From the IMG/VR virus record IMGVR_UViG_3300021197_001137, positions 1-61,953 of that record: 61,953 bases of DNA. One strand, given 5' to 3'. The first letter of the stretch is position 1. Each line of letters begins with the position of its first letter. Of the stretch, positions 1 to 61,953 are shown piece by piece. The DNA is from a virus. Lineage: Duplodnaviria; Caudoviricetes. The notes beneath the pieces are model-generated. The model searched no databases, was not told the origin of the DNA, and saw only the letters and a list, made by a program, of their open reading frames with translations. Position numbers and translations under genes: made by a program.

Positions 1-3000
1 GAAATACCTGCTGATCAAGTACAAAGTGCTGTAAATAGAAATAAAATAGGAGCTGAGCTACCTTCAATGATTGGTACACAAATAAATAATAGGTTTTCCA
101 ACCTAGATCCATCCACTAGAGAGGAGTTTACATTTGATGTATTAGAAAAAATATTAAGGCCAAACAAACAAGGTGTTAACAAGGATTTACAATGGGACGG
201 CAGAGGAGACCTGTATGGCTTTTTAAATGGAAGAATAGGTCTTAGGATTAGAGATGCCGTTAGAGAAGATTACAATCGCCCAGAGGCTGAAAGAATGTAT
301 GTGGGGCGTATAGACGCTAAGCAAATAGAAGATTTAACAAAGGAGCCATCAACAGAGCCTACTACTGAGCCTACACCTAAAAAGAAATCTACAACCTCTG
401 AGGAGTCTGTAGAAAGAGGTCAAGCTACTTTTGACGAGCTAGACATTGTTGATGACGATTTAGTAAAAGATATTAAATCTGAGCTTGAAAAAGAAATTAG
501 GGTACGTGTTCAGAAAGGTACATTGTCAGAAACCGTTTCTGTTAAAAAAGGTAGAAATACATATATTGTATCGTGGCTAGAAGACTACATAAATAAGCAA
601 TTGTTCAAAAAGCTCCTTAAAAAAGTGGGTGCAATTAGTGGAACATATCCAGACACTGTAATACCCCCTGCTTATATTGACTTTTTGCAAGATCCCAAGA
701 CTTTTGATATTATAACAAAAGCTTTACCTATTAAAAGCATAAAGAAAAGCTATAGTAAGCTATTTGAAATAGAACGTATAGGTAGAGAAGTAACTGCAGA
801 AGGCAACCCTATATTTAGGATAAAGAAAATAGATAAAACTAAATTCTTTAAATACTTTGTAGATGGCAAAAAATCTACAATATTAGAAAGACAAAAGCAA
901 TTATTTAGAGAAATATTAACACCTGTAACAAAACAAATTGTTGCAGATATTGCGACTGTAGACAATCTAAGTTCATTAAAAGAAATACAGTCCTTGGCTC
1001 CATCTCAATCTGTAGATGTAGTAAATTCTATAGCTATTGAAGCTCAATTAAATGAGTTAGAATCTCAAATAGACAGATACAAAGGCGAAAAAACAGGATT
1101 TGATATTATTCAGTTTTCAAAAAGTTTAAGCAAGGAAGACAAAGCTGCTATTTCTAAAAAATTAGGTTATAAAAGCGATGGAGTTATAGCGATGGCTCAA
1201 TTAGCGGCGCAAATAATATCTCAAACAATAAGCCCTACAAGAAGAAAATACAATAAGTCTTTAAAGAGCATAGAAGAAAAACTTGGCCCTGAGCTTTGGG
1301 AAAAAGTTTGGAAAAACACTCTTAAAGATTATACTAATATACTTGATTCTTTTAAAGCAAAACAAGAGTATACTAATGGAGTATTAGCTGAACAAGTTGT
1401 TTGGGATGTTTTTTCTAAAACACCAGGTATTAAAGTTATTTCTAAAAGACCTGGAGATAAGTCAGGAGATACCTCAGCAGATATTATTATTAAGCATAAG
1501 CAAAAAGAATATATATTTGAAATAAAATACAATAAGACATCTAGGATAACTAGCACAAACATAAAAAATTACCACGATTCATCTAAAATGGAAACTACTC
1601 GTGAAATAGGTGAGGAAAGTAATAAAATAGTTATGGATGCTATAAAAAATAGCAAGCCATTACAAAGCTTTATTAGTAAGGTTGATAAATTTATGGCTAA
1701 AAATTATCCTGGTGAAAATTATATAACTGATTCAGGCTATATAGAGCTAACACCTAAGCAATATGAAGAATTAAATTTAGGAGACAGCCTATATAAAGAA
1801 TCTGTAACTTATATAAATGGCTTAAATGAAAAAATGGTAGAAGCCATATATAATGGAAAAGATACTCATTATATAGGATTTTTAGACATTGGTACATTTC
1901 ATGTAGGTGAAAATATAGCTGGGCTGCCGATACCTAAATTTGAGGGCGATCTATTTACTAGAGCATGGTTAAAAAAAGGTGCGCCTAAAGCCAATGGTAA
2001 AATGACATTCATACTTAAAATGTATGCCCAATTAACAACACCAGCTGCAGACGCTTTAGCCGAAGGGTCTACTATGTCTATAATAAGCTCTGATTCCATA
2101 AATAGCAATTTTAAAAGAATTCAGTTTTCTAAAAGTAAACCTGCGTGGGATCCATTTGATATGCGAGATGTGGTTACTATGGCATTGTTTGGTAAAACTA
2201 AAGCTTTTAAGAATAAACAAAGGTTTGAAAGAACTTATAAATATTTAACTCCTTCTCAACAAAAACAGGTACAGGAGGAAATGAAAAACCATAAATTATT
2301 GCAATTTAGCAAGACTATTAATAAAGCTAAAGCAATGATTAATAGACCCGACGCTCCTCAAAAAGGAATTAGCGTTTGGGATTTCGACGATACACTAGCA
2401 ACTACAAAAAGCAATGTATTATATACTTTACCAAATGGTACTAGAGGAAAAATAAATGCAACTGAGTTTGCATTGCAAGCCGATAGTCTTGAAAAGCAAG
2501 GCGCTGAATTTGATTTTAGTGAATTCAGCAAAGTAATGAAAGGCGCTAAAGGTCCTATGTTTGATAAAGCCATAGCTCGAAATAAAAAGTTTGGCAATGA
2601 CAATGTTTTTATTTTAACAGCTAGACCAGCGAATTCAAAATATGCTATACACGAGTTTTTAAAAGGTATTGGCTTAGATATCAAATTGGAAAACATAGTG
2701 GGCTTAGGCGACGGAACGGCCTTAGCTAAAGCACAATGGGTTGTTGGAAAAGTAGCCGAAGGCTATAACGATTTCTATTTTGCAGATGATGCTTACAAAA
2801 ATGTTAAAGCAGTGCAAGGGGTTCTTGAAGAGGCCGATGTTAAATCTAAAGTGCATCAAGCTAAAGTTCAATTCTCTAAAAACTTGAATAAAGATTTTAA
2901 TGACATTATACAAGACGTTACTGGCGTTTCTTCTAGTACTAAAGTATTTGAAGCTGCTAGTAAAGTTATAGGCAAAACAAAAGACAAATTTAAGTTTTTT

Positions 3001-4860
3001 GTACCATATTCTGCGGAGGATTTTGTTGGTTTGCTTTACCCTTTAATGGGCAAAGGTAAACAGGGAGACGCTCACGCTGCCTGGTTTAAGGAAGCTTTAT
3101 TAGATCCTTACGCTAAAGGGTATAGAGATTTTGAATCTTATAAGCAAAATGCTACAGCTATTGTTAAGCAACTTGTAAAAAGCTTTAAGGATGTTCCCTC
3201 GGGGTTAGAAAAAACTAATTCTACAGGTTTTACAAATGAAATGGCTTTAAGAGTTATATTGTGGGCAAAAAATGGTCACGAAATACCTGGTTTATCTAAG
3301 CAAGAGCGTAGTGATTTAATTAAGGTTGTTCAAGGTGATCAAGCTTTATTAAATTTTGCAAAACAAATACAATCTACTTTAGGTGGTTATCCTGAGCCTA
3401 CTAGCAATTGGTATGCTGGCACAATAACAACGGATGCTATTAACATGATAAACACATCTAAGAGAGCTGAGTTTTTGGAAGCTTGGCAGCAAAACGTAGA
3501 TGTGGTATTCTCTAAGGATAACATGAATAAACTTAGACTTCAATTTGGTGAAAACTACACAGAAGCTCTTGAAGACATGTTATACAGAATGAAGACCGGT
3601 CGTAACAGACCAATAGGAGCAAATAAGCTTACCAATAATTTTATGAATTGGGTAAATGACTCCGTTGGTACTATAATGTTCTTTAATACAAGATCTGCAT
3701 TGCTGCAAACATTATCTATTGTAAACTTTGTAAATTGGGGAGATAATAATCCTATTGCTGCAGCGGAAGCTTTTGCTAATCAAGATCAATTTTGGAAAGA
3801 CTTCAGTATGCTGTTTAATTCTGACTTTTTAAAACAAAGAAGATCCGGATTAAAGAATGATGTTAATGCTGACGACATAGCAAGAGCCGCAGAAACGGCA
3901 ACTAATAAATATAAAGCAGCACTTAGCGCAGTGTTAAAAGCTGGGTTTTTACCTACGCAAATAGCAGATAGTTTTGCTATAGCTATGGGTGGCGCATCTT
4001 TTGTTAGAAACAGAATAAATACTTATGTTTCACAAGGCATGTCAGAAAAGCAAGCTAAAGAAAAAGCTTTATTAGAGTTTCAAGAAATAGCAGAAGAAAC
4101 ACAACAGTCTTCAAGACCAGATAGAGTATCTCAACAGCAAGCAAGTCCATTAGGGCGTATTATATTAGCCTTTGCTAATACACCTATGCAATACATGAGG
4201 CTAACAAAGAAAGCTGTTTTAGATCTTAAAAACAGGCGTGGTGATGATAAAACTAATATAACTAAAATAATATATTATACAACGGTACAAAATATGATAT
4301 TCTCTTCATTGCAGTCAGCTATGTTTGCTGCTTTGTTTGAGGATGATGATGAGGAAATGATTGAGGATAAGCAACTAAGAGCGGCTAATTCTATGTTAGA
4401 TTCTCTGTTACGTGGTACCGGAGTATATGGGGCTATAGCTTCAACAATTAAAAATATATTATTTGAAGTAAATAAACAATCTAAAAAAGATCGACCAGAT
4501 TATACTCAAGCTGGCTTAAGGATGCTTAGTATATCCCCGCCTGTAGATTCTAAAATAAGAAAAGTACTTAGTACAGGTAGAGCTTTTAGTTATAAAACAA
4601 CTAGAGAAAAAATGGTTGGCTTTGGATTAGATAACCCCGCTTTTTATGCAATCGGCCAATCTGTATCTGCTTTTACTAACATTCCTTTGGATAGAGTTAT
4701 AAGAAAAATGGATAATGTTAGAATGGTATTTAGCGATGAAACTAAGTATTGGCAAAAGGTAGCATTGCTATTAGGATATAGCCAGTGGGATTTAGGATTG
4801 GTACAAAAGAAAGACACACCAAATAAGTTTGGAAAAACAAGCAAATGGAAAAAAAGATAA
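1..4860 (+). CDS. C-terminal part of giant putative virion/ejection polyprotein (continues from 59704-61953 across the window junction; ~2369 aa total) with sigma-region-2-like, PD-(D/E)XK nuclease and HAD phosphatase modules
   Basis: Frame 1 is open from base 1. Motifs: GVLAE..SADIII..FEIK (PD-(D/E)XK); VWDFDDT..ILTAR..FADDAYKN (HAD); four QFSK repeats in this part. Follows the tail/internal virion genes. Confidence 0.8.
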   Translation, partial: EIPADQVQSAVNRNKIGAELPSMIGTQINNRFSNLDPSTREEFTFDVLEKILRPNKQGVNKDLQWDGRGDLYGFLNGRIGLRIRDAVREDYNRPEAERMYVGRIDAKQIEDLTKEPSTEPTTEPTPKKKSTTSEESVERGQATFDELDIVDDDLVKDIKSELEKEIRVRVQKGTLSETVSVKKGRNTYIVSWLEDYINKQLFKKLLKKVGAISGTYPDTVIPPAYIDFLQDPKTFDIITKALPIKSIKKSYSKLFEIERIGREVTAEGNPIFRIKKIDKTKFFKYFVDGKKSTILERQKQLFREILTPVTKQIVADIATVDNLSSLKEIQSLAPSQSVDVVNSIAIEAQLNELESQIDRYKGEKTGFDIIQFSKSLSKEDKAAISKKLGYKSDGVIAMAQLAAQIISQTISPTRRKYNKSLKSIEEKLGPELWEKVWKNTLKDYTNILDSFKAKQEYTNGVLAEQVVWDVFSKTPGIKVISKRPGDKSGDTSADIIIKHKQKEYIFEIKYNKTSRITSTNIKNYHDSSKMETTREIGEESNKIVMDAIKNSKPLQSFISKVDKFMAKNYPGENYITDSGYIELTPKQYEELNLGDSLYKESVTYINGLNEKMVEAIYNGKDTHYIGFLDIGTFHVGENIAGLPIPKFEGDLFTRAWLKKGAPKANGKMTFILKMYAQLTTPAADALAEGSTMSIISSDSINSNFKRIQFSKSKPAWDPFDMRDVVTMALFGKTKAFKNKQRFERTYKYLTPSQQKQVQEEMKNHKLLQFSKTINKAKAMINRPDAPQKGISVWDFDDTLATTKSNVLYTLPNGTRGKINATEFALQADSLEKQGAEFDFSEFSKVMKGAKGPMFDKAIARNKKFGNDNVFILTARPANSKYAIHEFLKGIGLDIKLENIVGLGDGTALAKAQWVVGKVAEGYNDFYFADDAYKNVKAVQGVLEEADVKSKVHQAKVQFSKNLNKDFNDIIQDVTGVSSSTKVFEAASKVIGKTKDKFKFFVPYSAEDFVGLLYPLMGKGKQGDAHAAWFKEALLDPYAKGYRDFESYKQNATAIVKQLVKSFKDVPSGLEKTNSTGFTNEMALRVILWAKNGHEIPGLSKQERSDLIKVVQGDQALLNFAKQIQSTLGGYPEPTSNWYAGTITTDAINMINTSKRAEFLEAWQQNVDVVFSKDNMNKLRLQFGENYTEALEDMLYRMKTGRNRPIGANKLTNNFMNWVNDSVGTIMFFNTRSALLQTLSIVNFVNWGDNNPIAAAEAFANQDQFWKDFSMLFNSDFLKQRRSGLKNDVNADDIARAAETATNKYKAALSAVLKAGFLPTQIADSFAIAMGGASFVRNRINTYVSQGMSEKQAKEKALLEFQEIAEETQQSSRPDRVSQQQASPLGRIILAFANTPMQYMRLTKKAVLDLKNRRGDDKTNITKIIYYTTVQNMIFSSLQSAMFAALFEDDDEEMIEDKQLRAANSMLDSLLRGTGVYGAIASTIKNILFEVNKQSKKDRPDYTQAGLRMLSISPPVDSKIRKVLSTGRAFSYKTTREKMVGFGLDNPAFYAIGQSVSAFTNIPLDRVIRKMDNVRMVFSDETKYWQKVALLLGYSQWDLGLVQKKDTPNKFGKTSKWKKR

Positions 4861-4864
4861 TAAT

Positions 4865-5095
4865 ATGAGCAAACCAATTACAGCAAAAACAAGCAAAGTA
4901 GGTGCTACTACATATTGTAATAAGTGCAAAGACAAGAACTGCAACTGTTCCAAGTCTTCTCCTGCAACAAGAAAAGATGCTTGCTATAGTAAAGTAAAAA
5001 GTAGATATAAAAAATGGCCTTCAGCTTATGCAAGTGGAGCTTTAGCAAAATGTAGAAAAGTAGGCGCTGCTAACTGGGGAAATAAATCTAAATAA
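4865..5095 (+). CDS. Small Lys/Cys-rich protein with N-terminal PITAK motif
   Basis: ORF track 4829..5095; ATG at 4865 follows the upstream stop. Resembles the basic small proteins at 34-37 kb. Confidence 0.65.
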   Translation: MSKPITAKTSKVGATTYCNKCKDKNCNCSKSSPATRKDACYSKVKSRYKKWPSAYASGALAKCRKVGAANWGNKSK

Positions 5096-5097
5096 CT

Positions 5098-5343
5098 ATG
5101 GCCTATAAATCACCATGCAAACAAGTTAGAAAAAGCAAAGAAGGACTTGCTTTAAAAAGATGGTTTGAAGAAGACTGGAAAACCCCAAAGGGTAATGAAG
5201 ATTACTCAGAAGGGGAAAACACATTCAGGCCAACTAAAAAAGTATCTAATAAAACACCAAAAACCTGGAGTGAAGTTACTCCCGAATCCAAAGCAAAAGC
5301 CCAAAAAGAAAAGAACACTAAAGGTAGAGTTACCAAATATTAA
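5098..5343 (+). CDS. Small basic hypothetical protein (LKRWFEEDW motif)
   Basis: ORF track; tightly packed in operon. Confidence 0.7.
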   Translation: MAYKSPCKQVRKSKEGLALKRWFEEDWKTPKGNEDYSEGENTFRPTKKVSNKTPKTWSEVTPESKAKAQKEKNTKGRVTKY

Positions 5344-5346
5344 AAC

Positions 5347-5505
5347 ATGAACTTACAAGAAATAAAGTTATACGCTATAAACGGTAGTACACTAGGAGTT
5401 ACAACCTTTACACAAATAGAGGATTGGTTAAAAATAATATTATTAGTAGTAACTATAGGTTATACTATATCTAAATGGTCAAAAGTGCGTGAGGAAGATA
5501 AATAA
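5347..5505 (+). CDS. Putative holin (52 aa)
   Basis: Hand translation MNLQEIKLYAINGSTLGVTTFTQIEDWLKIILLVVTIGYTISKWSKVREEDK: hydrophobic helix, charged C-terminus, overlaps the endolysin start. Confidence 0.6.
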   Translation: MNLQEIKLYAINGSTLGVTTFTQIEDWLKIILLVVTIGYTISKWSKVREEDK

Positions 5506-5896
5506 AATAATAATACACTGTTCCGCTACAAAAGAAGGTGAAGATATATCCGCAGCTACTATAGATAGGTGGCATCGAGATAGAGGATGGAGCGGCATTG
5601 GTTATCATTATATTGTATCTTTAAACGGAAACATTGAGTACGGTAGGCCTATAGATAAGCAAGGGGCTCATGTAAAAAACCACAACAAGGGAAGTATTGG
5701 GATATGTTATATAGGAGGTCTAGATGAACATTTAGATCCAAAAGATACTAGAACGCCAGAGCAAAAAGAAAGCCTTCTATTACTTCTTAAAACATTAAAA
5801 AAAATGCATTCGAAAGCAACGATACATGGCCACAACGAATTCGCTAGAAAATCTTGTCCTTGTTTTGATGCTTATAATGAATATTGTTATATATAA
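5489..5896 (+). CDS. Endolysin, N-acetylmuramoyl-L-alanine amidase (T7 lysozyme-like, Amidase_2)
   Basis: IIIHCSAT, GIGYHY, SIGICYIGG, GHNE..KSCPCF motifs. Confidence 0.93.
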   Translation: MRKINKIIIHCSATKEGEDISAATIDRWHRDRGWSGIGYHYIVSLNGNIEYGRPIDKQGAHVKNHNKGSIGICYIGGLDEHLDPKDTRTPEQKESLLLLLKTLKKMHSKATIHGHNEFARKSCPCFDAYNEYCYI

Positions 5897-5926
5897 AAAA
5901 AGGGCACCGTTTCCAGCACCCTTTTT
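5895..5926 (-). terminator. Rho-independent terminator at the convergence of the two arms (possibly bidirectional)
   Basis: Minus strand GGGTGCTG-GAAA-CGGTGCCC (with G·U pairs) followed by T7; A/T runs on both sides. Confidence 0.75.
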
Positions 5927-5943
5927 CTAACTAACTAAACAAA

Positions 5944-7665
5944 CTAACCATCACACGCAAGACAATCTTCACTCATCGCTTGCTGTGCAATATCTCCACG
6001 TAGAACACTCTCTGTTCTAGTATAATATAATGTTTTCACTCCTTTTTTCCACGCTTCAAAATGCACTTTATTTATCCATTTTGGCGTAGCTATAGCAGGA
6101 AAAGCTAAATTTAAACTAACAGATTGATCTATATACTGTTGTCTTATTCCTGCTTGATTAACCAACTCTAATTGATTAATTTCCTTAAACGTCTTAAATA
6201 CTTCTTTTGCAGGTATTTCGTGGGAGCCAATAGTAATATCATCAAGTTCAGATAAACCTTGAACGCTACCGCCATCTGCAAGTATCTTATCCCATGTTTC
6301 ATTTGTATTAATTTTAAGCTTCCTTAGCAACTTTACTAATGTAGGGTTTTTTCTTATAAAAGTACCTTTAGCCGATTGTTCTGTAAATACGTTGGCAGCC
6401 CAAGGCTCTATTCCTGGTGAAACATTGCCACCAAGCTTTGAATTACTAACAGTGGGAGCAATAGCGCGCAAATGAGTATTACGATAACCAGTACCAGCGC
6501 ACCACAAAGGTTCACCATAAATTTCAGCAAGATCTCTGGAAGCTCTTTCGCTTTCAATTTTAATCTGCGAAAATATTTTCCTAGTTTCAAACTGAGCAAG
6601 GAGACCTTCAAAAGGAGTTCCGTTTTCCTGGAGATAGGTGTGCCATCCGAGTACACCCAGCCCAAGCGCTCGTCCTTTAGTAGCAGAACGAATGGCATTT
6701 TCAAAACCTCTAAGTCCTTTGGCTCTTTGAATAAATTCCTCCATAACGCCATCGAGAAACCATATAGCGTCGTATATAAGGTTTGTACCTTTCCATTCTT
6801 CATATTTTGCTAGATTTAATGATGATAAACAACAAACAAAGCTGTGATTTTCATCTGTGTGTAATGTGATTTCAGAACATATATTTGTCATATGAACTTT
6901 TAATCCGTTTTCTTTATATGCTTTTGGATTTGATTTGTTAACATTTCCCTTAAACATGATATAAGGTTCTCCAGTTGCTTTTCGCTTTCTAAGTAGTTTA
7001 CTCCATCTATTTCTAGCATCCTTATCTCCTTGTTCAAGCTTTCGCATAAACTTATCGCCAATAATTGCGCATTGATGTAAATTAAGCGATTGTCTGTTAA
7101 CATCTCCTTTAGGTTCTCTGATTTCAAGCCACTCATCAAAATCGTCGTGCTCAATGTTAATATTAACTGAAGCAGCTCCTCGTCTGACAGACCCTTGATT
7201 AGTTGCAAGGATCGTTGAATCGTAGATTTTACAAAAAGGGACAACCCCGTCACTTGTTCCATTGCCTGTTATTTTTGCGCCAGCGGGTCTTATTTGATTT
7301 ATACCGATACCAACTCCACCGCCGTGCTTAGCGAGTAGCATCATTTCTAAATTCTTTTGGCCAATATCCTGTATCGAATCAGCAACGTCAATGCCGAAGC
7401 AACTAATAGGCAAGCCCCTATCAGTCCCAGTGTTTGAGAGTACCGGACTAGCAAGGCACAGCCAACCATTCCAGATGTAATTAAAAAATACCTCAGCCAT
7501 TTCAGGCTTATATAACCTACGAGCAACTGTTTTAGCGACTCGCATGTATGCTTCTCTAGGTGTTTCTCCGTCAAATAAATATCCCCCGGATATAGTCTTC
7601 TTGTATACGTCGTTATTACCCCACGCAGGGTAGTCTTCACCTTTTTTCCAGTTTTCATTCCACAT
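5944..7665 (-). CDS. nrdA: Ribonucleotide reductase class I alpha subunit (no ATP cone)
   Basis: SPVLSN, PISCF, GGGVG, TNICSEI, CCLSS, APTVSNS, QQYIDQSVS, KTLYY and C-terminal CLACDG motifs. Confidence 0.95.
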   Translation of the reverse strand: MWNENWKKGEDYPAWGNNDVYKKTISGGYLFDGETPREAYMRVAKTVARRLYKPEMAEVFFNYIWNGWLCLASPVLSNTGTDRGLPISCFGIDVADSIQDIGQKNLEMMLLAKHGGGVGIGINQIRPAGAKITGNGTSDGVVPFCKIYDSTILATNQGSVRRGAASVNINIEHDDFDEWLEIREPKGDVNRQSLNLHQCAIIGDKFMRKLEQGDKDARNRWSKLLRKRKATGEPYIMFKGNVNKSNPKAYKENGLKVHMTNICSEITLHTDENHSFVCCLSSLNLAKYEEWKGTNLIYDAIWFLDGVMEEFIQRAKGLRGFENAIRSATKGRALGLGVLGWHTYLQENGTPFEGLLAQFETRKIFSQIKIESERASRDLAEIYGEPLWCAGTGYRNTHLRAIAPTVSNSKLGGNVSPGIEPWAANVFTEQSAKGTFIRKNPTLVKLLRKLKINTNETWDKILADGGSVQGLSELDDITIGSHEIPAKEVFKTFKEINQLELVNQAGIRQQYIDQSVSLNLAFPAIATPKWINKVHFEAWKKGVKTLYYTRTESVLRGDIAQQAMSEDCLACDG

Positions 7666-7925
7666 TATTTTATAAAGTGTGTTATCCAGGCTATAAGCCC
7701 ATTAATATTTAATGCTACAAGATTCCATTGTTTTCGTGATGAGGTTTGTATAACCACACAAACAAAACCTATTATGTATAGCATTGGTTCAATTGTCCAT
7801 TGTGCTGCTATTAAAAAGCCTGCCCCCATATATCCAATACGGGAGGCAAACTTTTGATATGACGTTAACTTATTAGTATAAGCTAATAATCTCAGCATTC
7901 TTCTTTTAGTTATAGAGATCTTCAT
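7665..7925 (-). CDS. Small membrane protein between nrdB and nrdA
   Basis: ORF track; about three hydrophobic segments. Confidence 0.6.
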   Translation of the reverse strand: MKISITKRRMLRLLAYTNKLTSYQKFASRIGYMGAGFLIAAQWTIEPMLYIIGFVCVVIQTSSRKQWNLVALNINGLIAWITHFIK

Positions 7926-7948
7926 ATATTTCTTTTTCGGTTATAATA

Positions 7949-8917
7949 TTACCAAATGTCTTCGAAGTCTTCCCCTTCGCCAGCTTTTGAATAGTCCGTC
8001 GGCCTAATTGCGAAAAAATCAGTATGAGTGACCCCGCCGGTAAGATGATAGAACCAATCAAGATTAGACGCTGCGTTTTTGTCATACGCGAAATAGTTCC
8101 CAAGGTCAATGTAGCCAAGTTCAACAAGTTTTTCATTTGCTCTTTTCTTTATAAAATGTTTTAAATCATTAGCAGATATACCCTCTATATCTCCCATTTC
8201 AAACATCTTATCAATATACTTAGTTTCTAAAACCACCATTGTTTTAGCGGCTTTTATTATATCTTCTCTACATAAATTCAGTAATTGATCATTTTCATTG
8301 CACATATCTCGGAATAGTTTACACCCCATTTTACTATGCAATGATTCATCTCTTACTGACCACTTCATTTGTTGTCCGATTCCTTTGAGCAAGTTGCGTA
8401 GCTGAAAAGAATACAAAACAGCAAAAGCAGAATAAAGGCTGACTCCCTCGGCGAAAGCTGAAAATACTGCCAAACTTTTCGCAATACCCAAGCTGTCGTT
8501 GCCGCTGTAAGCAACCAAGTTATCGAACCTAGCACTCGTAGCAGGCTCGTGTAAAAACGCTTCATAATCTTCTAATTTTAATGTTTCATTTAAGTAGCTA
8601 TATGCTACGGCGTGAACAGTCTCTTGCGAGCCGAACATCATCGCCATTTGTTTAATCTCGTGTTTAGGAAACCACGATACGACGTTCTGGGTCCAATAAT
8701 CTGAAACAGCGCATTCGGTTTGCGCGAATCCAAGAAGTATGTTCCCAACGAGATTTTTTTCTTTTTTGTTAAGTTTTTCATTCCAATCTTTAATATCACT
8801 TTGCATTGAGATTTCTGTATGTAACCAAAATGCTTGTGCTTGTTTTAACCAACCTTCAGTGTAGTATTCAGGGTACTCAAACGGTTTATACGCTATGCGC
8901 TCATCAAACAACCCCAT
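7949..8917 (-). CDS. nrdB: Ribonucleotide reductase class I beta subunit
   Basis: QETVHAVAYS, AEGVSLYSAF, RDESLH metal-ligand motifs; C-terminal DFFAIRPTDYSK. Confidence 0.95.
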   Translation of the reverse strand: MGLFDERIAYKPFEYPEYYTEGWLKQAQAFWLHTEISMQSDIKDWNEKLNKKEKNLVGNILLGFAQTECAVSDYWTQNVVSWFPKHEIKQMAMMFGSQETVHAVAYSYLNETLKLEDYEAFLHEPATSARFDNLVAYSGNDSLGIAKSLAVFSAFAEGVSLYSAFAVLYSFQLRNLLKGIGQQMKWSVRDESLHSKMGCKLFRDMCNENDQLLNLCREDIIKAAKTMVVLETKYIDKMFEMGDIEGISANDLKHFIKKRANEKLVELGYIDLGNYFAYDKNAASNLDWFYHLTGGVTHTDFFAIRPTDYSKAGEGEDFEDIW

Positions 8918-9066
8918 TAATTATCAATTTCAATTGCTAAATCTACAAAAGGTAGGTAAAACACGTGTGTCGTAAAATCTTTTTCTTTATATGATCTCGC
9001 CCCGAACAATATTCCAGGGTATAATCCTACAGTTATAATCCAACCTCTTTCTCTATTTTCCTCCAT
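8917..9066 (-). CDS. Hypothetical protein (49 aa)
   Basis: Hand translation MEENRERGWIITVGLYPGILFGARSY...; its stop overlaps the nrdB ATG. Confidence 0.6.
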   Translation of the reverse strand: MEENRERGWIITVGLYPGILFGARSYKEKDFTTHVFYLPFVDLAIEIDN

Positions 9067-9232
9067 AAACTTTTATATTATATCTATCCATTATTTCTAC
9101 TAATTCTTTATACTTAACTTTGCCTCTAACTTCCCAGCTCCATTTTACAAACTTATCAATTTGACGCTCCGCATACTTTTGTCTAGCTAATCTTTTCTTT
9201 TCGAAAGGATTATACTTATTGTCTCGTCGCAT
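9053..9232 (-). CDS. Hypothetical protein (59 aa)
   Basis: Hand translation MRRDNKYNPFEKKRLARQKYAERQIDKFVKWSW...; fills the operon gap. Confidence 0.55.
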   Translation of the reverse strand: MRRDNKYNPFEKKRLARQKYAERQIDKFVKWSWEVRGKVKYKELVEIMDRYNIKVYGGK

Positions 9233-9645
9233 TCTTTTTGATTTTGTGGTTTATATAATGTTACATTAGGAAATTGATTCATAACTAATCTTTTAAACAA
9301 TTTCCAACGCATTGGAAATGATTCGTTAGCTCTGCCTTTTGTTTCAATTATAAAATCATCACCAATAAAATCTGGTGTATATTTTATAGGTAATATACGC
9401 TTGCATCCTCTATTTTTATAATCACCTTTACCGTTAGACTGTCTTTCATATACTTCATTATCGAAATGAAAGCCAGCTAGTAAAACAAAAGTCTCTCCTT
9501 CGTATTTAGCTTTGATTTTTGCTTTTTTCAAAGCCATATACATATAACGCTCTAATCCCGAAGCGAAGTTAATCCCGTCATAAGTAACTTTTTTACTTAC
9601 AACAGGACCACGCTTCTTTTTTCTTTTATAAGGTCTCCTCTTCAT
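9187..9645 (-). CDS. T7 endonuclease I-like Holliday junction resolvase
   Basis: FASGLE, YTPDF, IIETKG motifs. Confidence 0.8.
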   Translation of the reverse strand: MKRRPYKRKKKRGPVVSKKVTYDGINFASGLERYMYMALKKAKIKAKYEGETFVLLAGFHFDNEVYERQSNGKGDYKNRGCKRILPIKYTPDFIGDDFIIETKGRANESFPMRWKLFKRLVMNQFPNVTLYKPQNQKECDETISIILSKRKD

Positions 9646-9889
9646 GAACTTCGTAGTTTTTTAATAATGCTTCTTGAAGTTCCTCAGTAGTTGATTCTTT
9701 TAACTTTTGAAGATACAATACAGCATCCATTAATTCTTCTTGTAAATGATTAACCCATGCGAATATATTTGACTTATCGCCTTCAAGGGTTACTCCGTAC
9801 TTTGCAAAGCCCACATCCGATCTAGACACAAACTTATCTACAACACGTTCAACAACTGGGTCTCTAAATTCTATTTGTTTTTTACTCAT
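9626..9889 (-). CDS. Small all-alpha NTP-pyrophosphatase-like protein
   Basis: KYGVTL..W..HLQEELMDAVLY pattern. Confidence 0.5.
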   Translation of the reverse strand: MSKKQIEFRDPVVERVVDKFVSRSDVGFAKYGVTLEGDKSNIFAWVNHLQEELMDAVLYLQKLKESTTEELQEALLKNYEVHEEETL

Positions 9890-10659
9890 AGTGTTTCTTT
9901 TACTCCTGTTTTAACAAATGTTCCATTGTGCATTACGCCTGTTCTTCTAGCTATTACATTGTAAGCTGTATCAACACAGTCTTCTATTTTAATACCTTCT
10001 AATTCAGCTAAATTAGTTAACACAACAACCATATCGCCAATCGCATCTACAATTTCAGCTTTATTTTCGTTAAGTAACGCAGCAGCTAACTCTCCAGCTT
10101 CTTCCATAAGCTTTACATATTGAGTATGTGAATTACCTTTGGCATATATACCTTTATCTTTAGCCCAAAATCTTATAAGATCAAATCTATCTGGTATTAC
10201 GTTTGGATCATGTTTTGGATTAAAAAAGGCTTCATAAAAAGCCTTGTTATAAATGTAGCTTCGATTATTATTATACATCGAGGTTTTAGCATTCTGCATT
10301 ATCCAGGGTATATGTTCTTTTTGTAATTTAAACTTAAACTCTGGTGTTTCCCATTCTATTCCTAAGTTATCTACAAGGTTGCCCTTGAGTTTATTTAATG
10401 GCACGGGAAATGTACTTGTTTGTTCTGTTGGATTTATTTTCATATTTGATTTGAATAAATTTTTATAAAGTGTCCGATCTTTTTTATAGCCATAAGACTG
10501 TTGAAGTTCTATCTCTTTGTTAGATATTAAATTAATATCATCACTTGTAAATAAAACTTCGTATTCGCCTGGACCATAACCTTGTTGCTCCGTAACTCTT
10601 TTATTAAGATTACGTGTAACTCCAATTTTTTTACCAGGAATGTGATAAATTTTATACAT
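9886..10659 (-). CDS. MazG-like nucleotide pyrophosphohydrolase with GIY-YIG-like N-terminal domain
   Basis: C-terminal KLMEEAGELA..EIVDAIGD; N-terminal KIYH..KIGVT.NL.KR. Confidence 0.75.
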   Translation of the reverse strand: MYKIYHIPGKKIGVTRNLNKRVTEQQGYGPGEYEVLFTSDDINLISNKEIELQQSYGYKKDRTLYKNLFKSNMKINPTEQTSTFPVPLNKLKGNLVDNLGIEWETPEFKFKLQKEHIPWIMQNAKTSMYNNNRSYIYNKAFYEAFFNPKHDPNVIPDRFDLIRFWAKDKGIYAKGNSHTQYVKLMEEAGELAAALLNENKAEIVDAIGDMVVVLTNLAELEGIKIEDCVDTAYNVIARRTGVMHNGTFVKTGVKETL

Positions 10660-10667
10660 ATTTGTTT

Positions 10668-11516
10668 TTAGTTACCAACACTCAGCTCCGCTTTAATAGC
10701 AGGATAAGGATTGTATTTTAATAATTTTATTTCATCAGATTTAGGTATATATATTTCACCACCATACTGAGTGCACGAATATACACCTGGCGTTGTATAT
10801 ATGCCTTGGTCTAATTGTAATTTAGGTAGTACTCTTTTTGATCTGTCTAAATATACTTTAGCTTGTTCTAGATGATTATTATATAAATGACAATCACCAA
10901 GTTGACCAATTAATTTTCCAGCCTTTAACCCAGCACCTTTAGCTAGCATTTCTAATAATAAACCATACATCGCAATATCGTAAGGTAAACCTAAAAACAC
11001 ATCAGCTGAACGTTGTTGCCACATTAAATCAATAACTCCGTTATTAATATATACTTGAAAAGTATAATGGCATGGAGGCAAAACCATATCATTCATTTCA
11101 TGTGGAGCCCACGCGCTAACCATAAGACGTCTAGAATTTGGATTAGTACTTATGCTATACACAAGCTTTTCGAGCTGATCTACGCCGTTAAAATCACGCC
11201 ATTGTTTTCCATATACAGGGCCTAAAGTTTCATCAGTTCTGCCTGAACGTTCATAATCTGGTCGCCAATACTTAACTCCATTATCTTCTAAGTACTTAAG
11301 ATCAGTTCTGCCGTTTAATATCCAAAGCAATTCAGTTCTTGCAGCATTAAAGCTTATCTTCTTTCCTGTAAGTATAGGGAAGCCAAGTGACATATCATGC
11401 TTAACCGTTCTTCCGAAGACAGACTTCGTCCCAGTCCCTGTTCTGTCCGCCTTATTAAATCCTCCGTAGAGAATTCCTGCCATAAGTCCTCTATATTCAT
11501 TTTCTATATTTATCAT
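10668..11516 (-). CDS. thyA: Thymidylate synthase
   Basis: DRTGTGT, ELLW, LGPVYGKQWR, LPPCH, QRSADVFLGLPYD, DCHLY motifs. Confidence 0.96.
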   Translation of the reverse strand: MINIENEYRGLMAGILYGGFNKADRTGTGTKSVFGRTVKHDMSLGFPILTGKKISFNAARTELLWILNGRTDLKYLEDNGVKYWRPDYERSGRTDETLGPVYGKQWRDFNGVDQLEKLVYSISTNPNSRRLMVSAWAPHEMNDMVLPPCHYTFQVYINNGVIDLMWQQRSADVFLGLPYDIAMYGLLLEMLAKGAGLKAGKLIGQLGDCHLYNNHLEQAKVYLDRSKRVLPKLQLDQGIYTTPGVYSCTQYGGEIYIPKSDEIKLLKYNPYPAIKAELSVGN

Positions 11517-11772
11517 AATAATATTTACACATTTTATAGTATTCCGGCCAAATTGTTTTTCTACAATACTTGCTGGGCGACAAGTTAGGCTTTTCCCATT
11601 TTTTGTATGCTCCTAAACTAATAGCTATATGCCAGTGATCAGAATCTCCTTGTATTCCATATGGTGATATTCTTATATTATTATTTACACAATATTTATA
11701 CCACTTAAATTCTTCATCTGAATAAGTGTAAAGCGGCATAGGTTTTGTGCGTTTTCCATATATACTAGGCAT
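11497..11772 (-). CDS. Hypothetical protein
   Basis: ORF track; abuts neighbours. Confidence 0.7.
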   Translation of the reverse strand: MPSIYGKRTKPMPLYTYSDEEFKWYKYCVNNNIRISPYGIQGDSDHWHIAISLGAYKKWEKPNLSPSKYCRKTIWPEYYKMCKYYYDKYRK

Positions 11773-13503
11773 CTATTCCCATGGCATTTTTTCACCAGCT
11801 AAATTAATTTGCTCGTGAGGTATAAAACAACCTGACTTTGGTTCCCATTTAAAATGAGCTTCAGCACCATTCTCTCCTAAGTTTTGAAACTTAATCTTTA
11901 ACACTTTGGCTTTTACGGTCTTTTGTTCGTAATCTCTATGAACTAATATACCGTGATAAGAAGCATCATACCATTCACCACCGCCTTTGATGTTATACAT
12001 AGTTGGTTCGTCAATCTTTCCAGTGGATTGATTTTTATACATCTTAGTAGGGTGGGCAACAATAAACACCAATACATCATACTTCTTAGCAAACATTTCT
12101 ATCTTGCTTAGGTATTCCATGGTGTACCTATTAACATCTTCAGTCTTACAGTCTATGTCCCTTACTTTATTAAATGGGTCTATAACTAAACATTTAATAC
12201 CTTTACGTTTAACTAGCTCAGCACCTTTTTTAAGTACTGATTCTAAAGTATAACGTTCCATATCGATGTGAAAGTAATTGCTATTGCAATGATCCGCTAT
12301 TTGATTCCATTTATCACCTCCAATATCATTCCTAGTTGGCATGCCTTGCCAAGTTTTACGCATTAACTTATGAGCATGTAAATATGTTGGTACGTTCTCT
12401 GGAGATGCGAAAGCTGTTTTCCAACCATAGTTCGCATTATATCCGACAACCATCTGATCCACGAAATCCGACTTGCCCGAAGAGGGTATGCCAGTAACAG
12501 TAATAAACTGACCAGTGTACGTCGAAAATATATTATCAAAGTTTTCCAAACCAATTTGAAAGCCAGGCTTGAAACCATTACGAACAAAGTCCGTGACTTC
12601 ATCTTCGATATCCCTGAACGTTGTAACATTCTCCAGTGGTACTGGCTTTGATCTTGAAATACGCTCTGATAGTTTTTCTTTTCCATACTTTAATAAATAT
12701 TCGTTAGCATCCTTACAGTCATCAAATGTAGCTATATAACATACTTCTGATCCTAGCCTACGTATTAGCTCAGTTTGTAACGCCTGTCCAGCTTCGTCTG
12801 AATCTACGGCTAAAATAACCTTTTCCTTGTCTTCGAAATAATCTATACAATTGTCTAAATAATCTAAATTGTTAGTATTAAGTGTTGCCCCATTAGGAAC
12901 AGATATAGCGTTAGTAATACCTGCCTCATGTAAAGCTAACACATCCATTTCGCCTTCAACTATAACACAATATTCATAGCCTACTATGCTGTCTATATTA
13001 TAGAATACTTTCTCAGCACCCTTATATAATTTAAAGTTCTTTCTTCCATCTCGGTATTTAACATTTGTTAATTCGCCGCCCATAAAATAATTGAACTTTA
13101 TTACATTCTCGGTTTTACCGGTCTGAGGCATATATTCAGGACCCTCTCCAATCTTTAGATCGAAGAGAGTTCCCTGAGATATACCACGAGTTTTAAACCA
13201 CTCAATTACTTGATCGCGTATAGCAAATGACTTATCAGGATATTCTGGATCGGGCTGTTCAGGTTTAACATATACCTTTTCAGCTTTACCTTTACGTTGA
13301 TAAGAATGTAATTGAAATGATGTATTACAATTATGACAAGTACCGAGACCCCGTTCCCAATCATAAGACGCACACTTTGCCTTTTGATTCTTGGGTTTTC
13401 TATCGTGAGAACAGTTGGGACATATACCCTGCTTCTTTCCCTCTTCAAGCTTATGTATATTGAATTCATCAATAACAAATCCATTGATCTCTAATGTCTG
13501 CAT
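11773..13503 (-). CDS. T7 gp4/Twinkle-like DNA primase-helicase
   Basis: Zn ribbon CPNC..CHNC; TOPRIM EGEMD and DSD; Walker A GIPSSGKS; LVIDPFN, VAHP. Confidence 0.93.
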   Translation of the reverse strand: MQTLEINGFVIDEFNIHKLEEGKKQGICPNCSHDRKPKNQKAKCASYDWERGLGTCHNCNTSFQLHSYQRKGKAEKVYVKPEQPDPEYPDKSFAIRDQVIEWFKTRGISQGTLFDLKIGEGPEYMPQTGKTENVIKFNYFMGGELTNVKYRDGRKNFKLYKGAEKVFYNIDSIVGYEYCVIVEGEMDVLALHEAGITNAISVPNGATLNTNNLDYLDNCIDYFEDKEKVILAVDSDEAGQALQTELIRRLGSEVCYIATFDDCKDANEYLLKYGKEKLSERISRSKPVPLENVTTFRDIEDEVTDFVRNGFKPGFQIGLENFDNIFSTYTGQFITVTGIPSSGKSDFVDQMVVGYNANYGWKTAFASPENVPTYLHAHKLMRKTWQGMPTRNDIGGDKWNQIADHCNSNYFHIDMERYTLESVLKKGAELVKRKGIKCLVIDPFNKVRDIDCKTEDVNRYTMEYLSKIEMFAKKYDVLVFIVAHPTKMYKNQSTGKIDEPTMYNIKGGGEWYDASYHGILVHRDYEQKTVKAKVLKIKFQNLGENGAEAHFKWEPKSGCFIPHEQINLAGEKMPWE

Positions 13504-13520
13504 TTAATTTAATTTAATTG

Positions 13521-13631
13521 TTAATCCCCGTCTCTGCATTCTGGGCATATATCGCAAAAATCTATTTCTTCTTGCGACATACCAGCGTGACACATTTGAC
13601 ACGCTAGTTCGCCGTTGTTTTTATAGTGCAT
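13521..13631 (-). CDS. Small zinc-finger protein (36 aa)
   Basis: Hand translation MHYKNNGELACQMCHAGMSQEEIDFCDICPECRDGD; its ATG overlaps the SSB stop. Confidence 0.55.
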   Translation of the reverse strand: MHYKNNGELACQMCHAGMSQEEIDFCDICPECRDGD

Positions 13632-13939
13632 TAAAACGGTAGATCATCTGCAGGCGCAGGAGCCGGAGCTGCCTGAGCTGGTTGGTCTTGCCTTGGAGCA
13701 GCAGCAACATTGTCACCGTTAGTCCATACTACTTGAACGTTTCCTAAATAAGTCTTGCCTTGTTTAGCTTCTCGCTCTTCCTTTGTTTGTGCTACAACAA
13801 TCGGACCTTGATTTCCAAATTGATCTACTTCATCATTGATAGTAATAGTCACAGGTAAATACTTACCTTTCTTTCCAATAATGATTTTGTCTTTTGGTAT
13901 CTCGTTCAGATTGATACTCGCTTTAATAATACTTGCCAT
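13631..13939 (-). CDS. Single-stranded DNA-binding protein
   Basis: Small beta-rich protein with Pro/Ala linker and acidic DDLPF tail, next to ERF and helicase. Confidence 0.75.
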   Translation of the reverse strand: MASIIKASINLNEIPKDKIIIGKKGKYLPVTITINDEVDQFGNQGPIVVAQTKEEREAKQGKTYLGNVQVVWTNGDNVAAAPRQDQPAQAAPAPAPADDLPF

Positions 13940-13941
13940 TT

Positions 13942-14118
13942 TTAATATTGATTTACTTGATTAAACATTCTTTGCAACTGTTTCTTTGTTGCGCCGCTAT
14001 TCCGCCTTAAGTTGTCTACGGCTTTTACATGGTTTTGATTGGTGTAAAAATTTGTAACATCGGTTTCAACTCCCGTTACTGTACATACTTTTGTTTGGTT
14101 TCTTCTGGTTCTTCCCAT
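13942..14118 (-). CDS. Hypothetical protein (58 aa)
   Basis: Hand translation MGRTRRNQTKVCTVTGVETDVTNFY...; fills the operon gap. Confidence 0.6.
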   Translation of the reverse strand: MGRTRRNQTKVCTVTGVETDVTNFYTNQNHVKAVDNLRRNSGATKKQLQRMFNQVNQY

Positions 14119-14121
14119 AAT

Positions 14122-14853
14122 TTAAAGGGTTTTGTTAATAAAATAATTGTTTGGATTAAAATCCGGGTTTTGGTAAAACAATTTATATTGTTCTGCCGCT
14201 TGTTGAACTTTGTCTGCGCCTCTTTCATAAAATTCAGGAGAGCAATCAAATATTCCTATTTGGTGTGTTGTTTTATCCATTACTATGAATAACATCTCAT
14301 AACCAAATAATTTACTATAAATATAAGCTTGAGAATCATAATTGTAACGGTAAGCTGAGCTTCTGAATCTTGTAATATCTCCGGTGGTTTTCAAATCAAT
14401 GATTAAACCTTCTTCATGATTTACAATATCCGCTTTACCTTTCCATTTCAATCCTTCTAATTCTGTAATCGCAGGCTGTTCATAATCTACTTTAGATCCT
14501 CTTATTAATCCTCTACAGATATCGTTTTCCATTAACTTATCTGTCATTAGATCAATTTGATCAACCTCTTTTTGTAGAAGACATAGCTCTCCGCCTGAGA
14601 TCTCTTTATACGCTTTGGTATTTCTAGTTGAACTTTCTACTATCTTGTACTTCTTTAACTTGTCTGGTTCAAGAATAGCAGTATGAAAGTAACCGCCAAC
14701 TAAAAAAGCTGCTGATGGTTTCATAGGTGTACCTAACGCTAAAGGGTTTGTCATTAAGGTTGATATGTCACTATTAGATAAGTATTGTTTCCCAAACTTA
14801 CCATAATAGTTTTCATCTTTCCTTAATTTTTCAATAGCTACTTTGTCGTCCAT
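14122..14853 (-). CDS. RecE/exonuclease VIII-like PD-(D/E)XK exonuclease
   Basis: LSNSDI, G..FHTAILEP, KGKAD, IIDLKTT, Y..QAYIY motifs. Confidence 0.85.
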   Translation of the reverse strand: MDDKVAIEKLRKDENYYGKFGKQYLSNSDISTLMTNPLALGTPMKPSAAFLVGGYFHTAILEPDKLKKYKIVESSTRNTKAYKEISGGELCLLQKEVDQIDLMTDKLMENDICRGLIRGSKVDYEQPAITELEGLKWKGKADIVNHEEGLIIDLKTTGDITRFRSSAYRYNYDSQAYIYSKLFGYEMLFIVMDKTTHQIGIFDCSPEFYERGADKVQQAAEQYKLFYQNPDFNPNNYFINKTL

Positions 14854-15402
14854 TTATAGTGTTTTTAATTCTGCCTCTATCTCTTTAGATAAAGAATACT
14901 TAGCTTTTATAGCTTCAATTTTACCACCTGCTTTTACATAGTCGATCGCTTTACTATATGCTGGATCTTTTTTAGAGGTTAAGGTTTCTTTGTTTTTAGC
15001 TGCGGAAGCTCGTCCGTGTGAATTTGTAGCATCGCTGTCTGCTGTGTCGTCAATTAAAAATAAATTACCGAGCGCATACTTCTTGCCGTAACTAGAGGCA
15101 CTGCCAAACTTTTGAGGCATTTGCATACCTTTTTGGTTTAAATCAATACCTACAATAGCATTAGCGTGTATAGCATTATCGCCATCACTAATCGTTGCTT
15201 GTGAATTCATTATTGGAAATGGATCAAAACTGATAATTTCTTCATTGATTGTTACACTAACTCCTAACTCTAATAGATAGGGCTTTGTTGCTTCTAGGAT
15301 GTCTTCGGCTGATCTGAAGTTGTATTTGCCGAAGGAGTTAAATCTGGATTTTTTAGATTTAAACTTTGTCTGGATCGTTGCCAGTTTTTCATTTAAGGTC
15401 AT
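14854..15402 (-). CDS. ERF-family single-strand annealing recombinase
   Basis: NSFGKYNFRSAEDIL, GSASSYGKKYAL..LF.IDD..DSD. Confidence 0.88.
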   Translation of the reverse strand: MTLNEKLATIQTKFKSKKSRFNSFGKYNFRSAEDILEATKPYLLELGVSVTINEEIISFDPFPIMNSQATISDGDNAIHANAIVGIDLNQKGMQMPQKFGSASSYGKKYALGNLFLIDDTADSDATNSHGRASAAKNKETLTSKKDPAYSKAIDYVKAGGKIEAIKAKYSLSKEIEAELKTL

Positions 15403-15429
15403 ATGGTTTGTGGTTTTCTTATTTATATA

Positions 15430-15436
15430 ATTACGT
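15430..15436 (-). promoter_or_regulatory. Candidate middle/late promoter element ACGTAAT upstream of the replication operon
   Basis: The same motif precedes operon starts at 24731, 31159, 38142 and 57619 on the + strand. Confidence 0.45.
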
Positions 15437-15463
15437 ATTTTTTCTATTTGTTAAGCACTTAAA

Positions 15464-16216
15464 CTAAAGATAATCAATCACTTGAGTTGCGTCAACGTTA
15501 GCGATAAGACAGTCAATAGCTTCTTTTTTAATTTGAGAAACTATCACTGTTGCAGTAGGAACTTTTAAATTTATATAGTCTGCTATTTCTTTAGCCGAAT
15601 GTTTATCACAATCTAATCCGTAAAATAATCTAACAACATCATATTGCTTTTGGGTTAGGTGTTCTTTCATTAAGCTAAGTAAATATGCATTAAGTATATT
15701 TATATTATAGGGTTCTGAATTATCTGCAAGCTGGTAGGCCATGTGTTCATCATCATTGTCGGTAGGGACATCGTAGCTTGTGAATATACTATTAAAGAAT
15801 AGCGAAACCATTTTATCATCATCCGGGTTTTTTCTAATCTCTTGTAGCTTGTGTTCAGGTATTTTAATATCACCTCGATTAATATCTATTGCGCGTCTTA
15901 TTGATCCTTTAATTCTTTTACTAAAGAAACTTTTTAAAGTTTTTTCAATATCTTCAGAATCAATTAATAGATCCCAATCTAATTTGTCTACCGCCATTAT
16001 TAAACCTTTGTTTCCTTCTTGTATTAAATCGTTAATACTTAAAACGCCGGAAGCTTGTTGTGAGGTTGAAAATTTACGAGCTAAGTTTTCTACTAATGGC
16101 ATAAACTTAATTATCATTTCATCTCTAGTATAATAGTCGTAAAACTTTTCAGGAGGCATAGAAGCTTTTAAATCTTCTTTATATCTTATATAGTTTTGTA
16201 TGTTATATTTTTTCAT
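15464..16216 (-). CDS. Phage sigma70-family RNA polymerase sigma factor
   Basis: PLVENLARKF, DLIQEGNKGLIMAVDK, RIKGSIRRAI (region 2); LTQKQYDVVRLFYGL..SAKEIA (region 4). Confidence 0.9.
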   Translation of the reverse strand: MKKYNIQNYIRYKEDLKASMPPEKFYDYYTRDEMIIKFMPLVENLARKFSTSQQASGVLSINDLIQEGNKGLIMAVDKLDWDLLIDSEDIEKTLKSFFSKRIKGSIRRAIDINRGDIKIPEHKLQEIRKNPDDDKMVSLFFNSIFTSYDVPTDNDDEHMAYQLADNSEPYNINILNAYLLSLMKEHLTQKQYDVVRLFYGLDCDKHSAKEIADYINLKVPTATVIVSQIKKEAIDCLIANVDATQVIDYL

Positions 16217-16220
16217 CTTT

Positions 16221-16256
16221 TATATTATCGAAACAAGATCGTTTTTAGTTTGCAAA
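16221..16256 (-). promoter_or_regulatory. Early promoter repeat 1 (TTTGCAAAC-N6-CG-N10-GATAATATA)
   Basis: Matches consensus; 4 nt upstream of the sigma ATG. Confidence 0.75.
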
Positions 16257-16880
16257 CGGATTAACTTGTTGATTAAGTAATTCTTTTTCTTTTTTAAGTT
16301 CGTTACTCATATTTCTATATATGGTTCTAGTTGAACAACCTAAAGTATCTGCTAATTTAGCAACAGTTATTTTAATTTCATTGTCGTTTATTAATAGCAT
16401 TGCATCGTATATTTCATTTTCAGTAATGCCTTTACGACCGACTAACTTGCCAACTATAGAAAGCTTTTGTCGCATATCTAAACCGGTAAAGTCTTTAAAT
16501 ATAACTTTGCGCAGTTTATTAGGTGGTGGTTTTTCTAAATCCATAAGAGATACATCGTACACCATACTTTGTAGCAATTGATCTGATACTTTAAATGTTA
16601 CAAATCCTGTTCGCTTATCACATATGTATTTAGCTAACGCATTAAAGCCTTCTTGATCCAACTGAGGATTAAGATACCATAATACATACAAATGCCATTT
16701 AAGGCTCCTATATGTATTTATTTTGGCTCGTGAGTTGAACAGTGTATAGCATTGGTGCGTGCCGTCTTCGTAGTGCCATCCCCAATCAAATGTTTGTGTT
16801 GGTCTATCGGTTATAGGGTTTCGCCTGTATATTATACGATGCCTCTCTAGGTATTTGGTATTTCGGTCGTATTGTGACAT
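16245..16880 (-). CDS. DNA-binding protein with C-terminal HTH, possible replication initiator
   Basis: ITVAKLADTLGCSTRTIYRNM helix-turn-helix; a palindromic site overlaps its start codon. Confidence 0.65.
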   Translation of the reverse strand: MSQYDRNTKYLERHRIIYRRNPITDRPTQTFDWGWHYEDGTHQCYTLFNSRAKINTYRSLKWHLYVLWYLNPQLDQEGFNALAKYICDKRTGFVTFKVSDQLLQSMVYDVSLMDLEKPPPNKLRKVIFKDFTGLDMRQKLSIVGKLVGRKGITENEIYDAMLLINDNEIKITVAKLADTLGCSTRTIYRNMSNELKKEKELLNQQVNPFAN

Positions 16881-16919
16881 TAGGTTGTTACTATTAATTA
16901 TATATTATCTATCGTCGCA
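16873..16919. promoter_or_regulatory. 47-bp imperfect palindrome, copy A
   Basis: TGTGACATTAGGTTGTTA-AT core-TATCTATCGTCGCA; homologous to 22949 and 24666. Confidence 0.65.
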
Positions 16920-17141
16920 TTAGTAGATTAAAATCTTTAATCTTCTGTTGTACTTTCTTAAAAGCTTTGCTTTATTTTCTATGTTGCCATGCAAAACAGT
17001 TATGTTTTTATTAAAACTATATTCTCCTTTGAATGAAGCAGATACTATCTCATTATGAAGTAGTAGTATTCTGTTTTCTAGAAACCTTACGTGCTTTACT
17101 TTTCTTCTGTTCTTTTTGTATCTTCGTATTAATGTTTGCAT
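16920..17141 (-). CDS. Hypothetical basic protein
   Basis: ORF track. Confidence 0.6.
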   Translation of the reverse strand: MQTLIRRYKKNRRKVKHVRFLENRILLLHNEIVSASFKGEYSFNKNITVLHGNIENKAKLLRKYNRRLKILIY

Positions 17142-17623
17142 AATTCGTTGATGTTATGTGGTCGTATAATTTTTTGCTCATCTTTATTTTTTACTGTGTG
17201 TTTTTCGTTTTCGTAATAATTCCAATATCCCAACACGCTGTTGCCCGATACTTTGTATTGATCAGGCATACATTGTGGTGGTTGCTTAAATTCATCATTA
17301 GGTATATTGTTAGGCAATGTGTATAGCAAATCACGGCACTTAGTTATTGTTAAGTGATGTTTGCCATACCGCTTAGTATATTCTTGACCCAAAGCCAGCA
17401 TGTGCTCATAAGCCCACATATACGCTTCAGCCGAGGATCTTACCCATATAGCTGAAGGGTGGTTTTTATGTGTAGCTTTGTACGGTATATCAATGTTGGA
17501 ACCAAGCTCGTGATGTGCCGTACATAATAATTGTGCGGTTTCAAGAATCATTTTAACAACGTGCTTGTTGTATTGATATTGTGCTGCTTTCTTAGGGTCG
17601 TGAGACAAATAAAAGATATTCAT
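17129..17623 (-). CDS. Pyrimidine-dimer DNA glycosylase (DenV/Pyr_excise)-like protein
   Basis: MNIFYL..HVVKMILETAQLL, YKATHKNHPS, EYTKRYGKHH, PQCMPD family signature. Confidence 0.7.
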   Translation of the reverse strand: MNIFYLSHDPKKAAQYQYNKHVVKMILETAQLLCTAHHELGSNIDIPYKATHKNHPSAIWVRSSAEAYMWAYEHMLALGQEYTKRYGKHHLTITKCRDLLYTLPNNIPNDEFKQPPQCMPDQYKVSGNSVLGYWNYYENEKHTVKNKDEQKIIRPHNINELCKH

Positions 17624-17624
17624 A

Positions 17625-17915
17625 TTAAAGTCTTTTAAGTTTATTTTCTAGTATTTTTAATTTGTTATGTATTATAGCTGCTTTTTCGTATTGTTCATTT
17701 TCTTCGTAAGATGACAATAGGGTCATAAGTCTAGCTATCTCAGCGAGTATTAACTCTTCTTCATTAACTAATCTAGCATTACCAAAACCGTCTTGTGTTA
17801 GTTCATTAAGATCTGTTGTAAACTGTTGATCCCATTCTTTTTGCTTTTCTATAAGCCCTTCTAACACTAATTCAGCAACGCGATTAGCTAATTTTTCTAG
17901 TTCTTCTTCGTTCAT
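17625..17915 (-). CDS. Acidic protein with C-terminal UVR (UvrB/UvrC) coiled-coil-like motif
   Basis: EENEQYEKAAIIHNKLK. Confidence 0.55.
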   Translation of the reverse strand: MNEEELEKLANRVAELVLEGLIEKQKEWDQQFTTDLNELTQDGFGNARLVNEEELILAEIARLMTLLSSYEENEQYEKAAIIHNKLKILENKLKRL

Positions 17916-18142
17916 TAATTTAATTTAGTATAAGTAAATTTACCTAATATAAATTGATTTAAAAATTTACCTTTAGAACCAGATTCAAATAAACCTCGCC
18001 AAAAGAATAGAGGTATACTAGAATATTTGTATATACCATCGTTGGTAAAATAAACTATCATTTCATTTTTGTTTAAATTGTACTCAGCACTACTTATAGC
18101 GGTTGAGTCGTCAATCATAAGTGTTTCAATTGTGTTTGCCAT
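17915..18142 (-). CDS. KTSC-domain protein
   Basis: STAISSAEY..MIVYF..GIYKY..IP...SGSKGKFLN pattern. Confidence 0.8.
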   Translation of the reverse strand: MANTIETLMIDDSTAISSAEYNLNKNEMIVYFTNDGIYKYSSIPLFFWRGLFESGSKGKFLNQFILGKFTYTKLN

Positions 18143-18156
18143 ATTTATTTATTTAT

Positions 18157-18192
18157 TATATTATCTATTATTATTCGTATTATGTTTGCAAA
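18157..18192 (-). promoter_or_regulatory. Early promoter repeat 2
   Basis: Consensus match upstream of ATG 18142. Confidence 0.75.
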
Positions 18193-18798
18193 TTAATGGA
18201 ATACTAATCCCACTTTGTTAGTTCTATTAAACCATCTTGTGGCGTAGAGGTCAACAGATGAAGCATCAGTATAGCCAGCAGATACAAGATCGCTATGACT
18301 AGAAAAGATTTTGGTATGTCTGTGTTTTCTTTCATTTATTAAATGTTTTTGTTTACCTGAGTCACTAAATATGATATCGTAATTATCTGGTAATGAAGAC
18401 TTTAGAATCATATCGATCATATTGGTATAACTGTAAAACCGCACGTCCGGATTGTGTATAGCAATCTCTATCCACTTTTTTAGATATGCGCGAGAGTAGT
18501 AATCGCCACTATCATGGACTCTGACGTAATCAGGTTTCTTCTTACGTATTTCAGCGTTCATAGCTTCGACAAAGTTGTCAGTCTTTGTTAACTGATAACG
18601 CTTTTCAAACGCCGGTTTTACATTAGACCAGATGTAGGCTCCTTTCTTGGCATAACAGAATTTAACGCAACTGTCAGCCATGGGGCACGTCAGTTTCCCG
18701 CTAGCAGATTTGTAGGCAGGAATACCGAAGTTAAAAACCCGAAGCCCGAGTTCTTTAGATGTCTTTTTTAATTTAGAGTTTTGAGTAAGTAAATTCAT
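18193..18798 (-). CDS. GP88-like protein (CxxxxxCxxxCYA, radical-SAM-related)
   Basis: NSKLKKTS, TCPMADSCVKFCYA, VRVHDSGDYYS, FYSYT. Confidence 0.7.
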   Translation of the reverse strand: MNLLTQNSKLKKTSKELGLRVFNFGIPAYKSASGKLTCPMADSCVKFCYAKKGAYIWSNVKPAFEKRYQLTKTDNFVEAMNAEIRKKKPDYVRVHDSGDYYSRAYLKKWIEIAIHNPDVRFYSYTNMIDMILKSSLPDNYDIIFSDSGKQKHLINERKHRHTKIFSSHSDLVSAGYTDASSVDLYATRWFNRTNKVGLVFH

Positions 18799-18800
18799 AA

Positions 18801-19100
18801 TTAATCTAATAATACCATATAAGCTTCTGAGTTGTTCGATCTAAACCAACTAAGTGCTTTATGAAATTCACTAATTTGTTTTCTTGTTACGGTTTTAGGT
18901 GCAACCTCCATGACATACTGAGTACCCATTATAAAATCGTACATAGATAACTCGACGTTATTTAGTGTATAGCATTCGCCACTGAAAACGTTTTGTACTT
19001 CATCGCCTTTGTCGTATATTATACCTTTAAACCATGCAGGTAACTTTGTTTTATTCTTCGTCATTGTCTTGTACTTTAAATACTGATTCAACATAGTCAC
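18801..19100 (-). CDS. Hypothetical early protein (true start may be the internal MTKNK)
   Basis: ORF track; ends WFRSNNSEAYMVLLD. Confidence 0.65.
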   Translation of the reverse strand: MTMLNQYLKYKTMTKNKTKLPAWFKGIIYDKGDEVQNVFSGECYTLNNVELSMYDFIMGTQYVMEVAPKTVTRKQISEFHKALSWFRSNNSEAYMVLLD

Positions 19101-19407
19101 ATATAGCTTCTTCTAAATCGTCGGTGTAATTAAACTCTAAACTACCCAATTCTAGCTGGTTGTTATAGTTAATCTCAAAGTCATACTCGTAGTTATCTGT
19201 ATTGCTAAAGTCATAATTACTTACGGCTTCATAAACCTGTTGACGCATGGCGTCACGAGTTTCTTTAGTTATTACTGGTTTACTTACATCTTCAAGATCT
19301 TGTGTTGCTTGATTAAGTTGTTTTTGAAGTTCGTCTTGATCGGTTTTAAATTGAGCTAACGCTGCGGTTAACTCTTTTACTTTTAATTCTAATTGTTCTT
19401 TAGTCAT
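19051..19407 (-). CDS. Hypothetical coiled-coil/acidic protein
   Basis: ORF track. Confidence 0.7.
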   Translation of the reverse strand: MTKEQLELKVKELTAALAQFKTDQDELQKQLNQATQDLEDVSKPVITKETRDAMRQQVYEAVSNYDFSNTDNYEYDFEINYNNQLELGSLEFNYTDDLEEAICDYVESVFKVQDNDEE

Positions 19408-19410
19408 GAT

Positions 19411-19629
19411 TTATAATTTATTATTTAATTCTATTATTTTAGCGATATATTTCCATACTTCACGATCACGTAAAGTACCAGTATACAATAAAGCCATTTG
19501 TTCGTGATCTAAACCACCATATAATTTATTTTGAATATCGCTTTTTAATCGGTCAATATCAAAATTTAACATGGCTATTTTAGCGAAGGCTTTATTGCTT
19601 GCTCGTTCTTGTAATTCGGTATTACTCAT
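19411..19629 (-). CDS. Hypothetical early protein
   Basis: ORF track. Confidence 0.7.
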   Translation of the reverse strand: MSNTELQERASNKAFAKIAMLNFDIDRLKSDIQNKLYGGLDHEQMALLYTGTLRDREVWKYIAKIIELNNKL

Positions 19630-19876
19630 AATCTTTTGAGATTAAGATGTTGTCACCGTACTTAAAATCCCACGCTGAAACTTTGATAAGCTCAAGGTTG
19701 GAAAACGTGTATAGCGAGCTAATGTCACTAATTTTTAAGTTTTGATAAAACGTAGTGCTTGAGAAAGCTTCAACTATGCTTTCCACACTTGTTTGATACT
19801 TTGCATTTTCAGGTGAATGTAATGCTTCTTTGATTTCAGGTCTTAGCCTTTCGTAAACTGTAAGTCTTCTACTCAT
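19622..19876 (-). CDS. Hypothetical early protein
   Basis: ORF track; directly downstream of promoter repeat 3. Confidence 0.7.
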   Translation of the reverse strand: MSRRLTVYERLRPEIKEALHSPENAKYQTSVESIVEAFSSTTFYQNLKISDISSLYTFSNLELIKVSAWDFKYGDNILISKDYE

Positions 19877-19896
19877 ATTTATTTAATTTAATTTAT

Positions 19897-19932
19897 TATA
19901 TTATCGTTACTCTGTCGTATTTTGTTTGCAAA
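19897..19932 (-). promoter_or_regulatory. Early promoter repeat 3
   Basis: Consensus match. Confidence 0.75.
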
Positions 19933-19933
19933 A

Positions 19934-20137
19934 TTAATCTTGGTATCTTTTAAGTGTCATACTATTTACCTTATTAATGATTTCATTACCCACTGAAGTG
20001 AAATAACCAGGTGCATATATAGATCTTTTACCATCAGCCTCAGCGGCTAATACATCTTTTTCTGCTTCTTCGATAGCGTGTCTTAACGCTGTTTGTATGA
20101 AATACTTTTCAAATCCGTTAAATTTAGTTTTACTCAT
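19934..20137 (-). CDS. Hypothetical early protein
   Basis: ORF track; A-rich leader. Confidence 0.7.
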   Translation of the reverse strand: MSKTKFNGFEKYFIQTALRHAIEEAEKDVLAAEADGKRSIYAPGYFTSVGNEIINKVNSMTLKRYQD

Positions 20138-20157
20138 TTTATTTAATTTTAAATTAG

Positions 20158-20306
20158 TGGACGTGGCAGGAATCGAACCTGCGTTTTCAAAGGGTAATAA
20201 CTATTGAGTGTTTTTAGATTCCTGAGTTCATAACGATCCCTCGCCAGTTCACTTGCATTATCACTCGCATTACTACTCGATACTTTGAGCTAACCATTTC
20301 ACGCCC
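20158..20306 (-). ncRNA. tRNA-like / mini-tmRNA-like RNA (~149 nt) with Ala-type acceptor stem
   Basis: 5' GGGCGUG pairs with CACGUCC-A (G3·U70, discriminator A); T-arm GCAGG-UUCGAUU-CCUGC; no D-stem; long helix UCAAAG/CUUUGA, GUAAU/AUUAC, GAGUG/CACUC replaces the anticodon arm. Confidence 0.7.
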
Positions 20307-20310
20307 AAAT

Positions 20311-20530
20311 ACCCAGACATTTCCTAAGCGCGGTGCACCACTGTCGTTAAACCGGTGCGCGTCTTTGTTATTTATTCGCTGGGTTTGCTAGCTATTCACT
20401 TATGTAATTTAGGTACCATTTATCGTGGTATCTTTACGGTATATACCCACCTAAATCCTAATTAAGTTACTCGTCTAGCTATTTACGTCGCCAAGCTCTG
20501 TGAACACTAACAGATACTTTTTGGCTGACG
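20311..20530 (-). ncRNA. Three consecutive structured RNA domains upstream of the tRNA-like RNA
   Basis: Closed stems at 20486-20530, 20389-20481 and 20311-20384, separated by ~4-nt linkers; no ORF in the track. Confidence 0.55.
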
Positions 20531-20554
20531 ATAGTTATTTATTTTTTGTTCATA

Positions 20555-20590
20555 TATATTATCGTATAGGTGACGTTTTACGTTTGCAAA
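20555..20590 (-). promoter_or_regulatory. Early promoter repeat 4 (drives the non-coding RNA array)
   Basis: Consensus match, followed by ~400 nt without a long ORF. Confidence 0.75.
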
Positions 20591-20591
20591 T

Positions 20592-20786
20592 TTACATCTT
20601 CCTAGTTTGATGGTACATAATTTCGATCGCTCGTTGCATTGTCTCAGCGTGTATAGCAACGTAATCATCGCCATCTGCCTCATATTCAGATAGTTGCCAA
20701 TCTACGCTATCATACATTAGTTCTAGTGTAACGTCAGCAACACCTTGCGCTACTTCGTTAAGGTTTATTTTTTCAGTCATATTCAT
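20592..20786 (-). CDS. Hypothetical acidic early protein
   Basis: ORF track 20592..20825; ATG start MNMTEK preferred. Confidence 0.65.
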   Translation of the reverse strand: MNMTEKINLNEVAQGVADVTLELMYDSVDWQLSEYEADGDDYVAIHAETMQRAIEIMYHQTRKM

Positions 20787-20940
20787 AAATTTCTGGGTCG
20801 GTATGTGCCATCCACTCGATACCACTTAACCTAAAACCCCGGTCAATAATTACTTCTTCATATCCTTCGGTACTCATACCCTCTAATACTTCTATACGAG
20901 ATACGAGACCATTTTCAAAATCTAATATTGTTATATACAT
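20773..20940 (-). CDS. Hypothetical acidic protein (55 aa)
   Basis: Hand translation MYITILDFENGLVSRIEVLEG...IEWMAHTDPEIYEYD. Confidence 0.6.
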   Translation of the reverse strand: MYITILDFENGLVSRIEVLEGMSTEGYEEVIIDRGFRLSGIEWMAHTDPEIYEYD

Positions 20941-20945
20941 GGTGT

Positions 20946-21140
20946 TTAGAATAATGAGGAGTATACTTCCTCGTTAACAAAATCATAGTGCTCATCATTG
21001 ATGAAGTCTATTTCTTTTTCACTTAGCTCTCTACCGTCATAGTTTGCGGCTACTAAAAATGCATCTACAAAATCTGGGTAGTCTGCGAAATCGATCCCGT
21101 CGAATTCCATATTTTCTACTTTTCTTAAATCTAATTTCAT
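20946..21140 (-). CDS. Very acidic small protein
   Basis: ORF track; DGIDFADYPDFVDAF motif. Confidence 0.7.
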   Translation of the reverse strand: MKLDLRKVENMEFDGIDFADYPDFVDAFLVAANYDGRELSEKEIDFINDEHYDFVNEEVYSSLF

Positions 21141-21141
21141 A

Positions 21142-21417
21142 CTATTTACAGTTTTCTTCGTTAAAATCTAGTAATCTTCTTACTCGATCGGCATGGTTAG
21201 GTATTAACTTTCTTTCATAGTTAAACCCCCACTTGCTTTTTGGGTCATACCAGTTTTTAGTTTGTCTATTTATTTGGTACATTAACCGTTTTTTGTGGTA
21301 ATAGTTATCTGATTTAGTAGATACTCTTACATAACCACTAGGGTAAGTTGCACCAATTCTTCCATCACTCAATTTAAAATGTAGAGCTCCATCTTTAGTT
21401 ACTTTAATTAATTCCAT
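21142..21417 (-). CDS. Hypothetical early protein
   Basis: ORF track. Confidence 0.7.
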   Translation of the reverse strand: MELIKVTKDGALHFKLSDGRIGATYPSGYVRVSTKSDNYYHKKRLMYQINRQTKNWYDPKSKWGFNYERKLIPNHADRVRRLLDFNEENCK

Positions 21418-21638
21418 CTTTTCGTATTATCTTTTAAATAGTTAATATTAGGGTTTGCATCTATACTTTTAGCGACACTTTGCCTTAATTCCCACTCACG
21501 TTTGCGATAAACGGGATCGGTACACCACTTTTTCCAGGCTTTACTTACTTGTTTTTCACCGTATTTTGCTTCAAACTCTTTAACTTGTTTGAGTTTAGCG
21601 GCGATCTGGTCGGCTGGGTAATCTTTATACTGGGACAT
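21408..21638 (-). CDS. Hypothetical early protein
   Basis: ORF track 21408..21779; ATG MSQYKDY chosen to avoid a long overlap. Confidence 0.6.
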   Translation of the reverse strand: MSQYKDYPADQIAAKLKQVKEFEAKYGEKQVSKAWKKWCTDPVYRKREWELRQSVAKSIDANPNINYLKDNTKRWN

Positions 21639-21819
21639 AGGTGAATCCTTTATAGTTAAACCAGTTTGTAATACCGTCTTGGTCTTTGTCTTCATTATAT
21701 ATAAAGGCAAATGTGTTTGGTAAATTACCGATAGTGTACGGTTTGTATTGTGTACCGTTGAGGTGAATGTGTATAGCACCTGTAGTACTATCTTTCTTAA
21801 ATTTAATTGTGTTCGTCAT
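21625..21819 (-). CDS. Hypothetical early protein
   Basis: ORF track 21625..21846; ATG MTNTIKF preferred. Confidence 0.65.
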   Translation of the reverse strand: MTNTIKFKKDSTTGAIHIHLNGTQYKPYTIGNLPNTFAFIYNEDKDQDGITNWFNYKGFTYVPV

Positions 21820-21836
21820 AATAATAGTTTTAATAA

Positions 21837-21926
21837 TTAATACCAAGTTGTTTCAGAAGGAGCCTTACCTACTTCTATTTTTATACTTTTTATTTTAAGT
21901 ATTACAGTGTGAATAAATTTTCTCAT
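21837..21926 (-). CDS. Micro-ORF (29 aa) directly after promoter repeat 5
   Basis: Hand translation MRKFIHTVILKIKSIKIEVGKAPSETTWY. Confidence 0.45.
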   Translation of the reverse strand: MRKFIHTVILKIKSIKIEVGKAPSETTWY

Positions 21927-21934
21927 ATTTTTAT

Positions 21935-21970
21935 TATATTATCGTTAGGTGTTCGTTTTTAGTTTGCAAA
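21935..21970 (-). promoter_or_regulatory. Early promoter repeat 5
   Basis: Consensus match. Confidence 0.75.
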
Positions 21971-22258
21971 TTTGAATTCTTTAATATATACTTTTTTACC
22001 TGTTACTTCTTGTACACCACCATTTACTGCTTTTACAACAGATCGAATTAGGTGCATTGGGCTATTATAGTCATATATACAATCTGGTAAGTTAGGTCCA
22101 CGCCATCCACATTGCATGTTACTTATAGCGAAGCTTGTACCTTGGCTATTGGTGAAACTATAACCCACCATTCCGCTTTCGTTTTCGTACACAAATAGTG
22201 TTTTAGGGTTCGATCCACTGCGTTGTGCAGTATTTACTTTAGCAATTAGTTTTCTCAT
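21959..22258 (-). CDS. Hypothetical early protein
   Basis: ORF track; ends FAN* inside promoter repeat 5. Confidence 0.7.
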   Translation of the reverse strand: MRKLIAKVNTAQRSGSNPKTLFVYENESGMVGYSFTNSQGTSFAISNMQCGWRGPNLPDCIYDYNSPMHLIRSVVKAVNGGVQEVTGKKVYIKEFKFAN

Positions 22259-22260
22259 AA

Positions 22261-22515
22261 TTATATAGTTTTAAAAGTTTTTTCATGATAAAAGGTGTGA
22301 ATACGGTTTGAGAATTTTTGGTCACTCCAGAGCTTGGTGTGGGAATAAGTTCTGCCTTTACTACCAGCACCTTTACTTTTAACTCTCAGACGAAAGTATT
22401 CTTTCTCCGTCAACCCGCTACAGAAATCACCTTTAGTTACTTCTAATCGGTGCTTGCGGTTCTTCTCTATTCTTGAGTTTTTAACGTACTCACACGCTTC
22501 TTTCATTGTCATCAT
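22261..22515 (-). CDS. Hypothetical basic early protein
   Basis: ORF track. Confidence 0.7.
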   Translation of the reverse strand: MMTMKEACEYVKNSRIEKNRKHRLEVTKGDFCSGLTEKEYFRLRVKSKGAGSKGRTYSHTKLWSDQKFSNRIHTFYHEKTFKTI

Positions 22516-22518
22516 AAT

Positions 22519-22602
22519 CTACTTATTATTGTTTATTAGCCACATTAACTGTGCATACTCTTCATACTCTAATTCACTATTAAATCCGTAATATTCTTTC
22601 AT
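22519..22602 (-). CDS. Micro-ORF (27 aa)
   Basis: Hand translation MKEYYGFNSELEYEEYAQLMWLINNNK; fills the gap between neighbours. Confidence 0.45.
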   Translation of the reverse strand: MKEYYGFNSELEYEEYAQLMWLINNNK

Positions 22603-22604
22603 AA

Positions 22605-22808
22605 TTACTTTGTTGTAAAGGTTGATGGAAATTGGGATACCATAAATTTCGCTAAGCCTAATCCGTCGTTTGCCTGCTCCGCTATGTATTTAGCGATATT
22701 ATCTTGCATTTCAAATAAGTCATCTTGGCAATATTGGTCACACAAGAAGAATCGGTCGTTACCCATTAACTCACAAAGTTTAGTGATAAATAATACATTT
22801 TTAGTCAT
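22605..22808 (-). CDS. Hypothetical early protein
   Basis: ORF track; follows promoter repeat 6. Confidence 0.7.
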   Translation of the reverse strand: MTKNVLFITKLCELMGNDRFFLCDQYCQDDLFEMQDNIAKYIAEQANDGLGLAKFMVSQFPSTFTTK

Positions 22809-22832
22809 AATAGTTGTTATTTTAAATTCATA

Positions 22833-22868
22833 TATATTATCGATTCGGTGACGTAATTTGTTTGCAAA
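22833..22868 (-). promoter_or_regulatory. Early promoter repeat 6
   Basis: Consensus match. Confidence 0.75.
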
Positions 22869-22948
22869 AAAGTATACACTTTGTTTAGTAGTAAAAATAG
22901 TAGTACAGGTATTACTCTCTATCTCTAAGTACCTAAAAAAAAATATAC

Positions 22949-22996
22949 TGTGACAATAGGTTGTTAAGTATAATATAGTAACTAGCTAATGTCGCA
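22949..22996. promoter_or_regulatory. 48-bp imperfect palindrome, copy B
   Basis: TGTGACAATAGGTTGTTA-AT core-TAACTAGCTAATGTCGCA. Confidence 0.65.
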
Positions 22997-23027
22997 CTTT
23001 TCTTCGTGCCCTTCGTCTACCGAAAGT

Positions 23028-23222
23028 TCTTTTTGATCGTATTTCACCGTGTATAGCATTTCGAAACACTCACGTAGGACGGAGTCTACTCTTCCGGTGT
23101 ATAGCAAATATACCCAGGCCAAAAAGATCTGTTTATTTATTTACCCATCAAGGTAGTGTCGGGCACTCACTTTCGTGAGGTAGAGTTTTATGGTCATTCA
23201 CCAACCCGAACACCCCTGAGGG
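23028..23222 (-). ncRNA. Second cluster of structured RNA domains (two three-way junctions)
   Basis: Stems GGUGUUCGGG/CCCGACACU, CUCAC-GAAA-GUGAG, UGGU/ACCA; UCUUUUUG/CAAAAAGA, CACCG/CGGUG; no ORF in the track. Confidence 0.5.
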
Positions 23223-23231
23223 AAAGTAAAC

Positions 23232-23540
23232 CTATTTTTCAAGGTCTACTCTATCAATTACTACTTGTCTCACATTACTTGGCATATCAGTACTTTGAGA
23301 CCAATACCCTCTTTTAATCCAACAAGGCATGATGTTTAGTTTAGGTAACATTACTTTTAATACCTCATCATGATTATAGGTAATCTTTTGATTTTTGTTG
23401 TTGGTAAAGGTAATGATTTGATTTCTACCGTACCAACTTTTTCTTACCACAAAGTTTTTTCGAGTGATTGGTGGAAAGATTGCTGATAATTCTTTCTTTG
23501 ATAGTTTTGAAATTGATTTGTTTAATAATTCAGTGTTCAT
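23232..23540 (-). CDS. Hypothetical early protein
   Basis: ORF track; follows tandem promoter repeats 7 and 8. Confidence 0.75.
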   Translation of the reverse strand: MNTELLNKSISKLSKKELSAIFPPITRKNFVVRKSWYGRNQIITFTNNKNQKITYNHDEVLKVMLPKLNIMPCWIKRGYWSQSTDMPSNVRQVVIDRVDLEK

Positions 23541-23581
23541 AATTTATTGTATTTAAAGATTAATATTTATTTATTTTCATT

Positions 23582-23617
23582 TATATTATCGAATACTATT
23601 CGTACTTTGTTTGCAAA
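23582..23617 (-). promoter_or_regulatory. Early promoter repeat 7
   Basis: Consensus match. Confidence 0.75.
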
Positions 23618-23669
23618 TTTGGTTTTATTATTTTAATTTTAGTATTCATAGTTTTATTTGTTATTCATA

Positions 23670-23705
23670 TATATTATCGAAAACTATACGTACTACGTTT
23701 GCAAA
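23670..23705 (-). promoter_or_regulatory. Early promoter repeat 8
   Basis: Consensus match, 88 nt from repeat 7. Confidence 0.75.
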
Positions 23706-23706
23706 G

Positions 23707-23739
23707 TGCTATACGCAGTATGCTATACATGCTATACGC
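23707..23739 (+). repeat. Three clustered TGCTATAC copies
   Basis: TGCTATACGC (23707), TGCTATACAT (23721), TGCTATACGC (23730); reverse complement of the dispersed GTGTATAGCA core. Confidence 0.7.
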
Positions 23740-23810
23740 GTTGCGTACCGCGGAGTATACTCTTCCGCTCCTATTTCAAAAGCAGGCCGTAAGCCAGGAT
23801 CCCGAACCTG

Positions 23811-23981
23811 TTACTGATCCAGGATCTCGACGCCGATCACTTTGCTCGTGATCTCATTGCTGTAGCACACACGCAGATAGTTATCCAGATGCTGCTCGTT
23901 GCTGAACCGAACCACGCGACTGTTGTAGTTGCCGCGCCAGTTCTTCGTGTCGATACGAACCAGCATTCTAGTAGAAGTCAT
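23811..23981 (-). CDS. Hypothetical protein (56 aa) with GC-rich codons
   Basis: Hand translation MTSTRMLVRIDTKNWRGNYNSRVVRFSNEQHLDNYLRVCYSNEITSKVIGVEILDQ. Confidence 0.6.
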   Translation of the reverse strand: MTSTRMLVRIDTKNWRGNYNSRVVRFSNEQHLDNYLRVCYSNEITSKVIGVEILDQ

Positions 23982-24087
23982 AGTATATATCCAGCACTTC
24001 AGATCGTTGCTCAGATGTTAATTTCGAATAGCACTTCTTGTAGATTCGCATGCTAATTTTGTAAAGGGTGTAAGAATAGTTTGACAT
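23968..24087 (-). CDS. Hypothetical protein (39 aa)
   Basis: Hand translation MSNYSYTLYKISMRIYKKCYSKLTSEQRSEVLDIYYDFY; follows promoter repeat 9. Confidence 0.55.
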   Translation of the reverse strand: MSNYSYTLYKISMRIYKKCYSKLTSEQRSEVLDIYYDFY

Positions 24088-24114
24088 AATTATTATTTTT
24101 ATTTGTTATACATT

Positions 24115-24150
24115 TATATTATCGTTGTTTACTCGTGTTGCGTTTGCAAA
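24115..24150 (-). promoter_or_regulatory. Early promoter repeat 9
   Basis: Consensus match. Confidence 0.75.
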
Positions 24151-24153
24151 GCT

Positions 24154-24312
24154 CTAGCCGTAGATGCCAAAGCTGGATGGAGCGCCGTGCTCGATCATGT
24201 GCGCTACGATCGCGATCAGGCTCAGGCCGATGAATGCTGTCGTGCCGTATACCACGATGCCAGCTGCGATGTTAATGATCTTGTTGTGGTGGAATGTTCT
24301 ATTAGTTTTCAT
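24154..24312 (-). CDS. Single-pass membrane protein (52 aa), first gene of the early arm
   Basis: MKTNRTFHHNKIINIAAGIVVYGTTAFIGLSLIAIVAHM...; ATG downstream of promoter repeat 10. Confidence 0.6.
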   Translation of the reverse strand: MKTNRTFHHNKIINIAAGIVVYGTTAFIGLSLIAIVAHMIEHGAPSSFGIYG

Positions 24313-24334
24313 AAGTATTATTTTTTTATTCATA

Positions 24335-24370
24335 TATATTATCGAGTGGATAGCGTAGTACGTTTGCAAA
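24335..24370 (-). promoter_or_regulatory. Early promoter repeat 10
   Basis: Consensus match. Confidence 0.75.
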
Positions 24371-24374
24371 AGTC

Positions 24375-24570
24375 TAGATCAGATCCAGATCAGGTCCAGC
24401 ATCCAGGACCGTGGACCGCAGCCGAGGACCAGGACCCTGCCCAGGAAAAGCCTCGAATCCTGCACGGGATCCCGCAGCTAGTTGCTCCGGACAGTCACGA
24501 CCCGGACCAGGCTAAGACCAGGAACCAGGGCCAAACCCCAGGAAAAAGCACGGGGGCTGGGAAAAAAAGT
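24375..24570 (+). repeat. GC-rich degenerate CCAGGA/CAGATC/GGACC repeat tract (candidate genome-terminus/packaging region)
   Basis: Seven CCAGG copies between 24403 and 24542, T-poor + strand, located at the divergence point. Confidence 0.65.
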
Positions 24571-24665
24571 TGAGTTCCCGTTTTCCGAAAAAAAAATGTA
24601 TAGCATAGCGTAACACAACAATTCTAGGTATCTAACAAAAAATTTTTTAATATTTTTTTTAATAG

Positions 24666-24712
24666 TATGACATTAGGTAGTTATGTATAAATAGTAGTTA
24701 TCTACTGTCACA
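24666..24712. promoter_or_regulatory. 47-bp imperfect palindrome, copy C
   Basis: TATGACATTAGGTAGTTA-AT core-TATCTACTGTCACA, just before the late arm. Confidence 0.65.
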
Positions 24713-24730
24713 TTTAATTAATTAAAAAAC

Positions 24731-24737
24731 ACGTAAT
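24731..24737 (+). promoter_or_regulatory. Candidate late promoter element ACGTAAT
   Basis: Precedes the first + arm gene; recurs at other operon starts. Confidence 0.45.
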
Positions 24738-24747
24738 CATACAAAGT

Positions 24748-25014
24748 ATGAGCTATATACCATCTCCACTTAGACAACAACTCAGCCCAACAGCTAGAAG
24801 AAACAAGGCTGCAAGAGATAAAGCATACGCGATGTCTCCAGCTAGAAAAGCTAAAAAAGCTCACGCTCAAAGAGAGCGCAGAAAAAATCCTGAGGAAGCG
24901 AAAGGACAAGATTTTGACCACAAAAGACAAGCGTTTGTTTCCGTTAGATCTAACAGGGGTAATGAAGGGCAAGGAACCAGAAGCGAAAGCGGCGCAAACT
25001 ATAACACTGATTAA
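24748..25014 (+). CDS. Basic protein with degenerate HNH-like motif
   Basis: GQDFDHK..SVRSNRG. Confidence 0.6.
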   Translation: MSYIPSPLRQQLSPTARRNKAARDKAYAMSPARKAKKAHAQRERRKNPEEAKGQDFDHKRQAFVSVRSNRGNEGQGTRSESGANYNTD

Positions 25015-25025
25015 ACATATTTAAC

Positions 25026-25472
25026 ATGGCAAGAATATCCACATATTCACAAGACGCGTCAATATCAGCAGATGATTTGTTGGTAGGTTCAGATGCAGAA
25101 GATTCAAACATTACTAAAAACTATAGGATAGGTGACCTAAAGTCATCTGTTTGCGGTTACAAGGAGTATGTAATTGCATTCTCTCAATCTGGTACTAATA
25201 ACCCAGTTATTACAGAATTTCAAAACAACACCGGTCTTACTATTACATGGGTAAGGGCGGCTCCAGGTGTGTATGATGGTACACCAGACACTAATTTTGA
25301 TATTACAAAAACATGGGTTCAAGTAACTGGTGGTACTAGCGAAAATACAACGCTACATCTTAAAGAGATTAATGCTTCTAAAATAAGACTAATAAATATG
25401 GCTTTAGATGGTAACCCCACACCACAAGATGGTTTAGATAATGGCTTTCTAGAACTTAGAATATACAACTAA
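25026..25472 (+). CDS. Putative tail/fibre structural protein
   Basis: N-terminal MARISTY..DDLLVGSD..TKNY shared with the next gene. Confidence 0.6.
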   Translation: MARISTYSQDASISADDLLVGSDAEDSNITKNYRIGDLKSSVCGYKEYVIAFSQSGTNNPVITEFQNNTGLTITWVRAAPGVYDGTPDTNFDITKTWVQVTGGTSENTTLHLKEINASKIRLINMALDGNPTPQDGLDNGFLELRIYN

Positions 25473-25476
25473 TTAG

Positions 25477-26193
25477 ATGGCTAGAATAAGCACATATGGA
25501 ATAGACGCAAAACCCGAGTTAGGAGATAAGGTAATTGGTACTGATCAAGGTGCTAACCAAGCAACTAAGAATTATACATTAGGTGAAATATCCGACCTTA
25601 TTAATAATACTAATAGCTTAGGTGTTGCAGATCAAGCTGTATTTGCTTTTCAATGGGACTTATCTCAAGGAAGAGATCCAGGCACTATTAGTTTTGCCTC
25701 CGGAGGAGGTATCAATACTAGTTTTGGTAATATAACCAGTATACTTTTAAGCAAAACTGGCGCAGGGGGAAAAGATATAAAAAATTTTTTGCCGCTATTC
25801 GCTGGCAAGGATATAATAATAGCACAAACAAATAATGTAAATAGCTTTGGTCACTATAAAGTAGCGACAATAGTAGACTATGTGCCAGACACAAACTTTT
25901 TAGAAGTTACATTAGAATTATATACGAGCAACGGTGCCATATTAAAGGATAAGCACTATATATTTAGTGAATTTGTAAACCCTGAAAGTGATGAGGGCGA
26001 TAAAAACTTCACATTCACTCAAAATAGCGCGGCACAAATATGGTCAATAACACATAACCTAGGAAAAAACCCCTCAGTATCAGTTGCGGACACAGCAGGC
26101 AGTTGGGTGGTAGGACAGGTTGATTACATAAACGATAACGAATTAACAATAACATTTAACGCTCCCTTTCCAGGGGTGGCATACTTAAACTAA
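25477..26193 (+). CDS. Putative tail fibre adaptor/structural protein
   Basis: MARISTY N-terminus; C-terminal WSITHNLGKNPSVSV module. Confidence 0.6.
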   Translation: MARISTYGIDAKPELGDKVIGTDQGANQATKNYTLGEISDLINNTNSLGVADQAVFAFQWDLSQGRDPGTISFASGGGINTSFGNITSILLSKTGAGGKDIKNFLPLFAGKDIIIAQTNNVNSFGHYKVATIVDYVPDTNFLEVTLELYTSNGAILKDKHYIFSEFVNPESDEGDKNFTFTQNSAAQIWSITHNLGKNPSVSVADTAGSWVVGQVDYINDNELTITFNAPFPGVAYLN

Positions 26194-26197
26194 CAAC

Positions 26198-28081
26198 ATG
26201 GCATTAAATTTTTTAACTGGTTTAGATGTACAAGGTAATGTAAACATCAACCAAAAAGAACTGCGAAACGCAGTAGTACAAAACCTAGGTACAGCGCCTG
26301 GTTCACCTTTAGCCGGTCAAATATATTATGACACAGGGGATAACAAAATAAAGCTTTATAATGGGGCATCCTGGTTAACCGTACCAGATGGAACAGGGGC
26401 CAACAACTATTTAACGGGTTTATCATTTAATACTGGTAACGGGGTTCTTACCGCAACTAGACAAGGCTTGTCAGATATTACTGTTGACTTAGACGGTAGG
26501 TATGCTTTAAGTTCAGCTATTCCTACGGTTGGAAACGGAGAATTAACGGTTAGTGGTACAGGGGTACTTAGCGGTACAACCACATTTACAGCGAACCAAT
26601 CAGGTGATTCTTCTGTTGATATTACACATGACAATGTAACCAGATCAAATACTACTTCTACACAAAGCAGTAACGTATTTACGGTAATAGATAATATCTC
26701 ATCAAGTGCCCAAGGACACATAACAGCTGTAAATACCAAAACGGTAACTGTATCAGATGATGATACTACTTCTTTGCCGATTAAAGACGCAGGTGGTACT
26801 ACTAAGTTCACTTCAACTGACGCTACTGGTTTAAGATTTGAGGGCGGAACAAATGTAACAGTAGGATTTACATCAGCTGATCAAACAGTAAAAATAAATA
26901 GTACAGATCAATACCAAGGTACAGTAACAGGCATAGGTACAGCTACTTCAGGTACAATAGCGATAGCAGGTACGTCTGCTGTTCCCACTGTATCAACTAT
27001 TACAGCAGCTGTTGCCAATAATGGTACAGCCTTAGCTACCGGGGACCAAATCTATGATTTTGTAACCGGGCAAATTGCAAATTTACCATCCGGTTTATCA
27101 TTTGAAGGAAGCTGGAACGCAAATACAGATTCACCTTCTTTAGCGGGTACAACTCCAGACAGCGGTACATTTTATATTGTAAGTGTTGACGGTAGTACGA
27201 ACCTATCTGGAATTACGGATTGGAAAGTTGGAGATTGGGCTATATATGTTTCAGACGGAGCTGGATCTGACGGTTGGCAAAAAATTGACAATACTTCGAC
27301 ACTATCTGGATCTGGTGCTGCTGGGCAATTAACATATTGGACAGGTACTGCAAATGTAGCTGGGGACGCAGGATTAACGTATAATGCAACTTCAAATAAT
27401 CTAACAGTTGGAAATAACATTACAGCTGGCGGGACTATGACAGCTTCAGGAGGAAACTCTGGAGAATGGAATACCGCATATGACAACATGATCACAGCTG
27501 TAGGGGTATCTGGTACAGCAACCAAAACAATTACTTTAACACAACAAGATGGAGGCACGCTAACAGCAAACTGGACAGATATTGGAGAATCAGGGACTGT
27601 AACAGGTGTTACTGGAGTTTCTCCTATACAAGTTACGTCTTCTTCAACAACACCAGCTGTTTCCATACTTACGGCAACAGGATCTCAAATTGGAGCAGGT
27701 AATGTTTCTCCGGGTGAAGGTATTGACGTATCATACTCTGGAGGTACAGCTACAGTATCAGGTGAAAATTCAACACCAACAAACAAAGGTATTGTAATTG
27801 TTGCCGGGAGCGGTGATATAAGTGTAACTTATTCAAACGGTACCGCTACTATAGGATCTACGGCGCAATCCGCTAATACATATGCTGCAACTATTACTGA
27901 TTCAGTTTCGGGTACAACTTTTAACCACGGCTTAGGTGATGATGTAATCGTACAACTATACGATGCAACTACCAAAGAAACTGTTTATGCAGATGTTCAA
28001 AGAAACGGTAGTTACCTAAATATAACATTCGCGTCTACACCAACGAACTCAATTAGAGTATTAGTTCAGAAAATAGGTTAA
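26198..28081 (+). CDS. Tail fibre protein
   Basis: Gly/Thr/Ser-rich beta repeats; GQIYYDT; GSWNA..WKVGDW..WQKIDN module; C-terminal NHGLG module. Confidence 0.75.
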   Translation: MALNFLTGLDVQGNVNINQKELRNAVVQNLGTAPGSPLAGQIYYDTGDNKIKLYNGASWLTVPDGTGANNYLTGLSFNTGNGVLTATRQGLSDITVDLDGRYALSSAIPTVGNGELTVSGTGVLSGTTTFTANQSGDSSVDITHDNVTRSNTTSTQSSNVFTVIDNISSSAQGHITAVNTKTVTVSDDDTTSLPIKDAGGTTKFTSTDATGLRFEGGTNVTVGFTSADQTVKINSTDQYQGTVTGIGTATSGTIAIAGTSAVPTVSTITAAVANNGTALATGDQIYDFVTGQIANLPSGLSFEGSWNANTDSPSLAGTTPDSGTFYIVSVDGSTNLSGITDWKVGDWAIYVSDGAGSDGWQKIDNTSTLSGSGAAGQLTYWTGTANVAGDAGLTYNATSNNLTVGNNITAGGTMTASGGNSGEWNTAYDNMITAVGVSGTATKTITLTQQDGGTLTANWTDIGESGTVTGVTGVSPIQVTSSSTTPAVSILTATGSQIGAGNVSPGEGIDVSYSGGTATVSGENSTPTNKGIVIVAGSGDISVTYSNGTATIGSTAQSANTYAATITDSVSGTTFNHGLGDDVIVQLYDATTKETVYADVQRNGSYLNITFASTPTNSIRVLVQKIG

Positions 28082-28095
28082 TAAAACCAAACTAA

Positions 28096-30150
28096 ATGGC
28101 AATTAAATTTTTAAATACAGTAGCCGTTGATACAGATGTTCTATATGTTGATGCGAGTAGTAATCGCGTAGGAATTGGGACCACAAGTCCTAGCAGAAAG
28201 CTACATATACACGCTGATAGTGGTAACGCGTATTTACAATTAACGCAAGCAGCCACAGGTACAACGTCTAATGATGGATTTCAAATATCAATGGGTACGG
28301 GCCAAGTTAACTTTATTAACAGGGAGAACGGTAACATGGTTTTTGAAACCAACAATACCGAAAGAATGCGTATTGCAAATACGGGTAGTGTAGGTATTGC
28401 GACGACTTCCCCAGACTATAAGTTAGAGGTAAATGGAACTTTAGGAGTCTCAAGAACAGATGGTATAATTTTTGCCGGAAGCGCAGGCTCAGGGTTAGGG
28501 AACAAAATAACCTCGGACACTTCTAATAATTTAATTTTTAGCACTTCTCTGCCAAGTGCTCCATACACTACTACCGAAAAAGCTCGTATTACAAATGCAG
28601 GTGATGTAGGAATCGGGACAGCTTCGCCTACAAGTTTTGGTACTGGCAGTCGTTTAATTACAGTTCAAGCAGCAAGTGGCGGAGGTTATGGAGGTCTTCT
28701 CGCAAAAACAGATAGTGTTACAGGTCAAATATGGGCTAACGAAGGGGGACCAAATGTTTTTATGGGTACAAGAACAAACCACCCGTTAATACTTACTACG
28801 AATAATACAGAAAAAGCAAGAATAGATACTTCTGGCAAAGTTGGGATTGGGACGACTGCTCCTAGCGAGAAATTGCACGTTAATGGAAATATAAGAACAA
28901 ACTCAACGCAGGGTTATTACGGTTCATTCTTGCAAGCAATATCAAGTACTGGGTTAAAAATTGGTAATGATGACTTTAGTGGATATGCCTTCTTTAATAA
29001 TAACGGTAACACAGGTATAGGCACCGAAAGCCCTAGCACGAAGCTTCACATAGGGCCAACCGTTTCGGGTAGTACAGTCGAAGAGTTTAGAATACAAACT
29101 GGCACTTCATCTGGTTATGGGGGAACAGCGATAATTAATTTATTAACAGGCCAATATGGCAACTCTGGTATATACTTTGGAGACTCATCCCAAGGTTACT
29201 CAAATCAACCGGCTTTTATAGAATTTCAAGACTCCCCTAGTACGCTAATATACAAAGCGCCGGCTACGTCGGGCTCTCATATATTCAAGATAGGTACAGC
29301 TGAAAAAATGAGGATCAACTATAATGGAAAAGTAGGTGTTAACACAACCAACCCTCTTGCTCAATTTCACGTAGACGGTGAAACTTATTTTAGAGATAAT
29401 TTCTTTGTTGCAAAATCTGGAACTATAGGAACCTCTAATACGATAGAGGTCAAGGTGGCGGGTACTTCAAATGGTGATGCACAGATTAGAATTGGTGATG
29501 TTAATGATTATTGGGGTGGTACAAACAGTTATAGTACATGGAATACTACTGATAGGACTTTAGTACATGGGTTAGATGTAGGGATAAATTGTGACCCCAA
29601 AAACATGCTACATATATTTAAAGGTAACCTTTATTTAGATAACTCAGGATTAAGAGATTCTAATGGAGACTACGGTGTAGCAGGTCAAAATTTAAAATCC
29701 AAAGGTCAAGGAACTGTAGAGTACAGTTGGGAAAAAATGACACTAACTTCTGTATTCTATGCAAGTAGTTTTCAGTCTGGTAGTGTTATATATATGCCCT
29801 TTGGCGTGACATCTGAAACCACTACTAATCAATACTATAATAACTTTGTTGCTCCATATAATGGAAGAGTTAGACAAATAAGAATAAAACACATCAGCGG
29901 ATCTACTCCTACTGCTACGAGCTTTTCATCATTCAGAGTCTATGTAAATGGAAGTTTAACCGGTAATGTAACACCAACTACTACCAGTGGTGGTTCAAAT
30001 GGAATGATGGGAGTCGCAGAATATTCAGATACCGCTGCTACATTTAATGCAGGAGACAGGGTTCAATTTGCCTATGTAGCATCTGGAAGCACCGGGCACA
30101 TCTACGGAGCTACGGCAACATTTATAATAGAATACACAGAAAACAAATAA
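28096..30150 (+). CDS. Tail fibre / receptor-binding protein
   Basis: Repeated [19 protein letters not shown] units. Confidence 0.8.
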
Positions 30151-30152
30151 AT

Positions 30153-30818
30153 ATGGCGACACTAAATGATAATATAAAACTTAACAAGCCATTATATAAA
30201 AACAATCCTAGTATAGATAAACCTAGGAAAGACGGAAATGGTCAGGTTGAAACACCTCAAAAAGAAACAAATGAACTTTCAGCTGCATCAACAATTATAG
30301 ATATTGTAGACGATAATGCTAAATTTGAAATTACTAAGGGCCTTGTTAACAACATAGAGCAGATACGGGAAGACTTAGAGGAGTTGTACACGTGGACAAT
30401 TAGTGCCTTTGGCAAAAACTCAGCAACAGCAGCTTCTCAAGGACCTAAAGGTGATACTGGGGCGCAAGGCCCTAAGGGTAACACCGGCAACACAGGGTCA
30501 ACAGGCTCAACCGGGGCAACAGGTCCGCAGGGGCCAGCCGGCAGCAACGGATCAAACGGAACTGACGGAAGTAATGGAGCTAAGGGAGACAAAGGAGACA
30601 CTGGTTCAACTGGGCCACAAGGAGCTACCGGACCGCAAGGAGCAACAGGCGCAGCCGGTAGTGATGCAAGCATAAACGTTACCGATTGTAAAGGAACGGT
30701 AACGGGAACAGTTCAAAATATTAAAATTTGTGATGGATATATAGATATAAACTGGGTAAACGTTAAGGGAACATCACAAACACCCATAAGATGCGCAACA
30801 CAGGTAATTAAAAAATAA
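30153..30818 (+). CDS. Collagen-like (G-X-Y) fibre protein
   Basis: Uninterrupted G-X-Y run ([13 protein letters not shown]...GAAG). Confidence 0.8.
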
Positions 30819-30822
30819 AAAA

Positions 30823-31143
30823 ATGATAACATACGATTGGAATTGTAAAACAGTAGACGTATATCCTCAAGCGGAAGGCGAAACAGATGTAGTATATAAC
30901 GTACATTGGACTGTAATAGGAACAAAAGAAGACTATTCAGCAACAAGTATTGGAACTCAAATAGTAGCAGTAGATCCTGAAACTGAGTTTATTCCTTTTG
31001 ATGAACTAACAAACGAAATTGTAGTTGGTTGGACAAAAGACGCTATGGGGGTAGAGGAAGTTCAAGCCATTGAAGACGGCATTGCTTCTCAAATAAATGA
31101 ACTAGAAAATCCAACTTCTGTAACTATGACAATAGGAGATTAA
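30823..31143 (+). CDS. Tail-fibre-associated small protein
   Basis: DVVYNVHW..FIPFDELT..VVGW pattern, typical of genes beside fibre genes in marine phages. Confidence 0.6.
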   Translation: MITYDWNCKTVDVYPQAEGETDVVYNVHWTVIGTKEDYSATSIGTQIVAVDPETEFIPFDELTNEIVVGWTKDAMGVEEVQAIEDGIASQINELENPTSVTMTIGD

Positions 31144-31223
31144 AGTAAATGAATTTTCACGTAATAATAAAACCATAACCTGCCTCGTAAAGGCAACCAA
31201 ATAATAACATAAAACCAAAACCA

Positions 31224-31541
31224 ATGACAATTTATTACCAGACTAACTCGTGGTCTAGTCAATCACAACCAGATGAAAACCGTTTAAAGCTATGGGAACA
31301 TATAGCTAACAAAGCAAATTGGAGAATAGTCCAACTTCCAAATGGTTATTACCAAACAGAATACAAGGACATCGATTGCCCTTGTGATCCAGAAAAAGAT
31401 ACTTGCTGTGAAAAATGGCATGATGTTACAAGGCGAGAAACTATGGAAGCCGCTGAAACATCAATAGATAAAACTATTGAACATTACGAAAAAAAATTAG
31501 AATTTTTAAACGGCCCGAAAGTAGTAAAAACATTTAAGTAA
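31224..31541 (+). CDS. Hypothetical protein
   Basis: ORF track; ACGTAAT motif upstream at 31159. Confidence 0.7.
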   Translation: MTIYYQTNSWSSQSQPDENRLKLWEHIANKANWRIVQLPNGYYQTEYKDIDCPCDPEKDTCCEKWHDVTRRETMEAAETSIDKTIEHYEKKLEFLNGPKVVKTFK

Positions 31542-31564
31542 CAATATAATAAAAATTTAATTTA

Positions 31565-33121
31565 ATGGAATTTAATAATCCTAGTGATATTGTAAAAACA
31601 CTAACCTTTGGTAAAAGTGCAAAGGAACAAATAATGCAAGGCGTTGAAAAATTATCAAACGCAGTAAAGAGCACCTTGGGTGCATCTGGAAAATGCGTGA
31701 TTTATGAAGACGCTCTTGGCCGACCGGTAATAACAAAAGACGGAGTAACCGTTGCAGACAGCGTAGTCTTATTACATCCGGTTGAAAACATAGGGGCAAC
31801 TCTTATAAAAGAAGCCGCTAATAACACAGTAAAAGAAGCAGGCGACGGTACGACTACGGCCACCGTTCTAGCCGACTCATTATTAAAAATTGCTAACGAA
31901 AAGTTACATGAAGAAAAAGTTAGAGACATTAAAGCAGGCATTCTTAGTTGTGCTGATAAAATTAAAATACATCTTGATAAGACCAGTACTCCTGTTAAGG
32001 GCGCTATGCTTAAGAACGTTGCTATTATTAGCTGCAACAACGACGAAGAACTTGGAACCAAAATTGGAGAAGCTTACGAAAAAGTTGGACCTAATGGAGT
32101 CATATTAATGGAGGAGTCTGAAACAAATGAAACATATGTTGATTTTGTTGAAGGCGCTCAATTTGATTCTAAAATTAAATCACCTCATTTAGCTACTGAC
32201 AAAGATAAAGGAACATCTACTTTAGATAATCCTTTAGTTCTTATAGTTTCATCGCCGATACCCAATATCAGGAGAATACAAAATGTTTTAGAACATGCCA
32301 TAAAAAATAAAAGAAGCTTATTAATTGTAGCCGAGGTAGAACAACAACCATTTGCAACATTAGTTGCTAATAAGGTAAAAGGCAATATAAGAGTTAATAT
32401 TGTAGACCCTCCTGGCTTTGGGCCAACAAGAGTTAAGTCAATAGAAGATTTAGCAATATTGACAGGAGCCACAGTTATAAACGAAGAGCTAGGCGATGAT
32501 TTAGATTTAATAGATGTATCAGTACTAGGGGAAGCGGTAAAGTCCGTTACAGACGACAAGAGCACTGTTCTACAGGTTCATGAACCAGACAACGAGGTTA
32601 AAGAAAGAATAAAATTAGTAGAAAGCAAAATAAAAGAAGAAACAAACCCGTTTTTTAGAAAAAAATTAGAGCAAAGGTTGTCAATGCTAACCGGCCGTGT
32701 AGGCATTATAAAAGTAGGAGGAAACTCTAAGGTTGAATTAAAAGAAAAAAAAGATAGGGTAGAAGACGCTATTTATGCAACAAAGGCAGCTTATAAAGAA
32801 GGCATTGTTGCTGGCGGCGGTGTAGCTTTACTAAATGCTTCTAAAAAAATTAAACCAGCTAATAAAGGAGAAGAGATTTTGCTTAAAGCGATACAAGCTC
32901 CTTATTACACAATATTAGATAACGCTGGTATAGTTGAAATAAAAAAGCCAACAACAAAAAATAGGGGTATTGATGTTAAAACCGGCAAGGAAGTTAATAT
33001 GCTTACCGCTGGGATTATAGACCCCGTGTTGGTAACAAAGTCAGCCCTTAAAAACGCAGTTAGTGTTGTAACCACCATAATATCTGCTGATTGCGTAATA
33101 AGTAATAAAAGACTAGCGTAA
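31565..33121 (+). CDS. groEL: Phage chaperonin GroEL
   Basis: TKDGVTVA, AGDGTTTATVLA, PGFG, KKDRVEDA, GGGVAL, GIIDP. Confidence 0.95.
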   Translation: MEFNNPSDIVKTLTFGKSAKEQIMQGVEKLSNAVKSTLGASGKCVIYEDALGRPVITKDGVTVADSVVLLHPVENIGATLIKEAANNTVKEAGDGTTTATVLADSLLKIANEKLHEEKVRDIKAGILSCADKIKIHLDKTSTPVKGAMLKNVAIISCNNDEELGTKIGEAYEKVGPNGVILMEESETNETYVDFVEGAQFDSKIKSPHLATDKDKGTSTLDNPLVLIVSSPIPNIRRIQNVLEHAIKNKRSLLIVAEVEQQPFATLVANKVKGNIRVNIVDPPGFGPTRVKSIEDLAILTGATVINEELGDDLDLIDVSVLGEAVKSVTDDKSTVLQVHEPDNEVKERIKLVESKIKEETNPFFRKKLEQRLSMLTGRVGIIKVGGNSKVELKEKKDRVEDAIYATKAAYKEGIVAGGGVALLNASKKIKPANKGEEILLKAIQAPYYTILDNAGIVEIKKPTTKNRGIDVKTGKEVNMLTAGIIDPVLVTKSALKNAVSVVTTIISADCVISNKRLA

Positions 33122-33378
33122 TGAAAGCAATCAATTATTATTTAATAGTAGATAAAATAAAAGAAGCCCCCTCAAAAATAGCAGGATTGGAGCTTACTGA
33201 AAAGCAAAACTCAGATGTTAGGTATTTAAGAGCTGAGGTTATAAGCGTTGGAGAAAATGTTCCTATAATAAAAAAAGGTGACATAATAAGATACGATAAA
33301 CACGCAGGTCATGGAATTGAATGGAAAGAAAGATTGTATTATGTTTTAAAAGCGCCTGATGTAGTTATTATAGAATGA
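33121..33378 (+). CDS. groES: Co-chaperonin GroES
   Basis: AEVISVG..IKKGDIIRYDKHAG; translationally coupled to groEL. Confidence 0.85.
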   Translation: MKAINYYLIVDKIKEAPSKIAGLELTEKQNSDVRYLRAEVISVGENVPIIKKGDIIRYDKHAGHGIEWKERLYYVLKAPDVVIIE

Positions 33379-33815
33379 GAGTAACAGGCCAAGACATAAG
33401 AGATATGAATTTGTTTAAGTATTACAGGCTCGTGCGTAAATGGGCTTGTAAAACTTATAACTTAAAGGACGCGGATTTAGAGCTTCTAGTATATCTTGAT
33501 TGCAAAAAACTGTTCACAAGAAACGATTTTATAAACGGAACATACACTTATAGTTGGGATAAAAATCGGTGGGAAAGATTAAGAAGGGACGGATGGATAG
33601 ATGTGTTTAAAGAACGCAACAGAACAACTTCGAAATTTGCGGTTTATAAAGTTTCGCATAAGGGGATAAACCTTATAATGCGAATGTATAGAATATTATT
33701 GGGGCAAGAGGATATGCCCACGTCGCAAAGAAGCGCATTTTATAAAAATAAATCATATACGGACAAAGTTTTTAATAAGGCTATAGATGATATGATACAT
33801 GACAACGAACGGTAA
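33375..33815 (+). CDS. Putative winged-helix DNA-binding protein
   Basis: LKDADLELLVYL..LRRDGWI..YKVSHKG, MarR-like pattern. Confidence 0.5.
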   Translation: MRVTGQDIRDMNLFKYYRLVRKWACKTYNLKDADLELLVYLDCKKLFTRNDFINGTYTYSWDKNRWERLRRDGWIDVFKERNRTTSKFAVYKVSHKGINLIMRMYRILLGQEDMPTSQRSAFYKNKSYTDKVFNKAIDDMIHDNER

Positions 33816-34207
33816 TGAGTTTTAAACTTAAAAATTTTTCAGATCTTGTTGGTATAGACAAAGAATCATCTACTTATGGAACCCCTGTATTTAAAAAAGA
33901 TTTAAAAGGTACCGTAATTGCAGAGGCTAATAACGATGGGACGATATTCGTAGACGAGCAAGCCGATAGCCCTACAAAGAAAAAAGCGGTTGATCATGAA
34001 AAAATACATTTGGATCAATTGCGAACCGGTAGGCTACAGTACGATGATAACACTTTAACATGGAAAACTGATACTAGAAGCCCAGCTAGAGTGTACAAAA
34101 GAGAAAACGGTAAATTAATAGATACAAAAACAGGCGAATCAAAAGAGGAGGGAGATCCCACTTTAGAATGGGAGCATGAAGCCTATTTCCCTAAAAATAA
34201 AAAATAG
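33815..34207 (+). CDS. Small zincin-like metallopeptidase
   Basis: GTIFVD..AVDHEKIHLDQ (HExxH) and downstream WEHEAY. Confidence 0.65.
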   Translation: MSFKLKNFSDLVGIDKESSTYGTPVFKKDLKGTVIAEANNDGTIFVDEQADSPTKKKAVDHEKIHLDQLRTGRLQYDDNTLTWKTDTRSPARVYKRENGKLIDTKTGESKEEGDPTLEWEHEAYFPKNKK

Positions 34208-34211
34208 CATT

Positions 34212-34478
34212 ATGTCATACAAAGCAACACCAATAACTTACAAAGCAAAATCCAGTCTATTAAGGGCTGACCAATCGTTGATAGACGGCGCAGCTGATTT
34301 AGGAGATTCTAAGTCTTTTAAAAATTATAGCGAAGAAGTAGGCGATAAATTTGATGACGAAAACAGAGGAGAGGTTTCCGAAGTTGCTGATTACACTAAA
34401 GACACAGAAGAAAAGAAAAGTAAAAACCAAGCAGACAACGCGGTAGAGGTTGATTCCACTAAAACCCCTAAGGTTTAA
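34212..34478 (+). CDS. Hypothetical protein, N-terminal PITYK motif
   Basis: ORF track 34176..34478; ATG 34212 follows the upstream stop. Confidence 0.65.
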   Translation: MSYKATPITYKAKSSLLRADQSLIDGAADLGDSKSFKNYSEEVGDKFDDENRGEVSEVADYTKDTEEKKSKNQADNAVEVDSTKTPKV

Positions 34479-34497
34479 AATAAATAAAACAAACGAT

Positions 34498-35514
34498 ATG
34501 CCATCACCAATAACTAACAGAATAAAAAGACACCCTTCATTTGGTCCTTTAAAAAAGGATAAGAAAAATGATCCTAAAACGGAAACTTTTACAGAGGGTA
34601 AAACAGAAATAACAAAAGAAAACGTAGAAGGCGATAAAACCGAAGGAAAAGTAGTTAAAGCTTCTTCTAATCGCTGTGGTACCCAAGCTGAAAAAGACGC
34701 AGGAAAAGTAAAGCAAACATGCGAGGAAAGTGGTTTTTCAAGTTTATCTGCTGAAGAAGTTAAAGCCTCTGAAATAAAGCAAGGGTTAAGAACTGAGGAC
34801 ACCGTTACTTGTCCAGAAGGTTCTACTAAAGATGCGGATGGTAATTGTGTAAAAGAAACAAAAACGACTACCCCGGGCTCAAGAGGTGATGTGTATACTG
34901 AAACAGAATCTAGAATACTAAGACCTTACGAGATACGTCAATTAAATAGATCAGGAAGAATAGCTGATAATAGAATCTCATCCTCAAGCAAACGTTTAAC
35001 AAATTTAGGAGCTACACAAGATGCTGACGGAAATTGGTCGATGCCCGAAGGTGCTTCTGCTAAAGACATGCGTAAGTTTAATAAATTTAAATCAAAGTTT
35101 CAAAGAAACTCCATGCAGAAATCTAATGTAGATCGCGGTGTAAAGTCAGGTAGAGGCTTTGGTGAATTAATACATTCTGGTCAAAGAAAAACGACTCAGT
35201 CTGAAATTAATAAAGACCCCGGTAGTGTTAAGGCACAAGAAAAATTAAATGCTGATAGAGCTGCTTTTGAAGCAGAGCAAGCTGAAAGAGAAGCTTCAGT
35301 AAATAATATAACTACCTCAACAACAAAGCCTTCTGATCAATCTATTACGCCAGGTGAAAATCCTTTTTCTGAAATGATGAAAAAATTTGAAGAAGATAAA
35401 CAACAAGGGAATTATTCTTTTGGCAATTATAATGTAGGCGGCGGTACTACTCAAAGAAGTGGATTGTTTGCTAAAAAAGGGCCTATGAAAAAGTCATTCT
35501 TTAAAAATAAATAG
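34498..35514 (+). CDS. Low-complexity charged protein, N-terminal SPITNR motif
   Basis: ORF track 34450..35514; ATG 34498 with A-rich leader. Confidence 0.7.
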   Translation: MPSPITNRIKRHPSFGPLKKDKKNDPKTETFTEGKTEITKENVEGDKTEGKVVKASSNRCGTQAEKDAGKVKQTCEESGFSSLSAEEVKASEIKQGLRTEDTVTCPEGSTKDADGNCVKETKTTTPGSRGDVYTETESRILRPYEIRQLNRSGRIADNRISSSSKRLTNLGATQDADGNWSMPEGASAKDMRKFNKFKSKFQRNSMQKSNVDRGVKSGRGFGELIHSGQRKTTQSEINKDPGSVKAQEKLNADRAAFEAEQAEREASVNNITTSTTKPSDQSITPGENPFSEMMKKFEEDKQQGNYSFGNYNVGGGTTQRSGLFAKKGPMKKSFFKNK

Positions 35515-35516
35515 TT

Positions 35517-35927
35517 ATGGCATATATACAAAAACCCAAATCAAGTTGCCTTAAAAAAGCGCTTGTAGGAAATCAACACAATCTGCCTGAATTTTTAAAA
35601 GAAGAAATCAAAGCCACCCCAGAATCCCCAGCAAAGAAAAAAGGAGGAGCGCCATCCCGTAAAAAATCTAAAGGTTATTACAACGAAGTTAGATCTAAAA
35701 CAAAAGAAGGGGCTGCTGCGGGAGGTGGAATGACACAAGCTGGTGTTAATAAATATAAAAAAGACAATCCCGGTAGTAAGCTTAAAACTGCTGTTACTAA
35801 CTGTAAAGCTAAAGTAGGCACAAAACCTTATAAAAGACAAAAAGCATTTTGTTCTAGATCTAAAAGTTGGAATGGCGAAAGAGGTCGCGCGGCAAGAAGA
35901 AGATGGTGCTGCAGTCGATTTAGTTAA
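35517..35927 (+). CDS. Basic hypothetical protein (RQKAFCSRS..RRRWCC)
   Basis: ORF track. Confidence 0.7.
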   Translation: MAYIQKPKSSCLKKALVGNQHNLPEFLKEEIKATPESPAKKKGGAPSRKKSKGYYNEVRSKTKEGAAAGGGMTQAGVNKYKKDNPGSKLKTAVTNCKAKVGTKPYKRQKAFCSRSKSWNGERGRAARRRWCCSRFS

Positions 35928-35938
35928 AATATAATATT

Positions 35939-36094
35939 ATGGAATCAAAAGGACTAGGAGACTCAATAGAAAAATTTACAAAAGCAACTGGAATAAAAAA
36001 ACTTGCGGATAAGATACCCGGAGGATGTGGTTGCGAAAAAAGAAAACAAACATTAAATAAATATTTCCCATATAAAAACAAACAAAATGGCTGA
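35939..36094 (+). CDS. Small protein (51 aa; GLGDSIEKFTKATGIK..CGCEKRK)
   Basis: Hand translation; fills the operon gap. Confidence 0.7.
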   Translation: MESKGLGDSIEKFTKATGIKKLADKIPGGCGCEKRKQTLNKYFPYKNKQNG

Positions 36095-37052
36095 ATCAAA
36101 AAAGAGCGGGTATAGTTGCCAACCGGTTACCGCTAAAATAAAACAAACTACTAAAGGCGGAATGAAGGTTGAGCAACCATTAATAGGTCAGTATGCTCCA
36201 GTTCAAATGAATAGCCCTGCTAAAAACATTATAGTTAGAGGAGCAGGACAGTTAATTAAACAAGGAGCTAAAAAAGCATTACCTGCTATTAGAAAAGGAG
36301 GAGCCGAAGCTTTAAAGAAAGGTAAAAACCTACTAGGAAAAACAGGAGGAGCAAAGGAATTTGTGCCTAAGAAAAGTTTAAAGCAAAGAGCAGGTAGATT
36401 TATTAAAAACGCAATAACTGGTGGTATAGGATATGCTGCTATAGACGCTATATTTGGCGGTAGTAGTGACGGTGCGACTGGCGCTTTATTTGACAAAGTA
36501 GACAAGTCAGCTGAAACGAAGCCTACGGTTACGCCAAAGCCAGGAACAACTACCAAAAAGAAGCCTTATGTTAAGCCAGGAGGTAAAGCTACGGGCAGCA
36601 TGAAAGACTACAAAATAGGTAGTAAAGAAAGATACGACGAATACGAAGCTAGAGGATGGGCTCATGATGACACAACTAAAGGTTATAAGCCTAAAAAGAA
36701 AGAAGCTAAAGTGTCTACAATAAAACCAAAAGGTATTGAAACATCTGCAAAACAACCTAAGGTAAGTATAGAAACCAAATCTCCATCCATTCCAGAAACG
36801 TCTAAGCCAAGTAAAAAAGATCTTTACACTGCAAAGAAAAAAGGTAAAGCAGGAGCAAGAAAAACAGCAAAAGCAGCAGATAAAGAGGCACAAGCTAAAA
36901 AAGCTTTAGCAGAAGGCAATACAAAAAAAGCCGCTAGAAAACAAAGATCAGCAGACAGAAAGAAATCAAAAGCTAAAAAGAAGTTTTCACAAGCAGCACA
37001 AGCTATTGAGGTGAAATCACCAGCTATGAAAAAAGGGTCTAAAAAATACTAA
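36087..37052 (+). CDS. Highly Lys/Ala-rich, histone-like protein
   Basis: ORF track; very basic C-terminus; PVTAK near the N-terminus. Confidence 0.7.
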   Translation: MAESKKSGYSCQPVTAKIKQTTKGGMKVEQPLIGQYAPVQMNSPAKNIIVRGAGQLIKQGAKKALPAIRKGGAEALKKGKNLLGKTGGAKEFVPKKSLKQRAGRFIKNAITGGIGYAAIDAIFGGSSDGATGALFDKVDKSAETKPTVTPKPGTTTKKKPYVKPGGKATGSMKDYKIGSKERYDEYEARGWAHDDTTKGYKPKKKEAKVSTIKPKGIETSAKQPKVSIETKSPSIPETSKPSKKDLYTAKKKGKAGARKTAKAADKEAQAKKALAEGNTKKAARKQRSADRKKSKAKKKFSQAAQAIEVKSPAMKKGSKKY

Positions 37053-37057
37053 TCACA

Positions 37058-37744
37058 ATGAAAGCATCTCCGATAACATCAAAGATAAAAAGAGCAGAGA
37101 CTGCCCCTGTAAAAATGGACGGCAAAACCTCTGAAAACAAAGCCACTGAGGGGTCAGGGATGCAATCAGATAAACCAGAAGAAAAAAGCTGGGGTAATGT
37201 GATAGGACACGGAATTTTAGATGTAGTAGGATTAGTTCCAGTTGTCGGCGAATTAGCTGATGGTGCTAATGCTGCGTGGTATGCCTCAGAAGGTGACTAT
37301 ACTAATGCAGCTTTATCAGCAGCCGCGATGGTGCCATTTGCAGGTTGGGGCGCAACAGGAGCTAAGCTCGGAATGAAGGGTTATAAAAGTTTATCTAAAA
37401 CGGCTAAAGTTGTTGACAAAGTAGCCAACACTAAAGTGGGTAAATTTACAGGCCTAAATAAACCGACAAAAGCAGCTAAATTTTACGGGCCAGGCAGATA
37501 TGAAGCGAAACCTTCTTCAACACAATCTAGCCCAGATCCAAGCCCTAAAGCAAACAAAAGTCTTGGATCAAACAGAGTGTCTCAAGGTGCTTCGTCTTGG
37601 AAAAAAGCAGTAGCCAACAACAAGTCAGGTACATCTTTAACTAATTTAATAAAACAACGTAATAACGCGAAAAAAGGCTCTGCAGAATATGCAAAGGCAC
37701 AAAACGCTATAAACAAGGCTTACGGGGTTAAAAAACGTTATTAG
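37058..37744 (+). CDS. Protein with pre-toxin TG (PT-TG)-like domain
   Basis: HGILDVVGLVPVVGELADGANAAWYASEGDYTNAALSAAAMVPFAG. Confidence 0.7.
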   Translation: MKASPITSKIKRAETAPVKMDGKTSENKATEGSGMQSDKPEEKSWGNVIGHGILDVVGLVPVVGELADGANAAWYASEGDYTNAALSAAAMVPFAGWGATGAKLGMKGYKSLSKTAKVVDKVANTKVGKFTGLNKPTKAAKFYGPGRYEAKPSSTQSSPDPSPKANKSLGSNRVSQGASSWKKAVANNKSGTSLTNLIKQRNNAKKGSAEYAKAQNAINKAYGVKKRY

Positions 37745-37745
37745 C

Positions 37746-38147
37746 ATGAAAAAAATATGGGAATGGCTAACTGGTAATGTTATAAAAGAAGTTGGTGATG
37801 TTATTGATAAACTTACAACCACTAAAGAGGAAAAGCTAAATGCTCAGCGTTTGATAACCGAAATACTTGAAAAAGCGGACAAAGAAGCTCAGGAGCAAGT
37901 AACGGCAAGATGGGAATCAGATATGAAGTCCGACTCTTTTTTGTCTAAAAATATACGCCCTATGGTACTTATATATTTAACCGTTATATTTACTGTCTGT
38001 GCTTTTTTTGATGGCAATGTTGGAGAATTTGCGATAGCAGAAGAATATATACCTATATTTCAAACACTGCTAGTTACAGTGTACGGGGCTTATTTTGTAG
38101 GTCGTTCTTGGGAAAAAGCTAAATCAATTACCTCTAAAAATACGTAA
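37746..38147 (+). CDS. Holin-like membrane protein (GTA/3TM holin-like)
   Basis: DVIDKLTTTKEEK..RWESDM.SD..LSKNIRP, two TM helices, YFVGRSWEK. Confidence 0.65.
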   Translation: MKKIWEWLTGNVIKEVGDVIDKLTTTKEEKLNAQRLITEILEKADKEAQEQVTARWESDMKSDSFLSKNIRPMVLIYLTVIFTVCAFFDGNVGEFAIAEEYIPIFQTLLVTVYGAYFVGRSWEKAKSITSKNT

Positions 38148-38183
38148 TAAATAAAATAAGTATTAACAATTAAATTAAATAAA

Positions 38184-38426
38184 ATGGCAAAAAAATTAAA
38201 AAAAGAAGATTTAACAAATCTACAAGTAGCAGTAAACAAAGTTAACCAAATACAATTACAAGTAGGCGGACTAGAATTACAGAAACACGAGCTAATGCAC
38301 ACTATAGCAAAAGCTCAGACGGAATTAGCTGATGTTCAAAACGATTTAAAAGAAAAGTACGGAGACATTAGTGTTGATATTAATACTGGTGAAATAGCAG
38401 AGAATGGGGCTGATAAGAAAAATTAG
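38184..38426 (+). CDS. Coiled-coil hypothetical protein
   Basis: ORF track; LKEKYGDISVDINTGEI tail. Confidence 0.7.
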   Translation: MAKKLKKEDLTNLQVAVNKVNQIQLQVGGLELQKHELMHTIAKAQTELADVQNDLKEKYGDISVDINTGEIAENGADKKN

Positions 38427-38622
38427 TATTGGAAGAGATTATAAGAATGATGCCATGCACTACTCTGTTGGACAGGAAGTGTATGGTAATCATGTTATAG
38501 ATAGTATAGTAGAAGAAGACGAAAAGTATTCTATATATATAACAAAAGCAAAAGAAGTTATTCCGTGGAAAGACTTCAACAAAAATATGGCTATCGCGGT
38601 TGAATATAATTTACATTATTAA
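38404..38622 (+). CDS. Hypothetical protein
   Basis: ORF track; IRKISIGRDYK..AMHYSVGQ. Confidence 0.7.
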   Translation: MGLIRKISIGRDYKNDAMHYSVGQEVYGNHVIDSIVEEDEKYSIYITKAKEVIPWKDFNKNMAIAVEYNLHY

Positions 38623-39222
38623 ATGAAAGGTATGTTCGATTTTATAATTGAACCCAAAGAATCTCGATATAATAATCTTAAAAATATAGGTGACAGTAGT
38701 TTAATATTAAATACTGAATTACAGAATCATCAATACGTTAGTCGAGAGGGGGTTGTTATAGCTGAGCCATCCGTTAACACAACAGGAGTAAAGAAAGGGG
38801 ACACCGTAGTTGTGCACCATAATGTTTTTAGAAGATATAGGGACATTAGGGGTAAAGAGAAAAACGGTAAATGTTATTATAAAGATAACATGTATATTGT
38901 TTCCCCTGATCTTATATTTGGCAAAATTAAAGAAAATAAAATATATCCTTTAACTGGCTTTAATTTTATTAAGCCGATTAAAGAAGATAAAATGTTTTCA
39001 ATTGACTTTGAAAAACCTTTAATAGGTATACTAAAATACAAAGATAGTAGCTTAAAAGTTATGACCATTGGTGACTTAGTGGGGTTTAGGCCTGGGTCTG
39101 AATACGAGTTTTTCTTAAATAAAGAAAGATTATACAGAGTACCAACCAATTCAATTACAATTAAATATGAATATCAAGGAAACGAAGAAGAATATAATCC
39201 AAGCTGGGCACAAAGCAGTTGA
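38623..39222 (+). CDS. Tandem GroES-like protein
   Basis: Two GroES-like units (FIIEP..GVVIAEP..VKKGDTVVVHH; FIKPI..GILKY..IGDLVGF). Confidence 0.5.
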   Translation: MKGMFDFIIEPKESRYNNLKNIGDSSLILNTELQNHQYVSREGVVIAEPSVNTTGVKKGDTVVVHHNVFRRYRDIRGKEKNGKCYYKDNMYIVSPDLIFGKIKENKIYPLTGFNFIKPIKEDKMFSIDFEKPLIGILKYKDSSLKVMTIGDLVGFRPGSEYEFFLNKERLYRVPTNSITIKYEYQGNEEEYNPSWAQSS

Positions 39223-39442
39223 AGAATTAATAAAGGTAGCCAAGGAAGCTATAGTTGATTCAGATGATGACATATCAGCTGACAGATTAAAGAACGCGGC
39301 TGCTACAAAAAAATTAGCCATATTCGATGCTTTTGAGATACTCACACGTATACAGGAAGAAGAAGCTATTCTTGAAAATAAACCTAAAGAAGAAGATAAA
39401 AAGAAAACTTTTTCGGGGTTTGCAGAAAGACGTAGTAAATAA
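39167..39442 (+). CDS. Putative terminase small subunit
   Basis: Helical protein translationally coupled to the large terminase. Confidence 0.5.
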   Translation: MNIKETKKNIIQAGHKAVEELIKVAKEAIVDSDDDISADRLKNAAATKKLAIFDAFEILTRIQEEEAILENKPKEEDKKKTFSGFAERRSK

Positions 39443-41655
39443 TGTACGAGCAAACTTTATATAAGATAATAACCCCCATTAAAAAAAACACGCTAACTAG
39501 ATTAAATAAAGCAAAAAAATGGAGGTATGGCTACAACAAAGAACACGATGTTGTTGTAATAAGCAAGACTGGACAAATAGGCGATATATATAATATACAA
39601 AATTTAAAAATAGCGTTGCCTAAGGAACCGGCTAAAATAGATAAGTCACAAGATAAATGGACAGCAGAAGAATATCCTAAAGAACTAAAACAAATACAAA
39701 GCGTTTTTGATTGGCGAGATTATCCTGATGACTTCAAAGAAAAATGGGAACCATATATAGATGAACAATTTAAACGCAGAGAAGAAGGCCATTGGTTCAA
39801 TAATAAGAATGTGGCTACTTACATTACTGGTACTCACTTTATGTACCTGCAGCACTCCAAAATTGATGTTGGGAAGCCAGACTTTAGGGAAGCAAACAGA
39901 TTATTCTTTATATTCTGGGAGGCTTGCAAAGCAGACTCACGATCTTACGGAATGTGCTATCTTAAAAACCGTCGTTCAGGATTTTCATTTATGTCTTCAG
40001 CAGAGACCGTTAATTTGGCGACAATTACTTCAGATGCACGGTACGGTATCTTGTCTAAGTCTGGAGCCGATGCTAAGAAAATGTTCACAGATAAGGTCGT
40101 CCCTATATCTGTCAACTACCCGTTCTTTTTCAAACCCATCCAGGACGGTATGGACAGGCCCAAAACCGAACTTGCCTATAGAATACCCGCCAGTAGACTC
40201 ACTAGAAAATCCATACAAAATAAACAAGATCAGGAATTATTGGAGGGGCTCGACACCACGATCGACTGGAAGAACACAGGTGATAACTCCTACGACGGCG
40301 AGAAGCTTAAACTCCTCGTCCACGATGAATCGGGTAAATGGGAAAGGCCCGACAACATCCTCAACAACTGGAGGGTTACGAAAACAACGTTAAGATTAGG
40401 AGCTAGAATTATTGGTAAGTGTATGATGGGATCAACATCAAACGCTTTAGATAAGGGTGGCGAAAACTTTAAAAAACTATATAATGATTCTGATGTTTCC
40501 AAAAGAAATAGAAATGGACAAACAAAGTCAGGACTCTATTCTTTGTTCATTCCTATGGAGTGGAATTACGAAGGATTCATTGACTCTTTTGGGATGCCTG
40601 TCTTCAACACCCCATCAGAACATCGCGAGGACCCTCATGGAGACGTTATTGACGTCGGAGTAATAGAACATTGGAATAACGAAGCAGAAGGATTAAAAGG
40701 CGACCAAGACGCTTTAAACGAGTTTTACAGGCAGTTTCCACGTACAGAGGAGCACGCTTTTAGAGATGAAACGAAAAACAGCATATTTAACTTAGTAAAA
40801 ATATACGAACAAATAGATTATAATGAAGATTTGCGTAATACCTCTGTTATAACCACCGGTAGTTTTTCTTGGCAAAACGGTATAAAAGATAGTAGGGTTA
40901 AATTTACGCCGAATCCAAACGGTAGGTTTAAAGTGAGCTGGATTCCATCAGATAGCGTTCAAAATAATCAGATTGTAAAGAACGGAAGAAAATTTCCTGG
41001 AAATGAGCACATAGGTGCTTTTGGTTGTGATAGTTACGATATATCAGGCACAACAGACGGTAGAGGATCTAAAGGAGCTTTGCATGGTTTAACTAAGTTT
41101 AGTTTAGAGGATCATCCGCCGAATGCATTTTTTTTAGAATATGTAGCTAGGCCTCAAACTGCGGAGATGTTTTTTGAGGATGTGCTGATGGCATGTGTAT
41201 TTTACGGAATGCCTTTGCTTTGCGAAAACAATAAACCTAGATTACTTTATTATTTAAAAAGAAGAGGCTATAGAGGCTATTCAATGAATAGACCTGATAA
41301 AATATGGAATAAATTATCTGTAGCGGAAAAAGAAATTGGTGGTATACCAAATTCAAGCGAGGACATTAAACAAGCGCACGCCGCTGCTATTGAGTCTTAT
41401 ATAGATCAATATGTAGGCGTAAAATCAGACGGGCAATACGGTAATATGTATTTTAATGATACGTTGAACGATTGGGCTAAGTTTGATATAAACAAAAGAA
41501 CAAAATTTGATGCAGCTATAAGTTCAGGGTTAGCCATAATGGCTTGTAATAAAAATTTATATAAACCTGTTCCTCAAATGCAAAAAAGAAAGTTAAATTT
41601 AAAAATAGCTAAATACACCAACAGCGGTGCATTTTCGAAATTAATAGAAAAATAA
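39442..41655 (+). CDS. terL: Terminase large subunit
   Basis: Variant Walker A LKNRRSGFS; Walker B LLVHDESGKW; MGSTSN coupling motif; nuclease FGCDSYD; followed by portal. Confidence 0.88.
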   Translation: MYEQTLYKIITPIKKNTLTRLNKAKKWRYGYNKEHDVVVISKTGQIGDIYNIQNLKIALPKEPAKIDKSQDKWTAEEYPKELKQIQSVFDWRDYPDDFKEKWEPYIDEQFKRREEGHWFNNKNVATYITGTHFMYLQHSKIDVGKPDFREANRLFFIFWEACKADSRSYGMCYLKNRRSGFSFMSSAETVNLATITSDARYGILSKSGADAKKMFTDKVVPISVNYPFFFKPIQDGMDRPKTELAYRIPASRLTRKSIQNKQDQELLEGLDTTIDWKNTGDNSYDGEKLKLLVHDESGKWERPDNILNNWRVTKTTLRLGARIIGKCMMGSTSNALDKGGENFKKLYNDSDVSKRNRNGQTKSGLYSLFIPMEWNYEGFIDSFGMPVFNTPSEHREDPHGDVIDVGVIEHWNNEAEGLKGDQDALNEFYRQFPRTEEHAFRDETKNSIFNLVKIYEQIDYNEDLRNTSVITTGSFSWQNGIKDSRVKFTPNPNGRFKVSWIPSDSVQNNQIVKNGRKFPGNEHIGAFGCDSYDISGTTDGRGSKGALHGLTKFSLEDHPPNAFFLEYVARPQTAEMFFEDVLMACVFYGMPLLCENNKPRLLYYLKRRGYRGYSMNRPDKIWNKLSVAEKEIGGIPNSSEDIKQAHAAAIESYIDQYVGVKSDGQYGNMYFNDTLNDWAKFDINKRTKFDAAISSGLAIMACNKNLYKPVPQMQKRKLNLKIAKYTNSGAFSKLIEK

Positions 41656-41659
41656 ATAT

Positions 41660-44086
41660 ATGGCTGAGTCAGTTGTAAAATCTTATTTTCCGAGTCAAAT
41701 AGCGAGCGATGAAGAAAAAATGTCATTAGAATATGGCAAGAAAATCGGGCGTGCTATCGAAAGCGAGTGGTTCTCTTCGGATAACGGTATTGGTAGATTT
41801 AGAAGCAATCAAAATACATTTCATAATTTAAGATTGTATGCAAGAGGGGAACAAGGTGTTCAAAAATATAAAGATGAGTTATCTATAAACGGAGACCTAT
41901 CTTATTTAAACTTAGATTGGAAACCAGTTCCTGTGATTCCAAAGTTTGTAGATATAGTTGTAAACGGAATATCTGAAAGAACATTTGATGTTAAAGCATA
42001 TTCGCAAGATCCTTTTGGAGTAGAAAAACGTACTAAGTACATGGAGTCTCTTATTAGAGACATGGAAACTAAAGACTTAAACGAATTCGTAAGAAAGGAA
42101 TTTGGTGTAAATCTTTTTGAGAATGCGCCAGAGGTTGTGCCTAAAAATCAAGAAGAGTTAGAGGTACATATGCAACTTACATATAAGCAGCAGGTTGAAA
42201 TAGCAGAAGAGCAAGCTATCAATGTATTACTTGAAGGAAACAAATATGATTTAACTAAGCGCAGATGTAATTACGATCTTACTACAATAGGCATTGCCTC
42301 AGTTAAAAATACATTTAGTAAATCAGAAGGCGTAGTAATAGACTACGTTGATCCTGTAAATTTAGTTTGGTCATATACTGATTCACCTTATTTTGATGAT
42401 ATTTATTATGTGGGTGAAGTTAAAAGTGTACATATAAATGAACTTAAAAAGCAATTTCCTTATTTAACAAATGAAGATTTAGGACAGTTATCGCAACAAT
42501 CATATAAGGCTAATGGGTTTTATGATAGAACGTTGACAAATGATAATGAGGATGACGCTAATACCGTGCAAGTTTTATACTTTAATTATAAAACATATAC
42601 TAATGAAGTATATAAAGTAAAGGAGTTAGCAACAGGAGCATCTAAAATTATACCCAAAGATGATCAGTTTAACCCCCCTGAAAAAATAATGCAAGAGCAT
42701 AAGATTGAAAAAATATCTCAATCCTTAGAAGTATTATATGAGGGCGTTAAAGTTTTGGGTGGTAGAATGCTTAAATGGGAGTTGGCAACTAATATGATTC
42801 GTCCTAAAAGCGATTATACTAAAGTAAAAATGAACTATAGTATTGTTGCCCCTAGAATGTATAAAGGGCGTATTGAGAGTTTAGTTAGTAGAATAACTGG
42901 CTTTGCAGATATGATTCAGCTTACTCATTTAAAATTACAGCAAGTAATGTCAAGAATGGTACCCGATGGGGTTTATCTTGATGCTGACGGGCTAGCTGAA
43001 ATTGATTTAGGTAACGGTACAAACTATAATCCGCAAGAAGCTTTAAACATGTTTTTCCAAACGGGATCAGTAATTGGTAGATCATTTACCCAAGAAGGTG
43101 ATATGAATCCAGGCAAGGTTCCTATACAAGAAATACAATCTGGATCTGGAGGAGCAAAGTTGCAAAGTTTAATAGGTACTTACAATTATTATTTACAGAT
43201 GATAAGAGATGTTACCGGGTTAAATGAAGCTAGAGACGGCAGTACTCCCGACAGCAGAGCGCTAGTAGGTGTACAAAAAATGGCAGCTGCGAATAGTAAT
43301 ACGGCAACTAGACATATATTAAACGGAGGTTTGTTTTTAACAGCGGATCTTTGTGAAGGTCTTTCTTTAAGGATTTCAGATATAATAGAGTATTCTCCAA
43401 CAAGAGAGGCTTTTATTCATAAAATAGGAAATCAAAATGTAGCGGTTCTTCAAGAGATGGGGGATTTATATTTATATGATTTTGGTATTTTTATACAGCT
43501 ATCCCCAGATGAAGAAGAAAAGCAAATGCTTGAAAACAATATTCAAGTCGCTGTGCAAGCTGGACTAATTGATCTATCTGACGCTATAGATTTAAGAGAG
43601 ATTAAAAACCTCAAACTTGCAAATCAATTGCTAAAAATACGCAGAGATCAAAAACAAAAGAAAGATCAAAAGATACAGCAAGAAAATATTCAAGCGCAAG
43701 CGCAGGCTAATGCTCAAGCGCAACAGGTGGCAGCTCAAGCTGAAGTACAGAAGAGCCAAGCTTTAACAGAACAAAAAATAGGCTTAGAGCAAGCAAAAGC
43801 ACAAATAGATACTCAAAAATTAATGCAGGAAGCTGCTCTTAAAAAAGAGCTAATGCAATTAGAGTTTCAAATGAATATGCAACTTAAAGGCTTAGAGGTC
43901 TCTGGAAGAAAGTCTGAGATACAGGAAAAAGAAGATAGAAAAGATGACCGAACAAAAATACAAGCAACACAGCAAAGTGAATTAATAAATCAAAGAAAAA
44001 ACGATTTACCGCCTAAAAATTTCGAATCCAGTGGAAACGATATACTTAGCGGAGATTTCGACTTAGGTTCTTTCGACCCTAAGTAA
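41660..44086 (+). CDS. Portal protein
   Basis: 808 aa after terL; PVIPKFVDIVV, VTGLNEARDGS, Gln-rich coiled-coil barrel. Confidence 0.85.
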   Translation: MAESVVKSYFPSQIASDEEKMSLEYGKKIGRAIESEWFSSDNGIGRFRSNQNTFHNLRLYARGEQGVQKYKDELSINGDLSYLNLDWKPVPVIPKFVDIVVNGISERTFDVKAYSQDPFGVEKRTKYMESLIRDMETKDLNEFVRKEFGVNLFENAPEVVPKNQEELEVHMQLTYKQQVEIAEEQAINVLLEGNKYDLTKRRCNYDLTTIGIASVKNTFSKSEGVVIDYVDPVNLVWSYTDSPYFDDIYYVGEVKSVHINELKKQFPYLTNEDLGQLSQQSYKANGFYDRTLTNDNEDDANTVQVLYFNYKTYTNEVYKVKELATGASKIIPKDDQFNPPEKIMQEHKIEKISQSLEVLYEGVKVLGGRMLKWELATNMIRPKSDYTKVKMNYSIVAPRMYKGRIESLVSRITGFADMIQLTHLKLQQVMSRMVPDGVYLDADGLAEIDLGNGTNYNPQEALNMFFQTGSVIGRSFTQEGDMNPGKVPIQEIQSGSGGAKLQSLIGTYNYYLQMIRDVTGLNEARDGSTPDSRALVGVQKMAAANSNTATRHILNGGLFLTADLCEGLSLRISDIIEYSPTREAFIHKIGNQNVAVLQEMGDLYLYDFGIFIQLSPDEEEKQMLENNIQVAVQAGLIDLSDAIDLREIKNLKLANQLLKIRRDQKQKKDQKIQQENIQAQAQANAQAQQVAAQAEVQKSQALTEQKIGLEQAKAQIDTQKLMQEAALKKELMQLEFQMNMQLKGLEVSGRKSEIQEKEDRKDDRTKIQATQQSELINQRKNDLPPKNFESSGNDILSGDFDLGSFDPK

Positions 44087-44118
44087 TAATAATAGTAATA
44101 ATTATATAATATTTTATC

Positions 44119-45303
44119 ATGTCAGAACAAGTAGAAAACCAAACTGCTACTGAAGAAGTAGTAGAACAAAAACAGGATAGCCCTATGTCTGTTGACGATG
44201 GGGTCATTAAGGTTAATTTATCCGAATTAAACAAGCCACAAGAGGATGCCATTCCAGAACAAGAAGCAAATGCAGGCGATGTTCCTGTCGAGCAACCCGA
44301 AGACAAGGGAAGTAGCGAAGAAGTGGTTGAAGAAATACCACAACAACAAGAGCCCGTTCAAAATGAAGAGCAACCCGTTTTACAAGAAATAACTAACGAA
44401 GAGGTTGAAGAGCAAGTTGAAGAGCTTACTGAGCAGGTTGAACAAGCTATAGTCGAGTCGGACGCTGGTATTGAATTACCAGAAAATATTCAAAAAGTTG
44501 TAGACTTTATGAATGAAACCGGCGGTAGTTTACAGGACTACGTTAAGTTAAATACTAATTATTCAGAACTAAGCGAATCACAATTACTTAGAGAATACTA
44601 CGAAACCACAAGACCTCATCTAGATTCAGAAGAAATAAGCTTTCTAATGGAAGATAACTTTTCCTATGACGAAGAGATAGATGAAGAAAGGATGGTTAGA
44701 AAAAAGAAAATAGCTTACAAAGAAGAATTAGCAAAAGCTAAAAGCCATTTAGATGGTTTAAAAAGTAAGTATTACGAAGAAATAAAAGCAGGATCGAGAT
44801 TAAATCCTGAACAAAAAAAAGCGGTTGAATTTTTTGATCGCTATAAAAAAGAAAACGAAGAAGCAATTAAGGTAGCTGAAGAGCAGGCTTCTACATTTAA
44901 TACTCAAACCAAAAAATTATTTTCAGAGAACTTCAAAGGTTTTGATTTTTCAGTCGGAGATAAAAAATTTAGGTACAATGTTAATGATGTAGAGACTGTA
45001 CGCAATACTCAAAGCGACATTAATAATTTTGTCAAGAAGTTCTTGAATGATAAAAATGAAATGTCAGATGCTGGAGGGTATCACAAGTCTTTATTTACCG
45101 CCATGAACGCTGATAAGATTGCAAATCACTTTTACGAGCAAGGCAAAGCCGATGCTATGAAAGAATCTGTTTCGAAAGCCAAGAACATTGATATGAGTCC
45201 GAGAGGGGCTCATGAAGAAGTCACTGCTCCTAATGGCTGGAAAGTAAGATCTGTATCAGGTGGAAAAACAGCCGCTTCGTTTAAAATTAGAAAACGAAAA
45301 TAA
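44119..45303 (+). CDS. Capsid scaffolding protein
   Basis: Very acidic/coiled-coil; lies between portal and capsid. Confidence 0.7.
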   Translation: MSEQVENQTATEEVVEQKQDSPMSVDDGVIKVNLSELNKPQEDAIPEQEANAGDVPVEQPEDKGSSEEVVEEIPQQQEPVQNEEQPVLQEITNEEVEEQVEELTEQVEQAIVESDAGIELPENIQKVVDFMNETGGSLQDYVKLNTNYSELSESQLLREYYETTRPHLDSEEISFLMEDNFSYDEEIDEERMVRKKKIAYKEELAKAKSHLDGLKSKYYEEIKAGSRLNPEQKKAVEFFDRYKKENEEAIKVAEEQASTFNTQTKKLFSENFKGFDFSVGDKKFRYNVNDVETVRNTQSDINNFVKKFLNDKNEMSDAGGYHKSLFTAMNADKIANHFYEQGKADAMKESVSKAKNIDMSPRGAHEEVTAPNGWKVRSVSGGKTAASFKIRKRK

Positions 45304-45325
45304 TAACCATTAAAAAAATAATAAA

Positions 45326-46756
45326 ATGGCAGGATCATTTACGGGTAGCGCAGGAGCATTAGCTCACTTAACGCCACGCCCAACACAAACTTTGTTTAAT
45401 GATAATTACTTATCATTAGATGACATGAAATTTACACAACAGTTCTTACCAGAAGTGTATGAAAAAGAAGTGGAGAGATACGGAAATCGTACTATCTCTG
45501 GATTCTTAAGAATGGTAGGAGCAGAAATGCCTATGGCTTCTGATACAGTAGTATGGTCTGAACAAGGACGTTTGCATATTGCTTACGATGACGTAGAGGT
45601 TACAACTACAACTGTAGTTATACCAGCAGGAGCAAATGCTACTAACAAAAACCTTATTGGAGCTGGAGCTACAATAGCAGTTTCTAATGAAGCTGGTACT
45701 GTAGTAGAAAAGGCTTATGTTAAAAAAGTAGTTGTAGCAGGAACTGGAGTTGCAACTTTAACGGTAGCAGGTTACAAAGGAAACTTAACACCGGTAGCTG
45801 CAGGAAAAGGAAAAGTATTTGTATACGGTTCTGAATATGGAAAAGGTTCTGCTAACGCGGGAACTTCTGTAGACGCTGCTTTTGAGCAATTTAATAACAA
45901 GCCAATTATCCTTAGAGATAAGTACAATGTAAACGGTTCTGACACCGCTCAAATCGGGTGGGTAGAAGTAACTACTGAAATTGGAACATCAGGGTATTTA
46001 TGGTATTTGAAATCAGAGCACGAAGCTCGAATCCGTTTTGAAGACCAATTAGAAATGGCAATGATTGAAGCTGAAAAAGCAACTGTAACAATCAACACTG
46101 ACCCAATTAATGAATTTGGAGGTGGTAATGTTATATCAGGTTCTGACGGACTTTTTGCTGCTATTGAGGCAAGAGGATTAGTTTATGAAGGAGCTGATTT
46201 TGACGGAACAGCTGCTGGAGAGGGTATTACAGAATTTGATACTATTTTAGCGGAGCTTGATAAGCAAGGAGCTATTGAAGAGAATATGATGTTCTTAGAT
46301 AGGGGTACTGCTTTGAGTATCGACAACATGTTAGCTGCACAAAATTCTTACGGAGCAAATGGTACATCTTATGGTGTATTTGAGAACTCTGAAGATATGG
46401 CACTTAACTTAGGATTTTCTGGTTTCAGACGTGGATCTTACGATTTCTACAAAACAGACTGGAAATACTTAAACGACGCTACAACTCGTGGTTTAGTTGG
46501 GGATATCGAAGGTGTTATTGTTCCTGCTGGAACTTCAACAGTTTACGACCAAATGCTAGGACAGAATATTTCAAGACCTTTCTTACACATTCGCTACAGA
46601 GCTTCTGAAGCTGATGATCGTAGATTAAAATCTTGGATTACTGGATCAGTAGGAGGAAACTACACTAGTGACGAAGACGCAATGAACGTACATTTCTTAT
46701 CAGAAAGATGTTTATGTGTGCAAGCCGCTAACAACTTTGTATTATTGAAAAAATAG
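45326..46756 (+). CDS. Major capsid protein
   Basis: Position and size, biased codon usage, followed by a terminator hairpin. Confidence 0.85.
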   Translation: MAGSFTGSAGALAHLTPRPTQTLFNDNYLSLDDMKFTQQFLPEVYEKEVERYGNRTISGFLRMVGAEMPMASDTVVWSEQGRLHIAYDDVEVTTTTVVIPAGANATNKNLIGAGATIAVSNEAGTVVEKAYVKKVVVAGTGVATLTVAGYKGNLTPVAAGKGKVFVYGSEYGKGSANAGTSVDAAFEQFNNKPIILRDKYNVNGSDTAQIGWVEVTTEIGTSGYLWYLKSEHEARIRFEDQLEMAMIEAEKATVTINTDPINEFGGGNVISGSDGLFAAIEARGLVYEGADFDGTAAGEGITEFDTILAELDKQGAIEENMMFLDRGTALSIDNMLAAQNSYGANGTSYGVFENSEDMALNLGFSGFRRGSYDFYKTDWKYLNDATTRGLVGDIEGVIVPAGTSTVYDQMLGQNISRPFLHIRYRASEADDRRLKSWITGSVGGNYTSDEDAMNVHFLSERCLCVQAANNFVLLKK

Positions 46757-46774
46757 TACTAAATTAATGTAATC

Positions 46775-46813
46775 GTTACCCTCGTTTTATTAACGGGGGT
46801 AGCCTTTACTTTT
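46775..46813 (+). terminator. Terminator after the major capsid gene
   Basis: GTTACCCTCGTT-TTATT-AACGGGGGTAGC followed by a T-rich tract. Confidence 0.7.
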
Positions 46814-46838
46814 ATAAATTATTTAATTATATTATATC

Positions 46839-47678
46839 ATGGCTAAAAAAGCTAAAGAAGCAGAAACACCTATTGAGGTTGCACCTCAGCCAATTGCTAA
46901 AAAAGAAGCAATTAAAAAACAAATTATAGAAGCACCAAAGAAACCTGTGTTTGAGTTTAAGGACAGGGTTTATGTGCTAAAAGGAGACAAGCACCCTATA
47001 GTGTATTCAATGCAATCCAAACATTCTTCAAGAAAGCCTTTGCTTTATTTTGATAAAGAACTTGGTTTTCAAAGAGAATTAAGATATGCAACTAATCAAA
47101 AATCACCTTTTGCCGACGAACAAAAAGGTAATGCTACATTAGGCAGAATAGTTTTTAGGGATGGCACTTTAACCGTACCTAAAGAAAATGTAATACTTCA
47201 AAAATTTCTTTCAATATATCATCCAAACAAAGACGTTAAATACTATGAGCATGACCCTGTGTCTATATCAGAAAACGAAATTGATTGGATTGAGTTGGAA
47301 TTGCAGGCTTTAACAGCTGCTAAAGCAATGTCCACTGAAGAAGCTGAAGCTATACTAAGGGTTGAAATTGGAAGTAAAGTCTCTGGGCTTTCTTCAAGTG
47401 AACTTAAGAGAGATCTTATGATATTTGCAAAAAGAAATCCAACTTTATTTATAAATTTAGCAACTGATGACAACGTGCATTTAAGAAACGTTGGAGCTAA
47501 AGCAGTAGAAGCTAAAATTATAACCTTATCCCCTGATCAAAGAACATTTACTTATGGGGAAACAAATAGAAAATTAATGACTGTTCCTTTTGATGAACAT
47601 CCATATTCAGCGTTAGCTGCGTATTTTAAGACAGATGAAGGTATGGAAGTTTACAAAGTTATAGTAAATAAAATTTAG
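46839..47678 (+). CDS. Conserved head-module hypothetical protein
   Basis: ORF track; directly after the MCP. Confidence 0.7.
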   Translation: MAKKAKEAETPIEVAPQPIAKKEAIKKQIIEAPKKPVFEFKDRVYVLKGDKHPIVYSMQSKHSSRKPLLYFDKELGFQRELRYATNQKSPFADEQKGNATLGRIVFRDGTLTVPKENVILQKFLSIYHPNKDVKYYEHDPVSISENEIDWIELELQALTAAKAMSTEEAEAILRVEIGSKVSGLSSSELKRDLMIFAKRNPTLFINLATDDNVHLRNVGAKAVEAKIITLSPDQRTFTYGETNRKLMTVPFDEHPYSALAAYFKTDEGMEVYKVIVNKI

Positions 47679-47688
47679 TAAGTTACTT

Positions 47689-47729
47689 TATAGTAGTTAA
47701 GCTGCTTTAAAGGTGGCTTAACTATTATA
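47689..47729 (+). terminator. Long intergenic hairpin, probable terminator/processing site
   Basis: TATAGTAGTTAAGCTGCT..GGTGGCTTAACTATTATA inverted repeat; no clear U-tract. Confidence 0.55.
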
Positions 47730-47746
47730 AATTAAAAACACATCAC

Positions 47747-48508
47747 ATGGCTGTAAGCATAAACACTGTTTATCAAAGAGTATTAGGAATACTCAACAAA
47801 GAGCAACGAGGGTATGTTACGCCTCAAGAGTTTAATTTATTTGCAAATCAAGCGCAAATGGATTTATTTGAGCAATACTTTTATGATATTAATCAATTCG
47901 GGAGAGTACCAGGAAATTCTACAGAATTTTCCGATATGCTTAGGTTGCTTAATGAAAAAATAGCATTGTTTGAAACTAAAGCAGTTTTAAATTATCAAGC
48001 TGGAACCGACGGGTTTTTTACATTGCCTTCAAACCTATATAGACTTGGCACAATTATATATGCTAATTCTACTACTAGAAATATATTAGATCCTACCCTG
48101 GGGCCTAATACGCCTGTTACAACAACAGAAGATGTAATAGCGGAACGTATAAATCCTAATGAGTTCCTGTACATAAATTCTTCCCCATTAACAAAACCTA
48201 AAAATGTACGCCCTATATACACGGCGGACGATAGAGGCGTTAAAGTATACGGTGACCAAGAAATACAATCTGGAGTTAGCGCTACATATATAAAGCAGCC
48301 ATCTCCGGTAACTTGGGGCTATCAAATAGTATTTAATGAACCTTTATATGACGTTAATACTACCACTAATTTTGAGTTGCACCCTTCAGAGGAAACTGAG
48401 TTAGTTATAAAAATATTAGAAATGTCTGGAATACTTATAAAAGATCTTAATCTATATCAAGTATTTGACAAAGAAGAACAGGAAACTATTCAACAACAAA
48501 AATCTTAA
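47747..48508 (+). CDS. Tail ring/adaptor protein
   Basis: LNKEQRGYVTPQEFNLFANQAQ..FELHPSEE; position in the podovirus tail module. Confidence 0.65.
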   Translation: MAVSINTVYQRVLGILNKEQRGYVTPQEFNLFANQAQMDLFEQYFYDINQFGRVPGNSTEFSDMLRLLNEKIALFETKAVLNYQAGTDGFFTLPSNLYRLGTIIYANSTTRNILDPTLGPNTPVTTTEDVIAERINPNEFLYINSSPLTKPKNVRPIYTADDRGVKVYGDQEIQSGVSATYIKQPSPVTWGYQIVFNEPLYDVNTTTNFELHPSEETELVIKILEMSGILIKDLNLYQVFDKEEQETIQQQKS

Positions 48509-48511
48509 TAC

Positions 48512-49405
48512 ATGGGCTTAATAACAGAAAACAACGAGCAATATTACTTAGGCCCGGACGGACAATGGAACAGTTGGGATGAAAATTATGGTAATTACCA
48601 ATTTATAACAATAAAAGATATTATAAATAATTTTATGATTTCTTATGTAGGTGAGGATAAGATTATACCTAAATTAAAAAGAACCGACGTTGTGTTTCAT
48701 GCAATGCGTGGAATACAAGAATTTAGCTTTGATATATTGCCTTCAATTAAATCGCAAGAGATCGAATTAGGGCCAACCTTAGGCATGGTTTTGCCTCAAG
48801 ACTACGTTAACTATGTAAAACTAACCTGGACTGATTCTAACGGCTTAGAACACGTTATATATCCAGCTATAAATACCTCTAATCCTATACCTATACTACA
48901 GGACGATCGTTTTCAGTATTTATTTGACGAGCAAAACAGACAATTGCTTTTAGCGGAAGATTCTGAAACACAAAAAAGATTTCAAGATAAAACACATAAA
49001 GGCGACGGTATAGGGGAAACACACAGACCAAGTTTTGGAAGAAGATATGGTCTTACTCCGTCCAACGCCCAGTCAAATGGGGTATTTTATATAGATCAAG
49101 TTTCAGGTATTATATATTTTGACTCTAGTCTTTGCAATAAAATTATTACTTTAAAATATATTTCAGACGGGTTAGATTGTAAAGACGAGGATATGACTTT
49201 GCATAAGTTTGCAGAGGAAGCGATGTATAAGCACATAGCTCATTCAGTTTTATCTACTCGTTCTAATGTACCAGAGTATTTAGTAGCTAGGTTTAAAAAA
49301 GAAAAAGCCGCGGCTAAAAGAAATGCAAAATTAAGATTATCAAATATAAAAATAGAAGAAATTGCTCAAGTCATGCGCAATAAATCCAAGCAAATAAAAC
49401 ATTAA
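48512..49405 (+). CDS. Second tail ring/adaptor protein
   Basis: LPQDYVNYVK, LKYISDG motifs; position. Confidence 0.6.
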   Translation: MGLITENNEQYYLGPDGQWNSWDENYGNYQFITIKDIINNFMISYVGEDKIIPKLKRTDVVFHAMRGIQEFSFDILPSIKSQEIELGPTLGMVLPQDYVNYVKLTWTDSNGLEHVIYPAINTSNPIPILQDDRFQYLFDEQNRQLLLAEDSETQKRFQDKTHKGDGIGETHRPSFGRRYGLTPSNAQSNGVFYIDQVSGIIYFDSSLCNKIITLKYISDGLDCKDEDMTLHKFAEEAMYKHIAHSVLSTRSNVPEYLVARFKKEKAAAKRNAKLRLSNIKIEEIAQVMRNKSKQIKH

Positions 49406-49408
49406 CAC

Positions 49409-52400
49409 ATGCCAGAGTTTGTACGCTTATTTCAAGCCGGTAGAATGAACAAAGACCTCGACGAGAGGTTAGTTCCAAACGGTGAATATCGAGATGCTTT
49501 AAATTTAGATTTAGCTAACTCAGAGGGCAGTAATGTGGGGGCTCTTCAAAACTTAAAGGGAACATTAGAATTAAGAGGAAAGTCAGGTAGAAGTTTAGAA
49601 TGGGAAGATAATTTCATAGACTCCTTGCAAAACGCTTCTTGTATAGGATCATATGTAGATCCCTCAACAGAAAAAATATACTGGTTTATAGCATCTGACG
49701 GAGTTAGCGCTATAGCGGAATATGATCAAACTCAAAATGTAGTATTTCCTATTTTAGTTGACACTAATAATATATTAAAGTTTAGCCCGTCTTATCTTAT
49801 AACTGGCATAAATATAATAGAAGGCATTCTTTTGTTTACTGATGATCAAATGGAGCCTAAAAAAATTAATATTGAAAAATTTAGAACTGGCTCCACTGAC
49901 TTTGCAACTCATTCAAAAATACCTGATTACAATCCGTTATCAGAAACTTATAACAATAATTTAGCAGGAAGGCCAGACTTTGCGGAAGAAGACATTACGC
50001 TTATAAAAAAATCACCTCTTACCGCTCCAACACTCAATTTAGCCGCAAGTAAGTTTGGTGCTGATATTCCAGGAACAGGCGTGACGCCGGTTTCAACACT
50101 ATTTACTACTTCAGGTTTAGAAAACTTTACATACATACCAGATACAGTAGAAGCCGCGGGAGATACAGAATCTATGCCTACTCACGGGGTGTATGAAGAT
50201 AATATTGAAACTGATCCAAATTATTATAGCGACAGTAATTTACCTAGCAACTATGGGCAGGGAATAAATATAACGGTAAGCTCTTCTATTGAGGGGGTGT
50301 GGAATGAAGGTGATATAATTTTATTATCAGGATCTTATAGTAACGAGTACAATGAAACTTTTTCATATGAAATTAGGCTTTTAGTTGTTTCTATAATCAA
50401 CCCGGTCAATATAAAGGTAAAAATACTTTCTATTAGCCCAGAAATACAGGTTTTTGAAAACCCAGTTATATGGGATTGTATTTTAGAGGAAAAGGAACCC
50501 TTATTTGAATACGTTTTTCCAAGATTTGCATATAGATGGAAATATGAAGATGGAGAGTATTCTTGTTATTCAACGTTTAGCGATGTGGCTTTTGTAGGAG
50601 CAGAGTTTGCATACCTGTCATCAGACGGGCATAACAAAGGCATGTCCAATAATATTAGAAAGCTAATAGTTGAAAACTTAACTTGGGGTAGCGACGAGGT
50701 TATAGAATTAGATATTCTTTACAAAGAAGATAGCTCACCTGCTGTTTACGTTGTAGATACATTAAAAAAGAAAAATTACTCTCCTTATTTTGGGGTAGAT
50801 AGTTTACCCACGGATTTTAATATAATATCTGAAATAATCGGTAACATAGTAGAATCTAACCAGCTTTTACGACCATGGGATAACGTTCCAAGAAAAGCAA
50901 AGTCACAAGAAGTGATAGGAAACAGGGTTGTATTTGCTAATTATTTACAAAATTATCCTGTTACTACGGTTAGCTTAAACGCCGCGGCTTTAAGTCAGCC
51001 TCACCCAGATCAATCCTCCGATAACGATTATAATAGAGCTAAAAAATCTATAAAGTCAATAAGGAACTACCAAACAGGCGTTGTTTTTAAAGACGAGTAT
51101 GGCAGAGAAACACCTGTGGTTACAGATTCTTCTGCTGGCGTTGATTTTTCCGTATTTAATTCAAATGACATTAATAAAATAGAGTTATCTCCTTCCGGGG
51201 ACGCTCCAGATTGGGCTACTCATTATAAGTTTTTTATAAAAGATATATCTAATGAATATTATAATTTAGCTTTAGATAGATTTTACCCCGCTGAAGATGG
51301 CAATGTTTGGCTGTCGTTCCCTTCGTCCGAAAGAAACAAAGTAACAGAGGACACTTATTTGATACTTAAAAAGCAGCACGCAACGCCTGAGTCTGTGGAA
51401 GAGCTTTTAAAATATAGAATACTCTCTATATCCAACGAAGCGCCTACATTTATAAAAAGAAGAAGAAAAGCAATTGGTAGGTCTGACGTAACCACTATAT
51501 CTTCAGCTAGACCTCAAGTAGGCAGTGTATTTTTTAAATTTACTGGACCTTCCGCTGATGCAGATCCTAATTTTGCAGGAGGTTTTTCTTCTAATGCTTC
51601 TTTGCGCATAAGTTTTGGTTCAAATTCAACAGATGTTTATGAGATACAATCTGGTGGACCAACAGGGGCTGGTAATCAATATGGTGTTTCTATAGACACA
51701 CCTTTAGGGGATGAAGCCTTTTTCTTAAATTCTTTACCAGTAGGCTCATCAATAACTATAGTTTTATTTGAAGAGGAAGATAAAGAATTGCCGGAATTTA
51801 GCGGTAGGTTTTTTGCTAAAATAAATAGAGATGTTGGGTTTGAAAAGAATGTGGTCGACACATTCCCTATACAAGAGGATGAGTACGGTATAAAAAATTC
51901 TTTTCAAGTTTTACCATTTAAAACCCAAGGAAACGGCGACAGTTCTCAACAAGCTGTGTGGTATGATAAAGGTAATAATTCCGGTAGCAGCAGCAGAAGA
52001 AGGCCTCATGGTCACCAATGCCCTTGGAAATACCCGGGAGAATGTGCTGACAAGACAAAGTGGACCGTAATGGTACATGGATTACTCAGAGAGGATAGAA
52101 ACAATCCTGCTTCGTGGCTTGGAGGATCAATGGAAGATCTTTCTAAAGTTGGCACTTATATTAGGTTTGCAGATGCCGCTGGAAATATAGGGCAAATATA
52201 TAGTATAAGAGCAACAGATAGAGCATTTAAGAGAAGAGGTCTGAGGTCAAGCAATTCAAACTATGACAACTTCAGTAATGGTAGAAATCAATGGAATATA
52301 ACATTTAACGAACCATACGAGGACTTCGGCTTATTTTCAAATAGAGTGGGATCAAACCCTATAGCTCAAATACAAATATTAGAAAAAGTTCCTAAAGAAG

Positions 52401-54736
52401 AAAATAAAACATTGTCTTCTACGGACCCGGCTATATTTGAAACAGAACCTAAAGAGGCTATTGATTTAGATATATACTATGAAGCTAGCGATGCTTTACC
52501 AATATCTCAATTTAATCAGCCTTACACCTTAAGTTATTACAATGCTTTTAGCTTTGGGAATGGAGTAGAGTCAAATAGAATTAGAGATGATTTTAATGCG
52601 GCTACAATAGCTAAAGGTGTAAAAGCTTCTTCTATAATAGATGAGCCTTATGCTGCAGAAAGAAGGGGCAGTGGATTTATATTTTCACAAATATTTAATT
52701 CAACTTCTGGAATTAATAGACTTAATCAGTTCATACAAGCGGAAGCTATAACAAAAGATTTGAACCCGGTACATGGTACAATACAAAAACTACATGCCCG
52801 TGATACTGATCTAATTACCCTTTGCGAGGACAAGTGTTTTAGAATTTTAGCAAATAAAGACGCTTTATTTAACGCTGATGGTAATTCTCAGTTAACCGGT
52901 AACAAAGCAGTTTTAGGACAAAGTGTACCGTATGCAGGAAACTATGGTATATCTAAAAACCCAGAGTCTTTTGCGTCTCATGCTTTTAGAGCTTACTTCT
53001 CAGACAAAAATCGAGGAGCGGTTATTAGACTATCTAGAGATGGTATTACTGTTATTTCCGAGAAGGGCATGGAGGATTTCTTTGCGGATAATACTTATAC
53101 TTCTACAAAAATTATAGGAAGCTATGACGAAGATAAAGATTTATACAATATAACTTTAAATAAGCTTTCTAATGATTGGGAAAAAATACTTTCTCAAGAC
53201 AAAGAATATAATTTGACCGTAGAGTGTGATTCTCAAACAGAACCTAATAGCGTTTGTGAAGCTACTACAGTGTCTTTTAAAGAAAAAGTAGACGGTTGGA
53301 CAAGCAGAAAAAGTTTTATTCCGGAAAGTGGGGTTTCTTTAAATAATGAATATTATACATTTAAAAATGGTTTAATGCACCACCACAACGGAGGAAGCAT
53401 TAGAAATAATTTTTACGGAATACAATACAATAGTACTGTAAATGTTCTTTTTAATGAAATGCCACAAGTTGTAAAAGGTTTTAGTGCTTTAAATTACACA
53501 GGAACAGTCGCTCGTGAAATAGAATATTTATATAATAACGTATGGTACTCTATAGCTGAAATAAATGCTAGTCAAATAATCCCTACAGCATCCAGAATTA
53601 AAAGAGAAGGCTGGTATACTAATTACATTAGAACAAATTTAGAGGCTGGAGAGGTTAAAGAATTTGAAAATAAAGAGGGGAAATATTTTAACTACATAAA
53701 AGCTTTGCATGTGTGTAAGCTAGGAGACGGGATAGGCGAACCCGATGTGGTAGACCCTGACCCTCAAAATTATATTCTTACGGTTACTATAGACCCTGAA
53801 TGCAGTGGGTCTGGAGGCACTGTGCCTGATACAACACAGTTTTTTATTAATATATGGGATAACACTAAAAATGACCCAATTTATGATTTAAACATAGAAT
53901 CACTAACAACTGCACAAGAAGTTAAATGTGCTATAGAGGATCATTACAATTTAGTAAATCAAAATTACACCGGCGTTTTAAACGATGGAACCGCATTTTC
54001 ATATGTTTTAGCAGATGGTTTACAGCCAGGCACTCAAATGTACAACAACTTAACTAATGAGCCTATTACTAGCGCAGGGGCTTATTTGTTTGTTGGTGTC
54101 GGCCAATATTTAGCAGCATTAACGGTGGATCACGCTGGGTTAGACTATAACAACTCTACGCCTGTTCCGCTTACATATTATGTAATGATACTAAATTCTA
54201 GCGGGGTAATAGCTTCATATACACAATATAGTACACTAACAGCGTGTCAAGGCGATCCAGATAGATCACTAAGAGGCACAGGTGCGCTTAGTAGTCCTAT
54301 GCCGGGTGTTTCTGGTTATAATTTTAGTATACCTTTCAAGACAAGCCAACAGGTCGTATGTGGTATTAAACAATTTATGATAACCTACAATAGTCTGGAT
54401 CCTCAAGAAAGAAATCAAGGATGGAGTGTACCTACTCTTTATTGGTATGGGCCAGGTGATTTTCAAGTTGGAACGCAGCTTTATAGCTACACGGTCGCTC
54501 AAGGTTTTTTCAAAAAGAATCACAATTCACAAGGTAACCCTGGCGCATTTGGTAGAAAAGAAGTTTATAGATTAGGAAATGCTTGGAATGGGCAGTTAAT
54601 GCATCCTTTTGGTAACTACTGGACATCAAGCACAACTGTAGATGATGAATGGTTTATAATTACCACCAACACTCTTGGAGTTATAACCGCGATAGAGCAA
54701 TACAATACATTTGACTTTAATTGTACAACGCCATAA
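49409..54736 (+). CDS. Tail nozzle/muzzle (stabilisation) protein
   Basis: MNKDLDERLVPNGEYRDALN N-terminus; YGISKNPESFA..D..RGAVIRLSRDG beta-propeller-type motifs. Confidence 0.75.
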   Translation: MPEFVRLFQAGRMNKDLDERLVPNGEYRDALNLDLANSEGSNVGALQNLKGTLELRGKSGRSLEWEDNFIDSLQNASCIGSYVDPSTEKIYWFIASDGVSAIAEYDQTQNVVFPILVDTNNILKFSPSYLITGINIIEGILLFTDDQMEPKKINIEKFRTGSTDFATHSKIPDYNPLSETYNNNLAGRPDFAEEDITLIKKSPLTAPTLNLAASKFGADIPGTGVTPVSTLFTTSGLENFTYIPDTVEAAGDTESMPTHGVYEDNIETDPNYYSDSNLPSNYGQGINITVSSSIEGVWNEGDIILLSGSYSNEYNETFSYEIRLLVVSIINPVNIKVKILSISPEIQVFENPVIWDCILEEKEPLFEYVFPRFAYRWKYEDGEYSCYSTFSDVAFVGAEFAYLSSDGHNKGMSNNIRKLIVENLTWGSDEVIELDILYKEDSSPAVYVVDTLKKKNYSPYFGVDSLPTDFNIISEIIGNIVESNQLLRPWDNVPRKAKSQEVIGNRVVFANYLQNYPVTTVSLNAAALSQPHPDQSSDNDYNRAKKSIKSIRNYQTGVVFKDEYGRETPVVTDSSAGVDFSVFNSNDINKIELSPSGDAPDWATHYKFFIKDISNEYYNLALDRFYPAEDGNVWLSFPSSERNKVTEDTYLILKKQHATPESVEELLKYRILSISNEAPTFIKRRRKAIGRSDVTTISSARPQVGSVFFKFTGPSADADPNFAGGFSSNASLRISFGSNSTDVYEIQSGGPTGAGNQYGVSIDTPLGDEAFFLNSLPVGSSITIVLFEEEDKELPEFSGRFFAKINRDVGFEKNVVDTFPIQEDEYGIKNSFQVLPFKTQGNGDSSQQAVWYDKGNNSGSSSRRRPHGHQCPWKYPGECADKTKWTVMVHGLLREDRNNPASWLGGSMEDLSKVGTYIRFADAAGNIGQIYSIRATDRAFKRRGLRSSNSNYDNFSNGRNQWNITFNEPYEDFGLFSNRVGSNPIAQIQILEKVPKEENKTLSSTDPAIFETEPKEAIDLDIYYEASDALPISQFNQPYTLSYYNAFSFGNGVESNRIRDDFNAATIAKGVKASSIIDEPYAAERRGSGFIFSQIFNSTSGINRLNQFIQAEAITKDLNPVHGTIQKLHARDTDLITLCEDKCFRILANKDALFNADGNSQLTGNKAVLGQSVPYAGNYGISKNPESFASHAFRAYFSDKNRGAVIRLSRDGITVISEKGMEDFFADNTYTSTKIIGSYDEDKDLYNITLNKLSNDWEKILSQDKEYNLTVECDSQTEPNSVCEATTVSFKEKVDGWTSRKSFIPESGVSLNNEYYTFKNGLMHHHNGGSIRNNFYGIQYNSTVNVLFNEMPQVVKGFSALNYTGTVAREIEYLYNNVWYSIAEINASQIIPTASRIKREGWYTNYIRTNLEAGEVKEFENKEGKYFNYIKALHVCKLGDGIGEPDVVDPDPQNYILTVTIDPECSGSGGTVPDTTQFFINIWDNTKNDPIYDLNIESLTTAQEVKCAIEDHYNLVNQNYTGVLNDGTAFSYVLADGLQPGTQMYNNLTNEPITSAGAYLFVGVGQYLAALTVDHAGLDYNNSTPVPLTYYVMILNSSGVIASYTQYSTLTACQGDPDRSLRGTGALSSPMPGVSGYNFSIPFKTSQQVVCGIKQFMITYNSLDPQERNQGWSVPTLYWYGPGDFQVGTQLYSYTVAQGFFKKNHNSQGNPGAFGRKEVYRLGNAWNGQLMHPFGNYWTSSTTVDDEWFIITTNTLGVITAIEQYNTFDFNCTTP

Positions 54737-54749
54737 CAAATAAAACAAT

Positions 54750-56927
54750 ATGCCAGTTACTCATAATAATTACATTTTTTCACCTGCTGTTTATACGGTT
54801 ATAGAGAATGGTAACCTAGTATTAGAAGTAGGATCTGCAACTATAACAATTTCTGCGGCAAATGGATATGCTGTTAGTGCAGGGGACTTTTCTTTAGACC
54901 CTAGTTTTTCTAACCCATATGTGGATAGCGTTAGTTTTACTCAAAGTGGCGATAACGTTATATGCACTGTTGTTTTTAAACCAAATGTAACAATGCCTTC
55001 TTCAAATTTAACAATACCTTTATGTATTATTGGGGAAGCTAATGTTAATTTGGTTCTTATTTCAGGCACCTACACTTCTGTTGTGGGGGCAAACATAACG
55101 CCTGTTAGTCAGACTGATGTTCCTTACGCTGGTTCCGGCAGCCCAGGGCAGACTGTATCTTTATTTTCTAAAACTTTTACTGCAGATACGGGGTACTACA
55201 TGAATGTAGCTCCCAGCGCTCAAATAATAGAAGGCAACCAGTCTAATTATACTATAAGCCAAACACCTGGGTATAATTCCGAAAATCAGTTAACATCTAT
55301 TGGGTATGAAATTTCATACACATTCCCAATTAGTGATGTTTCAGGAGATGAGATTAGACTTAATATACCTAAAGCAAGCGCAATATACGTACCTTCTCAG
55401 GAGATAACAGCATGGTCAATACCTTTATCTGTAATACCAGATTTTGGTGATACTAGATTATTGAATGTATCAGGTGAAGAAGGAGCAGTGTATAGCATAA
55501 CTTTAACAGATGGTATTACAACACAGAACATAGCCCAGAATATTACAATGGGTGCTTCTGGCCTTCAACAATATAATATTGAGTTTTTGGAAAATGCTAC
55601 AAATTCAAATATTAATTGGACATTAAGCATAACTGGAGATATAGCTTCTTCTGTAAATACTCCTATAGAGCTTGTTCAGGCAAATAAAATTCAAGGTTAT
55701 TGGGAGCCTAAAACATCTAGTAATTTACAAGGAGGATTTAGCGTAGAAAATATAGGTGATTATATAGCCGCGCCAGCACCAAATTCAGATATGGCTATTG
55801 TTGAAATACAATGGATTATATCCTCAATAAACGGATCGCCTTTAGCTATTAGCCAGGACATCGGCAATATGCCTTGGGAAAATTTTGAAAATGTAGTAAA
55901 AGAAGTCACAGGCGCTTCTGCAGGAACAGCCACAATGAGCAGCACTGCGGGAATTGTGTCGGGCATGAGATTTAATTTTGACGGCTCAACTACTGCACCT
56001 CTTGATGCCACAGTAACAAGCGTTACCTCAAATAGTATAACTTATATACCAGCGTCTCTTAGCTTAAATAGTGCTGTTGAAATTACCTTTACAAATGCTA
56101 ATGGATTTAATTTTGATCCTTCTGGATTAACATCTGAGCTGTTAACTCCTCCAACTTCGGCGGTTGTTAATGGTCAAATAATAGTCGAAAGATTTGGAGA
56201 TACAAATACAACCTTTAAATTAGACTTAGATAATCTATTCGAAATTGTTTCTTTAAATAGCGTGTTTTTATTGCAAGGTAAATCATCCAACGAAGCTTGT
56301 TGTAGCCTTTCCTCTACGGAATACTTTATGGACACTGCGTCGTTTACAACAGCCACAAAAATATTTGAAGACAACGCTGGCCAAATTTTAGCTCAAGGGC
56401 CGTTATATTATTCTAGTAATGGAGTTCACAGATTATGGAGTGGCGCAGAATTTTCAACCGGACCTGTAAATTGCGTTAGCTGCTCTGCAAATGGACCATA
56501 CACTTTACAATATGATTCAAGCCCTGGCACCGGCTCTTGCTGCACAACAACATCTGCAACTGTTTATTTAGATACGACGTTATTGTCCACAGCAACTGAA
56601 ATATATACAGACGCCTCGGGTACGGTTACTACTCAAAGTGGTAGTTACTCTGATGGGACTATATATAGAAATTACGATGCGACCACCTCAACTTTCCAAA
56701 CAGCAGCCATTGCATGTCCTGATTGTTATACCGCATTAACGCTGTGTTACGCAACAACTCAAACAGCTCTTTGCTGTGGTAACAAGCAATCAGTAACGGT
56801 CTATGTTCCTGCAGGGGAAAACTTTACAACGGCTACAAATTTCTACGCTACTACCGCGTTAAGCGGAGGTGCTCTAGCTCCTAACGGGTATTATAGCGAA
56901 GACTTTAATTGTTCAATTCAACCTTAA
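54750..56927 (+). CDS. Virion surface protein with Ig-like and Cys-rich repeats
   Basis: Ser/Thr-rich beta strands; three C-terminal CC..AT.IY..G.YS repeats. Confidence 0.6.
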   Translation: MPVTHNNYIFSPAVYTVIENGNLVLEVGSATITISAANGYAVSAGDFSLDPSFSNPYVDSVSFTQSGDNVICTVVFKPNVTMPSSNLTIPLCIIGEANVNLVLISGTYTSVVGANITPVSQTDVPYAGSGSPGQTVSLFSKTFTADTGYYMNVAPSAQIIEGNQSNYTISQTPGYNSENQLTSIGYEISYTFPISDVSGDEIRLNIPKASAIYVPSQEITAWSIPLSVIPDFGDTRLLNVSGEEGAVYSITLTDGITTQNIAQNITMGASGLQQYNIEFLENATNSNINWTLSITGDIASSVNTPIELVQANKIQGYWEPKTSSNLQGGFSVENIGDYIAAPAPNSDMAIVEIQWIISSINGSPLAISQDIGNMPWENFENVVKEVTGASAGTATMSSTAGIVSGMRFNFDGSTTAPLDATVTSVTSNSITYIPASLSLNSAVEITFTNANGFNFDPSGLTSELLTPPTSAVVNGQIIVERFGDTNTTFKLDLDNLFEIVSLNSVFLLQGKSSNEACCSLSSTEYFMDTASFTTATKIFEDNAGQILAQGPLYYSSNGVHRLWSGAEFSTGPVNCVSCSANGPYTLQYDSSPGTGSCCTTTSATVYLDTTLLSTATEIYTDASGTVTTQSGSYSDGTIYRNYDATTSTFQTAAIACPDCYTALTLCYATTQTALCCGNKQSVTVYVPAGENFTTATNFYATTALSGGALAPNGYYSEDFNCSIQP

Positions 56928-56936
56928 TATATAATT

Positions 56937-57275
56937 ATGGCAAACGAAAATTTTAGACAGCAAACAGCGCTCGGTTTAACTAATGGAACTTGTGCAAATT
57001 GCGGCGGAACGCAGCCTGCTTATTATGAAGTTAATTTATGCGGGGGCTTAGGCAATAACAAAATTGTTTCAGGAACACAGGGGTTTTCTGGCGGAAGTTT
57101 GCAAACAATGAGCAACACTTACTCGGTGGGAGACTTTGTTTGTGTGACAACTAGCTCTTCTGGGGCGAGAATAAGAGCAGAAATTATAAGTACTACATCA
57201 ATAGGGGTTATTCAATATTATATTGATTTTGGACAACCCACAGCAAATAGTTGCATGGCATGTTTCCAACCTTAA
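56937..57275 (+). CDS. Small Cys-rich hypothetical protein
   Basis: ORF track. Confidence 0.6.
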   Translation: MANENFRQQTALGLTNGTCANCGGTQPAYYEVNLCGGLGNNKIVSGTQGFSGGSLQTMSNTYSVGDFVCVTTSSSGARIRAEIISTTSIGVIQYYIDFGQPTANSCMACFQP

Positions 57276-57287
57276 AAAAATTAACAT

Positions 57288-57617
57288 ATGGCTATATTTA
57301 ATATAGAATTCACAAATCCACTTCCTCAAGGAATACAAGTAGGTCATATAGCTTGGTATCTAGATGCTTCTGAAGGAGTAGAAGTACAAATGGGACCAAT
57401 CGTGGCTATAGGGGTAAACCCTATACAAATAGTAGTAGATGCGCCCGACGGGGTATCACCTCCTGATTCTACAGATTTTATATTTTATGCTATAAATCCG
57501 ATAGGAGAAGTTGGATCATTAAAAGGGTATTTTGCTGAGGCACAATTTACAAACGATTCATTAGAATATGCTGAGTTATTTTCTACCGCTTCGGAGGTAT
57601 TTGAAAGTAGTAAATAA
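57288..57617 (+). CDS. Hypothetical tail-module protein
   Basis: ORF track; SLKGYFAEAQF..AELFS..SEVFESSK. Confidence 0.7.
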   Translation: MAIFNIEFTNPLPQGIQVGHIAWYLDASEGVEVQMGPIVAIGVNPIQIVVDAPDGVSPPDSTDFIFYAINPIGEVGSLKGYFAEAQFTNDSLEYAELFSTASEVFESSK

Positions 57618-57650
57618 TACGTAATAATAAAACTATAAAAACTTAATATA

Positions 57651-58310
57651 ATGATAGGACAGATAGTAGGCGGGTTAACTGGTATTGCTAGCGGTATAAT
57701 CGGCTCTGGTAAAAGAAAAAGAGAGCAAAGAAGAGCTCAAGCGGAGTTTAACAGGAACAAGGCCGCATTTCAAAACTTAGATACATCCAATGTGTACACA
57801 AATATGCAGAACACTATGGAGGATCTTACGGTTAACCAAGAAGCTGCACAATTTCAAGCTCAGCAGGCTAATCAAGGCTTAGCTAATATAATGGGTAATC
57901 TACAAGGATCAGCTGGGGGATCAGGTATTGCAGCTTTAGCTCAATCGCTAGCCGGGCAGCAGGCTCAACAGGTTAAACAAGCCTCTATTGATATTGGTAG
58001 ACAAGAACAATCAAACCAAATGGCTGAAAGACAGCAAGCGTCTAATTTACAATTATACGAGAAAAAAGGAGAATTAATATCTAGAGACGCTGAAAGAGAA
58101 AAAGCAAGTACGCTATTAGGTATGTCTCAACAAAGACTAGGAGCTGCTAATAAAGCCAGACAAGATGCTACAAATGCAATTGTTGGCGGTATTGGCGGTG
58201 TAGTAGGAGGAGTAGCAGGTGCTGCAACCATGGGAGGCGGCGGAAGTATGCTCGGAGGTAATGGATTTGGACAAAACCTATTGAGTGGTTTAGGTTTAGG
58301 TCAAGGCTAA
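57651..58310 (+). CDS. Internal virion/ejection (pilot-like) protein
   Basis: Gly-rich hydrophobic termini and Gln/Ala coiled coil; first of three ejection-type genes. Confidence 0.65.
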   Translation: MIGQIVGGLTGIASGIIGSGKRKREQRRAQAEFNRNKAAFQNLDTSNVYTNMQNTMEDLTVNQEAAQFQAQQANQGLANIMGNLQGSAGGSGIAALAQSLAGQQAQQVKQASIDIGRQEQSNQMAERQQASNLQLYEKKGELISRDAEREKASTLLGMSQQRLGAANKARQDATNAIVGGIGGVVGGVAGAATMGGGGSMLGGNGFGQNLLSGLGLGQG

Positions 58311-58322
58311 AATAATAATAAT

Positions 58323-59699
58323 ATGGCAGACAACGCATTAATTAAAGGAGCCGCTCTTGTTGGAGCGAGTAAACAATCCACCTGGGGAGACGCTTTTCAA
58401 AAAAGTCTTGCCTCGACTATGGCTGTAGGAGCTAAGCAAATGGCTATAAAGCAGGCAAAAAAAGCAGCTATAAACAACAAAGTAGCTAATTATATAGAAT
58501 CTTTAAACTCTGAGTTTGACGTTACACAATTAGACCCTACACAACAAAGTGCTGTAACAAATTATCTGGTACAACAGAAAAGAATTTATGCAGATACCGC
58601 TATGAGAGTATCTAATCTAGAGCCGGATCACCCTATGTATATGGAAGGTGTGTCTCAACTAAACGAGATTAGAAATTCTTTTACAAACTTAGCAGCGGAA
58701 TTAAACACTTACAAAGAAGACAAGCTTAACTATGTTAAAGACTTCGATAACGGCATGCTTAGTGAAGGCAACAATATAGGCACGTTAGGTTCCGCATCTA
58801 ATATATATACAGGGGAAAGCACTTTGGGTATTGGTAAAGGTGGAGCTTTAAACTTTTGGAATGAAGACGGTGGCGAGTTTAAATCTTATCGTCAAACAAA
58901 AAAGCCTTTTCTTAAAGACTTCGATGGTGCTAATAAGATCATGCAGATAAACGAAAATGTTTATAATTCAGGTAAAGTTTTACAGGGCGCCCGTAAGAAC
59001 ATGATACGCCAGCAGGTTAGCCAACTAATTACACAAGGAGGTAGAAATAGCTTATTGTCACTTGCATCGGATGACTTTGTTGTACAGGGTGGATTGAATT
59101 TAGAAGATCCGTCTTTATTTGAACCCGAAAACGAAGACTTATTAAGAGAGGAAGTTCTTAATAGTTATATGAATGCTTTTGTAGATTCATCTATTCAAGG
59201 AGCAAACGACAAGAGACCATCTAGCCGTAGAGGTACTGGTGGATATAGTGGTGCCTTGAGAGACGAAATAAACTTAGGCCAACCAAGAGCCCAAGAAGCT
59301 TTAGATCTTTCACAGTCAACCGCAGGAGATGCTACTTCTATAGCCAGAGCAGCTAACAGTTTAGACCCTACTGATAAAAATATAAAATATAAAAGTAGAG
59401 CAGAGTTTTACGAAGAGTACTTAGCGGGTCAAGACGAAAAAGACAGTGAAGAAGCACAAAAGAAATTTACAGAAATGTATGGCGATTCACAGATGTTTAG
59501 ATACAATTATACTAACCCTTCTTATTCTAGGGGTATATCTGTAGATGTAAACGACCCTTCATCTGTTTATAAATTTTATATACAAAACTCAAATTTCGGC
59601 AAAAAAGCAGAGGGTCATTTTATAAATTCCTATCCTTCAGGTAACAACAATAATGAAGCGCCGAAAAACACTAATACAGGATCCTTAGATAATCTTTAA
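58323..59699 (+). CDS. Internal virion/ejection protein
   Basis: Helical protein between the pilot-like gene and the giant protein. Confidence 0.6.
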   Translation: MADNALIKGAALVGASKQSTWGDAFQKSLASTMAVGAKQMAIKQAKKAAINNKVANYIESLNSEFDVTQLDPTQQSAVTNYLVQQKRIYADTAMRVSNLEPDHPMYMEGVSQLNEIRNSFTNLAAELNTYKEDKLNYVKDFDNGMLSEGNNIGTLGSASNIYTGESTLGIGKGGALNFWNEDGGEFKSYRQTKKPFLKDFDGANKIMQINENVYNSGKVLQGARKNMIRQQVSQLITQGGRNSLLSLASDDFVVQGGLNLEDPSLFEPENEDLLREEVLNSYMNAFVDSSIQGANDKRPSSRRGTGGYSGALRDEINLGQPRAQEALDLSQSTAGDATSIARAANSLDPTDKNIKYKSRAEFYEEYLAGQDEKDSEEAQKKFTEMYGDSQMFRYNYTNPSYSRGISVDVNDPSSVYKFYIQNSNFGKKAEGHFINSYPSGNNNNEAPKNTNTGSLDNL

Positions 59700-59703
59700 T
59701 TGA

Positions 59704-61953
59704 ATGGAAAAATTATTTGAAGCACTGCGAGACAGCGGTCAATATACTAAATCTTTCTCTGACTTTCAATCACAATTTGGTAGTCAAGAGGGCCAAGAAA
59801 AACTATACGGAGCTCTAAAAGAATCAGGAAGTTACACTAAAACATTTGGTGATTTTACTTCTCAATTTTTTAATACAGCAGAGCCAGTAAAGACAAACGA
59901 CTCTGCAAGTGCGGATCCAGCTGTGGAGTCAAACCAAAACGCTACGGGATCCAAATCGGAAGATGGTTCATTGGGGTCACAGCCTGAATTAACTACATGG
60001 CAAAGTATAAAAAATAGCCTTAGTAATGTTGCTGAAAATTTTGACGACGTACTTGAATTTTGGGGAGACGACGGGGGAAAAGATGCTGCAAAAGATATTG
60101 CAACAAATGCTATTTATTCCTCTATATTTGGACAAAAAAATTTAGAAAATAAAGATGCTTTTATCGGCGGGGATATTGGTGCTGAAAATACTTTAAATGC
60201 TTTAAAAAGGTACGAGGAAGACCAAAAAGAAATGAAGCAAACTAAAGGCATAATCGAATCTTATAATAAAGGTGATTATGGTGGCATGGTTGCTGGTGCT
60301 GTAAACGCTGTTACCAACGGTTTCGGGAGCATGGTTTACGGGATAGGAACAGGATTTATGGGCTATATGGCTGATTTTACAGCAAGAAATTATGCCGAAT
60401 ACAACAAACAAAAAGCTGAAAATTTAGGTATTTCATTAGAGGAGCTTGTTAAAAGTGGCGAGGCTGAAACTGTTGTTCCAGTTGCTTTAGGCACTGCTAA
60501 TATGGCAGCAGAAGTTATAGGTGATGCAATGGTGGCCGCGGCAGTAGTTGGGACTAGGGGTAAAATTAAAGGTCCGGCGGCATTTGCAGTTAGAAAACTT
60601 CCTAAGCAATTGCTTAACAAAATAATGTACAATAAAAAAGCGAAAGCAGCTTTAACTATATTTGGAACGGGGGTTGGCGAATTTGCAACAGAGATAACAC
60701 AACACGGTACTGACGCTGTAAATGACGAATTAGGTAGAGTTGCAGGTACTAAAGAGAATTCTAAAGCAATTGAAGCGTTCTACAATGCTATTACTAGCGA
60801 AGAAGGTTTAGAAGCGGGATTACAAGGATTAGTAGGAGCTGGCGGTATGGTCGGTGGATCATATAGTATTAAAGCTATGAACTCAGTTAGGCAAACCGTT
60901 GATGGCGATATGCTAGATAAAAACCTAGAGTCTTTATCGGCAAAGCAACTAGAGTTCGCTAAAGCTACAGACGAAACCGTTAAAGAAGGCATACAAGCTG
61001 AAATAGATGCTATAGAAGAAAATATAGCTAACCAAGTTATTAGAGGTAATAAAATATACAACAGTCTAACAAATGGGCAAATATCAGAGCTAGAAAGTTA
61101 TAGCGATCTTGCTGATGCAGCAGCTTATAAGATTACTGAATTAAATAAAAAACGTAGATTAAACCAAATATCTGAATCAGAATATAATGTAGCCAAACAA
61201 GGGTTTGAGTCTCAATATAACAGCGCAAAGCAAAGCATATCTGATATGAAGCTTAACGAAAATATTGATTTCTTAAAAACAACTGTTAAAAAAGAAGGCT
61301 TCGCTAAGGACATAGAAGCAACTGTGCTTAATTCTACTCTAGAAACTAAAGCAGCAATGGAAAACCTGAGTGAGGTTGACAAAGCTAATAAGCAGGAGTA
61401 TTTTGACAGCGCTGGTAATGTAGCAGGATTTACTGTGGGTGGCAAAATTTTTGTTAACAAAGAGGCCGCTAGAAATACGGGACAAATTAATGTAGCTAAG
61501 CATGAATTTTTACATAAAATAATAAATGCTAAAGTAGGCGGAGTTAAAGCGCAGGAAGCTATGGTTAAGGGTCTGCGTAGAGCATTGAGTTCTAAACAAA
61601 GAAAAATAGTAGATCAAGCTTTATTGAATAGAGATTACAAGACAAAACAAGAGTTTAACACAGAGTATGTGCAGGTTCTTTCAGATTTAATAGCAACTGA
61701 AAAAATATCTTTTGAAAAATCCGCGCTAGGAAAGATGGGGGATGCAATAAAAAGGTTTTTTGTTGGTAATGGTTTTGAAAAAATAAGTTTTGAAGACAGT
61801 AAAGGTGTATTAAACTTTATTAAAGATTATAGCAAAAATACAAAAGAATTAAGCACTGAAGCCAAGCAAGCGATAGGAGACACTAATCTTGCAGAAGAAG
61901 GTAACTTGCAGTTTTCTAAAACTCAATTAGAAAATACTAAAAAGAAATTAAGC
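59704..61953 (+). CDS. N-terminal part of giant putative virion polyprotein with zincin metallopeptidase (continues at position 1)
   Basis: Absent from the ORF track because it has no stop in the window. ATG at 59704, 750 codons; GKIFVN..VAKHEFLHK (HExxH at 61501-61515); LQFSK at 61906-61920. Confidence 0.8.
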   Translation, partial: MEKLFEALRDSGQYTKSFSDFQSQFGSQEGQEKLYGALKESGSYTKTFGDFTSQFFNTAEPVKTNDSASADPAVESNQNATGSKSEDGSLGSQPELTTWQSIKNSLSNVAENFDDVLEFWGDDGGKDAAKDIATNAIYSSIFGQKNLENKDAFIGGDIGAENTLNALKRYEEDQKEMKQTKGIIESYNKGDYGGMVAGAVNAVTNGFGSMVYGIGTGFMGYMADFTARNYAEYNKQKAENLGISLEELVKSGEAETVVPVALGTANMAAEVIGDAMVAAAVVGTRGKIKGPAAFAVRKLPKQLLNKIMYNKKAKAALTIFGTGVGEFATEITQHGTDAVNDELGRVAGTKENSKAIEAFYNAITSEEGLEAGLQGLVGAGGMVGGSYSIKAMNSVRQTVDGDMLDKNLESLSAKQLEFAKATDETVKEGIQAEIDAIEENIANQVIRGNKIYNSLTNGQISELESYSDLADAAAYKITELNKKRRLNQISESEYNVAKQGFESQYNSAKQSISDMKLNENIDFLKTTVKKEGFAKDIEATVLNSTLETKAAMENLSEVDKANKQEYFDSAGNVAGFTVGGKIFVNKEAARNTGQINVAKHEFLHKIINAKVGGVKAQEAMVKGLRRALSSKQRKIVDQALLNRDYKTKQEFNTEYVQVLSDLIATEKISFEKSALGKMGDAIKRFFVGNGFEKISFEDSKGVLNFIKDYSKNTKELSTEAKQAIGDTNLAEEGNLQFSKTQLENTKKKLS

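What the first reader, a model, noticed from the sequence alone, without database searches (positions are those of the whole stretch)
20311..20530. Promoter-driven array of three further structured RNA domains co-transcribed with the tRNA-like RNA
Seen (minus strand, after promoter 4): domain 1 CGUC-A-GCCAA..UCUG/CAGA..UUGGC-GACG. Domain 2 UAGCUA/UAGCUA, ACUUA/UAAGU, UUUAGGU/ACCUAAA closing a three-way junction (GGUAUAUACC and ACCA/UGGU hairpins). Domain 3 ACCCAG/CUGGGU enclosing GCACC/GGUGC. Domains are separated by ~4-nt linkers, the last directly before the GGGCGUG 5' end. Inference: a polycistronic early small-RNA operon of a class I do not recognise, possibly anti-defence decoy RNAs.
Basis: partly seen in the sequence, partly recalled or inferred. 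Interest (0 to 1): 0.75.

Follow-up and report, generated by a model that had tools for sequence, protein, structure and literature searches.

The report
Phage RNA module array with relic
Just upstream of a marine phage's tRNA-like RNA lie two genuine, evolutionarily conserved folded RNA modules of unknown function, while the third supposed RNA domain is only the leftover tail of a small gene that this phage has deleted.

Summary

- **Domain 1 (20530-20486) is a gene relic.** In 42 of 59 related viral stretches the same sequence is the last 17 codons of a 62-codon zinc-ribbon gene. The window carries an in-frame 135-nt deletion of codons 1-45.
- **Domains 2 (20479-20387) and 3 (20384-20311) are real structured-RNA families.** Compensatory base changes support both. 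I found 67 and 16 distinct copies in uncultured marine phage contigs. No copy of domain 2 has a T-arm on the opposite strand.
- **They are absent from other collections searched.** I found no match in Rfam, in GenBank phage records or in prokaryote genomes.
- **They work as scaffolds.** Their tips carry exchangeable, even nested, "cargo" hairpins. The same cargos also sit inside the neighbouring tmRNA-like domain.
- **Domain 3 has a fixed position.** It usually ends 1-5 nt before a tRNA-like 5' end (12 of 16 copies).

Co-transcription from the repeated early promoter motif and release by RNase P are inferred from conserved gene order, not shown. Function is unknown, and the decoy idea is untested. 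First-reader notes of this scan flag similar arrays on four other genomes.

The parts
20555..20590 (-). Early promoter-like motif (TTTGCAAAC ... ACG ... CGATAATATA), one of 10 minus-strand copies in 16.2-24.4 kb
   Evidence: Searches give the copies and the alignment. The same motif type precedes the homologous cassette in 20 of 21 related loci. Promoter activity is inferred, and the spacing does not fit sigma-70.
20479..20532 (-). Relic of a 62-codon zinc-ribbon gene: last 17 codons plus the TAG stop (20481-20479). It has no start codon because ATG is fused to ATC by an in-frame 135-nt deletion.
   Evidence: 42 of 59 related stretches encode ...IVSQEVSASVHRAWRRK* here. Variation is synonymous, including AGY/TCN serine codon switches; the closest relative L229 has the same promoter and leader followed by the intact gene; no intact copy in the window; contigs X15 record 6 and X16 record 11 carry the undeleted form.
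20387..20479 (-). Domain 2 scaffold: outer helix P1 (20479-20475 / 20391-20387), conserved internal loop (ACGAGUA / GAAUAG), helix P2 (ACUUA / UAAGU), second conserved internal loop, then a cargo site
   Evidence: 17 sequences, 95.3% of 170 cells paired, 4 of 10 pairs with compensatory changes, 0 of 500 shuffles reach the covariation score. RNAalifold finds the same helices; 67 distinct copies; 57 of 67 have a T-arm downstream on the same strand, none on the opposite strand.
20407..20456 (-). Three-way-junction cargo module carried by domain 2 (stem AUUUAGGU/ACCUAAAU with two hairpins)
   Evidence: 7 distinct copies, 93.3% of 105 cells paired, 3 of 15 pairs compensatory. Four copies sit in domain-2 scaffolds and three sit inside the central arm of the tRNA-like domain of other phages (L017, L019, L030). 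A variant lies at about 23210-23160 (-) of the window.
20311..20384 (-). Domain 3 scaffold: outer helix ACCCAGC / G(U)CUGGGU, conserved strands GAAUAAAUAACA and AGGAAAU, inner cargo hairpin (GCACCG/UGGUGC)
   Evidence: 16 distinct copies; 14 sequences, 4 of 7 outer-stem pairs compensatory, 19 cells, 0 of 500 shuffles; 12 of 16 copies end 1-5 nt before a tRNA-like domain, with four acceptor types.
20307..20310 (-). AUUU linker. The predicted RNase P cut lies between 20307 and 20306.
   Evidence: in 56 distinct junctions the base before the tRNA-like 5' G is T (39) or A (17), never G or C. Cleavage itself is inferred from established tRNA/tmRNA processing.
20155..20306 (-). Adjacent tmRNA-like tRNA-like domain (context, subject of another finding)
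   Evidence: Rfam tmRNA 32.3 bits, below the gathering score of 47, E 4e-11. The sequence has G3:U70 and A73. ARAGORN finds none.
19934..20137 (-). Next ORF (67 aa) of the same presumed transcription unit (context)
   Evidence: A near-identical start of this ORF follows the tRNA-like gene in L231, L236 and L237.

Best explanation
The 220 nt are the 5' leader of an early, largely non-coding transcription unit. Its order is promoter motif, relic, domain 2, domain 3, tag-less tmRNA-like domain, 67-aa ORF.

1. **Domain 1 is a decaying remnant (shown, about 0.95).** An in-frame 135-nt deletion removed codons 1-45 of a small zinc-ribbon gene. In most relatives that gene is the first cistron of this cassette.
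2. **Domains 2 and 3 belong to two phage-specific structured-RNA families (shown, about 0.9).** Each is a hairpin scaffold with sequence-conserved internal loops. The tip accepts exchangeable and even nested cargo hairpins. The same cargos occur in the central arm of the tRNA-like domain, so the modules are shuffled among scaffolds and phages, presumably by recombination.
3. **The leader is probably made as one RNA with the tRNA-like domain (inferred, about 0.6).** RNase P would cut at the AU-rich linker before G20306. This would release an RNA that ends in the closed stem of domain 3. AU-rich linkers could allow further separation of the modules.
4. **The released modules would act in trans early in infection (speculative, about 0.3).** They would serve as stable protein- or RNA-binding elements such as decoys or scaffolds. 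The tRNA-like gene would serve as the processing handle.

The overall confidence of 0.55 is for the composite of points 1 to 3.
For: **Relic**
- 42 of 59 stretches that share the tRNA-like 3' end encode ...IVSQEVSASVHRAWRRK* at this place. Variation is at third positions and includes serine AGY/TCN switches.
- In 40 distinct sequences none of the 10 stem pairs changes on both sides.
- L229 has the same promoter and A-rich leader followed by ATG and the whole gene. The window reads ...AACT-ATC-GTC.
- tblastn finds only the 19-residue tail in the window.
- The relic carries two amino-acid changes seen in none of the 39 intact versions. One of them also breaks a stem pair.

**Domain 2**
- Searches give the compensatory changes and the independent RNAalifold prediction.
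- In 67 distinct copies, 670 pair cells comprise 572 Watson-Crick, 67 G-U, 2 A-C and 29 other.
- 57 of 67 copies have a T-arm within 900 nt downstream on the same strand, and 0 have one on the opposite strand.
- Inserts range from a GAAA-capped stub to 130-nt nested modules.

**Domain 3**
- Searches give the covariation.
- 12 of 16 copies abut a tRNA-like 5' end.

**Cassette**
- In 7 of 21 loci with a relative of the upstream 77-aa gene, the promoter motif is followed directly by RNA modules and a tRNA-like gene, with no zinc-ribbon ORF. In 13 of 21 the zinc-ribbon gene comes first.
- No terminator-like site lies inside the unit.
- The -1 base is U or A in 56 of 56 junctions.

**Weak evidence**
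- Assembled contigs from RNA libraries of four studies contain domain 3 (all four runs laid) and the domain 1 region of relatives.
Against: - No transcript start, end or processing site has been observed. The RNA-library data are contigs, which may derive from DNA and come mostly from relatives.
- The promoter motif does not fit sigma-70 spacing, and its activity is untested.
- Domains 2 and 3 fold no better than shuffled sequence in this window.
- 62 of the 67 G-U pairs in domain 2 come from a single conserved position, so the strand argument rests largely on that pair and on orientation.
- Copies of domains 2 and 3 were collected with patterns that contain parts of the conserved strands. Domain 3 copies were also kept only if at least 7 of 8 outer pairs formed. 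Percent-paired figures are therefore inflated. The compensatory changes are not affected.
- The 7-sequence junction alignment is small: 57 of 500 shuffles reach its count of compensatory pairs.
- Nothing bears on a trans-acting or decoy function.
- The tight adjacency of domain 3 to the tRNA-like 5' end fits a cis role at least as well.
Confidence: 0.55

Rival explanations
1. Domains 2 and 3, and especially domain 3, are cis-acting leader elements of the tRNA-like RNA. They would insulate its fold, guide or delay RNase P processing, or protect the precursor. They would have no life of their own after cleavage.
For: 12 of 16 distinct domain 3 copies end 1-5 nt before a tRNA-like 5' end, across four different acceptor types. 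57 of 67 domain 2 copies have a T-arm within 900 nt downstream. The linkers are short and AU-rich.
Against: Many tRNA-like copies have no such leader and follow a gene directly, for example L021, L056, L060 and L064. Domain 2 position and number vary. The modules carry diverse cargos with conserved loops, which a mere insulator would not need. A related junction module sits in a second non-coding cluster of the window with no tRNA-like gene nearby.
Confidence: 0.25
2. The hairpins are DNA-level palindromic mobile or recombinogenic elements (MITE-like) that nest into each other's loops. The RNA folds would be a by-product.
For: Modules are nested and shuffled between contexts and phages. The plus strand of the window folds as well as the minus strand.
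Against: Orientation is never inverted relative to the tRNA-like gene: 0 of 67 copies have a T-arm on the opposite strand. The internal loops are asymmetric and sequence-conserved. G-U pairs number 67 against 2 A-C. Compensatory changes keep the helices while the helix sequence changes. In the loci examined the modules lie in intergenic spacers behind a promoter motif.
Confidence: 0.07
3. Domain 1 is retained because its hairpin works as an RNA element, such as a 5' stabiliser or processing site, so that all three domains are functional RNA.
For: It is the most stable part of the region (z -3.31). It survived a deletion that ended exactly at its 5' edge. In the 40 distinct sequences 360 of 400 stem cells still pair, and G-U (51) far outnumbers A-C (2).
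Against: No stem pair shows a compensatory change in 40 distinct sequences. A at third positions breaks pairs freely (38 non-pairs). Serine codon-family switches conserve the peptide, not the helix. The window's own copy has a substitution that breaks a pair. Seven related cassettes lack it altogether.
Confidence: 0.1
4. The region encodes small proteins. One candidate is the mini-frame that runs through domain 2 and ends at UAA. It might be a tmRNA-style tag or a leader peptide.
For: A short frame, GCU AGA CGA GUA (G/A)CU UAA, lies in domain 2. Its end resembles the end of tmRNA tag frames; that resemblance is recalled and was not tested.
Against: No ORF of 30 aa or more lies on the minus strand inside 20311-20530. 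Changes in P1 and P2 alter the putative codons (Ala to Val, Thr or Gly) but are compensated on the other strand. The frame lies outside the tRNA-like domain, a topology incompatible with trans-translation.
Confidence: 0.03

Closest known systems
Small stable RNAs of the phage T4 tRNA gene cluster (species 1 and 2, rnaC/rnaD). Recalled; not checked in a paper or a model here.
   Same: Phage-encoded structured RNAs of unknown function. They are co-transcribed with tRNA-type genes and presumably cut out by the host tRNA-processing enzymes.
   Different: No sequence or model comparison was possible. The RNAs here are scaffold-plus-cargo hairpins with nested, exchangeable modules. They accompany a tag-less tmRNA-like domain rather than a set of decoding tRNAs.
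GOLLD and ROOL ornate large RNAs of phages and prophages (preprint 10.1101/2024.12.08.627333, search listing and abstract only; their position near tRNA genes is recalled)
   Same: Phage-borne, highly structured, non-coding, function unknown.
   Different: The Rfam search gave no match to any family over the modules in the window or in 18 related loci. That Rfam holds GOLLD and ROOL models is recalled. The units here are 45-190 nt hairpins arranged in tandem, not one 600-800 nt RNA.
'TLD only' tmRNA of mycobacteriophage DS6A (PMC4131195 and PMC11915505, passages read)
   Same: This is the neighbour of the finding, a tmRNA tRNA-like domain without a tag frame. Such a molecule is reported to inhibit host tmRNA.
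   Different: It concerns 20306-20155, not the 220 nt examined here. No leader modules are described in the passages I read.
Two-piece tmRNA of OM43 phage Melnitz, carrying a glutamine riboswitch and lying behind an early promoter (PMC9004378, passages read)
   Same: A marine phage tmRNA-type gene directly downstream of an early promoter that carries an extra structured RNA domain.
   Different: That extra domain is a known aptamer class (glnA motif) inside a complete tmRNA. Here the modules match no Rfam family and precede a tag-less domain.
Candidate structured RNAs mined from IMG/VR intergenic regions (PMC10690425, passages read)
   Same: Same data source and same kind of object: short covarying motifs in phage intergenic regions, some tRNA-like.
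   Different: I cannot tell whether domains 2 and 3 or the junction are among them. The passages I read mention no modular arrays next to tmRNA-like genes.

Membership tests
Any Rfam 15 family (including tmRNA, tRNA, self-cleaving ribozymes, riboswitches, GOLLD, ROOL) | Covariance-model score at or above the family's gathering score over 20311-20530 | tested here: not met
   0 matches in the window; at E up to 10 the only overlap is RefA9 at 17.8 bits (gathering score 49); in 18 related loci only three true tRNAs match.
Conserved structured RNA (generic criterion) | Helices kept through compensatory changes in homologues, beyond shuffled and slid controls | tested here: met
   Domain 2: (4 of 10 pairs, 0 of 500 shuffles, slid controls at most 44% paired). 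Domain 3 outer stem: (4 of 7 pairs). Junction cargo: (3 of 15 pairs, small sample). Domain 1: not met (0 of 10 pairs).
Conserved structured RNA (generic criterion) | Folding energy better than shuffled sequence | tested here: inconclusive
   Whole region z -2.44, but z -2.92 on the other strand. Domains 2 and 3 alone give z -1.21 and -1.24.
Protein-coding gene remnant (domain 1) | Homologous sequence is in frame within an intact ORF in relatives, with codon-wise variation, and the ORF is truncated here | tested here: met
   The protein family has 177 clusters, all unnamed and without a Pfam domain. Pfam gives no hit for it at E below 0.07.
RNase P substrate leader (5' leader of a tRNA/tmRNA-type precursor) | Acceptor stem plus T-arm immediately downstream, and a single-stranded linker before +1 | tested here: met
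   Searches show the acceptor and T-arm; 4-5 of the 5 bases before +1 are A/T in 51 of 56 junctions, and -1 is never G or C.
RNase P substrate leader (5' leader of a tRNA/tmRNA-type precursor) | Cleavage at +1 by RNase P | not testable with these tools
   Needs an in vitro assay or 5'-end mapping.
Type III toxin-antitoxin antitoxin RNA (ToxI-like) | Tandem direct repeats of a short unit next to a toxin endoribonuclease gene | tested here: not met
   no tandem repeat inside 20311-20530. The only one (12 nt, 2-2.5 copies) lies in the tRNA-like domain.
MITE-like palindromic DNA element | Insertion in either orientation, with symmetric arms | tested here: not met
   0 of 67 copies have a T-arm on the opposite strand. 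Searches show asymmetric conserved loops and 67 G-U against 2 A-C.
tmRNA mRNA-like domain | Tag frame located between the 5' acceptor strand and the T-arm, with coding-type conservation | tested here: not met
   The region lies 5' of the acceptor stem. Variation in the mini-frame is compensated on the opposite strand of the helix rather than being synonymous.

The most novel reading that the evidence does not exclude
These uncultured marine phages would carry a combinatorial RNA 'construction kit'. It has at least three conserved scaffolds: the domain 2 hairpin, the pre-tRNA-like domain 3 hairpin, and the central arm of the tag-less tmRNA-like domain. Many kinds of cargo hairpin are swapped and nested into these scaffolds. 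The array would be transcribed early and cut into stable pieces by the host's own tRNA-processing enzymes. It would be an RNA counterpart of the protein anti-defence islands of phages, each cargo a decoy or aptamer for a different host factor.
Probability: 0.2. Interest if true: 0.85.

Novelty: new variant of a known kind. Interest (0 to 1): 0.6.

Why it matters
Phage small RNAs that travel with tRNA genes have been known since T4 (recalled), yet their purpose remains unknown. This locus offers a large natural comparative series:

- dozens of phages with the same cassette position;
- a variable set of covarying modules;
- natural 'minimal' and 'loaded' versions of each scaffold;
- natural deletions, such as the lost zinc-ribbon gene in this window.

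Together these make questions about module function, processing and exchange directly testable.

The case also gives a practical warning for RNA gene finding. The thermodynamically best hairpin in the region is a dead gene fragment, while the two genuinely conserved RNAs fold no better than shuffled sequence.

If the cargos prove to bind host factors, the system would be a new class of RNA-based host manipulation. It would also be a natural analogue of tRNA-scaffolded aptamers.

Tried and rejected
**Searches that found nothing**
- Rfam at gathering and at permissive thresholds gave nothing for the modules.
- ARAGORN found no tRNA or tmRNA in the window.
- GenBank phage records gave no match to the 1-kb region at E 1e-5. 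At E up to 1 only the T-arm matched tRNA genes, and nothing matched domains 1-3.
- The domain 2 pattern in 185,579 prokaryote species genomes gave one match. By its sequence it lies inside a long coding-looking stretch of an archaeal MAG with no 3' half of the motif, so I take it as chance.

**Host identification**
- A tblastn search with a 627-aa late protein gave only weak, partial matches to phages of many hosts. The host is left open.

**Zinc-ribbon protein**
- Pfam gave no significant family.
- Its 177 relatives are all unnamed.
- A resemblance of its CxCG...CxxC pattern to TraR/DksA zinc fingers is recalled only and was not confirmed.

**Readings rejected**
- A mini-frame in domain 2 as a tmRNA-like tag (see rival explanations).
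- A ToxI-like repeat RNA.

**RNA libraries**
- Runs X15, X16, X19 and X20 hold only small shares of the stretch (0.16, 0.14, 0.08 and 0.07).
- When laid, they gave short contigs over single modules, mostly from relatives. These cannot show transcription, ends or abundance.
- Parts without cover, and the depth of 89.8 on one 157-nt contig, are not used as evidence.
- The marine habitat rests on word shares of DNA runs that I did not lay.

**Literature**
- Three full-text searches found no description of these modules.
- They were not exhaustive.
Full report
**Setting.** The window is a 61,953-bp IMG/VR viral contig, rated 97% complete, with about 35% G+C. Genes on the minus strand from about 5.9 to 24.4 kb are replication and early-type genes: ribonucleotide reductase, thymidylate synthase, primase-helicase, ERF and a sigma-like protein.

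Between the stop of a 77-aa ORF (20592) and the start of a 67-aa ORF (20137) lie about 450 nt. The only minus-strand ORF of 30 aa or more that reaches into them is a 58-aa frame (20507-20683) overlapping the 77-aa gene, and none lies inside 20311-20530. The order is:
- a copy of a repeated motif (20590-20555);
- the 220 nt of the finding (20530-20311);
- a 4-nt linker;
- a tmRNA-like tRNA-like domain (20306-20155).

The tRNA-like domain scores 32.3 bits against Rfam tmRNA, below the gathering score of 47, and has G3:U70. It is the subject of an earlier finding of this scan, and I treat it as context.

**Observation.** Stability is not decisive, however.
- The other strand folds equally well.
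- Taken singly, only domain 1 beats shuffles (z -3.31).
- Domains 2 and 3 do not (z -1.21 and -1.24).

The promoter-like motif is real as a repeat. There are ten minus-strand copies with invariant TTTGCAAAC and nearly invariant GATAATATA. Its spacing does not fit sigma-70, and its activity is inferred. The scan found no terminator-like site between it and the tRNA-like domain.

**Relatives.** An exact search for the 26-nt T-arm and acceptor 3' strand found 59 stretches of IMG/VR contigs, mostly from contigs of 40-70 kb. BLAST of the 220 nt against them found three patterns:
- domain 1 in most of them;
- domain 2 in about fifteen;
- domain 3 nearly identical in one (98.5% in L010), with part of it in another.

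The window is therefore a mosaic of modules with different nearest relatives.

**Domain 1 is a gene relic.** In 42 of the 59 stretches the homologous 52 nt are the in-frame 3' end of a 62-codon ORF. The ORF has the form MYC(R/K)CG...C..C...HKTGNTIQIVSQEVSASVHRAWRRK*.

Across 40 distinct sequences:
- the peptide is almost invariant, while codons vary at third positions;
- the serines switch between AGY and TCN codons;
- none of the 10 stem pairs changes on both sides;
- A at third positions breaks pairs (38 non-pairs of 400 cells).

This is protein-level constraint. The hairpin is a by-product of the peptide and codon usage.

I then fetched 21 loci that encode relatives of the upstream 77-aa protein. 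The closest, L229 (82% identity), has the same promoter motif and the same A-rich leader ...AAATAACT, followed by ATG and the complete gene. The window reads ...AAATAACT-ATC-GTC-AGC. So 135 nt (codons 1-45) are missing, and the start codon has become ATC.

Further points agree:
- Two contigs from RNA libraries (X15 record 6 and X16 record 11) also carry the undeleted arrangement. One has 133 extra letters at exactly this joint.
- The window has no other copy of the gene.
- The relic carries two amino-acid changes (E to K, A to V) that none of the 39 intact versions shows. One also breaks a stem pair, as expected for a sequence drifting without constraint.
- The protein family is large (177 clusters) but unnamed and without a Pfam domain.

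**Domain 2 is a conserved RNA scaffold.** Seventeen copies from the first set align through two conserved strands that flank a variable middle.

For the two helices that I named from the alignment:
- 95.3% of 170 cells pair;
- 4 of 10 pairs show changes on both sides (10 cells);
- none of 500 shuffles reaches the covariation score (0.212 against a mean of 0.088);
- sliding the 3' partners drops pairing to 15-44%.

RNAalifold, run independently, predicts the same helices plus the base of the variable stem. It finds 7 of 14 pairs with compensatory changes. The outer helix is GCUAG/CUAGC, with variants such as GCCAG/CUGGC, GUCAG/CUGAC and GUUAG/CUAAC. The second helix switches C-G to G-C in three sequences.

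A pattern search for the conserved 5' strand found 70 IMG/VR stretches. Together with the earlier loci these give 74 copies, 67 of them distinct. In these 67 copies, 670 pair cells comprise 572 Watson-Crick, 67 G-U, 2 A-C and 29 other. Two caveats apply:
- 62 of the G-U pairs are one conserved position;
- the second helix lies partly inside the search pattern, so its near-invariance is partly by construction. The outer helix does not.

Orientation is strict. 57 of 67 copies have a T-arm motif within 900 nt downstream on the same strand, one has it upstream and none has it on the opposite strand. Ten have none, and three copies without a downstream hit have under 400 nt of locus left.

The internal loop between the helices reads ACGAGUA opposite GAAUAG. 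It contains the AGUA/GAA signature of loop-E / sarcin-ricin-type motifs. That identification is recalled, not tested.

**Scaffold and cargo.** The middle of domain 2 ranges widely:
- a bare GAAA-capped stub in three copies;
- single hairpins;
- doubly nested modules of about 130 nt. For L087 the fold shows successive closing stems.

The window's cargo is a three-way junction (20456-20407). Seven distinct copies keep its three helices, with 93.3% of 105 cells paired and 3 of 15 pairs compensatory. The sample is small, and 57 of 500 shuffles reach that count of pairs. Four of these copies sit in domain 2 scaffolds. Three sit inside the central arm of the tRNA-like domain of other phages.

Other cargo types are shared between scaffolds in the same way. 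For example, a module of the window's own tRNA-like domain insert is the domain 2 cargo of L026. A variant of the junction lies in the window's second non-coding cluster at about 23210-23160 (-), where no tRNA-like gene is near.

**Domain 3 is a second scaffold with a fixed position.** Copies share the strands GAAUAAAUAACA and (AGG)AAAU, closed by an outer helix with a one-base bulge. I kept 16 distinct copies, and the filter required at least 7 of 8 outer pairs, so percent-paired is circular.

In 14 aligned copies, 4 of 7 outer pairs change on both sides (19 cells). The helix appears as CCCAG/CUGGG, GUGCAG/CUGCAC and GGGAG/CUCCC. None of 500 shuffles reaches the covariation score, and RNAalifold predicts the same helix.

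The inner part again varies as cargo. A short form of the motif occurs as the insert of the tRNA-like domain in L029, L042 and L050, and in the leader of L030.

Twelve of the 16 copies end 1-5 nt before the 5' end of a tRNA-like domain. Four different acceptor types are involved. I cannot explain this adjacency. It is the main argument for a cis role of domain 3.

**Cassette and processing.** The 21 loci with a relative of the upstream 77-aa gene fall into three groups:

| Loci | Arrangement after the promoter motif |
|---|---|
| 13 | zinc-ribbon gene, then (in those whose printed stretch reaches past it) RNA modules |
| 7 | RNA modules and a tRNA-like gene, with no zinc-ribbon ORF |
| 1 | different |

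In L231 a sequence that looks like a canonical tRNA takes the place of the tRNA-like domain. This is by eye only, since I did not run ARAGORN on it. In L231, L236 and L237 the same downstream ORF as in the window follows. A promoter-led, largely non-coding unit is therefore a recurrent arrangement, and the window reached it by deletion.

In 56 distinct junctions the base before the tRNA-like 5' G is U (39) or A (17). The five preceding bases are at least four-fifths A/U in 51 of 56. This fits an RNase P substrate; the preference for U at -1 is recalled. Cleavage, transcript ends and stability were not observed.

**Distribution.**
- Nothing in Rfam matches the modules.
- Nothing in 50,697 GenBank phage records matches beyond the T-arm.
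- The domain 2 pattern has one, apparently chance, match in 185,579 prokaryote species genomes.
- DNA runs holding at least half of the sampled words come from marine, seawater and sponge metagenomes of six studies besides the possible source.
- Contigs from RNA libraries of four studies contain domain 3 (X15, X19, X20, and X16 joined to a T-arm with a different insert) and the domain 1 region of relatives. Being contigs, they do not prove transcription.

**Comparison with the known.** The neighbouring tag-less tmRNA-like domain has a precedent in mycobacteriophage DS6A (PMC4131195 and PMC11915505, passages). A marine phage tmRNA that carries an extra aptamer and sits behind an early promoter is described for Melnitz (PMC9004378, passages).

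For the leader modules I found no description in three full-text searches.

The nearest functional analogues are the T4 tRNA-cluster stable RNAs and the ornate phage RNAs GOLLD and ROOL. Both comparisons are recalled. First-reader notes of this scan describe similar tiled arrays next to mini-tmRNAs on four other genomes. I did not test those.

**Verdict.** Co-transcription and RNase P release are plausible but inferred, and function is unknown. The most likely reading is a processed early small-RNA array. A cis leader role, especially for domain 3, is the main rival.

Noticed in passing
window 23028-23222 (-): A second non-coding cluster lies after ORF 23232-23540 and before the promoter copy at 22868. 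Its first junction (about 23210-23160) is a variant of the domain 2 cargo junction. It resembles the cargo of L105, with changed but still complementary hairpin stems. No tRNA-like gene is adjacent.
   Followed up: partly
window 20155-20306 (-) and loci L011, L033, L041, L049, L054, L055: The insert of the window's own tRNA-like domain is built from modules that stand alone in the leaders of other phages (L049, L054, L055). Conversely, these modules are shared as inserts with L011, L033 and L041. A 12-nt unit is repeated 2-2.5 times at 20249-20279.
   Followed up: partly
L017, L018, L019, L198 (leaders): Some relatives carry a second, different tRNA-like scaffold inside the leader. Its acceptor-like stem is AACUAG/CUAGUU and it has its own T-arm. 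One cassette can therefore hold two tRNA-like units plus several hairpin modules.
   Followed up: no
L231: At the cassette position where the window has the tmRNA-like domain, L231 has what looks by eye like a canonical tRNA with a CAU anticodon loop. The same downstream ORF follows it.
   Followed up: no
L012 2403-2588 (-) and 41 other loci: The zinc-ribbon protein (62 aa, CxCG...CxxC) is nearly always the cistron directly before the RNA array. Its UAG stop often overlaps the first base of the domain 2 outer helix. A second, divergent zinc-ribbon type directly precedes the tRNA-like domain in L027, L056 and L064. The family has 177 clusters, no name and no Pfam domain.
   Followed up: partly
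window 16221-24370 (-): The ten promoter-like copies have about 20 bp between TTGCAA and GATAAT, which does not fit sigma-70 spacing. The same motif type (TTTACAAA...ACGA...GATAATATAAATG) is conserved in relatives.
   Followed up: partly
run X16, record 10: A 157-nt contig from a metatranscriptome covers the zinc-ribbon 3' end of a relative at word depth 89.8. Neighbouring contigs have depths of 3-14. This is not interpretable from contigs alone.
   Followed up: no
window 20311-20530: Method note. The only thermodynamically outstanding hairpin (domain 1, z -3.31) is the non-functional relic. The two covariation-supported RNAs are not distinguishable from shuffles by energy.
   Followed up: yes
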